From a virus (lineage: Duplodnaviria; Caudoviricetes): 64,000 nucleotides of DNA. Both the position numbers and the translations under genes were made by a program. Positions within the stretch are counted from its first letter, which is position 1. Each line of letters starts with the position of its first letter. Below the pieces are notes generated by a model. The model was not told the DNA's origin. It was given only the letters and a program-made list of their open reading frames with translations, and did no database searches. Below, one piece after another: positions 1-64,000 of this stretch. The stretch is from positions 48,853 through 112,852 of the IMG/VR virus record IMGVR_UViG_3300032038_000028; one strand, 5' to 3'.

Positions 1-576
1 GCCGACGATGGCGTAGTCGTCAATCATGTCGGCAGGAGGCGTCAAGTCGAACGTCAGGTTGAAGAAGGCCGGCTCAGCCCCGCCGCGGCTGTTGCTGTTG
101 ACGGAGAAGATGAAGTTCTGCATCGACTGCTTGACTTCGTTGTAGCTGAGCTTGTCCGCCTTGATGAACGGAGCAAGCAGGGTGTCGAAGCTGTTAAAAG
201 CAACGGCTCCCATGATCTCGTTCTGAAACACGGTGACCAGATTCGCGCACTGGTTGAGCACGGAATCAAAGTGCTTGGCCGGGGCGGATACGGGGATGTT
301 GGACACGCCACGGACGCCTTTATAGAGGATGTCCTTCAGGGAGTACCCGCAGCAGTACAGCGTCAGCCCGCCCAGATCGTGGATATGAATATGGCCATCG
401 ACGTAGGCCTGAGAGATGTACTCCGGGTACACCTCCCGGAGCCAGTAGTCCTTGCTGACCTCGGCGGTCATGTATTTGTTGAGCGCTCCGAAGGAAAACG
501 GGCTGTTGGAATTCTCCTTGGTGCGCCAGTCGGACTTCTTCAGGTACGCTTCGACGATGGCCTTGGAATTCTTCAT
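1..576 (-). CDS. nrdD: anaerobic (class III) ribonucleoside-triphosphate reductase, runs off the window edge
   Basis: Not in ORF track. Translated by hand from ATG at 576: MKNSKAIVEAYLKKSDWRTKENSN...GHIHIHDLGGLTLYCCGYSL...PAKHFDS...QNEIMGAVAFNSFDTLLAPF, typical NrdD motifs. Frame stays open to position 1. Confidence 0.93.
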   Translation of the reverse strand, partial: MKNSKAIVEAYLKKSDWRTKENSNSPFSFGALNKYMTAEVSKDYWLREVYPEYISQAYVDGHIHIHDLGGLTLYCCGYSLKDILYKGVRGVSNIPVSAPAKHFDSVLNQCANLVTVFQNEIMGAVAFNSFDTLLAPFIKADKLSYNEVKQSMQNFIFSVNSNSRGGAEPAFFNLTFDLTPPADMIDDYAIVG

Positions 577-582
577 AGTCGG

Positions 583-795
583 TCACTCCTTTTTATATTT
601 AGCCAGCCAGGCGAGGGCGGCAGTCTCATAGAGGATTTCTCCGTCGACCTCGATGGCCGGAACACTGTCAAGATTTCGGGCGACGATCTGATCTACGTCG
701 CTGATTTTTGTGTATTCAATGCCGCGCTTCTTCAGCATCTCGCTGAGGAAAGCACAGCGGTGGCATCCATCCACCCCGTACAGGATTACTTTCAT
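583..795 (-). CDS. glutaredoxin/NrdH-like redoxin
   Basis: 70 aa with CHRC motif and SVPAIEVDG cis-Pro motif; directly upstream of nrdD. Confidence 0.85.
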   Translation of the reverse strand: MKVILYGVDGCHRCAFLSEMLKKRGIEYTKISDVDQIVARNLDSVPAIEVDGEILYETAALAWLAKYKKE

Positions 796-1289
796 CGGTC
801 CTCTCCCATCCTTTTTCCAAATTCTACGATGCGCGGGTCGTTGCGGTTGTCGGAGAGACGCTCCTCGTCCGTGCCGTAAACAACCGGCTTCTGACGCTTG
901 GCATCTTCCGCCATCCGGTCAAGCACTTCGCTGACAAAATGGATGGCGCCGGCGATGTCCCACCGGGTGATCATTACGACGGCAGCAGCCAGAGGAGGAT
1001 CCAGCTCCTTGTCCCGGGCAAAGGCCACCGGGTCGATCTGCGGGGTATAATCCGCCCACTCCGTCTCCCGGGGGTAGGTGGTGTTGGTAACGAGCTTCTT
1101 CAGGTATTCGAGCGCCTTGCGCAGATCCTGTTCGAGCGCGTCCTTGTGCCCGGCCCGGACGAGATACTTGACGGCGTTGCCCCGCAGGAAATCCAACCGC
1201 CAGTCGGAGATGAAGTCCCAGGTTTCAATGGTTCCTCTCGTGTAGTACACGGGATGGGAGACCGCCTGCTCAATCTGCTGTGTCGTCAT
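792..1289 (-). CDS. DUF3310 (SaV/T7 gp1.7-like) protein
   Basis: VSHPVYY..G.IETWDFI...F..GNAVKYLVRAGHK...DLRKA..YL signature. Confidence 0.85.
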   Translation of the reverse strand: MTTQQIEQAVSHPVYYTRGTIETWDFISDWRLDFLRGNAVKYLVRAGHKDALEQDLRKALEYLKKLVTNTTYPRETEWADYTPQIDPVAFARDKELDPPLAAAVVMITRWDIAGAIHFVSEVLDRMAEDAKRQKPVVYGTDEERLSDNRNDPRIVEFGKRMGEDR

Positions 1290-1947
1290 TCTGATAAACC
1301 TCGCTTAAATGTTTATGCCGTCCGCACCCCTGCCGCTCCGGGCAGAAGGGATAGTCGGCGTTGATTTCACACTTGGGGACAAGGTACGGCCCGATCAACG
1401 GTACCTCTGCTTCGGCGGCAGCTGCCATCTCCCCGGCAAGCTCGCGGATTTCCCACTGGGCTCTGGTACATAGCCGCTCATGGCAGAAGTGCATCAGCTC
1501 CCGGGCGTTCATGGTAACCGTCAGCTCCGTCTCGCAGGCGTTGGGCAGGACGAAGCGGGCGTCTTCCGGCGGCATGCCGTAGTCGAGCAGGCGGCCGTAA
1601 GCGTTGCGGATGTAATCGATCACGTTGTTGTACAGCTGCCGGGCCGCATCGTTGTGAGCGATGGAGGGAGGGGTAACCACGCCGAAATTATTCTCTTTGC
1701 AGTAGCGCTGAGAGCGTACGGAAAAGCTCATCAGGCGGTGTCTGGTCAGCTGGGCCAGCAGGGCACGGCTGACGCCTTCGATACGGAAGGTAAAATTCAT
1801 GTGCTCCCAGACCGACAGGTGGCCGGTGCGGGCACAGGCTTTGAGGATCCGCCCGTCTTCGGACGGCTGGCTGTCATAACAGGTGGACGCCGCCTGCTCA
1901 CAGGTAGCGACCGGGTCGCTCGTGACAGCGATCAGTTCAACATACAT
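1270..1947 (-). CDS. thyX: FAD-dependent thymidylate synthase
   Basis: GHLSVWEH, RHRLMSFSVRSQRY (RHRx7S), EDARFVLP and AQWEIR motifs. Confidence 0.97.
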   Translation of the reverse strand: MYVELIAVTSDPVATCEQAASTCYDSQPSEDGRILKACARTGHLSVWEHMNFTFRIEGVSRALLAQLTRHRLMSFSVRSQRYCKENNFGVVTPPSIAHNDAARQLYNNVIDYIRNAYGRLLDYGMPPEDARFVLPNACETELTVTMNARELMHFCHERLCTRAQWEIRELAGEMAAAAEAEVPLIGPYLVPKCEINADYPFCPERQGCGRHKHLSEVYQNDDTAD

Positions 1948-2296
1948 CCCTTTTCCTCCCGGCAGAAGCCTGCATATCCAGTACGTTCAGCATATGACGC
2001 AGTGCTTTTCTGATGGTGTCCAGCTCAGCGTCGCCGTGCATCACGATCTCAATGGCAGAAGCACCAGCGTGATTTGAGACGTCGATAGACCACTGAGTGC
2101 TTCCCATATCTTCGAGGCGCAGATAGGTGCAGCAACCGGAATCGCCACCGTGGTATCCGTTTGTGCCGGCCTCGGCCTCCAGGATGTTGCAGTCTGCGAT
2201 CTCTGTGCCCCATGTCTGTACCTCGCAGCCGTCGACCAGACGGGTACGATTTACCAGCTGTTCCTGCGTCGTTGCAATGATTTCATTTTCAGTCAT
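1937..2296 (-). CDS. hypothetical protein
   Basis: Start moved to the ATG with an AGGAGG SD; overlaps the thyX start. Confidence 0.65.
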   Translation of the reverse strand: MTENEIIATTQEQLVNRTRLVDGCEVQTWGTEIADCNILEAEAGTNGYHGGDSGCCTYLRLEDMGSTQWSIDVSNHAGASAIEIVMHGDAELDTIRKALRHMLNVLDMQASAGRKRDVC

Positions 2297-2507
2297 GGTC
2301 ATGTCCTCCTGCTTTGTAATAGCTGGCGCAGATCTCGCCGAAGTCAGCGATGGATGCGCCGTAGTATTTATGTTTCGGGATTTCCCAGTTGATACAGCTC
2401 TGCTTGCGGTAACACCCGGCGACACAGTCCATGGCGCCGCAGTACGTAATGTCGTCCGGCCACGCTGGCGGCTCGGGCAGACGGAAATCAGTCATCGTTG
2501 TATCCAT
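2289..2507 (-). CDS. small Cys-rich hypothetical protein
   Basis: Packed between neighbours; ITYC..MDC..GCYR; start uncertain. Confidence 0.45.
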   Translation of the reverse strand: MDTTMTDFRLPEPPAWPDDITYCGAMDCVAGCYRKQSCINWEIPKHKYYGASIADFGEICASYYKAGGHDHD

Positions 2508-2706
2508 AATCTTCCATGTCATCCGGGACGCACCCGGACATTCCTTCTGCGTAATCCCACAGCTCTCCGCGGATATCTGTCCCGCGGGCGATGTGGTCGG
2601 AGATGAGCGCTGTGTACAGCAGGCGCTCAAGTTCTTCGTGCTCACGGATCTCTTTCTTCAGCGCTGAGACCGTGGGCGCGGCGCGCTGTGCTGGCAACGG
2701 CAGCAC
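2488..2706 (-). CDS. hypothetical protein
   Basis: GTG start with GGAAAGGGG SD just after the dnaE stop. Confidence 0.5.
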   Translation of the reverse strand: MLPLPAQRAAPTVSALKKEIREHEELERLLYTALISDHIARGTDIRGELWDYAEGMSGCVPDDMEDYGYNDD

Positions 2707-2721
2707 CCCCTTTCCAAGGTG

Positions 2722-5700
2722 TCAGCTGGCTTCTGCCAGCCTGTAACGGCACAGGTAGTAATATGTCCGCCCGTTGTAGGTCTTCGGGTACCATGAGTTG
2801 GTGTAGACCGGTTTGCCGCTGCCGGTCTCCGGGACGACGCGCAGGATGTCGCCCTTGGCGAACTGCTCCAGATAGCTGCCGTCCTTGATCGTCCACTCAT
2901 GGGTGCCACCGTCCTTCAGGCTGACTGCCGTAAAGGAGTAGGCCCACGGCTTGCCTGTCTTCTTGGACGTCAGGACGCGCACGTCGGACGTGACGTAGAG
3001 GAGAGCTTTGCCGTCGTTCCCCAGCGGTTCGACGTAGCCGAGGTACTCCATCTGGGCGCGGGCCCTTTCGGATGGCTTCGGCGGCGGGAGATGCTGAGAG
3101 CGGACATGGGCTTCGCACAGGGACAGGAGCTTCGGCATGTCGGTGATCGTCCAGCTCTTGAGCGTACCCGCCTTGCCCTGGTCGGTAGCGGCCGACTCAA
3201 TGATGCCCGACAGGCGGTAGGCTTCCACCTTGTCCTTGGCGACGCGGGTGAGCGTGCCCTTGTTGAGCTCGGTGAAGTAGGCGTTGATGGCGGTCAGCTC
3301 CGACGGATTGCCGAAGGCGGCGAAGAAGTCGAGCTGGATCAGGATGTCGAGCTGCAGGGAATTGAGGCTGGTCTCCTGGTCGATCACCTTCAGGACATCC
3401 ATGAAGGAAGCGTCCTGCGGCAGATGCTGAGCGGCTTCGTACAGCTGGTCAGCCACGTCTGCGTTCAGATGCTTGATGGACAGCAGCCCCTTGTAGATGA
3501 CGCCGTTTTCGGTATCGAACATGTAGTCGGCCCGGCTGTGGCCCCATCGTGGCGGGGAAACGGTGACGCCGTGGCTTCTGGCGTAGGCGATGACGGCCGC
3601 CGTCTTATCCGCCTTGTCGGCGTAGACGTTGAGCGCCGCCGCTACGAAGGGGAGCGGGTAGTGATAGCGCAGATAGCCGATGGCATAGCCGATCATTGCA
3701 TAGGCCAGGGCGTGGTTGCGGCTGAAGCTGTAGGAAGAGGCGTCCAGTATGGTCTGAATGAACGGCTTGACGATCTGCTGTGCCTTCTCCTTGGTGACGT
3801 CGTCGTAATGGGCCGGAGCGTATTCGACAAAGCGCCGCTCGATCTCCGGCAGAAGGGATTCCGTGCCCTTCTTCTTGGCGATGGCGCGGCGGACGCTGTC
3901 GGCTTCGCTGCCGGAGTAGCCGCAGAAGAGCTCCAGCCATTTCATAACTGTTTCCTGATAGGTTGCGAACCCGGCTTCGTCTGCGAGGAAATCATTCAGC
4001 GCCTTACAGCCGTTGTCGCGCACCTTCCCTTCCGCTACCTGATCACGGTAGGATGCGCTGCCGGGCCGGAGAAGGCCAGAGGCGAATGCGAACCAGTCGA
4101 TCATGCGGAAGCCAGGGTTGCGGGAGCGGGCCAGAGCGATGATGTCGGGGGACAGAAACTTCTTCAGATAGGCCGTGGCCTGTGCGGATTCAAACTGGAA
4201 GATGCAGGTCGTGTCTTCCCGGATGGACTGCCAGACCTTTGCGTCTTCCATGTCCATGTTGTCCGGCGTCAGCCGTTCGATGCCGGCGTAACGGCAGGCG
4301 CGGTTGATCAGGTCGTTGGAATCCAGCCCGAGCTCGTCCATCTTGACCAGATTCAGGCTGTCCAGCTCCTTCATGTTGAGGCAGGTGATGGGGTAGTTGG
4401 AGCCGGAGGAGGTACACAGACCGATCTCTGCGGCGACGTCGTGGTCGGTGACCAGCACGCCGCAGGGGTGAGACCCGTAGGAAACGACAGTGCCGCTGAC
4501 AATATCCACGTACTCAAACAGCTCCGGGTATTTTGCCCGCACCTCGTCCGGTACATTCCCATCTGCGTCCACCGCCTTGGTCAGCTTATCCACTTCATCC
4601 AGCGGCAGGTTGTCTGCCCGGGCGATGTCGCGGATGGCGCCCTTGGTGGCGATGGTGTTGAAGGTGATGATCTCCGCCGTCTGAATCCCGGAGAAACCCA
4701 TCTTGTCGTCCAGCAGATATTTCTTGGCCAGCTCCCGGTCTGCTTCGGCGTAGTCCACGTCGATGTCGGCGAGGGATACGCGCTCCGGGTTCATGAAGCG
4801 GAAGAAGTTGAGGCCGTACTCCATGGCGTCCACGTCGGTAATACCGGTGACGTAGGCACACATGGAGCCGGTGACGGATCCTCTGCCGTAGCCGGTGGCG
4901 ATGCCGTGTTCCTGTTCCCACATGTGCTGGTGATACTTGAGCGCCATGTAGGGGGAGGCGCCGCACTTTTCAAACACGGCCAGCTCCTCGTCCAGACGGC
5001 GGAACAGGGCTTCCCGCCCGTGCCGCTGCATGGCGTAGGGGTGGCGCTCCGCTGCCTGATACACTTCGTCCCGCCAGAGCTTCACCGGGTCGGCAAAGAC
5101 GTTGGGGTATTTGATGGAGCGGTCGACGGTGAAGGGCTCAATCATGTCGGCGAAGTGATTGGTCTCGTCGATGGCGGCCAGGAAGACAGCTTCGGGCAGG
5201 GAATTCTGAGCACGGTAAGCGTTGACCAGCTCGTCGTAGCTCATAAAGCGCAGGTTCCAGTCCGCTTCGTTGTCAAACCGGACGCCCTTGCCCTGCTGGA
5301 GCTTGACCCTGCCCCGGGCATGGCGCTCGTTGAGGGCGTGACTGTCTGTCCCGGCGATCAGCGGGATGCCATAGCGTTTGGAGTAATCCCACAGCTTCTG
5401 GTTGTACTGGGCCTGCTCGGCGACCAGATGGTGCTGGATCTCCAGCCAGCAGCGGCTCCTGTTTGCCCGCATGAAGCGGAGAAACCGCTCCTCGTCTTCC
5501 GACTTACCGTTGAGCGGGCCGCCCAGACAGGCGGAGGTGACGAGGATGTTGTCCGATGTCCCCTCCAGATCGTCCATGAAGATGCGGGGAACGTAGTAGA
5601 AGTGAGTGGTCTCCTTGCGCTCGAAGGAACCGGAGACCAGACGGTTCAGCTCCAGAAAGCCGTCGTAATTCCGGGCGTACAGGATGACGTGATAGTTGTC

Positions 5701-5949
5701 GCGCACCTTTTCCTCCGGGTGCATGGTGACATAGGCTTCCACGCCGTGCAGATACTTCATCCCGGCCTGCTCGACAGATTCTTTTTTGTGCAGCCACTCG
5801 TCGATGTTCCCGTGTTCCGAAAAGCCGAAGGCCTTTATGCCCAGCTCCGCCGCCCGGGCGGTGTACTGGTAGTACCGGGACACCGAGTCGATGTTGGTGG
5901 TGCAGTTGGACAGCATGGTATGTACGTGATAGGGGACGTAATTCTTCAT
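2722..5949 (-). CDS. dnaE: DNA polymerase III alpha subunit (C-family)
   Basis: PHP domain (HVH, EHGN, GVEAY, SACLGG, TDSH), GRGS, RFMNPER, catalytic DIDVD, KMDELGL, YSFSRNHALAY. Confidence 0.97.
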   Translation of the reverse strand: MKNYVPYHVHTMLSNCTTNIDSVSRYYQYTARAAELGIKAFGFSEHGNIDEWLHKKESVEQAGMKYLHGVEAYVTMHPEEKVRDNYHVILYARNYDGFLELNRLVSGSFERKETTHFYYVPRIFMDDLEGTSDNILVTSACLGGPLNGKSEDEERFLRFMRANRSRCWLEIQHHLVAEQAQYNQKLWDYSKRYGIPLIAGTDSHALNERHARGRVKLQQGKGVRFDNEADWNLRFMSYDELVNAYRAQNSLPEAVFLAAIDETNHFADMIEPFTVDRSIKYPNVFADPVKLWRDEVYQAAERHPYAMQRHGREALFRRLDEELAVFEKCGASPYMALKYHQHMWEQEHGIATGYGRGSVTGSMCAYVTGITDVDAMEYGLNFFRFMNPERVSLADIDVDYAEADRELAKKYLLDDKMGFSGIQTAEIITFNTIATKGAIRDIARADNLPLDEVDKLTKAVDADGNVPDEVRAKYPELFEYVDIVSGTVVSYGSHPCGVLVTDHDVAAEIGLCTSSGSNYPITCLNMKELDSLNLVKMDELGLDSNDLINRACRYAGIERLTPDNMDMEDAKVWQSIREDTTCIFQFESAQATAYLKKFLSPDIIALARSRNPGFRMIDWFAFASGLLRPGSASYRDQVAEGKVRDNGCKALNDFLADEAGFATYQETVMKWLELFCGYSGSEADSVRRAIAKKKGTESLLPEIERRFVEYAPAHYDDVTKEKAQQIVKPFIQTILDASSYSFSRNHALAYAMIGYAIGYLRYHYPLPFVAAALNVYADKADKTAAVIAYARSHGVTVSPPRWGHSRADYMFDTENGVIYKGLLSIKHLNADVADQLYEAAQHLPQDASFMDVLKVIDQETSLNSLQLDILIQLDFFAAFGNPSELTAINAYFTELNKGTLTRVAKDKVEAYRLSGIIESAATDQGKAGTLKSWTITDMPKLLSLCEAHVRSQHLPPPKPSERARAQMEYLGYVEPLGNDGKALLYVTSDVRVLTSKKTGKPWAYSFTAVSLKDGGTHEWTIKDGSYLEQFAKGDILRVVPETGSGKPVYTNSWYPKTYNGRTYYYLCRYRLAEAS

Positions 5950-6092
5950 GACTGCTCCTGTTGGTTGATGATGGGGTGTCTGGCGAACACTTCCTCCAGT
6001 GTCCAGCCCTGCTTATACATGTCCCAGACGTCAAAATACTGAAGGCCCGTCATTTCAGCCACCTGACGGATGGTGAATTCCCAGTCCGGCAT
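5946..6092 (-). CDS. small HTH-like protein (48 aa)
   Basis: MPDWEFTIRQVAEMTGLQYFDVWDMYKQGWTLEEVF, coupled to both neighbours; below the ORF-track cutoff. Confidence 0.55.
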   Translation of the reverse strand: MPDWEFTIRQVAEMTGLQYFDVWDMYKQGWTLEEVFARHPIINQQEQS

Positions 6093-8041
6093 CAGAAAGG
6101 CTCTCCTCCCTGTCCGCTCAACGTCAGGTACTTCTGCATATCGAAGAATGGAAGCTCGTCCTCATGCTCCTCCTTATCCCAGTTATAATGTTTCGCCAGC
6201 ATTTCCGGCGAATCATAGAAACGGCGGGACGGGATGTCGTAGAACAGCGGGATGATCTTGCCCAGAGCGCTTCCAAACCTGTCCTTGATGACGCGGAGCT
6301 GGACGTTGCAGTTGGTAAAGGGTTTTCTTCGCCCGGTCTTGCCGAGCTCCCGGTCTGAGTCCTGTACGCGGTACAGCGAGAAGATGCGGTGTGCCAGGTT
6401 GGCGCTGGACGTTACGCCGGACAGATCGAACAGATCAACCGGCCTGATCTCCATCATCTTCTTCGGGTGCAGGACGATCAGGAGAATGATATCCAGCCGC
6501 CGCGCCATCTCGACGCAGTCCCGGATGAAGACGTCCTGTTTGTGGTATTTGTTTTCCTCATTGGCTTCCAGATCCACGCTGGTCATGTTGTCCAGTACAA
6601 CTGTGCGGACACCGTAGCGTTTCACACAGGCTTCAATGGATTCCATGATGCGGGAAATCTGCGGAGACTCCGTATCCTTGTAGAAGTAGAGCTGGCCTTC
6701 ATAATACTGATTGATGCGCCTGCTGGCCTCCGGCTTGATACGGTATACCGTACGCCCGTCCTTCTGCTCGCTGATCAGGTTGGCCTGCCCGGCATGTACG
6801 AAGTCAATCCACGATTTAAGAAGTGGGTTGTTAAGCTCCCCGGAGTACACGAACGTCGGAAAACCCTGATCCACTGACTGGTTGATGATGGTGGACAGGA
6901 AGGAGCTTTTGCCGGAGCCGGTGATCCCAGTAATCAGATTGGTGGTTCCGCAGAACAGTTTGCCGATCGAAGAATCCAGCTCCTCGAATCCTGTTTTGAT
7001 GCCGTCCACGTCGTCCATGTTGAATTCCCTGACCTTGGTGTAGTCAGCGGCCGACATAATTTCCCGTTCCTTTGCGCTGTTGATGGCGTCGATGACGGCC
7101 TGCTTCCCGCCCCTGGCCAGCAGCTCGTTGAGATCCTTGACGTGATGCGGAACGCCGTTATCGTCCGTCCAGTGGTCGGGCACATCCACCACCTTGCAGC
7201 GGTATTCGCCAAGGCGCCGCGTAGCTTCCTTGACAAACTTCTGCCCGGCCTCGTCGTTGTCATGGATCAGGATGATCTCGGAAAACTGCTCCAGCCACGC
7301 CCAGTTCTGCGTGATGAACTGCAAATTTCCGTCCCCCATCGGGATGGATGTCGAGTTGGTGAACCCGCACTCATATGCGGCTGCGCAGTCGCCTTCTCCG
7401 CAGCAGATGATCAGGGGTTGGGTGATGTTGATGTGGTTCATATTGAACAGCAGGTGCATGGTGTCGCTCTTCATCCACCAGCACTTCATCTTGTCCACGC
7501 CCTTGCGGATAGGCCGGCTGGGCCGCACCTTGACGCAGCGGAGCACATCTTCCAGATCCCAGTAGCAGAAGCAGGTGTTGCCGCCGGTGTCCTGCATGAT
7601 ACCAAGAGCGTCGATGGTTTCAGGAGAGATACAGCGTTTCCGCCAGTAGGCGTAGACTTCATCCTTGTTGTCGGCCCATTCCGGCTTGGGGTAGGCGTAG
7701 TCCCGGTCGGTCGGGATGCCGCGGTAGGAGAAGTTGTGCGGCATATCAGCTTCCTGGAACAGCTTTTCGGCCGCCTGCAGGAAGGTATCTCCTGCGCTCA
7801 TCCATGCGTCGATGACGTCGTAGGTGGCATGGCATCCGAAACAGTAGAAGTTGTGGGCTCTCGGGTTATAGGAACAGCTTGGGGTGTCGTCGTGATGGGC
7901 AGGGTTGGGGCAGCACCCGATCCGGCGCTGAGGGTTATACTTTTCCAGCTTCATGACATCGGCGATGATCTCGGCATTCCGGTCGCCCAGACGCTCTTTT
8001 GCTTCTTCGATTCTTTCCCGGCTGATATTGGAGTCCATCAA
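6092..8041 (-). CDS. bifunctional primase-helicase (Zn-binding + TOPRIM + DnaB-like, T7 gp4/Twinkle type)
   Basis: CPNPAHHDDTPS..FYCFGC zinc finger; TOPRIM DNDEAG; Walker A GITGSGKS; VVLDN; LHPKK; KDRFG. Confidence 0.93.
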   Translation of the reverse strand: MMDSNISRERIEEAKERLGDRNAEIIADVMKLEKYNPQRRIGCCPNPAHHDDTPSCSYNPRAHNFYCFGCHATYDVIDAWMSAGDTFLQAAEKLFQEADMPHNFSYRGIPTDRDYAYPKPEWADNKDEVYAYWRKRCISPETIDALGIMQDTGGNTCFCYWDLEDVLRCVKVRPSRPIRKGVDKMKCWWMKSDTMHLLFNMNHINITQPLIICCGEGDCAAAYECGFTNSTSIPMGDGNLQFITQNWAWLEQFSEIILIHDNDEAGQKFVKEATRRLGEYRCKVVDVPDHWTDDNGVPHHVKDLNELLARGGKQAVIDAINSAKEREIMSAADYTKVREFNMDDVDGIKTGFEELDSSIGKLFCGTTNLITGITGSGKSSFLSTIINQSVDQGFPTFVYSGELNNPLLKSWIDFVHAGQANLISEQKDGRTVYRIKPEASRRINQYYEGQLYFYKDTESPQISRIMESIEACVKRYGVRTVVLDNMTSVDLEANEENKYHKQDVFIRDCVEMARRLDIILLIVLHPKKMMEIRPVDLFDLSGVTSSANLAHRIFSLYRVQDSDRELGKTGRRKPFTNCNVQLRVIKDRFGSALGKIIPLFYDIPSRRFYDSPEMLAKHYNWDKEEHEDELPFFDMQKYLTLSGQGGEPF

Positions 8042-8050
8042 ATCACCGCC

Positions 8051-8803
8051 TTATTTGTAGTCGCATACGGATCTGGTGTCGCAGAGGTTATGACAGAAGA
8101 ACCAGTCCGGCATGGGAAGGAAGACCTTGGAGTTCTCGATCCGCTTGATGCTGTCGATGGCCCAGTTGACGGCTTCTAGCTCGCCGGCTGCCGAATACGG
8201 TTCCTCGATACGGATGCCGGACTTGAAACAGTTGAAGACCAGCTTGGTCACCTGCCCGAACTTCAGCTCCCGGCAGGCATGGGCATATAAATAGAGCTGG
8301 CGCAGATACCGATCCAGCTCCTGATCCTTGATGGTGGGTTTGCGTTTGCCGGAGCGCGGCTGCAGGTCATGGCTCTTGTGATCCATGATGACCAGCCCGC
8401 CATTTTCACGGTAGAGCAGGTCGGCAATGCCGATGAAGCGGTACTTGCCGACATGGAATTTCAGCCGCTGCTCGACGCCGACGATGTCGTCCGGCGTGTA
8501 GATGTCCTGGGCGAAGTAGTTGAGTCCGCTGGTGAGGTAACGGCTTCTGCGTTTGGAATCCGTTTCCGGCAGGGTGATGAACTGGCGGATGAAAGTAGGG
8601 ATGATCTGTTCCTTTTGGATCTCGCCCTTGTACCAGCGCTCGTGAAGCTCGTGGACGAGGGAGCCGTAGGCGGAGAAGAAATTCTGTTCCCCGCGCTGGG
8701 CTTCCCCGTACAGATACTTCTGAGCGAAGCCCCACGGGCATTGCTCGAAGGACTGGAGTCTGGAGTAGCTCCAGACCCAGTCGTCAAAAAGTATGCTTGC
8801 CAT
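8051..8803 (-). CDS. PD-(D/E)XK (Cas4/RecB-like) nuclease
   Basis: WSYSRL..F.QCP, GSLVHE, GIADLL..IMDHKS, QLYLYA and C-terminal Cys cluster. Confidence 0.9.
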   Translation of the reverse strand: MASILFDDWVWSYSRLQSFEQCPWGFAQKYLYGEAQRGEQNFFSAYGSLVHELHERWYKGEIQKEQIIPTFIRQFITLPETDSKRRSRYLTSGLNYFAQDIYTPDDIVGVEQRLKFHVGKYRFIGIADLLYRENGGLVIMDHKSHDLQPRSGKRKPTIKDQELDRYLRQLYLYAHACRELKFGQVTKLVFNCFKSGIRIEEPYSAAGELEAVNWAIDSIKRIENSKVFLPMPDWFFCHNLCDTRSVCDYK

Positions 8804-8815
8804 GACGGCACCGCC

Positions 8816-9193
8816 TTAGAAGGGCAGCTCGTCGGTGTCTTCTTCCACTGCAGGAGCAGCCTTGGGCGCGGCAGCAGAAGACTTTGTTCCGGATCCACCC
8901 TTGCTGTCGGCCATCTCGAAGTCCCAGACGCAGAAGGTGTAGCGGTTGATTTTCTTTTCCTTGTCATACTGAGAGGTGACGCTGGTCTGCAGGAGCTTGA
9001 CGCGATCCTTCTCCTTCAGCTTCGCTGCTTTCCTGGCGGCGTCTCCGCTGAAGAAAGCGTAGTCACCGAAGTCGTTGATGTACTCGCCAGTCTTCTTGTC
9101 CTTATAGGACGTGGAAATACGGACCTTCATGGAAGATCCACGGGTAGGTTTGACTTCCCAGACGGTTGCAAAAGCGTTGTCACGAAATGCCAT
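8816..9193 (-). CDS. ssb: single-stranded DNA-binding protein
   Basis: OB-fold sized, acidic tail ending DTDELPF, in the recombination module. Confidence 0.85.
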   Translation of the reverse strand: MAFRDNAFATVWEVKPTRGSSMKVRISTSYKDKKTGEYINDFGDYAFFSGDAARKAAKLKEKDRVKLLQTSVTSQYDKEKKINRYTFCVWDFEMADSKGGSGTKSSAAAPKAAPAVEEDTDELPF

Positions 9194-9208
9194 AGTGCTG
9201 GTTCCTCC

Positions 9209-9934
9209 TTACTTCTGTTGCTTATCCAGATAAGCGCTGACGGCGGCGTAGATGTTCTGCGCGTCCTCAAGCGACTTGATCTTCAGGTAGTTGCTGGACG
9301 GTTTTCCGTCGATCTTCAGGTTCTTCTTGATCAGGGCGGTGATCTCAGCCTTGTTTTCCTCGGTCAGGTTGGCGCGGATCAGGGTGTCCAGCTGGCCGAC
9401 CAGCAGGGTGACGGCTGCGGCTTCCTCTGCATCCGCTGCTTCGCTCTTCTTGCGTTTCCATTCGTCGGGATCATCTTCCGGCGTGGCGATGCCGAAAAAC
9501 TTCATCATGAAGTAGCGGTTGGAGTAGGTGAAGGAAGAGCCGACGGCCTGAGAGTCGTCCGCCTGCGATCCGACGAGCGGCCAGGGGACGACGATCGCAT
9601 CGTCCGGGTTGTCAGTGTTGACGACCCTGAAGTTCAGCCAGCCGCGCACGCAGTATTCCGACTGCGGATCGTCGATGTAGGACTGGGTCGCCTTGTCGAA
9701 CTTCTTCTTGATGAAGTCCCGGCGCTCGATGCTGAAGGACGACATGTCCGGGATGGGGTAAATGAAGAGGTTGTACTTGTCCAGACCGGCTTTGACCTTG
9801 GCCAGAACCTCGTCTTCTGATACGTAGCGGTAGCCGTAGCCGGACTTGTTCTTGGCGATGACGTCCGCAATGGAGCGGACCTTCGCCAGCTTCTGCCACA
9901 GATTCATGGTGGCGGTGTCGATGCTTTCTGCCAT
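9209..9934 (-). CDS. erf: ERF-family single-strand annealing protein
   Basis: NLWQKL...KNKSGYGYRY; QAVGSSFTYSNRYFMMKFFGIATPEDDPD matches the ERF GSxxTYxxRY motif. Confidence 0.9.
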   Translation of the reverse strand: MAESIDTATMNLWQKLAKVRSIADVIAKNKSGYGYRYVSEDEVLAKVKAGLDKYNLFIYPIPDMSSFSIERRDFIKKKFDKATQSYIDDPQSEYCVRGWLNFRVVNTDNPDDAIVVPWPLVGSQADDSQAVGSSFTYSNRYFMMKFFGIATPEDDPDEWKRKKSEAADAEEAAAVTLLVGQLDTLIRANLTEENKAEITALIKKNLKIDGKPSSNYLKIKSLEDAQNIYAAVSAYLDKQQK

Positions 9935-9978
9935 ACAAACTCCTTTGCAGTTTCAATAAAAAAGGTCAGCCGGCCGGG

Positions 9979-10004
9979 ATGACTCAGGTCAACTGACGCA
10001 TAAT
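9979..10004 (-). promoter_or_regulatory. ATTATGCGTCAGTTGACCTGAGTCAT element upstream of the replication operon
   Basis: 24 of 25 nt match the repeat at 51690-51714, in the same orientation relative to transcription. Confidence 0.7.
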
Positions 10005-10020
10005 AAGGGAGTATCCTATA

Positions 10021-11163
10021 TCAGGATGCAAAAGACTCGTCTCCGGCGACCAGACGATCGCGGATCTGTTCGAGGCGGTCGATCAGGTTGTTGACCATCA
10101 GGTACGCCGTTCCGGCGCGGTCTCCGCACAGAGGGCGCGGATCATTGGCGACCTCAGAGAAGGCACTCATACAGGCGGAGATCAGAGAGCTGACCAGTTC
10201 GATGTCCGCCCCTGCCTGAGCTTCGTCTGCATCCTTCATGTACTGGTCGCGTTCCTCAGTGAGCCGGGCAATCTCGGCGGAATCCCCGCCCTGTTCGTCG
10301 AGCAGTTTTTCCATGGCGTCCATACGCTTCTCGTGATCCGCTTCAGCTTTTTTCAGCTGACGCTTCGCTTCCTGAAGCGCCTCGTAAGTGTTGCGTTCCT
10401 TGGTTTGCAGATCTTGAATCTTCTGACGCAGTTCCAGTTCCCCGTCGCCATTCTGGTACTCGGCAAGTCTTGCCTGAAGCTCTTCGACCTTCTGTGCCTG
10501 CGGGATATACTTCTCCGTCAGTTCCTTTGCCCGTTTCCGGATCTCCTCCTGTGTATACTTTTGCATGGAGTCCAACTGCATCACAAGCTCCACCTGTTGC
10601 TCCGGCGGGAGTTTTGCGATCACATCGTAGGCGACACGCGGTGGAATTACACCGCATTCCACCATGTCCTGCACAGGCTCCGGCATCACAGACAACGCTT
10701 TCGCACAGTTGGCAACCTTTTTATCGATGCCAAGATGTTCCTGAATATCCTTGCGGCTGACGGTGCCCGCACCGGGCTTTCCGCCAGAGGAACGTTTATC
10801 CGCGCCGTAGATCCGCTCATACTCTTTCATGATCCGTCCGAGCTTGACGGAAGGAAAGTTGATTATCCCGCGCTGGCGGAGATTGGATTCCATCAGGGCC
10901 AGCAGGATATCGTCTTCCGGGCATTCGCCTTTCGGCTGGTAAACGTAGCAGCGGACGGTGGGAATGTTCAGTGCCAGACAGGCGCGCCAGCGCTGATGAC
11001 CGGAGATGATAGTGCCATCTTCGGTAATCATCAGTGGATGCAGGATGCCTTCCCGCTGGACGGAGGTCAGGAACTCTTCCCACTTCTCTCCCTCGATATC
11101 GTCGAACAGGTACTCATTCATCGGATGCGGCTTCAGGTCAGCGACTTTCTTTTCAATCAGCAT
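10021..11163 (-). CDS. parB: ParB/Srx N-terminal domain protein with HTH and coiled coil
   Basis: LKPHPMN, GILHPL, ISGHQRWRA (GxxR), ESNLRQR. Confidence 0.85.
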   Translation of the reverse strand: MLIEKKVADLKPHPMNEYLFDDIEGEKWEEFLTSVQREGILHPLMITEDGTIISGHQRWRACLALNIPTVRCYVYQPKGECPEDDILLALMESNLRQRGIINFPSVKLGRIMKEYERIYGADKRSSGGKPGAGTVSRKDIQEHLGIDKKVANCAKALSVMPEPVQDMVECGVIPPRVAYDVIAKLPPEQQVELVMQLDSMQKYTQEEIRKRAKELTEKYIPQAQKVEELQARLAEYQNGDGELELRQKIQDLQTKERNTYEALQEAKRQLKKAEADHEKRMDAMEKLLDEQGGDSAEIARLTEERDQYMKDADEAQAGADIELVSSLISACMSAFSEVANDPRPLCGDRAGTAYLMVNNLIDRLEQIRDRLVAGDESFAS

Positions 11164-11660
11164 TTGCTTTGTTCTCCTTCACAGTTTCTGGGAACCGGTT
11201 CCGCGGACAGTATAACGCCGTTCCGGCAAATCCGTGCTGCAAGATTTTGACGATTTTCAAAAAATTTTTTGTCGACTATTTATGCTGATGGATCAGGCTG
11301 ATTTGCCGATCCTCAGAATACAGATGCACGATTTGTACAGTTTGGTATTTTCTGTACATGCAAATTCATAATTCGTTCATATCTAACAAAGTGACTGTGA
11401 TTCCAGCAAGAATGACACCGAAGAAGGTGCCGGCTCCGAAAGCGAAGAATGCGATCATCCACGGATTCATGGTCATCACTCCCCAGTCACTGGTTACAGA
11501 TACGGATTCATCTGCGTATAGGTTTTGGCACCGGGCAACTCTTTCTTCTTCCGGCGGCGGATGACATCACGGAGCCAGAAGAGGGCGGCGGCGAATCCAA
11601 GGGCGAAGGCGGCGATTCCGATCAGGACAATCCAGTACCAGCTCATAGGCTTTTCTCCTT

Positions 11661-12071
11661 TCAGGCGCCGAACATGATGTCGCCATTCGGCAGGTGGACG
11701 GTGACACACTGCGAAGTTTTACCCGCGCACTTCGGCTTTTCGGGGACCGGGACTCCCTTTCCGCGGTAGTAGGTATTCCGGTCATCCATGTAGGCGACGT
11801 GCGTGACGCCGATGACGGGCTCCAGTCGGGAGACGTTGGCCAGCTGCAGGACGAAGTCGAGCACTTCCTGTGTGGGGATGATGGCGATGATGGAATCCAC
11901 CACGCCGGGCATCTCCCCGTTCTTCGTCTTGCACATGACGTGGTCGCCTTTTTTGACACCGTCTACAGGAACGCGGAACAGGTAACGGGTTCCGTTCTGG
12001 AGAACCTGTGCCAGTCCGATGGGGAACTTGAGGTCGGTATACTGCGTTGCGGTTTCAGTGTTCTGCTTCAT
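11661..12071 (-). CDS. hypothetical protein
   Basis: ORF with AAAGGAG SD. Confidence 0.6.
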   Translation of the reverse strand: MKQNTETATQYTDLKFPIGLAQVLQNGTRYLFRVPVDGVKKGDHVMCKTKNGEMPGVVDSIIAIIPTQEVLDFVLQLANVSRLEPVIGVTHVAYMDDRNTYYRGKGVPVPEKPKCAGKTSQCVTVHLPNGDIMFGA

Positions 12072-12084
12072 AGCGTTTCTCCTT

Positions 12085-12270
12085 TCATTCCTCTGCGGTC
12101 AGCAGGTAGGACACGTCGCCCTGTACCCACACGTAACCGTTCTGCTCGACGGTGGCGGCCATGACGATGGCTGTCATGTTCTCTGTCACGGTAAAGGTTG
12201 CGACGTTGTCGCGGTTGATCCAGATGGGTCGGCCTTCCAGGTCGACGCACTGCACAAAAGGGTTTTTCAT
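12085..12270 (-). CDS. small hypothetical protein
   Basis: AAAGGAA SD; PIWINRDNV motif. Confidence 0.55.
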   Translation of the reverse strand: MKNPFVQCVDLEGRPIWINRDNVATFTVTENMTAIVMAATVEQNGYVWVQGDVSYLLTAEE

Positions 12271-12419
12271 ATGGTTCCTTTCTCCGGCTCAGCGGATTCC
12301 GACAGGATGACTGATGTCATATATATGCACACGGGCCGGCTGACTGCGAATCAACAGGCCCGTGAAACAGAGGAGGGCGGTGAACACGATCACCGCAAAG
12401 GCTGATATCAGCGTACGTT

Positions 12420-12638
12420 TCATGCGTATGGATCCTTTCCGTATTTCTCAATGTATTCCGGCTCAAACGGATCGGCCTGACTGGTACAGCAGGAGCAGCC
12501 GATGACGTCTCCGCCGCTGTCCAGTACGAAATACTCCGGGTCTTCTTCATTACAATAGGGGCAGTATACGTGATCCCCTTCCGGCGGGCCGAACAGCTCG
12601 GCTTCCCGGATCCACGGGGCGTCCGGCAGTTGCTTCAT
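12420..12638 (-). CDS. zinc-ribbon protein
   Basis: CPYC...GCSCC. Confidence 0.65.
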   Translation of the reverse strand: MKQLPDAPWIREAELFGPPEGDHVYCPYCNEEDPEYFVLDSGGDVIGCSCCTSQADPFEPEYIEKYGKDPYA

Positions 12639-12644
12639 ACTTCA

Positions 12645-13049
12645 TCACTTCCCGATAATTCTTCCGCGTTCTTCCCCGCGGCACATGTACAGGCGTTTTG
12701 AATTCTTCTCGGTGATCTTCCGCATCTGCCCGACGACTTCTCCAAAGCGCTTGACTGCGTCCGGGTTGGCATTGGCCCATGCAACCAGTGGCTGCAGCAG
12801 CTCGTACTGATCCTTGGCGACCCGGCGCTTCCGCCGTACCTTGCCGAGGCGCTGGGCCAGCTTGGCCCGTTCCGCGTAGGGCGGGGTCAGCAGCTCCAGC
12901 TCGTGCAGGATATCCTGCTGGGTGCCTTCGTGTTCCAGAATCTCGTCTGAAAGAGACGCCGCTTCCCTGTCCGCTGTACGGATCAGATCCCACGCGGCTT
13001 CAACGTCTTTGATGGTGATCAATCTGAGTCTCTCCTTTCTGAAAGGCAT
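12645..13049 (-). CDS. coiled-coil hypothetical protein
   Basis: QQDILHELEL...RRKRRVAKD; start probably slightly downstream of the ORF-track start. Confidence 0.65.
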   Translation of the reverse strand: MPFRKERLRLITIKDVEAAWDLIRTADREAASLSDEILEHEGTQQDILHELELLTPPYAERAKLAQRLGKVRRKRRVAKDQYELLQPLVAWANANPDAVKRFGEVVGQMRKITEKNSKRLYMCRGEERGRIIGK

Positions 13050-13076
13050 AAAAAAAGAGTGCCCGATGTCGGGCAG
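13050..13076 (-). terminator. intrinsic terminator
   Basis: TGCCCGA-CA-TCGGGCA hairpin followed by CTC and a T7 run on the minus strand. Confidence 0.65.
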
Positions 13077-13100
13077 TTGGGGGTCTGTGATTTATTTAAT

Positions 13101-13319
13101 TCACTCTTCGCAAATTGCTTCCAATCCATAGTCAACCTCTATGCTATTTATTTTTTGTTTATTATTTACCGCGAAGTGTGACACACCACCACACCGTTTG
13201 CAAAAATACGTTACACAACTGAGCGCACCAGATATAGTCGCTCCTCTTTCCATTTGACCGTTACACCAGAAACATTGAATCTCTAATGGTATAAATGTGT
13301 TTCTGCTGTTCATATTCAA
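13101..13319 (-). CDS. AT-rich zinc-finger small protein
   Basis: CFWC..CKRC; AGGAG SD; much lower GC than the flanks. Confidence 0.65.
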   Translation of the reverse strand: MNMNSRNTFIPLEIQCFWCNGQMERGATISGALSCVTYFCKRCGGVSHFAVNNKQKINSIEVDYGLEAICEE

Positions 13320-13495
13320 AACTCCTATTTATTTAACCATGTTGTTTCCTGTTGTACTCTTCAATTGTGAAATCCAGCTCACGGTTGAAGTCTTGCAGCA
13401 GGCATTCATCGCATGAATGACAACAATCAATGCAATAATAATCGATCAACTTGCTGACGTCTGATGTGGTCATTTTCTGTGGATCAACAGGCATC

Positions 13496-14107
13496 TTACG
13501 CGCTCACCTCTGACAGGTAGTCCTTCCTGATCATCGTCAGCTCGGCGATGAAGGCGTCCAGCGATCCTGCGTCGAAGATGGCGACCTCCGACGATCCATT
13601 GGTAACCGTCAGGGTGCCGGTCTTTCCGTCCGTTTCCACTTCGTACTGGCACTCCAGACCCTTCAGCTTCACCGTACGTCTGCTGCTTACGACAGTGCAG
13701 ACTGGAGTGCGGGCTGTGACAACAGGGGCTGCAGTCACAGGTGCCGCCGGGACTTCCACAGGAGCCTGCGCTTCCGGCTGAAGTTTCTTTTTCCGGTTGG
13801 GCCCGAGATCAGCAATGTACTTTTTAACGGTCTTCCAGCTCAGGCCGACATGTTCCGCAATGGTGTTGATCGACTTGCCGTCCAGGTACATCTCCCGCAT
13901 GGAATCAACGAGCTTGGTGGTCACGACACAACGCTTGCCCTTCCTCGGCTGGACGGGCTGGCGAATGTCCGGGCCGATATAGCGGAGGATGGTGGCAGGA
14001 TGAACGTCCAGTCTCTCGGCGATCTGCCGGTTGGTGAGATGATCCTCGTTCCGCATGTGCAGAAGCTCGGCAACAGAAACAGATTTTGTCAGCGGTTCCT
14101 TTACCAT
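13496..14107 (-). CDS. double-HTH DNA-binding protein
   Basis: LTNRQIAERLDVHPATILRY and KSINTIAEHVGLSWKTVKKY; GAAGGAG SD. Confidence 0.8.
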   Translation of the reverse strand: MVKEPLTKSVSVAELLHMRNEDHLTNRQIAERLDVHPATILRYIGPDIRQPVQPRKGKRCVVTTKLVDSMREMYLDGKSINTIAEHVGLSWKTVKKYIADLGPNRKKKLQPEAQAPVEVPAAPVTAAPVVTARTPVCTVVSSRRTVKLKGLECQYEVETDGKTGTLTVTNGSSEVAIFDAGSLDAFIAELTMIRKDYLSEVSA

Positions 14108-14126
14108 ATGCGATTCTCCTTCCAAT

Positions 14127-14151
14127 AAAAAAGCACCCGGCGACCGGATGC
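14127..14151 (-). terminator. promoter-proximal intrinsic terminator
   Basis: GCATCCGG-TCG-CCGGGTGC followed by TTTTTT. Confidence 0.7.
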
Positions 14152-14165
14152 TGTTTTGTGGTTCC

Positions 14166-14194
14166 ATTATACAGTTTTGTGTGGGTGGTGTCAA
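14166..14194 (-). promoter_or_regulatory. consensus sigmaA promoter
   Basis: TTGACA-17 nt-TATAAT on the minus strand. Confidence 0.85.
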
Positions 14195-14200
14195 ATGAAG

Positions 14201-14234
14201 AGGGCTAACCGGGACGTACGTCCCGGTTAGCCCT
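14201..14234. repeat. perfect 34-bp palindrome
   Basis: AGGGCTAACCGGGACGT|ACGTCCCGGTTAGCCCT; its core recurs at 35630-35649. Confidence 0.95.
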
Positions 14235-14326
14235 AATAATGTCTCTTACCGGGGTAGTTGCCCCGATTACATTGTAACTCTGCAACGATCTTTGCCAGCT
14301 CCGCGGCCTCCGTTTCCGTCAAACCG

Positions 14327-14599
14327 CTATTCTATGGCCGACCCCAGGCTGTCGAGCGCTTCGCCTATACTCACGAGCACGTCGTCCAGCGTGAGCCCCG
14401 CATCGTCCAAATTCACCACAGCCTCCTCGCCCTTCTCATACCGCTCCGACCCCTGCAGATTCTCCGGAATACAGTCCAGCGCCTCCTGTTCCTCGTCCTG
14501 TATATCCCCGACGACGCTCCGCAGTTCTTCCAGCCTTGATCTCACATCACAGATCTCATCGAACACGGTGCTGATTCTCTCTCTGCGTTCCTTATTCAT
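14327..14599 (-). CDS. helical-hairpin hypothetical protein
   Basis: MNKERRERI...DEEQEALDCIPENLQGSERYE. Confidence 0.7.
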   Translation of the reverse strand: MNKERRERISTVFDEICDVRSRLEELRSVVGDIQDEEQEALDCIPENLQGSERYEKGEEAVVNLDDAGLTLDDVLVSIGEALDSLGSAIE

Positions 14600-15905
14600 C
14601 CTGCTCCGCCTCCCATTTCTTCTGCTCGTCCACAAACTCGTTCCACCATTCCGCGAAATCCTCTGCGGTCAGATCTTCCGGGACATCATACCCGGCGGCA
14701 CGGAAACGCACCAGATCGCTGGCGGCGGTTTTTACGTCCAGCTCCAGATCATATCCTACACGGCTGTTCAGCCAGTAATTTTTTACCCATTCATACGGCG
14801 TCATCTGCTGCTCCTCCTCTCCACAATGTAGCCGCGCAGGGTGCGCTTGGGATCGTCCTGCCAGTCCCGGTCGGCCGGATACCAGACAGGGAGGATGACA
14901 GAATCAGCGTAGCAGGAGAAAGCGGAATCATGCCTTTCCCGGTACCGTTCATCCCGGCACAGCTGCTCGGCTTCCTTCCGGGTGATCTGCTCGCAACCTG
15001 CCTGCTTTGCCCGCTCTTCCTGCTCGGGCGTCTCAGTGTATCCCAAAGAGTACTGGTTGGCGAAGTCTCCGCGCCTGATCCAGTAATGTTTCTTCATACG
15101 CATTCTCCTTACCGTCCGAGGATGACGTCAGAGATCACGGCGTGATCCGCAACGGCTTCCTGATAGAGGAAATATGAGTCATCCCAGGTGTACGTGTCCA
15201 GAAATTCTTCCAGAGGTGTTCCGTCCAGCCACCGGGCAACCCATTCCTTCGAGACCTCAAACACCCGGAGCTCGTTGTCATAGTCCTCATTTTCGCTTCC
15301 GTCATTCAGTAGCAGCGGCGGGTAGGTTTCCAATGCGATCTTCTCCATAGCTATCTCCTTTCAGAATTTCCGGGCCAGCAGATTCATCAGTTCCGATGCG
15401 GCGGTCAGCACGCTGTCTCCGGTGACGTTGATGGTGTACAGGAGGTCGCCCGTTTCCCGTTCCCAGATCCAGAAGTACTCGTCGCCCGGGACGAGATGAT
15501 GGTACTGGCGCTCCCACTCCGTGGTAGTGGATTCGAGCCAGGGGTCTGTTGCCCGGCGGTAGATGATGTTCCAGCTATACTCCTTGGGTGCGTCGATCAC
15601 TTGCAAGACCGGTCGCATCTGTGTCACTATCATCTGCATCTGTCCGTCTCTGGTCATGATGGTTTACTCTCCTTTCTCGATCAGGTTCCAGTTGATCAGC
15701 GTCGCTTCGAGGCCGTCCGCGATCTCGCTGTAGTCCGTGCCGTAGATGTTGGCGGCATCAGGATCCTCGTTTTTCTCCGGGTTCCGGATGGCGATCCCCC
15801 TGGCGTCCAGAAAATCCTCGAAGACGTCGACCAGCTGGCCGATCAGTTCCATACGCTCACTGTTGTTCAGCTTCATCATAGCTCTCCTTCCTTTGGCCAG
15901 TTTTG

Positions 15906-16301
15906 TTACCATACTTCTTCATACTCTTCGTCGGCGTCGTCCTCCCACTGTTCCGGCGGCAGAAGTTCCTGCCCGAACAGGTTGTACCAGCGGCCGCACT
16001 TTTCGCAGGGGCAGGCACCCATGTATCTGTCGTACAATTCCACCCTGTTTCCGCATGAGCAGGTGCCGCTGGCCGGCTCCCGGTAGCTGTGCTTGCGGCG
16101 GACGACTTCGCCGGCCATGACAAACTCGCCAGCGTGGTTCCGGCACCATTCGAGATTCTTCAGGGCCGCCGGGTTCATGTCCGGCAACGGGTTCCCGCAT
16201 TCATCGCAGGGGAAGACGAATCCGCTTCCGTCCTCACGTTCGTAGGCAATTTCAAACCAGTACTCTGTCTTCCACTCGCCTCGGTCATAATTCTTCAGCA
16301 T
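15906..16301 (-). CDS. Zn-binding hypothetical protein
   Basis: GFVFPCD..G; CSCG; CEKCGRWYNLFGQEL. Confidence 0.7.
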   Translation of the reverse strand: MLKNYDRGEWKTEYWFEIAYEREDGSGFVFPCDECGNPLPDMNPAALKNLEWCRNHAGEFVMAGEVVRRKHSYREPASGTCSCGNRVELYDRYMGACPCEKCGRWYNLFGQELLPPEQWEDDADEEYEEVW

Positions 16302-16315
16302 GGCGCGCTCCTCTC

Positions 16316-16618
16316 TCAGTCCCAGAAGAAGGTGTTGTCCCGTACGAACCACCAGCCGGTGGTCTCGTCGGTGAGTCCGCTTCCCGCATCGTCTTCCGGG
16401 TCGAAGTAACCGTATTCGATGGCATCGTAGGAGGGGCAGGGGCCGCAGCAGTCAAAGCCGATCAGCTCGGCCAGCTCGATCGCCTGCGCTTCTGTCCGGC
16501 ACAGGATGTAATCATAGCCAGAATACCATTTATCTGTCCCTTTGGCGGGATAGTCCGGCAGAGAACGGGCAATACCCACAAAGCTCTGATGAGCGGCATC
16601 GTGTTCCAGTAATCTCAT
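16316..16618 (-). CDS. hypothetical protein, paralog of 17361-17657
   Basis: Shared WY.G.D.ILCRTE and DPE.D...D..TGWW.V motifs. Confidence 0.7.
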   Translation of the reverse strand: MRLLEHDAAHQSFVGIARSLPDYPAKGTDKWYSGYDYILCRTEAQAIELAELIGFDCCGPCPSYDAIEYGYFDPEDDAGSGLTDETTGWWFVRDNTFFWD

Positions 16619-16796
16619 ATGATTATTCTACCTCCTCGATCTCGACGACCTTGCCGTCTTCGTTGAACGTGATGTTATATGCTTTGCCGGTATTAAATCC
16701 ACATCCGACAATCGTGTTGGAGTAGTTCAAATCGTCGACATAGTAGCTGATGCTGTCTCCGTTGTAATCGATGGATGCCATTCCAGTCATGATGGA

Positions 16797-17327
16797 TTAC
16801 TCTCCTTCCGGGCAATACTTCTGAATCCGCTCGTTAATTATGCGCATCGTGTCTTCTGATTCTCCGTACATCACCCATAGTGTGGTTGAGATGCACTCCC
16901 GGAAAGATTCCCTCAGGACGTTGTCACAAAAGTCGATCAGCTCTCCGGCTTTTTGCATAATCTCTTCCAATGTGGTGTCCTCTGGTAGCGTTTCGCTTTC
17001 CGTGATCTCTTCGACGAAGTCTCCCATATACAGGTAGTCACGGATCTGATTGATCATTTCATCCGTCAGGCGTTCGCACTCTTCGAATGTCAGGAAATCA
17101 TAGGACAGATCCCACTCCTCCAGTGCGCTGTCCATGCAATTGTGTACGGCAACTGTGACTCCGTCCATGCTGCGCTGGATCTGCATACTGTACTCCGTTT
17201 TGCGCCAGCCGTGCCACCCGGTATCAAACGGCTGTCCGCTGGCCAGCGCCGCCCGCAGCTGCTCTTCCACTCCGTCGTACCAGTCGTCGAGACCCCATCT
17301 GCCCCAGTCGTCAAAATCAAATGCCAT
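16797..17327 (-). CDS. acidic hypothetical protein
   Basis: GAAGGAG SD; D/E-rich. Confidence 0.7.
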   Translation of the reverse strand: MAFDFDDWGRWGLDDWYDGVEEQLRAALASGQPFDTGWHGWRKTEYSMQIQRSMDGVTVAVHNCMDSALEEWDLSYDFLTFEECERLTDEMINQIRDYLYMGDFVEEITESETLPEDTTLEEIMQKAGELIDFCDNVLRESFRECISTTLWVMYGESEDTMRIINERIQKYCPEGE

Positions 17328-17360
17328 TGTAATATCTCCTTCCTTTATATGCCATGGATT

Positions 17361-17657
17361 TCAGGTTGTCACGTACCACCATCCGGTGTACTCATCAACG
17401 CAGTCATTCTCCCGGTCTCCTTCGGGATCATAGCACCCGGTCAGCGTTGTATACCCATGCTCATCCAGCCAGTCCGCTACAGCATCGGCGACGTCTTCCG
17501 TCCGGCACAGGATGTCGTCTCCGTCATACCACATGTCGCTTGTTGTTACAGGCTTCTTCGGCAGGGTATTCCCCAGCAGCGCAAATAGATTCTGTTCCGC
17601 CAGAATATCATCCGCCCAGCCGAAGACTTCACGTCTTACCTGGTCTCTCGATTTCAT
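17361..17657 (-). CDS. hypothetical protein, paralog of 16316-16618
   Basis: Shared motifs as above. Confidence 0.7.
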   Translation of the reverse strand: MKSRDQVRREVFGWADDILAEQNLFALLGNTLPKKPVTTSDMWYDGDDILCRTEDVADAVADWLDEHGYTTLTGCYDPEGDRENDCVDEYTGWWYVTT

Positions 17658-17671
17658 ATTCATATCTCCTC

Positions 17672-18322
17672 TCACATGATTACGGTTCCAACGGGCTCGG
17701 TGGTGGTGTCTATGTTCCAACCTCTGTCGCTCTGATTGACGCCCATCCAATCGATCTCCTCATCCGCAATGAAAGGCTCTCCACCCGTGCTGGTATCCAG
17801 TAACTTGCTGCCAAACTCCTCCGGCGTCATTTCACACAGCACTTTCCGGCCGAGCTTTGCAATCGCATCCATCGTGGCGTCTTTCGGCACGGACAGGTAC
17901 ATCCGATAGGTGCGAACCAGGCCGAAGTCAATGCAGGCAACGGCGTGCTCTTCCGGTTCCTTTTTCTCTTCGGTGAAGTGCCAGACGGTTTCCGGCAGGG
18001 AGCCGTCTTTGATCTGGACATAGACGCAGACTTCACTGCACATCAGCCTGCACTCAGACACCCAATTCCACACGACGTCCCGGAGCCGGCTCGGGGTCTC
18101 TCTAAAGTCTTCTTCCGTTTCCGAGAACGCCGCTGTGCTTCCGCCGCCGTAGTAGTCTGCGATCCAGCACATGCCGTTGTCAAACATGGCGTCAGGCAGA
18201 CGGCGGATGCCGTAGGAATACTCGCCGTCTTTGGTCGCCGCCAGTCCGATTTCAGATCCGACATCCATCTTGCGCATCCGGTCAACCAGTTCCATCACGG
18301 TAATCATTTCTGTTTTGTACAT
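17672..18322 (-). CDS. hypothetical protein, tandem paralog
   Basis: Colinear with 18337-18978 (YGIRRLPD..DNG.CWIAD.YGGG; ACI.F; PVGTV). Confidence 0.8.
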   Translation of the reverse strand: MYKTEMITVMELVDRMRKMDVGSEIGLAATKDGEYSYGIRRLPDAMFDNGMCWIADYYGGGSTAAFSETEEDFRETPSRLRDVVWNWVSECRLMCSEVCVYVQIKDGSLPETVWHFTEEKKEPEEHAVACIDFGLVRTYRMYLSVPKDATMDAIAKLGRKVLCEMTPEEFGSKLLDTSTGGEPFIADEEIDWMGVNQSDRGWNIDTTTEPVGTVIM

Positions 18323-18336
18323 ATTCATATCTCCCT

Positions 18337-18978
18337 TCACTTTACTACTGTTCCCACGGGCAGTTCCGTTTCGCAGTCTTCAAAGCCTACGAAATCCTGA
18401 TCCACTTCCATCCAGTTAATGTCTTCCATGTCGATAAAGGGATCCCGCCCTTCGCTGTCGTCGGTCACCTTCTGTTCGAATTCGCCGGTCACCATCTGGC
18501 ACAGAGCCTTCTTGGCGGCGTCCTGAATCTCTTCGTCCGTCGCTTCCGGCGGGACGGAGATGTACATATTGAAGGGACGGTTCATCTCGAAGTTGATGCA
18601 GGCCAAGCGATTCTTCTTCGGTTCCACAACCGTCCTCTGAAAATCGTATCGGATTTCCTGCTCGGTTCCGTCTTTGATTGCCACCTGTACGGTTTCACCA
18701 TCATCGCCCATCAGATGTACCATGAACAACCAGGTGAACAACTGGGATTTCAGAGAAACCCCATGCGCTCCGTCCGTGAACACCCTCGCTGCTCCGCCGC
18801 CGTACACATCGGCGATCCAGCAACTGCCATTATCCAGCATGTTGTCCGGCAGGCGGCGGATTCCATACCACTGCTCTTCATCATTCTGCTTTCTTACCAG
18901 ATCGATCGCGGTTCCGATTTCCATTTTGCGCATCCGCTGCTCCAGTTCTTTCGCGGTAATCTTTTCGGTTTTGATCAT
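18337..18978 (-). CDS. hypothetical protein, tandem paralog
   Basis: Colinear with 17672-18322. Confidence 0.8.
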   Translation of the reverse strand: MIKTEKITAKELEQRMRKMEIGTAIDLVRKQNDEEQWYGIRRLPDNMLDNGSCWIADVYGGGAARVFTDGAHGVSLKSQLFTWLFMVHLMGDDGETVQVAIKDGTEQEIRYDFQRTVVEPKKNRLACINFEMNRPFNMYISVPPEATDEEIQDAAKKALCQMVTGEFEQKVTDDSEGRDPFIDMEDINWMEVDQDFVGFEDCETELPVGTVVK

Positions 18979-20402
18979 GTTCATATCTCCTTTCACCACA
19001 GTTCGCTATACCATTCATCCATGATACTCCGGCTCTCAAACCTGCAGCCCTTATAATAGGTAACTTCAACACTAAGTAACCGCCGATCCGCGGAGCGCAG
19101 GCAGAAGGTACACTGGGGAAACTGTTTGCTGATCGTACGCATGATGCTGTGGACATCCAGTTCGCAGAGTCCCTTGGATTCAAAGACCAGCTCTTCTCCC
19201 GGTTCCTTCACCCACACACGGTCGTAGTCCGAGAACAGCGCCGTGTCAAACAGATCCTGATTGTACAGGGCTTGCCAGATTTTGTGGATCAGTGCCGCCG
19301 TGAAGGTACTGGCTCCGCCGTTGTTGTGGATGAACAGCGAGTAGTACTTCATGTTCCTGTCTCCTTTCACACTCTCGGGTTCCATCCGCCGATGAAGGTC
19401 AGCCGCTCCCGGTTATCCTGCTTCGTGGCTTCGTAGAGGAAGTAACCCAGGTTCTGTTTCCGCATGGCTTTCGTGGCGGCCATGGCTTCTTCGTGGGTGT
19501 CCAGCAGGCGGGGCTTGTCGCACAGGGGAATCAGTTTGTAGTAGGTTTTCATAGGACGGCTCCTTTCATTTCCACGCCCAGCTTCCGGGCGATCACACGT
19601 TCCAGCGTTAACTGGATCTCCGCGTCCGTCACAGATTCATGATTCGGCAGTTCCCGCCAGACCGCCATCTGCAAGACGGGCTGGACGTCGTCGTAATGGG
19701 CTTCAAAATGCCGCCCGATTTCCCGATTGATCCGCGTCAGAATTTCATTCCGCTTGTCTTCGCTGGTGGCAGGGGCGAGCTGATCGTCCGGGATCAGCCA
19801 GCTGCATCCGCTCACTGTGTACTGTGCCAGCCCACTTTCCCAGTAGCGGAGCGGGACAGTCATGGTGTACTGGCGATGGCAGTAGTCGATGGTTTGCACG
19901 CCGGCAAGCTTAGCTGCCAGCAACGGGTTAACTTCCGAGACACGCCGCAGGAAATCCGTGGAGATGGTTACCTGATCGCCCTTATGGAACCGGCCGAGGA
20001 TGGCGATTTTGTTTCCGTCCCAGTCCGTTGCGGTTTCAAATACGATGTAGGGTTTCTGATCCTTTTTCATACGCTCACTCCTCCTCCTTGAACGTGCTGT
20101 CGATCTGTTCCGCCGTGAGATTCACATCCCATACGGGTTCATCCCAGTGGGATTCCGGCGACCAGTAGTGGGCTTTCATCTGTACATCTGTCAGATCACA
20201 CTGATCCACTTCCACCAGCATCGGGGCAAAGACATTTCCGTCCGGCCGCTTCAGGCTGATGTACACACCGGGGTAATCACCATTCGGCGAAACGTCCACA
20301 GGTTCCACCAGCAGGGTTCCCAGTGCGGTGTCGATTTCCATCTTGGCTTCCTGTTCGATCACGGTTCCGTCTTTCAGAATGATGCGCATGGTGTATCTCC
20401 TT

Positions 20403-20708
20403 TCAGTCCGTCGTCCGGTAATAGTAGTCGGCTTCTTCGCCGGTTAGGTGTTCCTGTGCATAGGTGTCGGCTTCACCGTACAGTTTGTTGTACATCTCCG
20501 CCATGTTCTGCCTGCCCGAGTTGTACCACTGCCAGAGCTTGTGGTTCAGCACCATGACCAGCTCGGTCAGGTATACACAGTTGTCTTTCCATTCCGCGAA
20601 AGCCCGATCGAAGGTATCCTGCACAGCGGCAGGGCCGAAGCGGTCAGCGATGGAGAAGTCCATCCAGAAGGTGGTCTGCAATTCGTAGTCCGTGTTGGGA
20701 AGATACAT
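20403..20708 (-). CDS. hypothetical protein
   Basis: TTFWMDFSIADRFG...YLTELVMVLNHK.W; GAAAGGAG SD. Confidence 0.75.
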   Translation of the reverse strand: MYLPNTDYELQTTFWMDFSIADRFGPAAVQDTFDRAFAEWKDNCVYLTELVMVLNHKLWQWYNSGRQNMAEMYNKLYGEADTYAQEHLTGEEADYYYRTTD

Positions 20709-20725
20709 GGGGCACGCTCCTTTCA

Positions 20726-20974
20726 TCAATATCCTTCGTAGTATTTTGAGATCACGCTGTGCGGCAGGAATTTGTATCCGCGCTCCGCCAGCGTATCCAT
20801 GATGTAGTTCTCCATGTTGAGCACGGTGAAGTCATCTTCGGCGACTGACTCACGGTACTCTTCTTCGAGGTCGTCCATCAGGTATTCAAAGTCATCATCC
20901 GATTCCGGCGCTTCGATCAGGGCGAAGTCGTCGTCGCCGTAGTCATTGTGCATATGGATCAGCTTGATGCTCAT
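20726..20974 (-). CDS. very acidic small protein
   Basis: Multiple DDD/EEE runs; GAAGGAG SD. Confidence 0.7.
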   Translation of the reverse strand: MSIKLIHMHNDYGDDDFALIEAPESDDDFEYLMDDLEEEYRESVAEDDFTVLNMENYIMDTLAERGYKFLPHSVISKYYEGY

Positions 20975-20977
20975 GAT

Positions 20978-21526
20978 TTACTCTCCTTCCTCTTCCTCAT
21001 CGTCGTCACACATCTCATCTTCGTAAATTCCCCAAAGGTCGGCGGCTGTTTCCCAGAACTCCGGCGTTCCGTATGCGTAGTCGTCGCTGTCTGAACAAAC
21101 CATGTCATCCTCGAACCAGAACACATGCCATTTCGCTCCGCAAGCGATATCTTCATTCATGGCTGTGACATCGATCTGTGCTTTGGTGTTTTCAACCAGC
21201 GCCCACACCGGCGGTTCAGCAAATGACCATGCTGTATCATATCTGATTTCATGGCGCTGATAATTAACGTTGCCATGACAGGCATTCCATTTGGTACCCC
21301 AATGATTGACACTCCAGTCGTACCAGTTAAGCTCGCCCGGATACTTCTCTCTGTCCTCCGCACTCAGCGGCCCGCGGAACACCGTGTCCGGCATCGGGAT
21401 CAGTTTCTGAAAATCCAGAGTCGTATCGCCATCGGGTTCCTTTGTGCAGTACTGATCTACAATGTTCCTGAATTCTTCGTCCGTGACATCTACAAACCTC
21501 AACTTCGTTGCAACCCAGTTCGGCAT
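20978..21526 (-). CDS. YubB/DUF1281 ferredoxin-like domain protein
   Basis: MPNW...LDFQKLIPMP...NWYDWSVNHWGTKWNA...YDTAWS signature. Confidence 0.85.
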   Translation of the reverse strand: MPNWVATKLRFVDVTDEEFRNIVDQYCTKEPDGDTTLDFQKLIPMPDTVFRGPLSAEDREKYPGELNWYDWSVNHWGTKWNACHGNVNYQRHEIRYDTAWSFAEPPVWALVENTKAQIDVTAMNEDIACGAKWHVFWFEDDMVCSDSDDYAYGTPEFWETAADLWGIYEDEMCDDDEEEEGE

Positions 21527-21542
21527 ACTCTTATCTCCTTCC

Positions 21543-22022
21543 TTACAGATGGGCGTCCACGGCGCCGCAGATGTAGTACTTTTTGCCAGGCTCCGCTGCC
21601 CGCATGAAGTCCTGTGCCGTCAGCCAGCCGTCGTCCCATGAGAAAAACATGCTCTCGTCGGTAGCATCATGGGACATGCTGAGCCGGTACAGGCCCGGTA
21701 CACTGTACGCCCTCATATCTTCTTCCGTTGTGGTATTGAGCAAAGCAAGCGCTTTCTTGAATTCCTGCCAGATACCGTGGAAGTAATTGTCGATAGATTC
21801 CTGATCCAGCTGGACGTACCAGCCGTTCTCATCCTGATCCACAACGGCGCGTCCGCCGGTCAGCCAGTCGCTGATCTCCTGCGCCAGCTCTTCGTCGGAA
21901 GTCGAGATGTCCTGCCAGTAATCATAGTGGCCGATGGCATAGGAGTCATCATCCAGCATGTCGGCTGCGATCTTGTCGATGTTGTCCGTGTTTTCTGCGA
22001 TTCCGTAAATTGTGATATGCAT
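21543..22022 (-). CDS. acidic hypothetical protein
   Basis: GAAGGAG SD; ends YYICGAVDAH. Confidence 0.7.
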   Translation of the reverse strand: MHITIYGIAENTDNIDKIAADMLDDDSYAIGHYDYWQDISTSDEELAQEISDWLTGGRAVVDQDENGWYVQLDQESIDNYFHGIWQEFKKALALLNTTTEEDMRAYSVPGLYRLSMSHDATDESMFFSWDDGWLTAQDFMRAAEPGKKYYICGAVDAHL

Positions 22023-22041
22023 ATTCTTATCTCCTTCCATT

Positions 22042-22066
22042 AAAAAAGGAACCGGCTTACGGTTCC
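22042..22066 (-). terminator. intrinsic terminator
   Basis: GGAACC stem around GTAAGCC followed by TTTTTT. Confidence 0.65.
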
Positions 22067-22371
22067 CGTTCGATTGCTTCCAGTTCTCTGAGCGCCCAGC
22101 GGTGGCTGACCTGTTTGGATGCCACCCGGTTGAGCAGGTCGAGGAGCAGTTTGGTCTTGGTTCGGTAATGGATCCTGCCCGGTGATCCGTGACGGTAGCG
22201 GACACGGTACTCGAACATTTCCCGGGCGTAGTCTTCGTTCATGCACCGCTCAGTGGCGATGCGGATTTTCCTGTACACCCGCTCGGCGTCCGGTGGGAGA
22301 TTCTCGCTCCGCTTTACCTTCACCCGGGCGTTTGTGTTCTTCCATCCTTTGCCCATAGGTATCTCCTTCCG

Positions 22372-22713
22372 TTAATCGATCTCAATGGTGAATCCTTCGG
22401 GGTGTATGTAGTCTATCTCCACGTCTGGCCACAGCTCCGACATGCGGTCGATAATGTAGTCGTCTGCACTCAGGCGGTCGCCATCATACAGGAGCTCACA
22501 TGGCGTCTCTCCGTCATCGTTTTCTGTTGTGAATTCCTTTGCGATCTTCTGAAGGTCGTCGATCATGCGCCACCATTCGTCAACCGTGCATCCGTTATAG
22601 GTTACGTTGTACAGGAGCTGGTAGTCTTCACCGGGAGCTCCGACTCCGCAATTGGCGGCGTCCATCCCGTTCCATTTGATTCTCATGATCTGCTTCATCA
22701 TGATCTGCTTCAT
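22372..22713 (-). CDS. acidic hypothetical protein
   Basis: AAAGGAG SD. Confidence 0.65.
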   Translation of the reverse strand: MKQIMMKQIMRIKWNGMDAANCGVGAPGEDYQLLYNVTYNGCTVDEWWRMIDDLQKIAKEFTTENDDGETPCELLYDGDRLSADDYIIDRMSELWPDVEIDYIHPEGFTIEID

Positions 22714-22729
22714 ATTCTCATCTCCTTTC

Positions 22730-23128
22730 TCAGGCGGTGGTCTGTTCCTGCCAGCGGAGCTGCTGCGCTTCCTGAGCTGTTCTCATCTGCACGTTACGGC
22801 GTTTCAGGAAATTCCTGACGGTTGGTTCCGCCACATGAAAGACTGTCGCGATTTTAGGGCAGGACATGCCCTGCTGATACATCTCGAGCACTTCCTTCTC
22901 AAACTGTGGCAGGACGCCGATCCGACTGGTTCGCACAGGCTTCCAGTTCCTAACTGGTTCCGGCTTCCGAGGATCCAGCGCCACGATCTTCGGTTCCATC
23001 TTCGGCTCCGTCGTGTCCGAGCTGGTTTTCAAGGTGATGGTCGCATGCTGTGCGATGGTTTCTTTAATCTCTTCCGCGGTCAGTTCGATCTCCAGTTTCA
23101 TGCCAGCAACGTTCCGAATGATAATCAT
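22730..23128 (-). CDS. C-terminal HTH protein
   Basis: EMYQQGMSCPKIATVFHVAEPTVRNFLKR. Confidence 0.7.
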   Translation of the reverse strand: MIIIRNVAGMKLEIELTAEEIKETIAQHATITLKTSSDTTEPKMEPKIVALDPRKPEPVRNWKPVRTSRIGVLPQFEKEVLEMYQQGMSCPKIATVFHVAEPTVRNFLKRRNVQMRTAQEAQQLRWQEQTTA

Positions 23129-23164
23129 ATTCATGTCTCCTTCCATTATAAAAGACGCCCGATG

Positions 23165-23467
23165 TCAGGCGTCCTCTTTCCAAAGTTCTTTTTTTGCTTG
23201 GTTATATGCGTCCTTGAACAGCATCCTCGGATTCTCCTTGAGTATCTCCATCGCTCTGGCTTTGGTGATCTCGTACCGCCGGTTGGATTCCGCCTGCCGT
23301 TCCTCGGCTTCACGTTTCTCGCGCTTTTCCTTTGCATCTGCGCAGGCCAACCAGATCAGGATGATAATCACGATCACGACGGCGGTTCCTGCCCGGGCGA
23401 AATCCCCGGACGACATGTCGATGAAGAGACAACAGGCAAGAATAGCGATGGCAACTAATCCGAACAT
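23165..23467 (-). CDS. two-TM membrane protein
   Basis: Two hydrophobic N-terminal segments and a charged tail. Confidence 0.65.
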   Translation of the reverse strand: MFGLVAIAILACCLFIDMSSGDFARAGTAVVIVIIILIWLACADAKEKREKREAEERQAESNRRYEITKARAMEILKENPRMLFKDAYNQAKKELWKEDA

Positions 23468-23485
23468 TGCATCTCCCCTTTCCGA

Positions 23486-24172
23486 TTAACGCAGGATTTC
23501 CAGGATATCGAACTCGGTGTCCTTCCGGTAGCAACGCTTGCAGGTGGCACAACTGATTCCGGCACAGTTGGATTTCACGCCGTGGGCCAGCAGCCATTCC
23601 TTCGTGTAGACGGTGAAGCGGTGATCCACATATGGGAGAGCCCACGGTGGAATCGCGTCCGGCATGTTGATCCGCAGGCTGGAGAAGACGAGCGTCATGT
23701 TTTCCGGCTTGCCTTCCTGCTTCAGAGCTTCCACCCAGAGATCCAGATTCTTCGTCCAGACCCCGAACCGGCAGTCCGGATTGGCCTTGATGATCCTGAT
23801 GTAGTTGACTGCCTGCAGGACACTGGCGACATCGCCGAAGCTCTCCACCCGGGTCAGCTTGTCAGGATTGATCCTTAATGCTTTCGGAGTCCACTTGACC
23901 TTGGGCGCCGTTTCGATTTCCGTTGCGTTCAGTGTAGCAAAATTCTGTCCGGTTGTCAACTTAAGTCCGGGGCGGATCTTCTGCAGGGCACAGCTGAAGC
24001 AGTGAGCGCACACCGCTTCGCCGTTCAGCATCCGTGCAACGCACCGGGGATTCATCAGACAGCAGGTGGAGAAGGACGGGAGCCCGGCCATTTTGGATTT
24101 GCAATCGTGTTCCGTCTGGATGAGCTCCGCTGTGGTTCCGTTCGCCATGGTCATCGCAAGTCTGTACGCCAT
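23486..24172 (-). CDS. Gp88-like Cys-rich (radical-SAM-like fold) phage protein
   Basis: SKM...SFST; C..C motifs; RVESFGDV; FGVWTKN; C-terminal CATCKRCY. Confidence 0.65.
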   Translation of the reverse strand: MAYRLAMTMANGTTAELIQTEHDCKSKMAGLPSFSTCCLMNPRCVARMLNGEAVCAHCFSCALQKIRPGLKLTTGQNFATLNATEIETAPKVKWTPKALRINPDKLTRVESFGDVASVLQAVNYIRIIKANPDCRFGVWTKNLDLWVEALKQEGKPENMTLVFSSLRINMPDAIPPWALPYVDHRFTVYTKEWLLAHGVKSNCAGISCATCKRCYRKDTEFDILEILR

Positions 24173-24216
24173 ATGATACCTTCCTTTCGTAGACAGTTGT
24201 CTACCTTTTGTGCATT

Positions 24217-24238
24217 AAAAAAGAACCGTTTACGGTTC
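24217..24238 (-). terminator. intrinsic terminator
   Basis: GAACCGT-AA-ACGGTTC followed by TTTTTT. Confidence 0.65.
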
Positions 24239-26667
24239 CTGTTTGAGCCACGCTTCGATGGCGGATTGCGAATCGAACGTCATCGACTCGCCGGTCTCGG
24301 TGTTCTTGAAGAGGTAGGCCGTTTGCCGATGTCGTCCGACTGGCCGGGCCCGGAAGACCAGAACCCAGCCGCGCTTCAGCATTCGCTTTTCCAGGCGGAG
24401 CAGATGCTCCGGGTATTTATTGATTTCCATGGCTGTTCTCCTTCCGTCAGAAGCTCCGCGCCAGTGTTCCGTCCGGGTTGGTCAGGTAGCAGTACAGCCC
24501 ATCCCGCAGGTTGTACCCGGCGACCTGAATGATGTGGTCTTCGTGGATCCGCACCACGTTGATTCCCTTGACTCCCTTCAGCACGCCGCGATTCACGGCC
24601 GGGATCTGATTCCGCTTGGCGTAGATGCGCTTCGGGGGCTTGCTCAGTCCGGTGATGCCGGGCTTAAAGAGCTCGATCGCAATCATTTGGATTCTCCTTC
24701 CCACCACGGTTTCTCTTTCCGTCCACGCCAGCATCCATGTGCCGGGCACCAGTCACAGCGCTCGTCATGCCCTTCATCAGCGGCATCCCAGTGGCAGAGC
24801 GTGCAGAGCATCGTCTTCCGTCCACAGGTGGGGCAGGTGACGGCATAGGTTTCCATGTCGTCGTCATCAATTACAATTGGGATATCGGTATCGCATTCCG
24901 GGCAGTACTCTCCGAAGTCGTAACCGGTTTCCTGTTCCGTTTTAACGTGGGTCATACGACGCTCCCTTCCGCCGTGAACGAGATCGTAACTTCCCCGCTC
25001 AGATCCGGCATGTCATAGAACAGACTGTTGGTTCCGCTGACCACTGCTCTGGTGTGGTTCTCGTTTACAGACATTCCGGTACGGAGCCACATGGCGTGGG
25101 TCAAAGCTTCAAACGCGTTCCGGGTGGCAGATGCAAAAGCTTCCTGTCCGCCGCCGATGTCTTCGACGACGTACTGCTCCACCATGGGGGAGTAAACATG
25201 GTCGCCGTTTTCAAAGTGCAGGACGGATCCCACCTGACCAAGGTCGCGCCGAATTCGGATTCCGGTTGTGGCGCCGTTGTCAACCATGAGTACCATTACA
25301 GCTCACCTTCTTCCAGCTCGAGCCCGTTCTTCTGCAGGATGGCGTTCACCAGCATGGGCAGATTCTGATCCACCATGCGCTCGGCTTCCTGTTCCGCTTT
25401 GGCAGACTTGCGGGCGACTTCCTTCAGGAGAAGCTTGGTGCCGCTGAAGGCAACGAAACCTTCCATCATGACGCCGTTGCCGCAGGAGCGTCGTTCCACC
25501 GGGACGACCGTCAGATAGTAGCCGCGCCGCTCGTTCTTGTAGGTGAACAGGTTCATGCCGCCAAGGCTGTAGGACATATCCACTTTCAGGTGGGTTGTGG
25601 TTCCGGCGTTGGGTTTCACTTTCAGATAACGTTTCATGGTTTACTCTCCTTCCATTTCTGCGTCCGCTCTGGCGATGATGTCTTCCAGATAGTAGCCGAC
25701 CAGCTCCCCGAACAGAGTGCCGGCGGGTTCTGATTCCTGTGCAAGATTGATGATCGTATGGGCGGTGACTTCGGGAATGTGAGTCCACGTTTCATCGACC
25801 GCCTTGGCGATCGCGTTCATAAAGCAGTAGCACCAGTCGGGATTGCTCAGGCGGGATTTCATGTCGGGCATAGTTTATTCTCCTTCCTTCACGGGCTTCT
25901 TGCTGATGATGACGGTTGCGACGTCCTCGAGCCAGCCTTCCATCACATCGAAGGTGCCGTCCGCTACATTTTGCTCGATGGCCTTGATGGCGGCGTCGTC
26001 GGTGCGTGCCCGGTGGCACATCCGATTAACCCAAGTTTCGCGCCGTTCCACTTCATATTCGTACATCGGTTCTTCTTCCACTTCATACTGGTCGATTATG
26101 CCGTACTTGTCATAGATGTACAGTCCGCCTTTATCGCAATCAATGCGGATGTCGGTAATGGTTACCTTTCCGGTGGCACTGATTACGTAACGCTGAGCAC
26201 TCAGGATGTGAAAATTTGCGCGCCGTTTCCCAGACATCACCCAGCTGTGCATAACTTTGAGATCTTCTATGTCCGACCAAAGGACCGGCTTTCCGCCGTA
26301 GGTCACAACGAGAACATATTTGATGTCGCTTTCCATTATTACTTCTCCTTCCGTCAATGGTCGAATTCCGGGAACCATCCTTCCCAGACAACGTTTTTGC
26401 AGATGTCTCCGAAGCGGAAGTGCTCGCCCGGTTCCCATCCGAAGTACCAGACGCGCTCTCCGTGCCAGTAGATCTCGGTGACGTCATCGTTCGTGCAGTC
26501 ATCGAAGGCAATGATTTTGGAAACGTCGGTGAAAAACCGATCCGCTGAGACGTTGCTCGAGTATCCGTGAACGGTGACGATCCGCTCATCGGAGTCCGCG
26601 GTATCATGTTCCACTGCAAACAGGTTCAGCTTGGCGCCGATGCTTCTCATGTTGGGTTCTCCTTCCG

Positions 26668-26859
26668 TCAGTAGATCCACAGGGCTTGCTCGAAGGTCTG
26701 CCCGTCCACTGTGACGTTAATGAGCCAGTCACCTTCCGCCGGGCGAACGTATTCGTTGAGCCAGATTTCGGCGTCCGCTACGACGTGATGGATGCCGCTG
26801 CGGAATCCGATGAACCATGCCAGTGCGGCGACCAGCAGGACGGCGATCAGTTTTTTCAT
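26668..26859 (-). CDS. small membrane-anchored protein, paralog of 30175-30339
   Basis: Signal-like N-terminus; G..H....A..W...DG pattern. Confidence 0.65.
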   Translation of the reverse strand: MKKLIAVLLVAALAWFIGFRSGIHHVVADAEIWLNEYVRPAEGDWLINVTVDGQTFEQALWIY

Positions 26860-27227
26860 GCGTCATTCTCCTTCCATTCCAGCTTGTACACCCGGTGGGC
26901 GGTCGCTTCGGTGTCTACGATCCAGTACCGGCGAATGATTTTCGTTTCCCGATCCGGCGACACACTGGTCAACTGGGTCGGCAGGTAGCCGGCGTAGGTA
27001 TAGCCGTACTCGGTGCGCTCCGTTCCGCCGAGATTCCGGAAGAACGGGATGGCGTCGAAGATGTTGTGGTAGAATTCGTAGGAGATTTTGCGCACCGTTT
27101 CTGAGTCCGGCTTGGTCTTCCAGCTCTTGCCGGAAGTCGTGCGGGAGAAGCGCTGTTCCTTTTCCACTATGACGGCGTTCTCCAAATAGCTGCGGTTCAT
27201 GCGAATGTTGCGGGTGGGATCAGACAT
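26856..27227 (-). CDS. hypothetical protein downstream of hammerhead 1
   Basis: AGAAAGGAAGG SD; PFFRNLGGTE...YTYAGY. Confidence 0.75.
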   Translation of the reverse strand: MSDPTRNIRMNRSYLENAVIVEKEQRFSRTTSGKSWKTKPDSETVRKISYEFYHNIFDAIPFFRNLGGTERTEYGYTYAGYLPTQLTSVSPDRETKIIRRYWIVDTEATAHRVYKLEWKENDA

Positions 27228-27267
27228 AATTTACCTTCCTTTCTGGCTCCGTTGAGCCTGTACAATG

Positions 27268-27329
27268 TAGCCTGTCTCGTCAGTAACGGGCGGCCATTCC
27301 CGTCAGACCGCCCGAAGGCGGTTTCGACA
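27268..27329 (-). ncRNA. type II hammerhead ribozyme (HH1)
   Basis: GUC-GAAA-CCGCC(UUCG)GGCGG-UC^-UGACGGG(AAUGGCCG)CCCGUUA-CUGACGA-GAC; loop UGGCC can pair with 3' GGCUA. Confidence 0.93.
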
Positions 27330-27358
27330 ATTCGATTTCCTTTCCGGTTCCGTTTACC

Positions 27359-27751
27359 TTATGCGGTCTGCTCGGCGGCTTCGGCAGCCTTCTTCGCTTC
27401 CCGTTCCGCCCACCACCGTTCCGAGGCGATACGTTCCTGCTCGCGCCGCTCGGCATTCTCGTTCAAAATCTTTTCCTGTTCCGCGGGAGACACTTCGCCG
27501 ACCAGCTTGTACACGTACAGCGTGTAGGCATCCTTGCCATTCTGCTGTTCCTCGTCCCACTCGTAACGGCGGGACGCCTTAATAATCTTATCGGGGGCCT
27601 TTTGGCCTGGTTTATACTGGTAACGTTTTATCAATTCGGGTTCCAGCGCGTAGTCGTCGAAGCTCTTGACGTGGCTCTGTTCGCACTCATAGCAGAGATC
27701 GTAGTCTTCGTAGGTCTGGCCGCAGTGGTCGCACACATACAGATTTTTCAT
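27359..27751 (-). CDS. zinc-finger hypothetical protein
   Basis: YVCDHCG...C..CE..H. Confidence 0.75.
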   Translation of the reverse strand: MKNLYVCDHCGQTYEDYDLCYECEQSHVKSFDDYALEPELIKRYQYKPGQKAPDKIIKASRRYEWDEEQQNGKDAYTLYVYKLVGEVSPAEQEKILNENAERREQERIASERWWAEREAKKAAEAAEQTA

Positions 27752-28101
27752 TTTGATTTCCTTTCTGGTTCCGATGAACCTTAGTCCAGATCGTCCAATG
27801 TGAGAATGCCCATAGCCCAGAAGAGCTTCCAGAAGGTTTCCGAATTGGTTCTGATTCCGTTGGGCAGATGGATGTCGCAAACGGTGCTCCGCTGACGGTG
27901 CGAGCAATATTTGCTGTTCCGCGTGGTATATAGGGGTGTGATCTGATTCCCCTTGACGTAGGCGTAAAGCATGATTCGATTTCCTTTCCGGTTCCGTTGA
28001 ACCTTTTGGGATCGTTTCGGGTTCCGTTTACCTATGTGTATAATATGCAAGATTGTGTGTATAATTATGCATTTTGGAATCGATTCGGGTTCCGTTGAAC
28101 C

Positions 28102-28443
28102 TTATGCAAGCTGTTCAGCTGCTTCCCGTTTCGCCCAAACGTGGTCTTGTGCATCGTAAACCTTGTTCCGCTGGTGCCACTTCAGGCGGTTGTCTCCGGC
28201 GTCCAGATCCACTGTGTAGGATCCGTCGTTGAAATCCACGAGCCGTCCGCCGACGAAATCGCCAGCGTCAGCCCAGACCTGATTCCCGTTCCGCATATAG
28301 AACTTAATGACTTCATCGCCGGATATGATGGTTACGTCCACCTTGACGACGTCTTCGATCTTGACGCAATCCAGATAATGACGGTCGTTCCGATAATCCA
28401 TTACGCATGCCAGTCCGTTGTGCTTTCCTTTGTAGGTGCTCAT
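28102..28443 (-). CDS. hypothetical protein
   Basis: AGAAAGGAG SD preceded by the hairpin motif. Confidence 0.75.
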   Translation of the reverse strand: MSTYKGKHNGLACVMDYRNDRHYLDCVKIEDVVKVDVTIISGDEVIKFYMRNGNQVWADAGDFVGGRLVDFNDGSYTVDLDAGDNRLKWHQRNKVYDAQDHVWAKREAAEQLA

Positions 28444-28476
28444 GATCCTATCTCCTTTCTGGTTCCGTTGAACCTA

Positions 28477-28707
28477 TCAGAAAACCCGCATGTAAGGCTG
28501 TTCCGGTTCCGAGAGCTGAAGGTAGCAAGCAAGCTGACGCTTGACATAGAAATTCTCTTCCTCGTTGATCTTACCAACGATGAAGAGAATCAATTCCGAT
28601 TCCAGTATATGCCCCTGCTTCCATTGGGCGATCTTCTCACGGATTTCTGCCTCTGCCAGAGCAAAGCGGGCGTTAGCATTCCGTTCCATCGTTTCTGTAA
28701 TCTTCAT
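28477..28707 (-). CDS. hypothetical protein downstream of hammerhead 2
   Basis: AGAAAGGAG SD preceded by the hairpin motif. Confidence 0.7.
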   Translation of the reverse strand: MKITETMERNANARFALAEAEIREKIAQWKQGHILESELILFIVGKINEEENFYVKRQLACYLQLSEPEQPYMRVF

Positions 28708-28752
28708 TGTTATCTCCTTTCTGGTTCTGTTATGAACCTGTGCATAAAAATA

Positions 28753-28813
28753 CAGCCTGTCTCATCAGTAGCGGTAGGCTGGTTCCGCCAGACCGCCCGA
28801 AGGCGGTTTCGAC
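28753..28813 (-). ncRNA. type II hammerhead ribozyme (HH2)
   Basis: GUC-GAAA-CCGCC(UUCG)GGCGG-UC^-UGGCGG(AACCAGCCUA)CCGCUA-CUGAUGA-GAC; loop CAGCCU pairs with 3' AGGCUG. Confidence 0.95.
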
Positions 28814-29353
28814 TTCCATCAGCGGCGAGCGTCCCAATCGAAAAGGTAGCTGGTTCCGGTGGCCACTGCGACAAATTTGATGTGTCCGTCATTCGGAGCG
28901 TCGAAATGGACGAAGCTTTCCGCTTCCGCATAGGTCATTTCTTTTGTGGTGCTGGTTCCGTTCCAAGTCATGATCGTTACATTGCACTTTAAGTTTGCCA
29001 TAGTGATACCTTCCTTTCTGTCGTTGAGTTATGAAAACCGGTTTCGATTCCGGTTCCGCTCTTAATAAAAACGCCGTCCAGAGCGGGCGGCGAGCTTGCG
29101 AATGTTCCGTTTGAATTGTTTTGCCTGCCAGCGTTCGGCGCGTTCCTGCTGGATTCTGTCTCCGTCGAAGACGGCGTGCAGGAAATGCTGTTCCTTCACA
29201 AACTCGATGATGCAGGCTATCAGGTAGGCCAAGCAGAGGAGGGCAAAGGGGATAGCTGCAATGAGCCAGTTGGGCGGGAGCATAAGCATTTTCCTTTCTG
29301 ATTCCGATATGGATTCTGGTTCCATCATCGCCTCTTGCGGCGATTTTTGGCAT

Positions 29354-29376
29354 AAAAAAACCGCCCGAAGGCGGTT
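29354..29376 (-). terminator. intrinsic terminator
   Basis: AACCGCC-TTCG-GGCGGTT followed by a T run. Confidence 0.8.
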
Positions 29377-29392
29377 GGGTGCGGAAGCTGGG

Positions 29393-30124
29393 TTATTCGT
29401 AACAGTTGAAATACTCGAAATACAGGGTTACATACTGGTCATGCCGCTCGACGCGCACGCCGTCGGGGTGAATCGGCTCCTGAGCTGGAGCATCGTTAGA
29501 CAGTACATCGTCAAAGCAGTCGCCCAAGTCGATGTCAGCAGACTCGGCTATGATGTTGATCTCCAAGATTTCGACGCCGTAATAGGCACGGGTCGTGTCA
29601 GTGGCTTTGTAGTGCTTTGCAACGACGTCATGGCGTTCGCTGACCTCGGGCTTGCCCATGGCCAAATTCATCACCTGCTGCCACTTGGCGGCAAACGACA
29701 CTTCGTCAGGGAAATCGCCTTCAACAGGCGTCACGTTGTCGATGGTACAGTTGAATTCTTCGTTGATATGCCTGCACAGACAGTCGATCTGTGTCAGCCT
29801 GCTTTCGACAGGTCTGGTCTTCGGTGGTAACTGCTCAGCGTCGTCAGTCTGCCGCCCTTTGTGCTTGAGCACATCGGCCCAACTGTCGATCACTGCCTGC
29901 GGAGCGCCCGCCATTTGCAGGGCACCAAGTTTCAGGTACACCTCAGATGCGGGCGTTGTCTTAAAATCATCTCCTTCAAAATATCGTTGTGCGGCGTCAG
30001 GATCGCGCCACAGGTTGTAAAAGTGATAAGGGTCTTCATTGAACATTTTTCGGAACTCTTCTTTTTGCTCATCAGTCAGCTCAGAAGGGTCAAGGTCGTC
30101 AAGATATAGCATGCAGGTTATCAC
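29393..30124 (-). CDS. acidic hypothetical protein with its own promoter and terminator
   Basis: 243 aa, GTG start, GAAGGGAG SD. Confidence 0.75.
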   Translation of the reverse strand: MITCMLYLDDLDPSELTDEQKEEFRKMFNEDPYHFYNLWRDPDAAQRYFEGDDFKTTPASEVYLKLGALQMAGAPQAVIDSWADVLKHKGRQTDDAEQLPPKTRPVESRLTQIDCLCRHINEEFNCTIDNVTPVEGDFPDEVSFAAKWQQVMNLAMGKPEVSERHDVVAKHYKATDTTRAYYGVEILEINIIAESADIDLGDCFDDVLSNDAPAQEPIHPDGVRVERHDQYVTLYFEYFNCYE

Positions 30125-30139
30125 GCTCCCTTCGCTCAG

Positions 30140-30168
30140 AGTATAAACGTTGTGACATGCGCTGTCAA
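30140..30168 (-). promoter_or_regulatory. sigmaA promoter
   Basis: TTGACA-17 nt-TATACT. Confidence 0.8.
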
Positions 30169-30174
30169 GCGCGG

Positions 30175-30339
30175 TTACCTGTACTCATGCACCTCCCCAT
30201 CAAAGTCGATCAGGAACGCGTCACCTTCGGCCCATACTTGGGCAGTGGCGGCGGCATGGCGTACACCTTGGGCGTAGGCGTTGTGAGCGATAACGGCGGC
30301 CAAGGCAAGCAGGGCAATGATCTTAAACAGTTTACGCAT
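30175..30339 (-). CDS. small membrane-anchored protein
   Basis: MRKLFKIIALLALAAVIA...; similar to 26668-26859. Confidence 0.6.
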   Translation of the reverse strand: MRKLFKIIALLALAAVIAHNAYAQGVRHAAATAQVWAEGDAFLIDFDGEVHEYR

Positions 30340-30443
30340 AAGGAAACCCCTTTCGCCCATAGCGTCTTCATGCGGACGCAAGCGGGCATATAAGCCGGGT
30401 ATCAGGCCCCCGGCAGGCCGCAGGTATGGGAAGCGCGGGGAGC

Positions 30444-31286
30444 TTACTTCTCTTCGCGCCAGATCACGTCGTAGGCAACGCCGGACACTACATGGGAGAG
30501 GACGACGAACATCAGGTGCATGGTCTTCTCGGGCGTGCGGATGTGGGGCTTGCCAGTTTTGTCGTCAAGCCAGAACATGTACTGCATGAAGAAGCGGGCG
30601 TCTTCACGGCGGATGCGGTAACGGTTCTGCCCGTCGTCGCGCCCGGTCGTGTCGAACAGGATATTGTCGACGATCGTCTGCAGGCGCCTCATGATCTGGT
30701 TGATGGTCAGCTCTTCTGTCCATGCGTTCTTCTCGTTTTCGGTCATGTCACATACGTCGATCGGCTGACCGTCGTCAGTGTAGACGAGCATGTCCCCGGT
30801 CATGGCGAACGCATCGCGGAACTTCTGCATGTCGCACTTCAGGAGCTTGCACTCTGCCGCCGCCGCATACAGACGGGCGCGGTAGGTGCGGGAAGACCAT
30901 TTCTGGTCGTGCATCAGGTCGCCGAGGTTAAGGTCGCTGTAGGTGCTTTCCAGAAGCTTCAGCCGGTAGGGCTCAGTGTCTTCGGTCTCGATCTCGACGT
31001 TCTTGATGCGGTCGGTGCCACTTTCCTTGGTGATCTTTCTGGTCGCGAGGCCAGAGAAGGAAAACGCTTTCGCGGCGGTTGCAACGACGTCTTCGCCGGC
31101 ACAGATCGTCTCGTAGGCGTTCGTGCGGACCTTCTTGTTGTAATCGGCCAGAGCTTCACGCAGTTTCTTCTCGGCCGCATCAATGGCGACTTTGGTCACG
31201 GCGGGAGTGTTGGCAACCGTCTTGTAAGCGGTAGCGGCGGACTTGCAGTTGTTCATAGCGACGTTCAGTTCTTCAGCTGTGTACAT
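30444..31286 (-). CDS. hypothetical protein, first gene of the left arm
   Basis: 280 aa, GGAGG SD. Confidence 0.8.
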   Translation of the reverse strand: MYTAEELNVAMNNCKSAATAYKTVANTPAVTKVAIDAAEKKLREALADYNKKVRTNAYETICAGEDVVATAAKAFSFSGLATRKITKESGTDRIKNVEIETEDTEPYRLKLLESTYSDLNLGDLMHDQKWSSRTYRARLYAAAAECKLLKCDMQKFRDAFAMTGDMLVYTDDGQPIDVCDMTENEKNAWTEELTINQIMRRLQTIVDNILFDTTGRDDGQNRYRIRREDARFFMQYMFWLDDKTGKPHIRTPEKTMHLMFVVLSHVVSGVAYDVIWREEK

Positions 31287-32394
31287 AGTGTACCTCCATG
31301 GCGCCAGTGGCGCAGTTTTTTAGCTCGGGCCGTCATCATTGCAGGCGGCGCGAACAGGGAGGCCCGGCCGATCGAAATCAGCAGGGCCTGAGGAAGTACT
31401 ATATGCGCACGGCCGAAGCCGAGAATTTCGCATGGTTTAACACTTATGCCAGTTACTATGCGTATCGCCCACAAGCCGCTCCCAGATACTAAGAGCCAGT
31501 AACAGACAGGAGAGATGACAAACCTGCCCCATCGCGGACGATTCGCCAGTGCGCTGACACTTGGCGAGTAACGGCAACTTCGGTATGGTGCCACTACCAG
31601 ATTGTACCCCCGTACTACACGAGCAGTCTGTACAGGTAGGCTGACCGCTTCACAGCGGACCACAGACGACCCCGCGCAAAAAATGCGACAGTTTCCCGTC
31701 TGCGATGCTCATGCCGCCCAGCCGCTATGCGACCGCGCGACACGAGCGCGAAACCCGCGCCGCGACCGCCGCGCCAACCGCGACCGCCGCGCGCTTTATT
31801 ATCGCGCTCACAATGGACGGGAACGAGACCGAGAAAAAGTATGAACAAACTGTGAACAAATTATGAACGAGAAAAAGAGTGAAAACGCGACCGCGACCGC
31901 CGCGCGGATACGCTGACGGTTGGAAAAGTAACACTTTCGTAACATGATTTTTGATTTTTGATCAGAAAAGCGGGGAAATACTCACGCATAAAAAAAAGCC
32001 CGTCTTAAAATCGAGATGAAAATGCCTGTGAAATGAGGCGTTTTAACATATGAACAGGCGCTCAGACTTAAAATCGACCAGATACGACAAAAAGAGCGAA
32101 AAAACGCCGAAAAACAGGCATTTTCCGGGCTATTTTTGATCAGGAAACGCCATTTTCCCCGCCGTCAGAGGAAAAACGGTATAAATGTTACAAAAATGTA
32201 ATAATTATATACAGAAAATGGATAAAAATACATATAAAACGGCAGTTTATACATTGATATACATTGAAATTGTATAAAAAAATCTCAAAAAAATAGAGAA
32301 AATCGTCTGATCAGGCAGGAGAATTTCACTTTTTGTCGAATATGTATAGTGTAATTCAATACACCACACCACTACATGAAGGAGGAAACACACC

Positions 32395-33378
32395 ATGAAG
32401 AATTACATCACCAGCAACCCGGGCACCTTGTATCGCATCAGCATGAACCGCGCGCGCGGCATCTTAAAACGCCTTTACGATCTGAAGGCCCACGGAGCAG
32501 ATACCACCGCGCGCGCCCTGACCGTCGCGAAATTCATTGACGATCATTCAACCGCGCGATTTATCCGCGACACCCGCCGCGCCGCCCTGATTTATCATTT
32601 ATCCCACATCAGCAACCCCACACCCGCCCACCGCGCGCGCCTTGAAAAGCTGACCGCCATCGACAACCGTATCAGCGCGCGCCCCGCCGTCAAGAGCGCG
32701 GCAACCGTCAAGGCCTATAAAGCACTGACTACCCACCGCGAAAAATTCCCCGCAATAGACACGCGCGGTATTGAATACCTGCCAGCGCGGACGGCCCTTG
32801 CCATGGTTATACGGAGCGCGGAAACCCGCCGCCACGTCGACCCCGCGCGCAACCCCTACCGCGACCCCATCAAACGAAACGATTTTTTACAAATCGCCGC
32901 CCTTGAGTATCAGACAGCTATTGCCCGGTCGACATTGCGCGCCGTCACCCTGCCGGACGGTCGGACAGTCTACAATTTCAACGAGCTTAACCCGGTTGAC
33001 TGTAAGCCCCTGACATACGCCGCGCGCGCCATCGAGCGCGCCGAGTATCAGAGCCGCGCGCGCCGCATCGTCTACAAAGACGGCGAAGCGACCGCCGCCG
33101 CCCCGGTTGATGAATGTATCAGAACGAGGAAGCCCGCCCCGGAAATCCCGGAACACGACATCGACCGCGCGTTTGACGCAAAAGCTTTTCAGGCCGCCAT
33201 GATTGACGCTATCAAAGCAGAGAACCGCCTAAACGAGAAACGCCGCGCCGTATTGATTGACATAGTAAAAGGGAAGCAGGAAAGCACCCCGCGCGACCGC
33301 GACTACTTGAAGCAAATCGGACTAAACGCCGGACTCGTGAAAAAGGGAATCGGGAAGCACTTTTTAATCAACGATTGA
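32395..33378 (+). CDS. basic protein with weak sigma-factor-like features
   Basis: AAGGAGG SD; DFLQIAALEY, YAARAI and LNEKRRAVL segments; own terminator. Confidence 0.75.
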   Translation: MKNYITSNPGTLYRISMNRARGILKRLYDLKAHGADTTARALTVAKFIDDHSTARFIRDTRRAALIYHLSHISNPTPAHRARLEKLTAIDNRISARPAVKSAATVKAYKALTTHREKFPAIDTRGIEYLPARTALAMVIRSAETRRHVDPARNPYRDPIKRNDFLQIAALEYQTAIARSTLRAVTLPDGRTVYNFNELNPVDCKPLTYAARAIERAEYQSRARRIVYKDGEATAAAPVDECIRTRKPAPEIPEHDIDRAFDAKAFQAAMIDAIKAENRLNEKRRAVLIDIVKGKQESTPRDRDYLKQIGLNAGLVKKGIGKHFLIND

Positions 33379-33395
33379 CGAACGAGCGAGCGCGC

Positions 33396-33427
33396 CGCCG
33401 CCCCATCACAGGGACGGCGGATTTTTT
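33396..33427 (+). terminator. intrinsic terminator
   Basis: CCGCCGCCCC/GGGACGGCGG stem followed by ATTTTTT. Confidence 0.7.
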
Positions 33428-33684
33428 GTGTTTTTTGGCATGGACGAAAAACCGCCCCACATAAAACCAGCATATTCAACCGCCGCGCCGCGCGTCTTTT
33501 CCTGCCGCCGTCAGCCGTCACCCGTCAGCGATGGACGCGCCGCCGCCCTGATCAGTACACCGCGCGCGCGGTTCGCTCTTCACCACAAACGCGAACCCCG
33601 CCCCGGCGGGAAGCCCATCCCCCGGCGGTTTTAAGGCATGGCAACCGCCAGAAAAATGGCTCGCCAGGTAAGCTCTTCCATCTT

Positions 33685-33734
33685 CCAACCCCGAAATCCA
33701 ACCCCGAAATCCAAAGCCCGAAATTCAACCCCCG
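33685..33734 (+). repeat. 13-bp tandem repeat CCAACCCCGAAAT
   Basis: Two exact and two degenerate copies. Confidence 0.85.
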
Positions 33735-33960
33735 CCACAATCGCGCCCAATTTTCGTCACCAAATATTATTTTCAGCTTCACTATCTGTATACACACGAT
33801 GACCACTGCCACACCGCGCTTTTGTATACATCCCAGACGAGCGGGCTGTTTATATTCACTTCCCGGATCCGCGCTTTACTGCTTTCAAAAAGCCGCTACG
33901 ACAGCATTGCCAGACACCCGAAAATCACACAAAAATCCCTGATGTATCAGGCCAAAACGC

Positions 33961-33989
33961 TTGACTTCACAGGCCCGTCGTGGTATAAT
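33961..33989 (+). promoter_or_regulatory. sigmaA promoter of the recombinase gene
   Basis: TTGACT-17 nt-TATAAT with TG extension. Confidence 0.8.
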
Positions 33990-34030
33990 AAAGGTGCCCT
34001 GAAGGGGCCACTACAGAAGGGGGATTACGG

Positions 34031-34972
34031 ATGAGCGAACTGGCTTACAGGCATCAGGAGAGCAACATCTACACGGAGACCGAAGGCAACCTTACCAGGA
34101 TCTTCTTCGGCCAGAGCGAAGCGATGGGCGAGAACAGAGCACCGTCAGGTGCGGGATTTTTCGGCCAGAGCGAAGCGATGGACACTGCCGCGCCCGATCT
34201 CTATCAGGCCGCTACGACCGACGATCACCTGACGCCCCGCCAGAAGGAGCTCGCCAAACCCGACAGCCGTGACATGGCTGTCGTCCCCCTGGAGAGCTAC
34301 GATCAGGTGCGCAGCCTGATCGACTGGTTCGAGAGCAAACAGGATTACCGCGACGCCTGCCTGCTGACCTTCGGGTTCTGCACCGGCCTGCGGATCTCCG
34401 ACCTGCTGAACCTGAAGATCAGCGACATCGTGGAGAGCATCAAGCCCATGGTCTTCAAGCGGGCTATCGACATCCGCGAGCAGAAGACCGGCAAGCGCAC
34501 GGTCGGCCACCTTGACGACATGCTGATCACCCAGGCGATGCAGGAAGCCTTCAGCCGCTACATGGACAGGAAGCCCTACCCAGAGCTCGAGCCTGACCGT
34601 TATCTGTTCACGTCCATGTATACGCATGGCAACAAACCGATGAGCATCAGGGCGATCCAGAAAGTGCTGACTCCCGCCTTCGCAGCAGTCTGCCCCCACC
34701 TTCACTGCTCCACCCATACGATGCGCAAGACCTTCGTCTCGATCATTCACACCTTTGCGACCCAGGCCACGATGACCGGCGCCGGGATCAACCCCGCTAC
34801 CGCCTGCCAGATCGCCCTGCGTCACGCGAACGCCGCTACGACGATGGCGTACATGGGCACGATGAAGTCCGGGATGCTGTCCCTGCGCCAGGCCGTAAGT
34901 GATTTCGTGATGGGCAGGACCAAGATTCGCAGCCTGAAGACGCAGTATTCGTGGGAGCTCGTGGACGACTGA
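34031..34972 (+). CDS. tyrosine recombinase/integrase family protein
   Basis: TGLRISD (R), EQKTGK (K), THTMRKTF (HxxR), LRHANAATTMAY (H, Y). Confidence 0.93.
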   Translation: MSELAYRHQESNIYTETEGNLTRIFFGQSEAMGENRAPSGAGFFGQSEAMDTAAPDLYQAATTDDHLTPRQKELAKPDSRDMAVVPLESYDQVRSLIDWFESKQDYRDACLLTFGFCTGLRISDLLNLKISDIVESIKPMVFKRAIDIREQKTGKRTVGHLDDMLITQAMQEAFSRYMDRKPYPELEPDRYLFTSMYTHGNKPMSIRAIQKVLTPAFAAVCPHLHCSTHTMRKTFVSIIHTFATQATMTGAGINPATACQIALRHANAATTMAYMGTMKSGMLSLRQAVSDFVMGRTKIRSLKTQYSWELVDD

Positions 34973-35230
34973 GCCTGACAACGACCAGCTCCCACGTACC
35001 GAGACGCGCAGCGTCGAAGGTACATGGGAGACGATCGACGACTGAGACGCAGATGGCCGTAGAGCGACCGTAGCTCAATGTGGTGACCGGTGTAGCGGTC
35101 GGGTGGATATCTTGGTAGGGTAGAAAGACAGGGGCCGTCACACGTCGCTGAAGCGTCTCTACGACTATCGGGCCGCTACGAGCTGTGACGGAGCGGGCAG
35201 CGACGGGCCTGAGAATCATCGTCGTAGTGG

Positions 35231-35600
35231 TTTTTTTAAAAAAAATAAATCGGGGCGAAAGCCCCCTATAAATAATTTATATATTTTTAATTTACAACTA
35301 AATCGGGAAACAATGTATAAAGAGCTGTAATGCTAATCGAGCCCTATGGAATCAGGACTAGTAGTGTAACTTGAATAGGATATCAACTTGGTATGTTGAC
35401 TCTAAGGAATAGGTACTTGTGTACATCGGAGGTCGAGCCCTATAGTATAACGACCTGTACCGTTTCTTGAATAGAAGCAGGACTAGTCATGTATCTATCG
35501 TGAATAGAAGCTTGAGCCCTATTGTAAATCGACACACATTGCTAATCGACCTGTAACGTAATCAGGCTGTAATGTTTCTCTATATATAATATATAATAAG
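35231..35600. repeat. AT-rich region with interspersed short direct repeats (ori/att candidate)
   Basis: GAGCCCTAT x3, CAGGACTAGT x2, TGAATAGAAGC x2, TGCTAATCGA x2, CGACCTGTA x2; no credible ORF. Confidence 0.6.
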
Positions 35601-35629
35601 GGGTGTCTTGCTTGCCGGGAAAGTTTCAA

Positions 35630-35649
35630 ACCGGGACGTACGTCCCGGT
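35630..35649. repeat. 20-bp palindrome ACCGGGACGTACGTCCCGGT
   Basis: Identical to the core of 14201-14234. Confidence 0.95.
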
Positions 35650-35664
35650 ATCCCGCTGCTCGAT

Positions 35665-35693
35665 TTGACCGGCCACCCCGCCCGTGGTATAAT
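35665..35693 (+). promoter_or_regulatory. sigmaA promoter
   Basis: TTGACC-17 nt-TATAAT with TG extension. Confidence 0.8.
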
Positions 35694-35977
35694 ATCCATG
35701 TCAGCAGGGGCGCGGTTTCGGCCGCGTTCTTTTTGTGCACAAAGAAAATGACCCGCGCAACATATCCGCCCTCATCGGGCTGCGCGAGCCATCTTCCTGT
35801 GGTTGTTCACCCAGACCATCTTGCAGATCCCTCAGCGCGGCGATCCCGTCCCTCGGGGCGGGCGAACGCTGTTGCGGTTGTTGCCGCTGCGTGCCTTCGC
35901 CGGGCACCACGGTTGGATATGCGCACCGCTTCTATGAGATGGCACTTCAGAGCACAGGCTGGCACAATACCCAAATT

Positions 35978-36119
35978 CATGCCGTGGCGGAACAGGTAGA
36001 CGCGCAGAGGCCAGGAGACAGGGGCAGGTTTAAACACCAACGGTGAGCTCCTATGGGTTCGACTCCCTCCGATGCGGGCAGTGCACGGCCCATGCAGGGT
36101 GCAGATCCCTGCCGGCATG
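35978..36119 (+). ncRNA. tRNA-like RNA 1 (no anticodon arm, long insert)
   Basis: Closing stem CATGCCG/CGGCATG; D arm GCG-GAACAGGTAGA-CGC; T arm GCAGGG-TGCAGAT-CCCTGC. Confidence 0.75.
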
Positions 36120-36164
36120 TTTCAGGGCGGAGACCACATGGCTCCGACCCTTAACTTTTATCCA

Positions 36165-36185
36165 GTCGCCTTCGGGCGGCTTTTT
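36165..36185 (+). terminator. intrinsic terminator
   Basis: GTCGCC-TTCG-GGCGGC followed by TTTTT. Confidence 0.8.
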
Positions 36186-36211
36186 CATTTACATCGAAAG
36201 GAGAGACCGAT

Positions 36212-36427
36212 ATGGACAAAATGAAGGAACTGCTTCTGGACTGCGCCAGACGGATCACGAAGGAGCTCACGGAGACCATTGAACCGGACAAGATCCCGAA
36301 TCTCAGCTACGCGATGAGCGGCATAGCGGACAGCTACACCGAGCTGGTAAAGCTGGAGAAGGCGCCGGACGCCGACCAGCAGACGGCCGCTCTCACGCAG
36401 CTGCTAAAACTTCTGGCAGAGGCATGA
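36212..36427 (+). CDS. hypothetical protein
   Basis: AAAGGAG SD. Confidence 0.7.
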   Translation: MDKMKELLLDCARRITKELTETIEPDKIPNLSYAMSGIADSYTELVKLEKAPDADQQTAALTQLLKLLAEA

Positions 36428-36431
36428 GCCT

Positions 36432-36803
36432 ATGGAGATTCTGAACACTGTAACTGGGAGCCCCGCCGGTACCGGAACGCTGATGGCATTGCTCATCGTT
36501 CTCATGGCACTGGCAGCGGCTGCGCTCGGTTATCTGATCTATCAGCTTTTCGATGCCATCAGAGATCGCGATCTCGACGGCGGTCTTGCAGCGCTGGTGG
36601 TTTTTAGCGGTGCGCTCTGTCTGCTCATGATCGTCTTCGGCTGGCGCGGGGTAGATAGGCTGCACAACGCCCGCGAGACCATCGTCTACGCCACCATCGA
36701 CGACAGCACCCCGTGGTCAGAGATCAACGAGCGCTACGAGCTGATCAGGCAGGACGGGAAGATCTATCAGCTGAGGCTGAGGGAGGAAGTCGGCCATGAG
36801 TAA
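36432..36803 (+). CDS. two-TM membrane protein
   Basis: Two hydrophobic helices and a soluble C-terminus. Confidence 0.7.
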   Translation: MEILNTVTGSPAGTGTLMALLIVLMALAAAALGYLIYQLFDAIRDRDLDGGLAALVVFSGALCLLMIVFGWRGVDRLHNARETIVYATIDDSTPWSEINERYELIRQDGKIYQLRLREEVGHE

Positions 36804-37629
36804 AGCACTGAGCGTGACGACGTTTGACAACAAGATGTTTGGTACCGTGCGCGGCGGAGAGATCAACGGGAAGCCGTGGTTTGTTGGCAGCGATCTTGCT
36901 GTGTCACTTGGGTACAAGAAACCTGCCAACGCGCTCCGCATGCATGTTCCAGAGAAGCATAAACGTCTGATGCGGCTGGATGATTCAGAGGGTTCTACCC
37001 TAAATCGGGGAGGAACTCCCAGCATGGGCGGCAACCCACACCACACTATCATCGACGAAGCCGGGATGTACCGGCTGATTTTCCACAGCAGGCTCAAGGC
37101 CGCTGACGACTTTGTCGAATGGGTCACGGCCGATGTCCTGCCGACACTGCGCAAGACCGGCACCTACTCGACCGGGGCCAGGCTGATAGCTCCTGATGTA
37201 CAGGCCCTGATGGATGGAAAGACGGACGACGAGATCCGGGTGGCGATGCAGCAGTACAACAACCGGGTAGCCGGAAACGCCAAACGCAAAGCAACCAACG
37301 CGGCAAAGCGGGCCGCCGAACACCTGAGTGATGATCAGATTGTAGTGGCCATCGCCCGGGCGATCAGCTCGAAGCTGTATGGCGGGCGTTTCGGCGAAGG
37401 GACGCTGGCAATGTATGACGTGATCGAGAGCCGGTGCCGGATCCCGCTGCGTGACAGGCAGAGGATGTGGCAGCTGGGGCGCGGCGTCGGAACGCCGTCG
37501 GGGAAGCGGAGCCTGTACTCCTTCATCCTGCCAGAAGAAATCCCGGGCGTGCTGCAGGCACTGACAGCGTACTGCTCGGAGAACGGTGCGGATATCAGCG
37601 GGATTGTCAGCAAGCGGAAGCCGCAGTGA
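36796..37629 (+). CDS. BRO-N domain (antirepressor-like) protein
   Basis: FDNKMFGTVR...PWFVGSDLAVSLGY...IIDEAGMYRLIF.S...FVEWVTADVLPTLRKTGTY. Confidence 0.92.
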   Translation: MSKALSVTTFDNKMFGTVRGGEINGKPWFVGSDLAVSLGYKKPANALRMHVPEKHKRLMRLDDSEGSTLNRGGTPSMGGNPHHTIIDEAGMYRLIFHSRLKAADDFVEWVTADVLPTLRKTGTYSTGARLIAPDVQALMDGKTDDEIRVAMQQYNNRVAGNAKRKATNAAKRAAEHLSDDQIVVAIARAISSKLYGGRFGEGTLAMYDVIESRCRIPLRDRQRMWQLGRGVGTPSGKRSLYSFILPEEIPGVLQALTAYCSENGADISGIVSKRKPQ

Positions 37630-37630
37630 T

Positions 37631-37659
37631 TTGCCAGCCGGAGCCGGATGTGGTATAAT
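37631..37659 (+). promoter_or_regulatory. sigmaA promoter
   Basis: TTGCCA-17 nt-TATAAT with TG extension. Confidence 0.75.
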
Positions 37660-37669
37660 ACAGTCATCA

Positions 37670-37697
37670 CCGGGGACAGACCCCGGGTTTCTTTTTT
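37670..37697 (+). terminator. promoter-proximal intrinsic terminator
   Basis: CCGGGG-ACAGA-CCCCGG followed by GTTTCTTTTTT. Confidence 0.7.
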
Positions 37698-37748
37698 ATT
37701 ACGTCATGCGGTACATCCGCGTGGCGTTTTTATATAAGGAGATCGTAC

Positions 37749-38162
37749 ATGAAGATCATTGACTTCGAGCGCCGCGGCAATGTCGTCCGCCTGTACATCG
37801 GCAACGACGACCTTGTCGAGTGGTGGGGCGACGACTGGAACGACCGCCCCTATGAACACAACGCCGGCCGGGTGTACGACCAGTACGTCGCCGGCCACGT
37901 CGACATCGCCTTCCCGTTTGACTCTCTGGTACTGGAACCCTGCGACGGCGCCTTCAACTCCGAGTACTCCAAGGAAGACATGGTTGCCCGCCGGGTGCCA
38001 TGCCTGATCATCGTGCCGAAGGAAGTGAGCGGCGACAGCTGGTACTGGGAAACCTTCGACCACTGGGTCGGCGCGGATGGGATCACAAAGCTGTACTTCG
38101 GCGACAGGATGGATACCCTGAAGGACGCCGGGATCGGCACGTTACTGGAGTGGTGTGAATGA
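37749..38162 (+). CDS. hypothetical protein
   Basis: WGDDWNDRPYEHNAG motif; AAGGAG SD. Confidence 0.8.
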   Translation: MKIIDFERRGNVVRLYIGNDDLVEWWGDDWNDRPYEHNAGRVYDQYVAGHVDIAFPFDSLVLEPCDGAFNSEYSKEDMVARRVPCLIIVPKEVSGDSWYWETFDHWVGADGITKLYFGDRMDTLKDAGIGTLLEWCE

Positions 38163-41100
38163 CAAAAACTTTCTGTGACCGCTGTGGCCGGGAGATCGAC
38201 CCAAAGATGCATGCCGCCCTCAGGCACCGCGTGCACTACGCAGAGACCTGGCTGTGGACCTTGGCAAACGATGAAATCACGCATGTGCTCTGCCCGAGCT
38301 GCGAGGAGAGCCTGATCTACTGGTTCAACCACGCAGAGACCTGGGTGGTACGTGAAGGCAGAGTGCTAAGTATGTAAAGAATGACCCCTATGCCCACGGA
38401 AGTCTGCGGACGGACCGTGAAAGCTCGACCTCTTCGGAGGCATGAGAAAGGCATCTTCCTGAAAGGAGACATATGGACAGGGAACAGATGATAGCCGGAC
38501 TGCAAAGTCTGGCGGAGAATATCTACTTCGGGCGGACGGTCACGATCCCGGAGTTTACATACCTGGAAATGGCGATCGAGCAGCTGAAGCCGAAACGTGT
38601 GGTGCGTAAGGAGGACATGACGCGGTGCCCGAACTGTAACACGCCGTTCAACGGCTGGAGCGTTTACCGCGCTGACAACTACTGCTGGAAATGCGGACAG
38701 GCGGTGAAGTGGGATGGCTGACACAGAAAAAGCGATATCCCTGCTTCAGCAATGTCTTGACGAACGGCCTTATGCCGCGGTACGGGTTAGTCAGATCATG
38801 TCTTGTATTCAGGAAGCAGTCGAACTGCTGAAAGAGCAGGAAATAATGTCCCCGGATGAATTCAAGGAAAAAATTCTGGGTATGTTTTCTTCGATTTGGG
38901 ACTGTGAAATAGATCATCCTGTTTTCCAAGATAAGGTTGGCGAATTGATGGATGCGGTCGTTGCGCTTTACAGAAAGGCGGTGAAGTGGGAATGACATTC
39001 GGACAGCTTTTCACGGTCATGAATCCTGATGTAAAGGTCAGAGAAAATAGCACTTGCGTGTGGCTTTTCTTCGACGAAGTAAACCATTACACCATAGCAG
39101 CCGAATGGTGGAAGCGAGAAATTCCTGATTATGCAGTTGAACTGCTGAATGAGCCGAAGCCCGTGGTTTACACAACGAGCACGGTGCGGTGCCCGGGGTG
39201 CGGGAAACAGATCACAACCCGGAGAGCCATTCACCCCAAGATCAACTACTGCTGGAAGTGCGGACAGGCGGTGAAGTGGGGTGACTGACAGGAAGAAGGT
39301 TATCAGAGCTGTTGAAACCTGTTTTGACAGCTGGATTGATAAGCACCGAGACATGGGCCTGGATTTGCACAACGTCGAGCGTTTGAAACGCGAAGCACTT
39401 GAGCTGCTGAAGGAACAGGAAGCGGTGAAACCGATAGTTGATCAATGTGCTATTCCACTTACAACATACACTGTACAATTCATAAAAAAGTATTACTGCG
39501 GTATATGCAATGAAGAAATAACCGGGAACAATGTCTACTGTCACAAGTGCGGGAGAAAGGTGAAGTGGGATGAGTGACAGGGAGAAAGCGATCAGGATTC
39601 TCGAAGGGAATTACAAGGATTTCGTGCTTCGCCATAATGGTGAGTTGCTTACAGTAAATAAACTAATCGCGCTGCTGAAAGAGCAGGAGCCGCGGGTGTT
39701 GACGCTGGACGAGGCCGACGCCGCAGAGGTTGTATGGTTTGAGGCGCGTAACCATATATTCATCGAGCCCATGATGACACGCGGGAAGCGGCTCTCTGAT
39801 GAGGCGGCGGACTGGTTTCGATATGGCCGCGACTGGCGATGCTGGTCTGCCCGGCCAACAGATAAGCAGAGGGAGGAGGAACCGTGGGATGAAATTACAG
39901 GTTGACCTGCAGGATCTCCGGTACATGATCAAGGAGAAGTGCGATGATATCATCGCCGACCCCAAGCTCGCGCATGAATTCTTCGACAGGATCTGTGACA
40001 TCGAGGAAGACCAGCGGTTCGAGGAAGTACGCGAGGGCAGGTGGGTACCCCTGACCGGGATGGCGCCACCTGAGTATCATGGGCACAAGATCTGTTCGCT
40101 CTGTGAGTGCTTCGCGCCGTATGACCCGCTGCATATGGGGCATGAAGTGCTGACGAAGTATTGTCCCGGCTGCGGGGCGGAAATGGAGAATGGCACGGAT
40201 GACTGACAGGGAGAAGGTTATCACCGCGCTTCAGCTGGAGCTGGAATACCCGTACTCATGGGAGTGCGCAGCTGAGTGCCCGTACTACGGCAAAACGGAC
40301 TGCGACTGTTTTGCCCAGGTCACCAAGGATGCGATTGAGCTGCTGAAGGAGCAGGAGATAACGGTGCAGCCGGAAAGACGATATCTGAGTATCGACCCGC
40401 ATCTGGATAAATACAGATGTTCGCGGTGCGGAGAACTTGGGTTGCGTTATCTGCAGCGGTTCTGTGGTGGGTGCGGAAAGGAAGTGGACTGGCTTGATCG
40501 TATTTGAACTGACGATGCCGCATTGCGGATCATGGAACGGAAGATGGTCGCAGGCGGAAAGATTACATGTCAGGGTGAAGAGCGAGCGGGACGTTCCGAA
40601 GGCGTATTGGAACAATGAGTTTTATTACCGATGGGATGACGGTTGGACGGCCTGTGTGACGACGCGCCGGTTGAAAGCGAACGAAGCCAGAAAGATCGAG
40701 CGCAGGTCGGATGGTTTCTGTGGTTATGACTGGATGATCCGGAGCATTTGCCGGAAGGGCCTGATCGAGCCGGAGGAGGGGTGAGCGCAGATGACGCCCA
40801 AGAAAATCATTGACGCCTTCGAGCGGTGCATCAGGATCAGTGACGAGGGCCTGCTGGACGCCGACTGCGACGGCTGCCCGTACCAGACAGAGGATTGGGT
40901 TGAGCACGGCTACGCCGCCTGCGGTGAGTTTTCGGACCTGAGCGTGGAGATCCCATGGCAGCTGGCCGACGACATGCTTCAGCTGGTAAAGGAGCGGAAC
41001 GCTCTTACCAAGCATCTGCGCGAAGATCTGGTGATCGCGATGGAGGGGAGAGGATCTGAGGATGAGTAAAGGACTTACCGTGTACGGATATGAGAGCATG

Positions 41101-41750
41101 ATTCAGGAGCTGCTTGACGAAGCGCTGAACGAACTGACGCCGGACGGTTTCGCGAAACTGCTGGACAGTATCAACATGATGCTGGCCGACTATGAGGAGT
41201 GATCGGATGCAGAGGGAGCGGGTTATCGCCGAGCTCAAGGACATCGCGTACCGGGAGCGCGAGTATCTGGCCGAAGTCACCGGGGAGGAGCCCGGGTACA
41301 TCGCCGAGGTGCTGTACATCGCCGCCGAGATGCTGGAGCCGAAGAAGGGGCGCTGGATCCCGGAGCCAGATCGTGGGTGGCACTGGGCATGCAGTGTGTG
41401 CGGGAACGTCGTCGGTCTGGCCGGGCTGATGGGCAACTACTGTGAAAAGTGTGGAGCCGAGATGGAGAAGCTCCCGGTCGATCAGATTTTCCGGAAGGAG
41501 CAGAACGATGTTTGCTGATATTGAGTTTCGCCCGGTGTGCGGTAACTGCGGGAGGATGGTCGACGGTATCGTCGACATCCTCCAGGCGGAGCCTTACTGC
41601 AGCGGAGGCTACAACGTGGTTGACTATCTGATCAAGCCGGCGGAATGCCAGCACTGCGGCGCCCTGTTCCAGAGCATCCGTATGGCGACCAGACTGCCGT
41701 TTGATAACCGAAGTGTGCGCACAGGAGGGGATCTGAATTGGGACGACTGA
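38159..41750 (+). other. cluster of translationally coupled small zinc-ribbon/modular genes
   Basis: ORFs 38159-38377, 38473-38721, 38714-38995, 38992-39288, 39281-39577, 39570-39905, 39889-40206, 40199-40507, 40494-40784, 40791-41069, 41192-41518 and 41508-41750 reuse M(T/S)DREK, ELLKEQE, CxxCG and AVKW blocks. Confidence 0.8.
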
Positions 41751-42106
41751 TAGATGCCGAGGAGCTGAAAGAAATCATCGGCTGTGAAAACGCCGTGAAG
41801 TACGGGAACGCGGACAGAGAGCAGCAGGCCGTCAGCTACGGCACGATGATGATGTACGAAATCAATGACGCGATTGACGTCGCCCCGACTGTTGGCGGCT
41901 GGATCAGCGTCAAGGATAGACTACCTGTACGGCCACCTGATGTTTGTGGTCTTCTTGTTAGGCGGCAGTGGTATTTGGTCGCACTTGAGAGTGGAACCGT
42001 ACTTACACTTGCGTATGAATTTGATGAGGACAGATGGCAAGGTGTCGGCTCTCCTGTCACGCACTGGATGCCGCTGCCGAAACCGCCGGAGAGGAATTCA
42101 CAATGA
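41738..42106 (+). CDS. RLIDA-type / DUF551 protein
   Basis: WISVKDRLP...VTHWMPLP.PP. Confidence 0.85.
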   Translation: MGRLIDAEELKEIIGCENAVKYGNADREQQAVSYGTMMMYEINDAIDVAPTVGGWISVKDRLPVRPPDVCGLLVRRQWYLVALESGTVLTLAYEFDEDRWQGVGSPVTHWMPLPKPPERNSQ

Positions 42107-42462
42107 GACTGATAGATGCTGACGCGCTGAAAAATATGGTACCAGACACTCGTGTGGACATTTTTGAGAATTGTCGCAACTGCGCACTGCTTACAGCAGA
42201 GGACGTGCTGCGGCTGATTGATCGGGCGCCCACCGCCAGCGAATGGGTCAGTGAAAATGACAAGCCGCCGCAAAGTGGGGAACGTTATCTGACGGTCGGC
42301 GCTCGTGGCGTCATGCGGGTGGCAAAGGCCTATGTCCCGGCTCAGGTGATGCCCAACTGGGGCGGTGCCGCGGATTATCACTGGTGGGAATGCGAGGGCA
42401 AACGATGTTCGGTCACTCATTATATGCAGTTGCCCGCTAAGCCGGAGGGGAGTGCGCCATGA
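42103..42462 (+). CDS. RLIDA-type / DUF551-like protein
   Basis: MRLIDAD...WVS...VTHYMQLP. Confidence 0.8.
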   Translation: MRLIDADALKNMVPDTRVDIFENCRNCALLTAEDVLRLIDRAPTASEWVSENDKPPQSGERYLTVGARGVMRVAKAYVPAQVMPNWGGAADYHWWECEGKRCSVTHYMQLPAKPEGSAP

Positions 42463-42794
42463 GACTGATCGATGGGGACGCACTGGTTCATGAATTGACC
42501 GAGCTGATCAGATACAGCACAGGCGAGTACAAACACGGCATTACCGCCGCCCGGTTCGCCGCAATGACGGCGCCTGCTGTCGCCGGCTGGAACACCGGCA
42601 CTCCGAAGGAATCCGGCTGGTACTGGGTGTACGCACCGGACTATACCGGCGGATCGTCAACGCACCGGGAGCACCACGGCGGCATCATGTTTGCAAAGTG
42701 GAACGGAAAGGTATGGAGTATTGAGCGGTGCTATTACAACCGGCCGGGCTGTGTCAAAGCGTGGATGCCGCTGCCGGCCGCACCGGAACAATGA
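42459..42794 (+). CDS. RLIDA-type / DUF551-like protein
   Basis: MRLIDGD...VKAWMPLP. Confidence 0.8.
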   Translation: MRLIDGDALVHELTELIRYSTGEYKHGITAARFAAMTAPAVAGWNTGTPKESGWYWVYAPDYTGGSSTHREHHGGIMFAKWNGKVWSIERCYYNRPGCVKAWMPLPAAPEQ

Positions 42795-42798
42795 ACAT

Positions 42799-42915
42799 GA
42801 GCGGTGGCGGAATAGGTAGACGCTAAGACAAATGCGACGTGGGAACTACGGAGAATGTGCCGTCAGAATTCGAAGGGCATAAGAATTCATGTGAGGTGCA
42901 AATCCTCACCCGCTC
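42799..42915 (+). ncRNA. tRNA-like RNA 2 (no anticodon arm, long insert)
   Basis: Closing stem GAGCGG/CCGCTC; D arm GCG-GAATAGGTAGA-CGC; T arm GTGAGG-TGCAAAT-CCTCAC; intergenic. Confidence 0.78.
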
Positions 42916-44589
42916 TTAACACACAGGAGACCGTCATGAAAGCAATCGTTACTTTTAACTGTCGTCTGGAATTTGATCTCAAGGAGCCGCTCGGAGATAT
43001 GATACCACAGGACGAGCAGGTGAAAGATATGGAGCTGGCTCTAAAGGACGAGCTCGGCTGCAGCCGGGCAGAGGTCATCGGCTATCAGGTCGTGCTTGCA
43101 CCAACAACATGAATACATCCGGTGCCGGCCGCCGGGGAAGGGCTGGCTAAGTGTTATCCGATGGTTGACCGAAAGGCGGTCATAACAGCCGGATTTTTAA
43201 GGAGGTTGCCTATGTGGCTGTTTATTGGCGGATTTTTCACCGGGGTGTTTACGGGTATCCTGATCATTGCACTGGTATCGGCCAACCGGTTTGGCGAAGA
43301 TGAGGAGGTGACGGCGGAATGATGGCGGTTCATATTACATCCCTGCTGATCGGAATCATCGGCGGGCTCTTCATCGGCATGTGCGTTGCCTTCTACGCTA
43401 CCTGGGCGGTTGAACAGCGGGACGAGCTAGAGCGCGGCAATCAGTGGTCGAGAGGCTGGGACATGGGCTGGGAGAGCCGGGGCGAGCATGAGGAGCTGAT
43501 GCGGCTCAAGAAGGACGGAGGGAAAACATGCAGCAGATAGCGGAACTCATGCAGAAAAAGGACATGTTACTGAAGCGCGCTGAGGCTTATAAGGAAAAGC
43601 GCACTGCCGGCGGCCCGTGCATGGCCCTGGCCGACGAATTCGCGTACGACGCTATTGTGGACGAAGCTCATCAGCTCGAGCTCGAGATCGAGGAGCTGAT
43701 GAAACCCCCGCTCGGCGCCAAGCCATACTATATCACCGCATGGAGCAGGATCGGCGAGCTGGCCGAAGCGATCTACAGACAATACGAGGCCGCGAAGGGC
43801 GACCCGGAGCTGGTCAGCCGGTGGGCCGAGGAGATCAGGTGGCAGTGCGCGATGATCCAGTCTCTGCAGGAGGACGAGAACGATGGCTGAGAAATGTCCG
43901 AAGTGCGGGGCGGAGATGGCGATCGGGCAGTTGGAGCTGCGCATGTACGACGGGTATCGGTGGACGAGCGGTGATATCGCCGACTGCCCTGCGTGTAAGA
44001 CGCGTTATGTTGAGGCCGACGGCGACATGAGCCCGCTGCCGGCATGGAAGGAAATCAACGCGCTGTTTGATCTCATATGGTACCAAACCGAAAATCGACT
44101 TCAGCGACATGTGACGGGGCCTTTCCTGTGACCCTTATAAAGTATCCACCACGGCCGTACACCGGCCACCACATTGAGCTGAGGCTTCTCTACGACTATG
44201 CTGACGATACTGCCGCCAAACAGGCGGTGTTTTTTATATAGAGGTCTACCATGCAGGAGCGGGGAATCAGAACTCTGGAGGAGTGGATCTGCTCCTTTGA
44301 CGACCCGGTGTACGTAGCCGGGCTGCTGGCCAGGCTGGGGATCTGCCCGGCGAAGGAGGATACTGATGATGACAACGATGTATGAAGAGATGCTGGCGGC
44401 GCATGCGCCGATCCCGGCGCCACCCTGCGCATTCTGCTCGAAGCACGGCAGAGGCGAGGATGTTTTCGCGAGGAGTGGCGACTGGGCGAGCAACGACCTG
44501 GACATGTACGGCCCGATTCAGTTCTGCCCGCTGTGCGGCAAGCGGCTGAAGGCGTACGCGGTACTGGATAATCTGATGGAGGAAAGACA

Positions 44590-44871
44590 ATGACGAGCAA
44601 TCAGTTTGACATGATAGCAAGGGCGGCTGTCGCGGCAGTGTGCGTACAAAACTACGGCGAGGAGTACGATGCCAGAGACATTCAGGTGGTCTGGTTTGCT
44701 CATGTGCTGGGCAACAAGAAGACGATTATGATCGCTAACGGGCCAAATAACCGCATCTATGAGGTGACCTATAACGCCGCGAAGGATGAGCTGTATGTAG
44801 ATGCCTACAGCAAAACCAGCAACACCGTGGTGCGCGGCGCGTCAGATCTGGTGGCTGCGACGGAGGGATAA
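44590..44871 (+). CDS. DUF6275-like protein
   Basis: VVWF...LGN.K...YEVTYN..KDELYVDAY.K. Confidence 0.75.
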   Translation: MTSNQFDMIARAAVAAVCVQNYGEEYDARDIQVVWFAHVLGNKKTIMIANGPNNRIYEVTYNAAKDELYVDAYSKTSNTVVRGASDLVAATEG

Positions 44872-46708
44872 ATGAACCAGTACGCTGACATCGAGATGGG
44901 CAACCTGCTCTTCGGTCACAGCATGGGCGCGTATAAGTTCCCCGACCGTGAGATCGAAGACGGCGACGAGTGGCTGGCTCTGTTGAATGCGCTGGGGCTG
45001 GATCACTACGGGTATGCAGAGATGGACAACCCTTACGTGAACGACCGCGGCGGCTATGACGACGGCGAGATCTGTATCAACCCCTATTACTGGGGCGACG
45101 ACCCGGACGAAGCCGAGAAGCCCAACTTCCTGGATCGCAGGCTTGGGCTTGAGATCAGATGGTACAAGTACCCGTTCAGGGACGCCTACATGAGCTGGAA
45201 CGCAGACGCGCCGGCTATCAGGAAGTACTTCGGCGCTCTGGCGCTGGCAAAGGCCGCGAAGAATTACCGAGAGGAGTGGGGATATGAAACCTGATCAACT
45301 GGATCTGATCAACGTGCTGATGCAGGTGCCCGCCAGCATCGTCAGGATGAGCCTGACAGCGGAGTATGTAGATGATACCGGGCCGCACACGGCGGACTGC
45401 GTATACAGCGCCAAAGACCTGCGGGGAACGTGGAATGACTTTCTGATGTCGCAGGAGGGATACTTCCGGGATTACCCGCAGCTGCTGGGCGAAGACGCGC
45501 CGATGATACCGGTGATCATCAAGCTGCCCGACATGACCTACCGTGTACAGCTGAGAAACCTGCTGGATGTCAGCGACGACATGGCTGAGGAGCTGCAGAC
45601 GCGAGGCTGCGGGCGACTGATCGAGCGCCGCGAGATCCGTCAGATGCGCAGGGATTTCCTGAACTACGTCCCGGAAGGCGACGAGTACGACGCGGTCTAT
45701 ACGCTGACAGATGATGGCCGCGCAGAGCTGGAGCGGCTGATGAAGGAGGACGACGAATGAAAATGAGAAAGCACAAGCGGATCGTCGGCAGGGTGATGCC
45801 GTACGACCGGGATAAGATGAAAGCGGCGCTGGCTCAGTTCGGCATCGAGATGAGCGATGAACCGATCGGCCCCTACCAGCCGTGGGAGGAAAGGATTCTC
45901 GGTGCGGTCAACGGGCTGCTGGCCAACCACCTGACTTCCGAAAAGGAAGCGATCCTGCAGACGCTGGGCCAGTACAAGGTCTTCTGCTACTGGCTGGAGA
46001 ACAAGCTGCCGCAACTGATCGCCGACAATCCCGGAGCGAGCGGCAGGCTGCTGATGGCCATGGCTGCCCAGAGCTACACGATGGAGATGATGCTGTGGGC
46101 GCAGCGCCGGGATCAGGAGGCGCAGGATAATGGCCCGCTCGGAGGAAGGGAGCGGCCGGCATGGTGAGCTACACGATAGAGGTATGCGGCCTGAGGGTGG
46201 CGAAGCTGATCGCGAAGCTGAAGGCCGAGGACAAATTTTTTCTTACCCATATCCAGGAGGACGACGGGGCACGCACGATCTTCGGAAACGGCTACCTTGT
46301 GTTTATCGTGCCGTTCAAGATCGGCGAAGAGAAAAATCGTAAGACCGGAGAGAGCGTAGTGAAGCTTGTGCAGAGCAGGCTCTGGAGCGATGACGCACAG
46401 CGGCACATGCAATGGGTGCCCCTGCCGAAGGCAGATGAGCTGAAGCCGGGGCGCGACAGGGAATACCCGGTGCGCTGCCATCTGGCGGCGACGGATATGC
46501 TGGCTGCCGAGTGGGCCGCCGAGAACATGCCGTGCGCTACCTACCCGTTTGATGTGCAGGCCAGGTACCTGAAAATGGCGCTGCAGCTGGCGAAGTTCAG
46601 CGGGCAGAAGGACACGCGCTCTGCGTTTAACCCGCTATGTCTGTGGGCGGAAGACGATGACGGCAACGTTATACAGGCGTTCATCATGCCGATGCGGGGT
46701 GACGGGGC

Positions 46709-47026
46709 GTGAATGCTATCAGAGCACAGGAGCTCGCCCCGTGGGCTACCGGCTGGGAACCGATGCCGGACAAGAAGCCGCGGGTCAGGAAGTGCCCGGC
46801 CTGCAAGTCGCCGCCCCTGTGGCGTCACATGCTGCGATGTTACTGGATCGTCTGCACGACATGCGGTCTGAGCACGGCGGCGTTTAAGACCATGGAGGGG
46901 GCGGCCGGCGCGTGGAACATCGGCAGCGAAGAAACCGACCGCGTACAGGGTGAGCTGGAAATCACAGAAGCAACACTGGATGGAATCATTGATCAGGTGA
47001 CGGGGAGAAGCGATGAGGAAGGATAA
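46709..47026 (+). CDS. Lar-like (restriction alleviation family) zinc-ribbon protein
   Basis: CPAC...YWIVCTTCG...A..AWN pattern. Confidence 0.6.
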   Translation: MNAIRAQELAPWATGWEPMPDKKPRVRKCPACKSPPLWRHMLRCYWIVCTTCGLSTAAFKTMEGAAGAWNIGSEETDRVQGELEITEATLDGIIDQVTGRSDEEG

Positions 47027-48486
47027 CGTAATCCCGATTACCGGGGACTGGTACCTCGGGACGGATGGTATGAGCCTGCTGCTGCTGAAGCGGCAGGTGG
47101 TGTCGGCGGAGAAGGCGAAGCGCAAGGAGAACGTCGGCAGGGAGAACTACGTCACGTTCGGCTACTACAGCAGTCTGAAGTCGCTGGCAGCCGGCCTGCA
47201 CCGGTATCTGTCGATCGACGTGCTGATGACCGACGGGCCGAAGACGCTGGAAGACTTCGTCGGAAAGCTGGACGAACGGATACAGAAAATCGCAAAGCTG
47301 GATGAGGCGATGGTACGCAGCCTGACCCAGCGGATAGGAGCATCCAATGAGTGAAGAAATAAAACAGGATCTGCTGGACATCCGGTATTTTGCAGAGCGG
47401 ATGCTGCAGGGCCTTTACAATAACGACCAGAGAGCGCAGGCGGACACGATGTATGAGCTGGCGAAGCTGGTGGCCATTACCTATCACCTTTCGCCGGTGC
47501 CCATCTTCCAGACGCTGATCGCCATCTGGAACGGGTCGACCATCGACCTGCGCGACCGGACTGTCTCGGGCGACGAGACCAGACAGACGGTGTTCAGGAT
47601 CATCGGTGAGATCTTTGGCAAGTACGGGCTGCCCGACCCGGGATACGAGGAGGACGAACTGTGAAGCACTGGTTTTTAACGGCTGTCAGGGGCGAACAGG
47701 AGGACGGCGTACAGTACACGGTCTGCACTCAAAAGTTCTTCATTGACGAAGATCGTATTCTGATAGACCTGGCCGGACTGTTTCAGAACACCGGTGTCGG
47801 GTTGGACAGCTGGCCGCTTCGGGTCTACATCGCAAAGAACAGCGTCGGGATGGTGGACGACAAAGGCGTCCGACGGCCGATGGCTCCGCTCAGTCAGGCT
47901 CAGCAGATTCTGATGGGGGCGCTGGCCGCCGGTTACGGGAATAAGCCGGACATTCAGGACGCCATGGCCTATCTGACGCACCTGCAGAACGTGCTGGCGA
48001 AGAACGCTATGGGTGCCTATGTGGCAGAGGCAGCCAAGGCTCACATCATCAGCCCGTCAGAGGGGGATGATGGCGCATGAGATCGTGTGAAGAGTGCTAC
48101 TGGCGTCTGTCGGGATGCCAGCCGGAAGCAACGGCCTGCGAATACTTCTATCCCATCGCTATTGGCGAAGATCTGACGGAGCCGGAGATTGAATACGACG
48201 CGGGGCCGAATGCCGACGCATGGGGCCGGGCCGGGTTCTCGGTGATCACCATCGCAGAGGAGTGCCGTATGTCAGCAATGGAAATCGAAGTGCCGGTTGG
48301 CAACCCGGAAGGAGATAACGCTGATGAAGTGTGACATCTGCGGGAGGTTGCTCTGGACGAATCACCCCAGAGTGCTGCTGATGGGAGGCCGCGCCGAGGT
48401 TGGCGTACGGCTGGAAGTCTGCGACAGCTGCTACGACAGGATGCTTGCGGTGCAGGGAATACTGAACCAGAAGGTGGTGATGGACG

Positions 48487-51042
48487 ATGCAGGCGCCGCC
48501 GCTGTACATTGTCCGGTCGATTGATCTGAGGACGCTGGTCGCCAATGACTACGTGCTCAACATTTCGCCGGAGGAAGAAAAGAAATACCTGATCAAGCAG
48601 GCGGACAGCCCCTATCTGCGGCTGATCAGGCAGGTGACCGGGGTGACGTCAAGATATAACCCGTTCATCATCTTCGTTGACATCAACTACCACAAGGACA
48701 TCGCGCTGGTGATCTCGACGCTGGTGCGGAACGGGATCCGGGTGCGGGGCAGGAAGTTTGTGATGGCAGAGAGGAGCGCGTCCATGGTTCGCCAGGGCGT
48801 GCTTTCTTTTATCGACGCCGGGATCGCGGACATCATGCTGGAAAAGGTGACTATGGGGCTGAGCATCGGTGAAACGGTGCTCAGCAAATGGTACGCCTAC
48901 CGCGGCCTGCTGCTGAGCTCGGCTCACTGCGTGGAGGACTACCTGCCGAAATTCATTGTGGTGCCGGACTGGATGACGACCGTCAGCAATCAGCACATCC
49001 GGTACCTGTACGATGATAAAAAGACCTACGTCAACCAGGAAGGGAAGTCCTTCGAGTGGACGCAGAAGAACGTGGCCAGCGACATCCGCGACATCACGAT
49101 TAACGCGTTCGACGGCATGGGGATCATGCACAGGAACATCGCGGCCGAGATCGAGCGACGGACACACAGCACCACGCCGATCACCACCTGTATCTTTCGC
49201 GCCCCCTTCATCAAGGGCTGCCTGCATGCGATCGACTACGAGGCGTTCTTTGAGGAGCGCGGGGTTGAGTACATTCAGGATATCTGGGGCAGATACCACA
49301 GCGTCCACGATGAAATGGTTATCCTGACGGAGAGCATGTATAAGGGCCTCAAGTATTTCAAGCTTTATGGTGACAGTCGGGACTGGGATCGGTACTGGGA
49401 TCTGTTTCAGAAGTACGGCCACTGCATTGCGATCGCCCGGACAAACTTCACCGAAGACGAAGAGCCGGTGTACACCCGGAGCAACTATCAGATTTTGCAG
49501 ACGATGGATCTCCCGTATGCGGATTTCAGGCGTCTGGCGGATGAGAGTGTATACTGGATCAACAAGATCGTGGACGGCGACGAGCTGTACACCAAGTGCT
49601 TCCTCGGGATCGTGGACGGCAAGTGTAATGCCCTGAACCCGTACGTGGCAGCCATTGCGAAGAATGACGACATGATGCGGGAGCCGACGATCAGGCGGTA
49701 CGTGATCTCGCTGGTCGAGAAGTACATGGACGACATGAAGTGCGGGAAGCTGTACATCAAGTCATGCTTCAAGTTCGCCATGCCGGACATGATCGCCTTT
49801 CTGGAACACATCGGCGGCCTGCCGGTAAAAGGTGTGCTGGGGCCGGACGAATTCTGGACGCAGGCAAAGTATGTGAAGTACGACGGCGAATATCTGGTGA
49901 CGCGCAACCCGCACATCTGCAAGTCGGAGAACGTGGTGCTCAGGCAGAACAACGACCCGGAGATCCTGAAGTGGTGCGGGCATCTGACCAACGTGGCGAT
50001 GGTGAATGTAAAGAGTCTGGTAGCGCAGAGATTGAACGGGATGGATTTTGACGGGGACATCATCCTGATCAATGACCACCCCCTGATGCTGCAGGGGTCA
50101 GATAAGAACGCGCTGATCACCATTGACGTAGAGGACAAGGTGACGGCGTTGGCCGAAGAAGACACGGAGATCGGACGGATCGCCCTGATCTCCAGAACCA
50201 CGAAGAACATGATCGGCGAGTTCAGCAACTACGCCAGCGTGTATCTGAACCGCATCCCGCAGAAGGAAGAGCAGAAGAAGCGGTATGACGATTTCCTGTC
50301 GACGATCAGCGTGACCGTCGGAAAATCCATTGACTACGCAAAGACCGGGGTGCTGTACCCCATGCCGCGGGTGATCAGCAAATACGGCCGGCCGCTTCCA
50401 TACTTCATGCGCTACCGTTCACCCTACTACGCCAGACAGCAGCTGGCCCGGGCACCGAGCAACATGAACCGGCTGTGCTGGGAGCTGGAGCGGTGGGAGC
50501 GTGGGATACGCTGGAAGAAGGAAGGCCGGTTCGACTGGCATCTGATGTATGATGACAACGTGACCTACACCAACGAACAGTTTGAAGCAGTGGAAAAGCT
50601 CTTCCTGGATTTCTGCGCGGAGGTATCACGCGTCCAGAAATATCAGGCGTTGGTGCGGAAGTATCAGGCGAAGGATATCCGGGAGAAGTACACGAGGGCG
50701 GAAGCGTCCTCCTATATCGCCGATTGGGACAGCCTGTACCGGCGGTATAAGGAGCTGGGAAAACAGGTCTGCCCGGACGAGCGGGTGCTGGCCAACATCG
50801 GTGTGATCTTGACGTACGTCAAGTATAAATCCCGGGGAAAGAAGTTCCCGTGGATTGTGGCGCCGGACGGGCTGATTCAGAACATCCGCCCGAAAGACCT
50901 GATGTATATACCGGAACAGTGCGACGACGGAGCGTGTACCTATCTGGGCAAGCCGTACAAGCTGGTGCCCAAACTGGCGGATGATCTGGAGCTGAGCCTG
51001 GAGCCGGATATTTTTGATGATCTGGAGGGATGGAATGGTTGA
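48487..51042 (+). CDS. yonO: YonO-like single-subunit two-barrel RNA polymerase
   Basis: SASMVRQG, AFDGMG, RAPFIKG, VTRNPH, catalytic NGMDFDGD and IDYAKTG; upstream of SPbeta-like head genes. Confidence 0.88.
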   Translation: MQAPPLYIVRSIDLRTLVANDYVLNISPEEEKKYLIKQADSPYLRLIRQVTGVTSRYNPFIIFVDINYHKDIALVISTLVRNGIRVRGRKFVMAERSASMVRQGVLSFIDAGIADIMLEKVTMGLSIGETVLSKWYAYRGLLLSSAHCVEDYLPKFIVVPDWMTTVSNQHIRYLYDDKKTYVNQEGKSFEWTQKNVASDIRDITINAFDGMGIMHRNIAAEIERRTHSTTPITTCIFRAPFIKGCLHAIDYEAFFEERGVEYIQDIWGRYHSVHDEMVILTESMYKGLKYFKLYGDSRDWDRYWDLFQKYGHCIAIARTNFTEDEEPVYTRSNYQILQTMDLPYADFRRLADESVYWINKIVDGDELYTKCFLGIVDGKCNALNPYVAAIAKNDDMMREPTIRRYVISLVEKYMDDMKCGKLYIKSCFKFAMPDMIAFLEHIGGLPVKGVLGPDEFWTQAKYVKYDGEYLVTRNPHICKSENVVLRQNNDPEILKWCGHLTNVAMVNVKSLVAQRLNGMDFDGDIILINDHPLMLQGSDKNALITIDVEDKVTALAEEDTEIGRIALISRTTKNMIGEFSNYASVYLNRIPQKEEQKKRYDDFLSTISVTVGKSIDYAKTGVLYPMPRVISKYGRPLPYFMRYRSPYYARQQLARAPSNMNRLCWELERWERGIRWKKEGRFDWHLMYDDNVTYTNEQFEAVEKLFLDFCAEVSRVQKYQALVRKYQAKDIREKYTRAEASSYIADWDSLYRRYKELGKQVCPDERVLANIGVILTYVKYKSRGKKFPWIVAPDGLIQNIRPKDLMYIPEQCDDGACTYLGKPYKLVPKLADDLELSLEPDIFDDLEGWNG

Positions 51043-51664
51043 CGAAATGGCGGAAGCCAGAAAGTATTTGAGCGGGCAGCAGCTCGAGCAGAAGGGAAAT
51101 CTGTATCGCGCCTGTTATATGGTCGCCAAGTACTACAAGCAGCTCGGCTGTGACGAAGAGGCGATCTTTCAAAAGACAGCCGAGTGGGTCAGGACGTACA
51201 ACCTGACCCTCGGCTTTTCTCTGGCCGGATGTATCGCCGCGGCGTATATGAACGATAGGGAACTGCGCAACGGAAATGTCGTCCGCATTTCCAAAGAGGA
51301 TGCGGACACCATTCGGCTGTACGCGTTAAACAAGGCAGACAGACGGGTGGCCCTCGCGCTGCTGTGCTGTGCGAAAGGCTATGCAGGATCCGACGGTTCG
51401 TTTGTGGCCAGCAGCGGCGCCATTGGCAGTTGGCTTGGGATGGACGCTGGTAATGTGCGTAGCCGTTATATCCCAAGGCTTGTTAAGATTGGTTATATCG
51501 AAAAGCTCCCGACGCAGGAAACAATTCGCGGCTGGCAAAAAAACTATTACCGCAACGCTTACAGGCTTCGCTTGAAAGTGCCGTATCGTGATGACGGGGA
51601 ATGGGAGCTACGCAACAACGATATCCGGACATTGTATACACAGGTTTTCGATGAGCCGTTTTAA
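51035..51664 (+). CDS. RNAP-coupled hypothetical protein with possible winged HTH
   Basis: Overlaps the RNAP stop; SSGAIGSWLGMDAGNVRSRYIPRLVKIGYIE. Confidence 0.7.
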   Translation: MVDEMAEARKYLSGQQLEQKGNLYRACYMVAKYYKQLGCDEEAIFQKTAEWVRTYNLTLGFSLAGCIAAAYMNDRELRNGNVVRISKEDADTIRLYALNKADRRVALALLCCAKGYAGSDGSFVASSGAIGSWLGMDAGNVRSRYIPRLVKIGYIEKLPTQETIRGWQKNYYRNAYRLRLKVPYRDDGEWELRNNDIRTLYTQVFDEPF

Positions 51665-51689
51665 CGCGCCTGTTATTGGGTAGGAAATA

Positions 51690-51744
51690 ATTATGCGTCA
51701 GTTGACCTGCGTCACTTGACCCGCGTCAGTTGACCTGCGTCATC
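51690..51744 (+). repeat. 14-bp tandem repeat GCGTCAGTTGACCT (about 3.5 copies)
   Basis: GCGTCAGTTGACCT GCGTCACTTGACCC GCGTCAGTTGACCT GCGTCA. Confidence 0.92.
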
Positions 51745-51775
51745 TCCTGCCACTAAGCTGAACTACGGAGGCTAT

Positions 51776-51943
51776 ATGATCAGAATCGACAAGGATGAAG
51801 CGGCTTATCTGCGCGAACGGTTTCCGGATGTAACCATTACCCGGACGATGAAGCAGAGGAGCAAACGCCACCGCTATTACGTCGAGGAATCCCGAAAGGT
51901 CCTTGGCGCGCTGGATAAATACAGAAGGGGTGGTGTACGATGA
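51776..51943 (+). CDS. small basic protein (55 aa)
   Basis: GGAGG SD; MIRIDKDEAAYLR...KRHRYYVEE; below the ORF-track cutoff. Confidence 0.7.
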   Translation: MIRIDKDEAAYLRERFPDVTITRTMKQRSKRHRYYVEESRKVLGALDKYRRGGVR

Positions 51944-52599
51944 AGAAACTTGACGGAGAAATCATGCTGCCGGTCATCCAGACGTGCGGCAGTCTTGCGA
52001 ACATGCAGCTCCCCGACCCGGAGCTTCTGCAGGATTACCGGGACGACGCCCGGAGGGTCTACTGGCTGGACGACGAGATCACCGCAATGGACAACCTGTT
52101 CATCCGGCGCCTGATCGACTGGAATCAGGAAGACATCGGCAGGCCTCCCGAAGAGCGCAAGCCTGTCTATCTGATGATCGACACGCCCGGCGGGGCGCTG
52201 GATACGACGTTCGCTCTGATCGACGCGATTCAGGCCAGCCAGACGCCGGTGATCGGCGTGGTCAACGGCATCGCCTACAGCGGCGGCTTCTACGTGCTAC
52301 TCGCCTGCAACAGGCGGCTGGGCATGAAGCACAGCAGCTACATGATGCACCGCGGCAGCGGCGAAGTCAGCGCGCCTGACCAGCGGGCTGCCGAGATGTT
52401 CATGAAGCAGTGGAGCTCTCAGGTGAAGACGCTGACCGACTACGTGGTGGATCGTACGGATATGACATCCCGCGAAGTCAAGAAAGCCATCGACACGGAT
52501 ACCTACTATTCTGCGGACGAAGCGCTGAAGAAAGGCATCCTGACTGACCTGATCAGTTCCTACGACGTGCTGCTCGAAGATATGGCCAGTATTGAATAG
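51940..52599 (+). CDS. clpP: ClpP-like protease
   Basis: IDTPGG, AYSGG (Ser), MMHRG (His), DTYYSADEALKKG. Confidence 0.92.
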   Translation: MKKLDGEIMLPVIQTCGSLANMQLPDPELLQDYRDDARRVYWLDDEITAMDNLFIRRLIDWNQEDIGRPPEERKPVYLMIDTPGGALDTTFALIDAIQASQTPVIGVVNGIAYSGGFYVLLACNRRLGMKHSSYMMHRGSGEVSAPDQRAAEMFMKQWSSQVKTLTDYVVDRTDMTSREVKKAIDTDTYYSADEALKKGILTDLISSYDVLLEDMASIE

Positions 52600-52658
52600 A
52601 GATCGCGCCAGCCGGGAATACTCCCGGCTGGCATCCTGTAATATGGGGGTGAGCGCTT

Positions 52659-53459
52659 TTGGGCGCACGCAAGTCTCTGCCCCGGACGGAGCCCGTCGTT
52701 GAACGCGCACCTGAGAATCTGGACGGGCATGTGTTCTACGGGCTGGCAAAAACAATGGACGATGATCAGCGGAAGTTCAGAGATTTGATCTGGGACGCAG
52801 TTGCAGGAAACGGGAAGAAGCTGATCTTTGTCAACAGCAGGGCCGGCACCGGCAAAACGACTATCGCTGTAGCGACATCCATGCTGCTGGTGGAGTACGG
52901 GCTGCTGGACAGGATCATCTACCTGTCGGCCGCAGGCACTTTTGAGGGCAAGCAGGGTTACCTGCCCGGCGACCTCGCCATGAAATCCCAGTACTACGCC
53001 ATGCCATGCGTACAGGCGCTGCTGAAAATAGGAAAAGATCCGATGCGCACCGTGGACTACGGCGGCATGATGGACAGCGGGGCGACAGACGCCACTGTCT
53101 TCTGCATGACGGACACCTTCCTGCGGGGTGTAAACCTGAACAGCCCGGACCGCGGAGAACGGACGGCGCTGATTGTAGATGAAGCGGAAAACTATACGGC
53201 CGAGCGACTCAAGACCGTGCTGACACGGTTCAACGACGAAGGCGGGGTCTGCATTGTGATCGGACACGACGCTCAGTGCGACCTGCCGGGATATGAGGAG
53301 AGCGGCTTTGCATCATACAGAAAGCATTTTGAGGGGAGCGGGCTGGCGGCCTACTGCGAGCTGAACAGGAACTATCGCGGACAGATTGCCACCTGGGCCG
53401 ATGAGCTCCCGATAAGGAGAAAGCATGACAGACATCACACTCAAAAGGATGCCGGGTGA
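52659..53459 (+). CDS. phoH: PhoH-like ATPase
   Basis: AGTGKT, GYLPGD, FLRGVNL, IVDEAEN, VLTR, IGHDAQCD. Confidence 0.9.
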   Translation: MGARKSLPRTEPVVERAPENLDGHVFYGLAKTMDDDQRKFRDLIWDAVAGNGKKLIFVNSRAGTGKTTIAVATSMLLVEYGLLDRIIYLSAAGTFEGKQGYLPGDLAMKSQYYAMPCVQALLKIGKDPMRTVDYGGMMDSGATDATVFCMTDTFLRGVNLNSPDRGERTALIVDEAENYTAERLKTVLTRFNDEGGVCIVIGHDAQCDLPGYEESGFASYRKHFEGSGLAAYCELNRNYRGQIATWADELPIRRKHDRHHTQKDAG

Positions 53460-54618
53460 AACGGAAACCCAGTTTGTGTACCGGCTGGCGTCTGCCCGGG
53501 AAGACGGGCTGCTGGATATGACGTGGGACGATCTGGCTGAGGTATTTAACCAGGAGCTCGGGAAAAACCAGTGCAGCTCTGCCTACCGCAAACCCTTCCA
53601 GAACGCTCAGCGGTACCGGGACGAAGTCTTCGCCGCCGAGGATAACGCCGCTGTACTTCAGAAGATCAGGGAGGAGCGGCAGGAGATCTACAAGCAGCGG
53701 ACGCTTCTGCGGGACGAGAGGAACGAGTACAACCGGCAGCTTCGCGAGGATGCCCGGAAGGGGAACTTTGTGGCGCAGCTGGCCGCCGCCATGGTAGACG
53801 TACCGCCAATCACGATCAGCCAGTGCAGGCTGGACGGGGCACAGGAGACGGAGGTCGTCGCCTGCCTGTCGGATATGCACACCGGGCTGACCACGGACAA
53901 CGCCCAGAACGTGTACGACGAGAGCGTGCTGCACAGCCGGCTGGAACACTACGCCGCCGAGCTGGCAGACATTCAGCAACGGCACCACGCCGGACGTCTG
54001 GTGCTGGCCCTGCTGGGCGATCAGATCAGCGGGAGCATTCACACGGCGCTGATTGCGAAGAACACCATGAACACCGTGCAGCAGCTGAAGCTTGCCTGCC
54101 GGGAGATTGCCGAGTTCATCCGGGCGCTGACGGAGTACTTCCCGAAGATCTCCGTATACAGTGTCTCCGGGAACCACAGCCGGGTGAACAGTAAAAAGGA
54201 AGACAACCTGCCCGGGGATAACCTGGACAGTCTGATCCCCTTCTATCTGAAGGCCGTGTTTCAGGACAGCAGCAGGGTGGAAATCTGCTGGGACGAAAAT
54301 GTGCTGGACGAATACTCCAACGCCTTCGTCTCCTGCGGCTGGCAGTTCGTGATGATGCACGGCGATCTCGACGCCCCCGATAGGGCGACATACAACGCCA
54401 CGCAGCTAATCGGGTACATCCCGGACGTCATCCTCGTCGGCCACCGCCACAACAGCGGACTGCTGACGGAGGGGCGGACACGGGTGGTGCAGACGGGCTG
54501 CCTGTGTGGGACGGACGACTACGCCTACAACAAGCGGCTGTTTGCGCCGCCGGAGCAGAGCGTGGTGATCGTTTCGGACAGAGCACCCATTGAGTGCCTG
54601 TACAACGTGACGCTGTAA
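53425..54618 (+). CDS. calcineurin-like metallophosphoesterase (YonJ-like position)
   Basis: SDMHTG, LGDQISG, GNHSR, MHGD, GHRH. Confidence 0.9.
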   Translation: MTDITLKRMPGETETQFVYRLASAREDGLLDMTWDDLAEVFNQELGKNQCSSAYRKPFQNAQRYRDEVFAAEDNAAVLQKIREERQEIYKQRTLLRDERNEYNRQLREDARKGNFVAQLAAAMVDVPPITISQCRLDGAQETEVVACLSDMHTGLTTDNAQNVYDESVLHSRLEHYAAELADIQQRHHAGRLVLALLGDQISGSIHTALIAKNTMNTVQQLKLACREIAEFIRALTEYFPKISVYSVSGNHSRVNSKKEDNLPGDNLDSLIPFYLKAVFQDSSRVEICWDENVLDEYSNAFVSCGWQFVMMHGDLDAPDRATYNATQLIGYIPDVILVGHRHNSGLLTEGRTRVVQTGCLCGTDDYAYNKRLFAPPEQSVVIVSDRAPIECLYNVTL

Positions 54619-54681
54619 AAAGGTTAGAGCCAGACACGCTGAGCCATCGCGGATGCGAACCACGTCTGGACATGATAAAGC

Positions 54682-54711
54682 GAGCCCGGGTATATCGCCC
54701 GGGCCTTTTTT
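54682..54711 (+). terminator. intrinsic terminator
   Basis: GCCCGGG-TATATCG-CCCGGGC followed by CTTTTTT. Confidence 0.75.
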
Positions 54712-54729
54712 GATTTTTGGGGGTGCAAT

Positions 54730-55707
54730 ATGCCTGCTGTTCAACCATTAACCAGACCGTCTACGAAGCCGAAGAACACACGGCAGACATCGCAGCTACC
54801 AGACGAAGCTAAGCCGCACCAGTGTTTTATCTGCGGGTGTGTATACCCGAAGCAGCCGGACTTCTTCCCGAAGATCCGGACGAAAATGTACAGAGGTAAC
54901 AACTCCTACGCACCGGTCTGCAGAACCTGCTGCACGCAGTATTACCAGAACTGGCTCAAGGCGTTTGACGGGGACGATAAGAAAGCGATCCGCAGGTGCT
55001 GTGAGTGGCTGAACGTCTATTACGACAGGGATCTTGCCGGGACGTGCGGCGACGGGATCGTCGGCTATCTGGCGGATATGGATAAAAACTGCAAGCCGTT
55101 CATCTACCGTTCGTGGGATGACACGCTGGCAGAGGAAGCGCAGATCGTCGGCTCGGATGTAAACGCCATCATGACTGTGGGCGAAGACAGGTCCCCGGTC
55201 GTCGAAGAGGGCGTCGAGGTATTCGGCGAAGGCTTCCCGGCGGATGCGTACGCAGAGATGCTGCACTCATACCACGGCTATATCGACCCGCTGGGCGATA
55301 CGGTGACGGCGGCGCAGGTGAAGTCTGCCCGTTTTCTGGCGGCGCTGGAATACAGGTGCATGGAAGCCATCAAGGCGGACAAGCCGAATGCGTCCGCACT
55401 GAGCTCTTCGCTGACCCGTGCCATCAAGGAGAGCGGGTTTGATACGGTACAGGCTCCTGAAACGTCGGGCGAAGAAAACATGTACGGCCAGTGGCTGGCC
55501 GACATCGAAGAGTACACGCCGGCCGAGTACGTCAAAAAGCATCCGTACCTGGACGTCGACAACTATGGCAAATACTACGACCGTTTTGTCAAGCGGTCTG
55601 TCGAGAATCTGCTGAACCGGTCTTCCCAGAAGCAGGAAGACGAGCTGTCGATTTCCGACGAGGAGGCGCGTATGCTGGACACGGGTGACGACGATGGGGA
55701 CAAATGA
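54730..55707 (+). CDS. probable terminase small subunit
   Basis: N-terminal CxxC pairs and GQWLADIEEYTPAEY; overlaps the large terminase gene. Confidence 0.6.
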   Translation: MPAVQPLTRPSTKPKNTRQTSQLPDEAKPHQCFICGCVYPKQPDFFPKIRTKMYRGNNSYAPVCRTCCTQYYQNWLKAFDGDDKKAIRRCCEWLNVYYDRDLAGTCGDGIVGYLADMDKNCKPFIYRSWDDTLAEEAQIVGSDVNAIMTVGEDRSPVVEEGVEVFGEGFPADAYAEMLHSYHGYIDPLGDTVTAAQVKSARFLAALEYRCMEAIKADKPNASALSSSLTRAIKESGFDTVQAPETSGEENMYGQWLADIEEYTPAEYVKKHPYLDVDNYGKYYDRFVKRSVENLLNRSSQKQEDELSISDEEARMLDTGDDDGDK

Positions 55708-57469
55708 CAAACTGCTGGACAGGTACCAGCGCAGTCTTGCCGGGCGTTTCCCGGACGGATACCTGAGCGAACAGGAGCACATCAACCGGCTGATCGAATG
55801 GACGGACTTCTACCGGACGAATCTTCACCGGTTCGCCACCCACTATCTTGGGCTGAAGCTGTACGAATACCAGCGGCTCATGCTGTATGAGCTGGGAAAC
55901 GCGCAGGACACGACGGTGATCGCGTCCCGTGCCGCGGCCAAATCCTACGTAATCGCAATCTTTGCCTGCTGCGAGGCGATTCTCCGGCCGCGCAGTCAGA
56001 TCGTCATTGCTGCCGGCACGCTGAAGCAGAGCAAGCTCATCGTCTCGCAGAAGATCGAGCGTGAGCTGATGCCGGTCTCTCCGAACCTCAGGCGGGAGAT
56101 CCTGCAGATCAGGACGCACGGCGACGAGATCGAAGTGATTTTCAAAAACAACAGTACCATTCTGGTGGTTGTCGGCAATGATAACGCCCGCGGCAACCGT
56201 TCGACAATTCTGGTGCTGGACGAGTACCGGCAGCTGAAGAAGGTCATCATTGACTCGGTACTGACCCAGTTTCAGCATGTCCGAAACGCGCCGTACAAAG
56301 ACCGGCCGGAGTATATGGCACTCGACCCGGAAGAGAGCAAGACAGTACAGCTGTCATCTGCATGGTACCGGAGCCACTGGATGTGGCAGGGGATCAAAGA
56401 CAGCGCGGCCCATGTCGCCGCAGGGGACAGGCGCTATGCGCTGCTTGCCTTTTCCTATGAGATATGCCTGTACCACAAACTGAAGACAAGGTCTCAGATC
56501 GCCCGGGACAAACGCAGGATGGATCCTGCGCTTTTTGATATGGAGTACGGTGCGATCATGTGCGGTACGGGCGAAAACGCCTACTACGATTACGAGCTGC
56601 TTGCTTCTGCTCAGACGTGGAAGCAGCCGCCGATTTACCCGCGCCAGAAGATCGACGACCCGCCTCCCAAGAAGGGAAGCTGTCTGCCGCATCAGAAGGG
56701 CGAGATCAGGATTCTGTCTGTTGACTTGAGCTTTGTCACACGCGACGGCAACGACAACACTATCGCGTCAATCATCCGCTGCTTCCCGGAACACCCGGAC
56801 GACAACACGGTAATGTACCGGAAAGTCGTCAGCTACATGGAGTCCCAGCAGGGCGGCGACACGGCAGCTCAGGCCCGCAGGATCAAGGAGCTCTTCTACG
56901 ATACCGAGTGCGACTATGTCGTGCTGGATACCAGATCGGGCGGTATCGGCGTCTACGACATGCTGGCGCGGCCAACCTATGATGACGGCGCCGGTGTGGA
57001 GATGCCCGCATGGCGGTGCATGAACGACGAGAATACGGCCAACCGCGTCCGCGTAGAAGGCGCACAGGATGTGCTGTTCGCGGTGGTGGCAACATCAAAG
57101 CTGAACAGCGACATCGCGCAGTTGATGCGGCGTGAGTTTGTGGACGGCCGGGTGAGCTTGTTGATTCCCTATGACATGGCTACGGATGAGGTGCTGCCGA
57201 AGATCAAGGCGTACACGGATTCTGTGGATATGGAAACCACGATGTTCTACGAAGCCCCGTACATCGAGACGGCTGCTTTCATCAACGAAAGCGTGTCGCT
57301 CAGGTACGACCGGCTGCAGGACACGGGCATCATCAGAATCTCGGAGGTCGGCAACATGACCAAGGACAGGTTCACCAGCGTGAGCTACGGCCTGTACTTT
57401 GCGTCGCTGCTGGAGCGGGATCTGATGTCGATTTCAAATCAGTACGATTATCAATGCATGCTCAACTGA
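55685..57469 (+). CDS. terL: terminase large subunit
   Basis: ASRAAAKSY, ARGNRS, LVLDEYR, LSSAW, nuclease LSVDLS and KDRFTS. Confidence 0.93.
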   Translation: MTTMGTNDKLLDRYQRSLAGRFPDGYLSEQEHINRLIEWTDFYRTNLHRFATHYLGLKLYEYQRLMLYELGNAQDTTVIASRAAAKSYVIAIFACCEAILRPRSQIVIAAGTLKQSKLIVSQKIERELMPVSPNLRREILQIRTHGDEIEVIFKNNSTILVVVGNDNARGNRSTILVLDEYRQLKKVIIDSVLTQFQHVRNAPYKDRPEYMALDPEESKTVQLSSAWYRSHWMWQGIKDSAAHVAAGDRRYALLAFSYEICLYHKLKTRSQIARDKRRMDPALFDMEYGAIMCGTGENAYYDYELLASAQTWKQPPIYPRQKIDDPPPKKGSCLPHQKGEIRILSVDLSFVTRDGNDNTIASIIRCFPEHPDDNTVMYRKVVSYMESQQGGDTAAQARRIKELFYDTECDYVVLDTRSGGIGVYDMLARPTYDDGAGVEMPAWRCMNDENTANRVRVEGAQDVLFAVVATSKLNSDIAQLMRREFVDGRVSLLIPYDMATDEVLPKIKAYTDSVDMETTMFYEAPYIETAAFINESVSLRYDRLQDTGIIRISEVGNMTKDRFTSVSYGLYFASLLERDLMSISNQYDYQCMLN

Positions 57470-57505
57470 CGAGCAGATCAACGAACACAAAGGAGGTGAC
57501 CAGCG

Positions 57506-59056
57506 ATGGGCCAAAAAGAAACCAAAGAAATGAACAGCATGTGGAGCAACGTCAGCTGGGTACCTGCCGGTGGATGTACCATTCTGGATCTTTACCGGAT
57601 TGAAGATATCCTCAGGATCATCCGTGATCCCATGTCTTACAACGAAGAGGCGCGTGCGTTAAGCCGCGCCCTTTATTCTTCTAACGGCATTATCACCAAC
57701 GTGATCGACTATATGGTCGCCCTGCCTGTGCTCAACCCGGTCGTTGTGCCGCACGGCGACAGCGCCGGAAAGAAGCAGAAGAACAAGCAGGCGGTGCTGG
57801 ACATCTGGCGCTCCATACGCGGGGACGAGGTGCTCCGGGACGGTCTGCACGGGACGCTGCTCGAAGGCGTGTACTTCGCCTACTTTGAGACGATCGAGCG
57901 GCCGCTGCCCAAGGACAGGAGCATGGACGACTGGACGGTCGCCAACATCGTCGAGATCAACGACGCCAACGTGAACGCCGCCGTGATCTCCCTGAACCCG
58001 GACTATACGCGGATCGTGGGGATCGTAGACGGCACTTACCGGCTGGCTTTCGACCTGTCCTATTTTGACCTGCACGACCGGGTGCCGACAGAGGTCAAGC
58101 TCCGCCAGTATCCCAAGGAAATCCGCAGGGCATACAACGACTGGAAGAACGGGAAGGGCAAGCAGTGGGCGGTGCTGAGTACCGATCACACGCTGGCCGT
58201 CAAGTACCGGGCGAAGCGGTCGGAGCCCTATGGCAGGCCGCTGGCACTGGCGGCAATCGATGACGTGCTTTACGACGCCTCCGATACGAAGGCGAAGCGG
58301 GCGGCTCTGGCTGAGGTTATGAACCGCATCTACTGGCAGGAGTTCCCGCAGGGGGCTCAAAAGGGCCAGTCTGCCCTGACCGGGCCGCAGCAGGAAAAGC
58401 AGCACGAGACCGTCAGGGACGCCCTGCAGCGCCATACCAACGGAGACAGCTTTACGACATTTTTCTCTGTGGCAGCAGGCACAAACATCAACGCCCTGAA
58501 ACCGGACGTGTCGATTCTGGACGACGATACGGATAACAGCAACCGCAAGAAGATCTCCCAGAGCCTTGGCTTTGCCGGCAGTCTGCTGACCGGCGAGGGC
58601 ACCAGCTCGTTCAGCTCGCAGGAGAACAACCTGCAGCTGATCACGGCGCAGATCTTCCAGATCATCGGCATGCTGACGACCGAGCTCAACAAGGTTATCA
58701 ACCGCTGCGTCATCAGAAACCCAAAGTACCGGACGGAGATTCAGTTTCTTCCTATCACCTACTGCAACCGCAAGGCCTTTGTGGAGATGGCGAAGGATCT
58801 CTACCTGCAGGGTAAGGGCAGCCTGGCTCTGTGGGCGAGCGCGGTCGGGATCAGCCCAGAAGCGTTCTTCGACATGCTGGACGAAGAGCTGGAGAACGAC
58901 ATCGAGCATAAGTACCCGGTGCACCAGACTTCGTTTACCTATACAGGCAAGAGCGATGAGGCCGGCCGGCCGACGGACGAGGACACCCAGAACCCCAAGA
59001 CGCTCAACAACCGGGCGAACGCCAGCAACGACACCCCGCATCCTGAGACGGAGTAA
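57506..59056 (+). CDS. portal protein
   Basis: 516 aa directly after terL; EPYGRPLA; C-terminal AGRP tail. Confidence 0.85.
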   Translation: MGQKETKEMNSMWSNVSWVPAGGCTILDLYRIEDILRIIRDPMSYNEEARALSRALYSSNGIITNVIDYMVALPVLNPVVVPHGDSAGKKQKNKQAVLDIWRSIRGDEVLRDGLHGTLLEGVYFAYFETIERPLPKDRSMDDWTVANIVEINDANVNAAVISLNPDYTRIVGIVDGTYRLAFDLSYFDLHDRVPTEVKLRQYPKEIRRAYNDWKNGKGKQWAVLSTDHTLAVKYRAKRSEPYGRPLALAAIDDVLYDASDTKAKRAALAEVMNRIYWQEFPQGAQKGQSALTGPQQEKQHETVRDALQRHTNGDSFTTFFSVAAGTNINALKPDVSILDDDTDNSNRKKISQSLGFAGSLLTGEGTSSFSSQENNLQLITAQIFQIIGMLTTELNKVINRCVIRNPKYRTEIQFLPITYCNRKAFVEMAKDLYLQGKGSLALWASAVGISPEAFFDMLDEELENDIEHKYPVHQTSFTYTGKSDEAGRPTDEDTQNPKTLNNRANASNDTPHPETE

Positions 59057-59068
59057 GGGGGTGAGTAG

Positions 59069-60292
59069 ATGGAGAGATGGAACACCCGGCTGTTTGAGCT
59101 GAGCAGCGAGGCGCGAGGCGGCAAACGGCCGATCAAAATGATTCTGCACAGGATCATGGACAGCGCGGACGACTGGCAGGACAACGGCGTCAGCTGGAAG
59201 GAAGCGTATGTCCGGGAAGCCATGAAGGGCATCGTCGGTGCGGACATCGCCGTGGAATACCTGAGCAAGGGCGCGACTGCGGACGACATCGAGATCAGTG
59301 GTCACGGCTTTACCGGGGAGACCACGGACTATGACGGCCGCCCCATGCCAGCGTTCAACGCGGACTCGGAAGTGGTCGGCACCATTACCGGCGCGGAGAT
59401 CACGACCGTGGAGCTGAACGGCGCCAGCGTCAAGGTGCTGATGGCGGACGGGTATATCTATGAGCACCGGCACCCCGGGCTGGTGGAGTGGCTGAAACTC
59501 CATGTGCCCAAAGGGGAAGTGATGGGCAGCGTCGAGATCGTCGGCTGCCCGGAGAACAACAATGAGATCGTTTACGAGGACGGTTACAAGCCCAAAGGGC
59601 GCGTCCCGATGCGATATGAGTACGCGGGCTATGCCATCTTGTCGGCCAGTGTGGAGCCGGCTGACAAAGCTTGCTATGTGCTCGAAATCAACAACAAGGA
59701 GGAAGCGTGTATGGACGAGGCAAAAGCCCGCGAGTTTGTCGATGAGATCAAGCAGGAACTGCACAGTGTGCTTGATGAGAACACGAAACTCACGGCGGAG
59801 ATCAACAGCCTGAACGAAACGACTCAGGCCAAAGACGCCGAGCTAAATGAAGCCAACGCCAAAGTCGCCCAGCTGGAAGCCGCGCTTGAACAGGTCAAGG
59901 CCGAGCTGCAGCAGAAGTGCGACGAGTTCGACCAGCAGTGGCAGAAGCGCGATCAGGAGCTGTCCGAGCTCTACAACCAGAAGCATCTTCTGGAGGAAGA
60001 GATCGCGAAGTATCAGCTGCAGGAAAGGCTGAACAATCTGGAAACCGCGCTGCAGCCCTTCAACGCCGAAGAGCTGAACATGGCGCAGGAGCAGATCGAC
60101 GCCTACAAGGCCGACCCGATGAACCATGAGGTCAGCGAGGTTGTCGATGCGATCTATATCGGCATCGGCAAAAAGAACAAGGAAGCCGCGAAGGCCGCCG
60201 AGCAGAACCAGAAGCAGAAGGTTGAAGAGCCTGAAGCGATCGAGTCTGTCGTTGAGCCCGAGAAAAACTTCAAGAGCTCCAGCATTTTTTAA
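59069..60292 (+). CDS. prohead protease/scaffold protein
   Basis: N-terminal protease-like domain (SGHG, GSVEI, AILS..VEPA) followed by a long coiled coil. Confidence 0.75.
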   Translation: MERWNTRLFELSSEARGGKRPIKMILHRIMDSADDWQDNGVSWKEAYVREAMKGIVGADIAVEYLSKGATADDIEISGHGFTGETTDYDGRPMPAFNADSEVVGTITGAEITTVELNGASVKVLMADGYIYEHRHPGLVEWLKLHVPKGEVMGSVEIVGCPENNNEIVYEDGYKPKGRVPMRYEYAGYAILSASVEPADKACYVLEINNKEEACMDEAKAREFVDEIKQELHSVLDENTKLTAEINSLNETTQAKDAELNEANAKVAQLEAALEQVKAELQQKCDEFDQQWQKRDQELSELYNQKHLLEEEIAKYQLQERLNNLETALQPFNAEELNMAQEQIDAYKADPMNHEVSEVVDAIYIGIGKKNKEAAKAAEQNQKQKVEEPEAIESVVEPEKNFKSSSIF

Positions 60293-60317
60293 TCTGAGAA
60301 AGGAAAGGTGAATCACT

Positions 60318-60758
60318 ATGGTACAGTTTGGCACCATCGAGATGATTGAGCACAGCGCTCACAATGATCCTACCGTCGTGGCGCACGCCAATGTCCCCAA
60401 CGGTTATTTCCACATCATTTCTAACGGCTCTTCTGCCGTCCCCACCGCGGAAGGCGAACTCTGGGTGGCGATCAACACCCTCCTGGGCGACGACCGCTAT
60501 CTGGCCGACGCCACCATCAAGCAGGGCGCGAAGCTCAACAGCTACCGCGTCAAGGACTGGGACGACAAGGAACTGATCGTGACCCAGGCCAACGTGACCG
60601 ACGCCATCTCCGGCCTGTCTGCGGGCGACACCCTGAAGGCGGACGCTACCGGCAAGCTGGCCAAGGCCGGCATCAACACCACCGTTACCTTCAGCGTGGT
60701 CGAGAAGCTCAACTACTTCGGCACCCCCGCCATCCGCGTCAAGATCGTCGTGGCGTAA
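60318..60758 (+). CDS. head decoration protein
   Basis: 146 aa, beta-rich, between scaffold and major capsid genes; strong codon bias. Confidence 0.7.
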   Translation: MVQFGTIEMIEHSAHNDPTVVAHANVPNGYFHIISNGSSAVPTAEGELWVAINTLLGDDRYLADATIKQGAKLNSYRVKDWDDKELIVTQANVTDAISGLSAGDTLKADATGKLAKAGINTTVTFSVVEKLNYFGTPAIRVKIVVA

Positions 60759-60782
60759 TCTACGGAAAGGAGAGAATGGATT

Positions 60783-61886
60783 ATGAGCTATACCTTTGAA
60801 ATGAACAACGCCCGCAAGGACGTTGGTAATCCCGAAATTAAGCGCACCTCTCCCGTCGTGGAAGTTTTCTCCGCGATGGTCGAGGGCCGTCAGCTGCCCG
60901 TCTTCAAGGACGCCGACGTCGCCGACAAGGCGGTTGAATACATCAAGGGCCTTGCCAGCAAGGCCGGCAACGGCGACCTGAGCGCCTCTGCCGAGCTCAA
61001 CCAGATCCGCCGCGAGATCCTCGAGCCCGCTGTTCTGGAAGAGATGAAGATGCTCCAGCTGTTCGGCAACTACACCCAGCTGGGCGCCGGTGACACTATC
61101 GAGCGCGAAATCTGGAACGTCGCCGGTGGCGCTGCCCGTATGCAGGCCGTGAACGGTGACGTCCGCGTCCCCATGCATGCTGCTGTCCGCTACACCGTGG
61201 CCCCGATCAGCATCGGCGCCGGCTATCAGGTGGACTACCGCACGCTGGCTGACGGCGATGCCTCCCGCGAAAACGCCGCGATGGCCCAGGTTCGCACCGA
61301 GATGCTGAACATGGCGACCGACTATGTCATCCGCAAGATCTACAACTCTGTGAAGAACGCGACCGGCGTCAAGTACTTCGCCGAGGCCGCCGGTATCAAC
61401 CAGGCCTCCCTGGACGACGTCGTGAAGGCCGTACGCCGCTTTGGCCCGACCAGCATCCTGGGCGCCTATGCCGTGGTCTCCCAGATCAACAACTTCGTGC
61501 CCTACAGCAACGGCACCGTGACCGGCATCTCTGACGCCGTCATGGAAGAGATCCGCAAGAACGGCCTGGTCATGAACTACAAGGGCAGTATCGTCCGTGA
61601 GACCCCCGCTCCCTATGACCTGACCAAGCTGAACGCTGCCGGCACTGACTTTGCCACCATGCTGCCCGAAGGCCTGCTCTTCGTGCTGCCCGGCGGCTTC
61701 CGGTCTCCCGTCGCGACCTGGACGGTCGGCGGACTGACCAGCTTCAGCGGCAACGACGTTTCTACCGGCCGCGTGCTGACCCGGTTCGACCTGGTCGTGG
61801 CTGCCGACGTCGCCAAGGGCCATGAATATGAGATCGGCCTGCTGAACGACACCAACATCACGCCCGCCGCCAGCCTGGCGCTGTAA
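60783..61886 (+). CDS. major capsid protein
   Basis: 367 aa; position in the head module; highly biased codons. Confidence 0.85.
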   Translation: MSYTFEMNNARKDVGNPEIKRTSPVVEVFSAMVEGRQLPVFKDADVADKAVEYIKGLASKAGNGDLSASAELNQIRREILEPAVLEEMKMLQLFGNYTQLGAGDTIEREIWNVAGGAARMQAVNGDVRVPMHAAVRYTVAPISIGAGYQVDYRTLADGDASRENAAMAQVRTEMLNMATDYVIRKIYNSVKNATGVKYFAEAAGINQASLDDVVKAVRRFGPTSILGAYAVVSQINNFVPYSNGTVTGISDAVMEEIRKNGLVMNYKGSIVRETPAPYDLTKLNAAGTDFATMLPEGLLFVLPGGFRSPVATWTVGGLTSFSGNDVSTGRVLTRFDLVVAADVAKGHEYEIGLLNDTNITPAASLAL

Positions 61887-61927
61887 TCTGAACAGGGGGA
61901 TGGGGTGATACGCACCCCTTTCGGCAT

Positions 61928-62143
61928 ATGGAAAGCGAAAAGAAAAACCTTTTCTACTGCTACAACGAGGCCGTGGCCCGTCATCTGATGGATCGCGGCC
62001 TCGTCCCCGCCTTCAACAGTATCAACCGCCGTACGCAGACTGCCTACTGGGCGTTTGAGCGGGGGCCCGCACTGGACGAAGGACTGGACGCGTGGCAGAA
62101 AAAGAAATGGTCTTATAAAGCGGAGGAAGCAAAGCATGAATGA
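61928..62143 (+). CDS. small hypothetical protein (DUF5659-like)
   Basis: FYCYN...L...G...YWAFER...L...L..W. Confidence 0.6.
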   Translation: MESEKKNLFYCYNEAVARHLMDRGLVPAFNSINRRTQTAYWAFERGPALDEGLDAWQKKKWSYKAEEAKHE

Positions 62144-62591
62144 AGCGAAGCTCAATGAAAAAGTGACGGTGACCAACCTGGCCCCGTGGCCTGTGTATTT
62201 TTCCCGCAAGCTGAATACTGGCGATGTCAAGGTACCGGCCAACGGTACGATCCCGATGGATCGGACGGAGCTGGAAGCCCAGTTCTATGACGGCAACCGG
62301 CTGCTGGTGGGCACGGACGGCCATGGGGCGCACGCTCAGCTGGTGGTCAACGACGAGGCCCTGAAGGCCCAGTTCGAGATCCCGGAGGAGCAGCAGGTGC
62401 TGACGGACGAGCTGCTGGACAAGCTGTTTGCCATCAAGTCTCAGAGCGCGTTCACGGCGAAGATCGACGAGCTGGTGATCATGGACTATGAACGTCACAG
62501 GCTGATCAGCTACATCGAGCGCAAAAAGGTCAACGACTTTGCCAAGGTGCGCTACGCCGAGCAGCTGGCAGGGGTCAGCGTCACCATGTAA
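62136..62591 (+). CDS. virion assembly hypothetical protein
   Basis: GGAGG SD; position after the capsid gene. Confidence 0.7.
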   Translation: MNEAKLNEKVTVTNLAPWPVYFSRKLNTGDVKVPANGTIPMDRTELEAQFYDGNRLLVGTDGHGAHAQLVVNDEALKAQFEIPEEQQVLTDELLDKLFAIKSQSAFTAKIDELVIMDYERHRLISYIERKKVNDFAKVRYAEQLAGVSVTM

Positions 62592-62604
62592 GGGGGAAGG
62601 GCGC

Positions 62605-62994
62605 TTGTTCACGAAGACCGACGTAATCGATTCGTTCGAGACACTCATCAGAGAACGGACGCCGCTGCCGCAGGGTCTGGTCGAGCTCTGGTTTGAACAG
62701 GCGCTGGGTCAGTACGAGCTGGAGATCGGCGATGTCGGATACAACCGGGAGGCGGGAGCTTTCTCGGAGACGGTGAACCGGGCTGTGATCACGACGCTCG
62801 GCTACATGATGAAGGTCATGTACGTGGAGCGGGAGCTCAGCCGGGTCAACAAGATCAACAACATCATCACCAACGACATCAAGCTGAACGGCAACGGCGA
62901 GACCAAGAAGTACACCTACAACGAGCTCCTCGAAGAACGCGCCGCGGCCGCCGACTACATCAACAAACAGAAGACCTCATGGTTCGGGAATTGA
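62605..62994 (+). CDS. probable head-tail adaptor
   Basis: TTG start; about 130 aa, helical; assigned by position. Confidence 0.55.
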   Translation: MFTKTDVIDSFETLIRERTPLPQGLVELWFEQALGQYELEIGDVGYNREAGAFSETVNRAVITTLGYMMKVMYVERELSRVNKINNIITNDIKLNGNGETKKYTYNELLEERAAAADYINKQKTSWFGN

Positions 62995-63003
62995 GGTGGT
63001 CGG

Positions 63004-63789
63004 ATGGCACAGGACTGGTACCTGATGGAACCGTCCGTACTGGGCGGCTTTGAGAACGAGGAGTTTAAGCTCTGGAAAGGATCGTTCGAGAACAGTATCC
63101 TGAACAGCGTAGTTGCCAGGGATGTGTATGTATACGGGAACTACCCGACGGGCAAGCCCAGGAAACAGATCCGGGCGCTGGTGCTGGATCAGGTGGAGAA
63201 CAGCTACAACACGATGAGCAAGCGGCAGATTCTCTGCAACGTCGGAGAACTGTGCTGCGGGGATTACCTGTGGATCGACGGACGGTGGTGGCTCTGCATC
63301 ACCCTGTTTGACAACAACCGTCTGTACAGCAAAGGGATCCTGTGGTACTGTAACACGCCTGTGTACTTTACGTCGCTGACCAGTTTTGAAACGGTCAAGT
63401 ACCCGGCGTATGTACACAACGCCACGCAGTACAACAGCGGCGAACGCTACACGGACTACCTGTTCACGATCTCTTCTCAGCGGCTGCTTTACCTGCCCTG
63501 CAACGAAGAGACCGTACTGATCGACAACGACTACCGTTTCCTGATTGATAAAAACCGTCTGCATCCCTCCGCGTGGAAGGTCGCGCAGACCGACACCGAG
63601 AACGACGACTGGGGCGGCTACGGCCTGGTGCGTCTGATGCTGGTGGAAGACGAGCTCCGGCCGACAGACGACGTGGAGCACATGGTTGCGGACAACGCGG
63701 AATGGATCAAAAAGTACGGTAAAAACAGCGGATACCCGACGCCGGAAGAAGTGCCGCCGAGCGACGGCATGGGATGGATTGATATGTAA
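63004..63789 (+). CDS. probable head closure protein
   Basis: GDYLWIDGRWWL...CN; assigned by position. Confidence 0.55.
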   Translation: MAQDWYLMEPSVLGGFENEEFKLWKGSFENSILNSVVARDVYVYGNYPTGKPRKQIRALVLDQVENSYNTMSKRQILCNVGELCCGDYLWIDGRWWLCITLFDNNRLYSKGILWYCNTPVYFTSLTSFETVKYPAYVHNATQYNSGERYTDYLFTISSQRLLYLPCNEETVLIDNDYRFLIDKNRLHPSAWKVAQTDTENDDWGGYGLVRLMLVEDELRPTDDVEHMVADNAEWIKKYGKNSGYPTPEEVPPSDGMGWIDM

Positions 63790-63803
63790 AGCGGAGGAAA
63801 GCT

Positions 63804-64000
63804 ATGGCCTATTTAAGCGAACTTACGGAATTCAAGCGGAAGATTGCCAATCTGCTTGTGAACGATGAAATGCTGGTCGAGCTCGTCAGTGGGGAAAAGG
63901 GGAAGCAGCTTCCCGCAGCGGATCTGATCGGAAAGAATGTATATCTTTACGACTATGTGGATGATACGCTGAAAGACGCCCGTACGCTCATCTGTATTGA
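63804..64000 (+). CDS. probable tail completion protein, truncated by the window edge
   Basis: GGAGG SD; MAYLSELTEFKRKIANLL..., open to the end. Confidence 0.55.
   Translation, partial: MAYLSELTEFKRKIANLLVNDEMLVELVSGEKGKQLPAADLIGKNVYLYDYVDDTLKDARTLICI

Follow-up and report, generated by a model that had tools for sequence, protein, structure and literature searches.

The leaders of two operons in a phage genome, one for late and one for replication genes, carry nearly the same short tandem repeat, which raises the question of what reads this repeat and to what effect. We examined it in a window of 64,000 nucleotides, the whole stretch of DNA that was analysed, corresponding to bases 48853-112852 of a 112,852-bp IMG/VR phage record. 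A preliminary description of this window had taken a 14-bp repeat to be the element. The repeat is real, but it is merely the downstream part of a larger conserved element, and comparison of its sequence across phages indicates that this element is probably the promoter region of the phage's YonO-type enzyme.

The repeat that had originally drawn attention lies at what we call the late site:

51694-51742, plus strand: box array of the late site, four heptamers at a 14-nt period.

Three of the boxes read TGCGTCA (51694-51700, 51708-51714, and 51736-51742, plus strand) and the remaining one reads CGCGTCA (51722-51728, plus strand), with the spacers GTTGACC, CTTGACC, and GTTGACC in that order. 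Tandem Repeats Finder reports a period of 14 with 3.5 copies and a score of 84 for this array, a period matched by 0/200 shuffles. The minus-strand copy, ATTATGCGTCAGTTGACCTGAGTCA at 10004-9980, is identical to the plus-strand copy at 24/25 nt, and a 15-mer search allowing up to 2 mismatches returns 4 matches against 0.25 expected, a number equaled by none of 100 shuffles. The repeat is confirmed at both sites with the identity first reported, and the whole-genome motif scan that had been called for, once run, finds exactly two sites in 112,852 bp, the late site and the erf site, with no third copy of the repeat anywhere in the genome. The array had been placed about 30 nt ahead of the clpP operon; it in fact lies 34 nt ahead of a conserved 55-aa ORF, which intervenes, so that the array is not immediately 5' of clpP. 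The inverted repeats that had been read into the unit (GTCA-n2-TGAC and TGAC-n4-GTCA) are present here but belong to one sub-clade only: the spacers of the sister clade contain no TGAC, and the conserved unit is therefore the 7-nt box at a 14-nt period.

The genes around the two sites are as follows:

48487-51042, plus strand: YonO-type single-chain two-barrel RNA polymerase of 851 aa, with DFDGD at residue 520.
51035-51664, plus strand: partner protein of 209 aa, modeled as an N-terminal helical domain followed by a C-terminal winged helix.
51776-51943, plus strand: conserved 55-aa ORF beginning MIRIDKDEAAYLRERFP, the first gene past the late element.
10021-11163, minus strand: ParB-like protein of 380 aa, the last gene ahead of the erf-site element.
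9209-9934, minus strand: Erf, the first gene of the replication operon.
2722-9934, minus strand: the erf operon, comprising Erf, a 125-aa ORF, a PD-(D/E)XK nuclease, a primase-helicase, and a DnaE-type polymerase.

The 851-aa protein matches Pfam PF05183 (RdRP) at 4e-14 and PHROG 8308 at 3.5e-70, finds SPbeta yonO by tblastn at 3e-18, and is 38.5% identical to gp3 of Thomasclavelia phage TR-TP1; together with the DFDGD motif, these matches bear out the earlier statement that a YonO-like enzyme is encoded. The ATG of the partner gene overlaps the YonO stop by 8 nt. Homologues of the 55-aa ORF, 35-57% identical, occupy the same position in many distant YonO phages; the ORF is matched by neither Pfam nor PHROG, does not resemble SPbeta YonK, and is followed by genes for a ClpP-like protease, PhoH, a YonJ_N-type exonuclease, terminase, and portal. 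The ParB-like protein is assigned by Pfam ParB_N (2e-5, 25 bits, just below the 26.3-bit cut-off) and PHROG 12047 (3e-17). In some relatives the YonO gene itself appears interrupted, by an inserted ORF with a GIY-YIG-like start in L008 (744-1502) and by a split into two ORFs in L006 (6052-8862) and L007 (6025-8850), which suggests homing-endonuclease or intron insertions.

Alignment of related sites on the sequence TATG reveals an oriented element of three parts, in the order block A, block B, and boxes. The clade comparison comprised 10 late sites (window, L028/L043, L044, L046, L029, L008, L005, L006, L007, and L024) and 4 erf sites (window, G001, G002, and L054). In the window, the parts outside the late array are:

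51671-51684, plus strand: block A of the late site (TGTTATTGGGTAGG), kept in 10/10 late sites of the clade and alignable with distant phages.
51686-51695, plus strand: the AT-rich block B of the late site (AATAATTATG), with TATG at its end, the TG of which opens box 1.
10011-10022, minus strand: block A of the erf site (GATATAGGATAC), beginning within the stop codon of the ParB-like gene.
9980-10006, minus strand: block B of the erf site (TTATTATG) and two boxes, TGCGTCA and TGAGTCA, at 14-nt spacing.

Block A reads TGTTATWGG at the late sites of the clade; its core in the window is TGTTATTGG at the late site and ATATAGGATAC at the erf site, and the latter block is the window's best match to the family-wide consensus, TATATGGATAC. 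Block B, WWTTATG, starts 18-22 nt past block A and is invariant in all 14 clade sites, with the late-site version aligning with TAATAATGT of distant phages. The boxes are TGNRTCR heptamers, the first of which begins at the TG of TATG and is followed by another every 14 nt. At all 14 sites the element is oriented toward the downstream genes, and in the window the erf-site element ends 45 nt before the erf ATG.

The boxes vary among phages: they read TGCGTCA in the window and L029, TGTGTCA in L028 and L046, TGAGTCA in L044, TATGTCG in L008, and TGTATCA in G001 and G002 (TGTATCR when the L054 erf site is counted), and they are mixed in L024. TGAC occurs in the spacers of the window's sub-clade only. 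There are 3-4 boxes at late sites and 2-3 at erf sites, in keeping with the earlier proposal that copy number tunes strength. Positions 3-4 of the box have drifted between close relatives, and even inside one array (L024), and box number at late sites varies from 3 to 4, which indicates repeat turnover by slippage; given the drift, the homogeneity of boxes may owe as much to turnover as to selection.

The placement of both sites is conserved. The late element directly follows the YonO-partner pair in 10 distinct lineages of the clade, and the element recurs at the junction of the ParB-like gene and erf in four lineages (window, G001, G002, and L054), each with its own boxes, the ParB-like gene ending 1 nt ahead of the element in 4/4. 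The observation that the element also fronts replication genes thus extends to a conserved placement. G001 (116 kb) and G002 (107 kb) are complete genomes, in which pairs of the phage's own boxes 14 nt apart are found at the late site and at one intergenic site, which separates the ParB-like gene from erf on the opposite strand, 36-38 kb from the late site; the erf-side site of L054/L055 matches this pattern. More distant Erf phages, in which there is no ParB-like/erf junction, show no erf-side element. A whole-genome scan with TTATGNNTCR returns two real sites in each of G000, G001, and G002, plus one look-alike in G002. This look-alike (L015; C1:58071-58094, minus strand) consists of block B and two boxes (ATTATTATGTATCA, 7 nt, CGTATCT), and sits in an AT-rich early divergent control region rich in other direct repeats.

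We further compared a distant set of 31 IMG/VR loci with homologues of the partner, 28 of which were tested for the neighboring gene; a YonO homologue, 37-51% identical, lies immediately 5' of the partner gene in every one of the 28. About 12 distant lineages carry the A-B core after the YonO-partner pair or after a terminator, ahead of the first late gene or of tRNA genes. In most of these loci, the gap after the partner gene contains TATATG(G/A)AWAC, then TAAT(A)TGT 3-9 nt on, and then phage-specific tandem repeats, and a MAFFT alignment shows that these two blocks coincide with blocks A and B of the window's clade. The repeat units differ from phage to phage: ATGTGCATATTTT in 3-4 copies (L310), TAGTTAA in 5 (L312), TTTTCATTT in 4 (L323), TGATTCATTTTAC in 3 (L326), ATGTTTACA in 6 (L329), and TATACCATT in 3 (L330). 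The period is far steadier than the sequence, with the best autocorrelation at 13 nt in 11/11 distant phages and at 14 nt in 9/10 of the window's clade, and with the observed autocorrelation reached by at most 1% of shuffles in 17 of 21 arrays. Loci without a gap after the partner gene have the element about 1.3 kb downstream, past a strong terminator and right before the homologue of the 55-aa ORF, and two or three copies of the element occur in L330/G005 and L333. In L329 (3157-3390) and L333 (4615-4850), the element stands immediately 5' of tRNA genes, suggesting that the phage polymerase may also transcribe phage tRNAs. On the evidence of these alignments, the three-part signal marks the putative starts of operons in about 22 lineages of related phages, all with a gene for a YonO-type polymerase.

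The cultured Thomasclavelia phages TR-TP1 and TR-TP2, which grow on T. ramosa YY17, have the YonO-partner pair, with a motif resembling blocks A and B after gp4; in TR-TP1, no second intergenic copy of this motif was found, the post-gp4 gap sharing only AT-rich chance words with the genome. A search of viral and genome contigs with the pattern TGTTATWGG-N9-14-TTATGNRTCR gave chance matches only and no prophage host; among about 190 pattern matches, a single one, in a Gemmatimonadaceae genome, had a second box.

What kind of signal might the element be? The earlier claims that both sites lack a sigma-A promoter and that both face transcription hold: a search for sigma-70/sigma-A promoters (TTGACA-/TATAAT-like hexamers 16-18 nt apart) gives 0 matches at both sites, and the orientation is confirmed. 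Only in its early regions does the window have canonical sigma-A promoters: near-consensus TTGACA-17-TATAAT promoters are found at 33961, 35665, and 37631 on the plus strand and at 30168 and 14194 on the minus strand; the last of these is perfect (14166-14194), and three of the remaining ones have an extended -10. No intrinsic terminator covers the repeat, at 51400-52000 (plus strand) or at 9700-10300. Terminator-like hairpins in relatives lie upstream of the element and never inside it, for example at the G002 erf site, where one overlaps the ParB-like stop just 5' of the element, and at the same place in G001, where folding gives a 9-bp GC-rich hairpin that the terminator scan does not list. 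Between box 2 and the erf ribosome-binding site of the window (9954-9984, minus strand) a small hairpin (GTCA..CCGG/CCGG..TGAC) precedes TTTTTTATT; it may act as an attenuator and is missing from G001 and G002.

The element gains no folding energy over shuffles (z of -0.4, -0.4, and -0.1) and has no conserved fold, and Rfam 15 has no match up to E = 1 at 51500-52000, nor any match at either site in a scan of the window at gathering thresholds. Elsewhere in the window, Rfam matches a Hammerhead_II ribozyme at 27266-27329 (minus strand; 49 bits against a gathering score of 37).

RNA from relatives offers a view of the late site. In metatranscriptome contigs from 4 runs in 3 studies (relatives 90-99% identical), cover is zero over 51337-51670, sparse and low over the polymerase genes, and continuous downstream from 51739, 51739, 51758, and 51797 in the four runs; because these contigs are assembled and derive from relatives, have no strand or true 5' ends, and may break at a strain-variable array, the gain of cover at the late array is only a hint of a transcription start. 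In the contig from run X6, 51739 is preceded by 24 bases without a match in G000-G002. These extra bases resemble TATG plus two TGGTCA boxes 14 nt apart, and the contig may come from a strain with a two-box array.

The protein encoded between the polymerase and the late element has no match in Pfam or PHROG. Its AlphaFold2 model (pLDDT 89) contains, at residues of about 98-185, a predicted winged helix similar to the DNA-binding domain of CAP (Z 8.3, rmsd 1.5 A over 65 residues), with further structural matches to TFE-alpha (Z 7.7) and the N-terminal domain of DnaD (Z 7.2). We found 19 close homologues, and the homologue in TR-TP1 is gp4 (hhalign 99.4%). The family has 202 representatives at 50% clustering, mostly stand-alone proteins of about 205 aa; its longer members either are fusions with HNH/NUMOD4 homing endonucleases or are themselves AEP-TOTE primases. 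The relation to the C-terminal HTH_36/winged-helix module of the AEP-TOTE primases (P0159, P0160, and P0166, about 500 aa) is distant, at an E of about 1e-7. No partner-polymerase fusion was detected by sequence. A structural-cluster row for the partner fold has RdRP on 26% of its members, which is a lead only.

Taking these observations together, we consider it rather likely that the YonO core promoter is formed by blocks A and B, and that the partner protein probably binds the boxes as tandem sites. Initiation would occur near the G of TATG. Since the first box opens at the TG of block B and further ones follow at intervals of 14 nt, or 13 nt in distant phages, the boxes would fall within the first 30-60 transcribed bases; likewise, their position downstream of the AT-rich block, the last one abutting the ribosome-binding site at the erf site of the sister clade, would put them in, or overlapping, the initially transcribed region. 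With less certainty than for the core promoter, the boxes are best read as tandem binding sites of the 209-aa winged-helix protein, because its gene is adjacent to and translationally coupled with that of the polymerase, because it has a predicted DNA-binding winged helix, and because the repeats diverge fast compared with the conserved core. The partner may then be a loading or specificity factor for the polymerase. The late element would drive the packaging and head operon, and the erf element, with fewer boxes, would more weakly drive the operon from erf through ssb, nuclease, and primase to polymerase. The setting of the late element (YonO, partner, element, small ORF, and later the YonJ_N exonuclease) is syntenic with SPbeta. 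What tells against a promoter is, on the one hand, the resemblance of the partner fold to winged helices of the replication-initiator type (DnaD at the Z given above, HTH_36, and the AEP-TOTE module) and, on the other hand, the perfect sigma-A promoter at 14194 (minus strand), which could feed the erf operon by read-through.

The preliminary description had the 14-bp unit read by the YonO-like enzyme or its partner. The element does stand at operon starts of YonO phages, but the unit may not be the polymerase's target, since the parts conserved across the family are the blocks upstream and the boxes vary by phage. Within the same promoter model, the repeated unit includes the ATG of block B in L310, L329, and L008, and each box could therefore instead be a repeated copy of the initiation site. 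A fuller version, which we regard as possible though doubtful, is a two-protein holoenzyme of the YonO chain and its winged-helix partner that would use a core of TATATGGATAC, a short gap, and TAATATG, followed by an internal array of 2-6 repeats at a fixed period of 13/14 nt; the partner-bound array would confer private specificity, and repeat number would set strength.

Among other explanations, an operator array, although unlikely, survives best. The boxes would be tandem sites for a repressor or timing regulator, possibly the partner or a lysogeny factor, that sits just 3' of a promoter and holds off elongation into both operons until the proper time. Direct repeats between an AT-rich promoter-like block and a ribosome-binding site do occupy a classic roadblock position, phage-specific box sequences would suit a private regulator, and SPbeta provides a precedent in the repeated SPBRE bound by the master repressor MrpR (PMC10516654). 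Yet none of the canonical early promoters carries the element, which has two sites per genome, compared with about ten for SPBRE, and a repressor gene overlapping the polymerase gene would be an odd design. An operator array still requires a promoter in blocks A and B, so it overlaps with the core-promoter explanation. An operator of the SPBRE master-repressor type in particular was rejected, given two sites per genome and none at canonical early promoters.

The boxes might alternatively act in RNA, as repeated protein-binding motifs in 5' leaders that serve processivity, antitermination, stability, or translation control. They would be transcribed if initiation occurs at block B, two of them apparently lie inside one RNA contig, and their loose spacing, with the third box at the sister-clade erf site coming after 10 nt instead of 14, is easier to accommodate in RNA than in phased DNA binding. 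We nevertheless judge this quite unlikely: there is neither a conserved or significant fold nor an Rfam match, a translational leader would make no sense before the tRNA genes of L329 and L333, and the candidate reader encoded next door carries a winged helix predicted to bind DNA.

It is very unlikely that the host polymerase reads block B as a weak sigma-A -10, aided by a phage activator on the repeats. Late activators of Gram-positive phages, such as Alt of TP901-1, do bind direct repeats, and -10-like hexamers such as TATTAT and AATAAT can be found in block B, but a -35 element is missing, and the repeats are found on the downstream side of the -10-like block. The last box of the sister-clade erf site abuts the ribosome-binding site, leaving no room for a promoter after the repeats, and the element is strictly linked to phages with the YonO-partner pair.

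We consider it just as hard to believe that the two sites are replication origins about 42 kb apart, with the boxes as iterons beside an AT-rich unwinding block and the partner as replisome organizer. Two origins have a precedent in Bacillus phage SPP1, in which oriL and oriR are bound by G38P; one of the present sites adjoins replication genes, both have direct repeats beside an AT-rich stretch, and the winged helix of the partner resembles DnaD, HTH_36, Cdc6-type initiator domains, and the C-terminal module of AEP primases. Against this, the orientation is strictly conserved, the gaps measure merely 85-110 nt between terminator and ribosome-binding site, some phages have tandem copies or copies before tRNA genes or the first late gene, and the partner gene is coupled to the polymerase gene rather than to replication genes. 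The strand-switch region at 31.7-32.3 kb is also more origin-like. This non-coding region of about 700 nt (31680-32300) lies at the GC-skew minimum, contains GC-rich CGCGACCGC repeats, three 11-nt AAACTATGAAC repeats, and a long AT-rich stretch, and is a candidate replication origin or lysis-lysogeny control region.

A parS-like partition site, bound by the ParB-like protein whose gene precedes the erf site, ParB having been named at the outset as an alternative binder, is extremely improbable because a palindromic site is not conserved: although the ParB-like gene ends at the erf-site element in 4/4 lineages and short inverted repeats occur in the window's sub-clade, the sister clade has the same ParB-like gene without inverted repeats (the dyads are missing), the larger array lies 42 kb off beside the polymerase genes, and distant phages have the element, made of direct repeats rather than 16-bp palindromes, without the ParB-like arrangement. 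A pac site was rejected because the SPbeta-type packaging start lies upstream of yonO, between yonR and yonP (bioRxiv 10.1101/2021.11.22.469490), and because the element occurs twice.

YonO is the founding single-chain RNA polymerase related to cellular multi-subunit enzymes, and the core-promoter explanation supplies a candidate promoter and a candidate specificity factor for it. If this explanation is true, a small polymerase with a single small factor and a short promoter would make up a new orthogonal transcription system, and it would become clear how these phages of gut and rumen pass from early genes driven by the host to late and replication programs of their own.

The closest known system is SPbeta itself, the one YonO phage studied so far, in which YonO initiates the late operon at a point between yonO-yonN and yonK-yonJ, the published start being genome position 2225998; the discoverers stated that the YonO promoter was undetermined, and left open which promoter is recognized and whether a factor is needed (Forrest et al. 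2017, PMC5467207). No later publication that we found identifies either the promoter or a factor for YonO. Like the late site described here, P_YonO involves the same polymerase family, has its start shortly 3' of the genes for the polymerase and a small DNA-binding protein, is followed by a small ORF and a YonJ-type exonuclease, and serves one long late operon. Unlike the window phage, SPbeta has the HU-like YonN in place of the winged-helix partner, of which it has no homologue, and the bracket of about 190 nt between the primer-extension primers (L020 2050-1858) contains no clear A-B motif or 13/14-nt array. Exact words of the SPbeta start region were not found in genome contigs, nor did a YonO search of control genomes give a match.

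SPBRE, which occurs as one 15-bp site at each of about ten early sigma-A promoters, including that before yonP (PMC10516654), is comparable as a phage-specific repeated intergenic element in an SPbeta-type phage. The present element differs in being composite, in avoiding early promoters, and in marking the starts of late and replication operons. A different parallel is offered by the internal control regions of RNA polymerase III, where factor-binding boxes downstream of the start position a two-barrel polymerase; this is an analogy only, with no homology, and it holds only if the partner binds the boxes.

Promoters of other phage polymerases also bear comparison, such as those of P23-45 gp64/gp96, which are compact motifs within about 30 nt upstream of the start (bioRxiv 10.1101/2022.12.01.518664). 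As in P23-45 and T7-type systems, the motif described here is repeated at the starts of transcription units and is distinct from host sigma promoters; unlike in those systems, the window phage has just two sites per genome. We know of no promoter of the P23-45 or T7 type described with a fixed 13/14-nt tandem, phage-specific array directly downstream. What would thus be new here is a candidate phage-polymerase promoter with a fixed-period downstream array, together with a candidate coupled factor.
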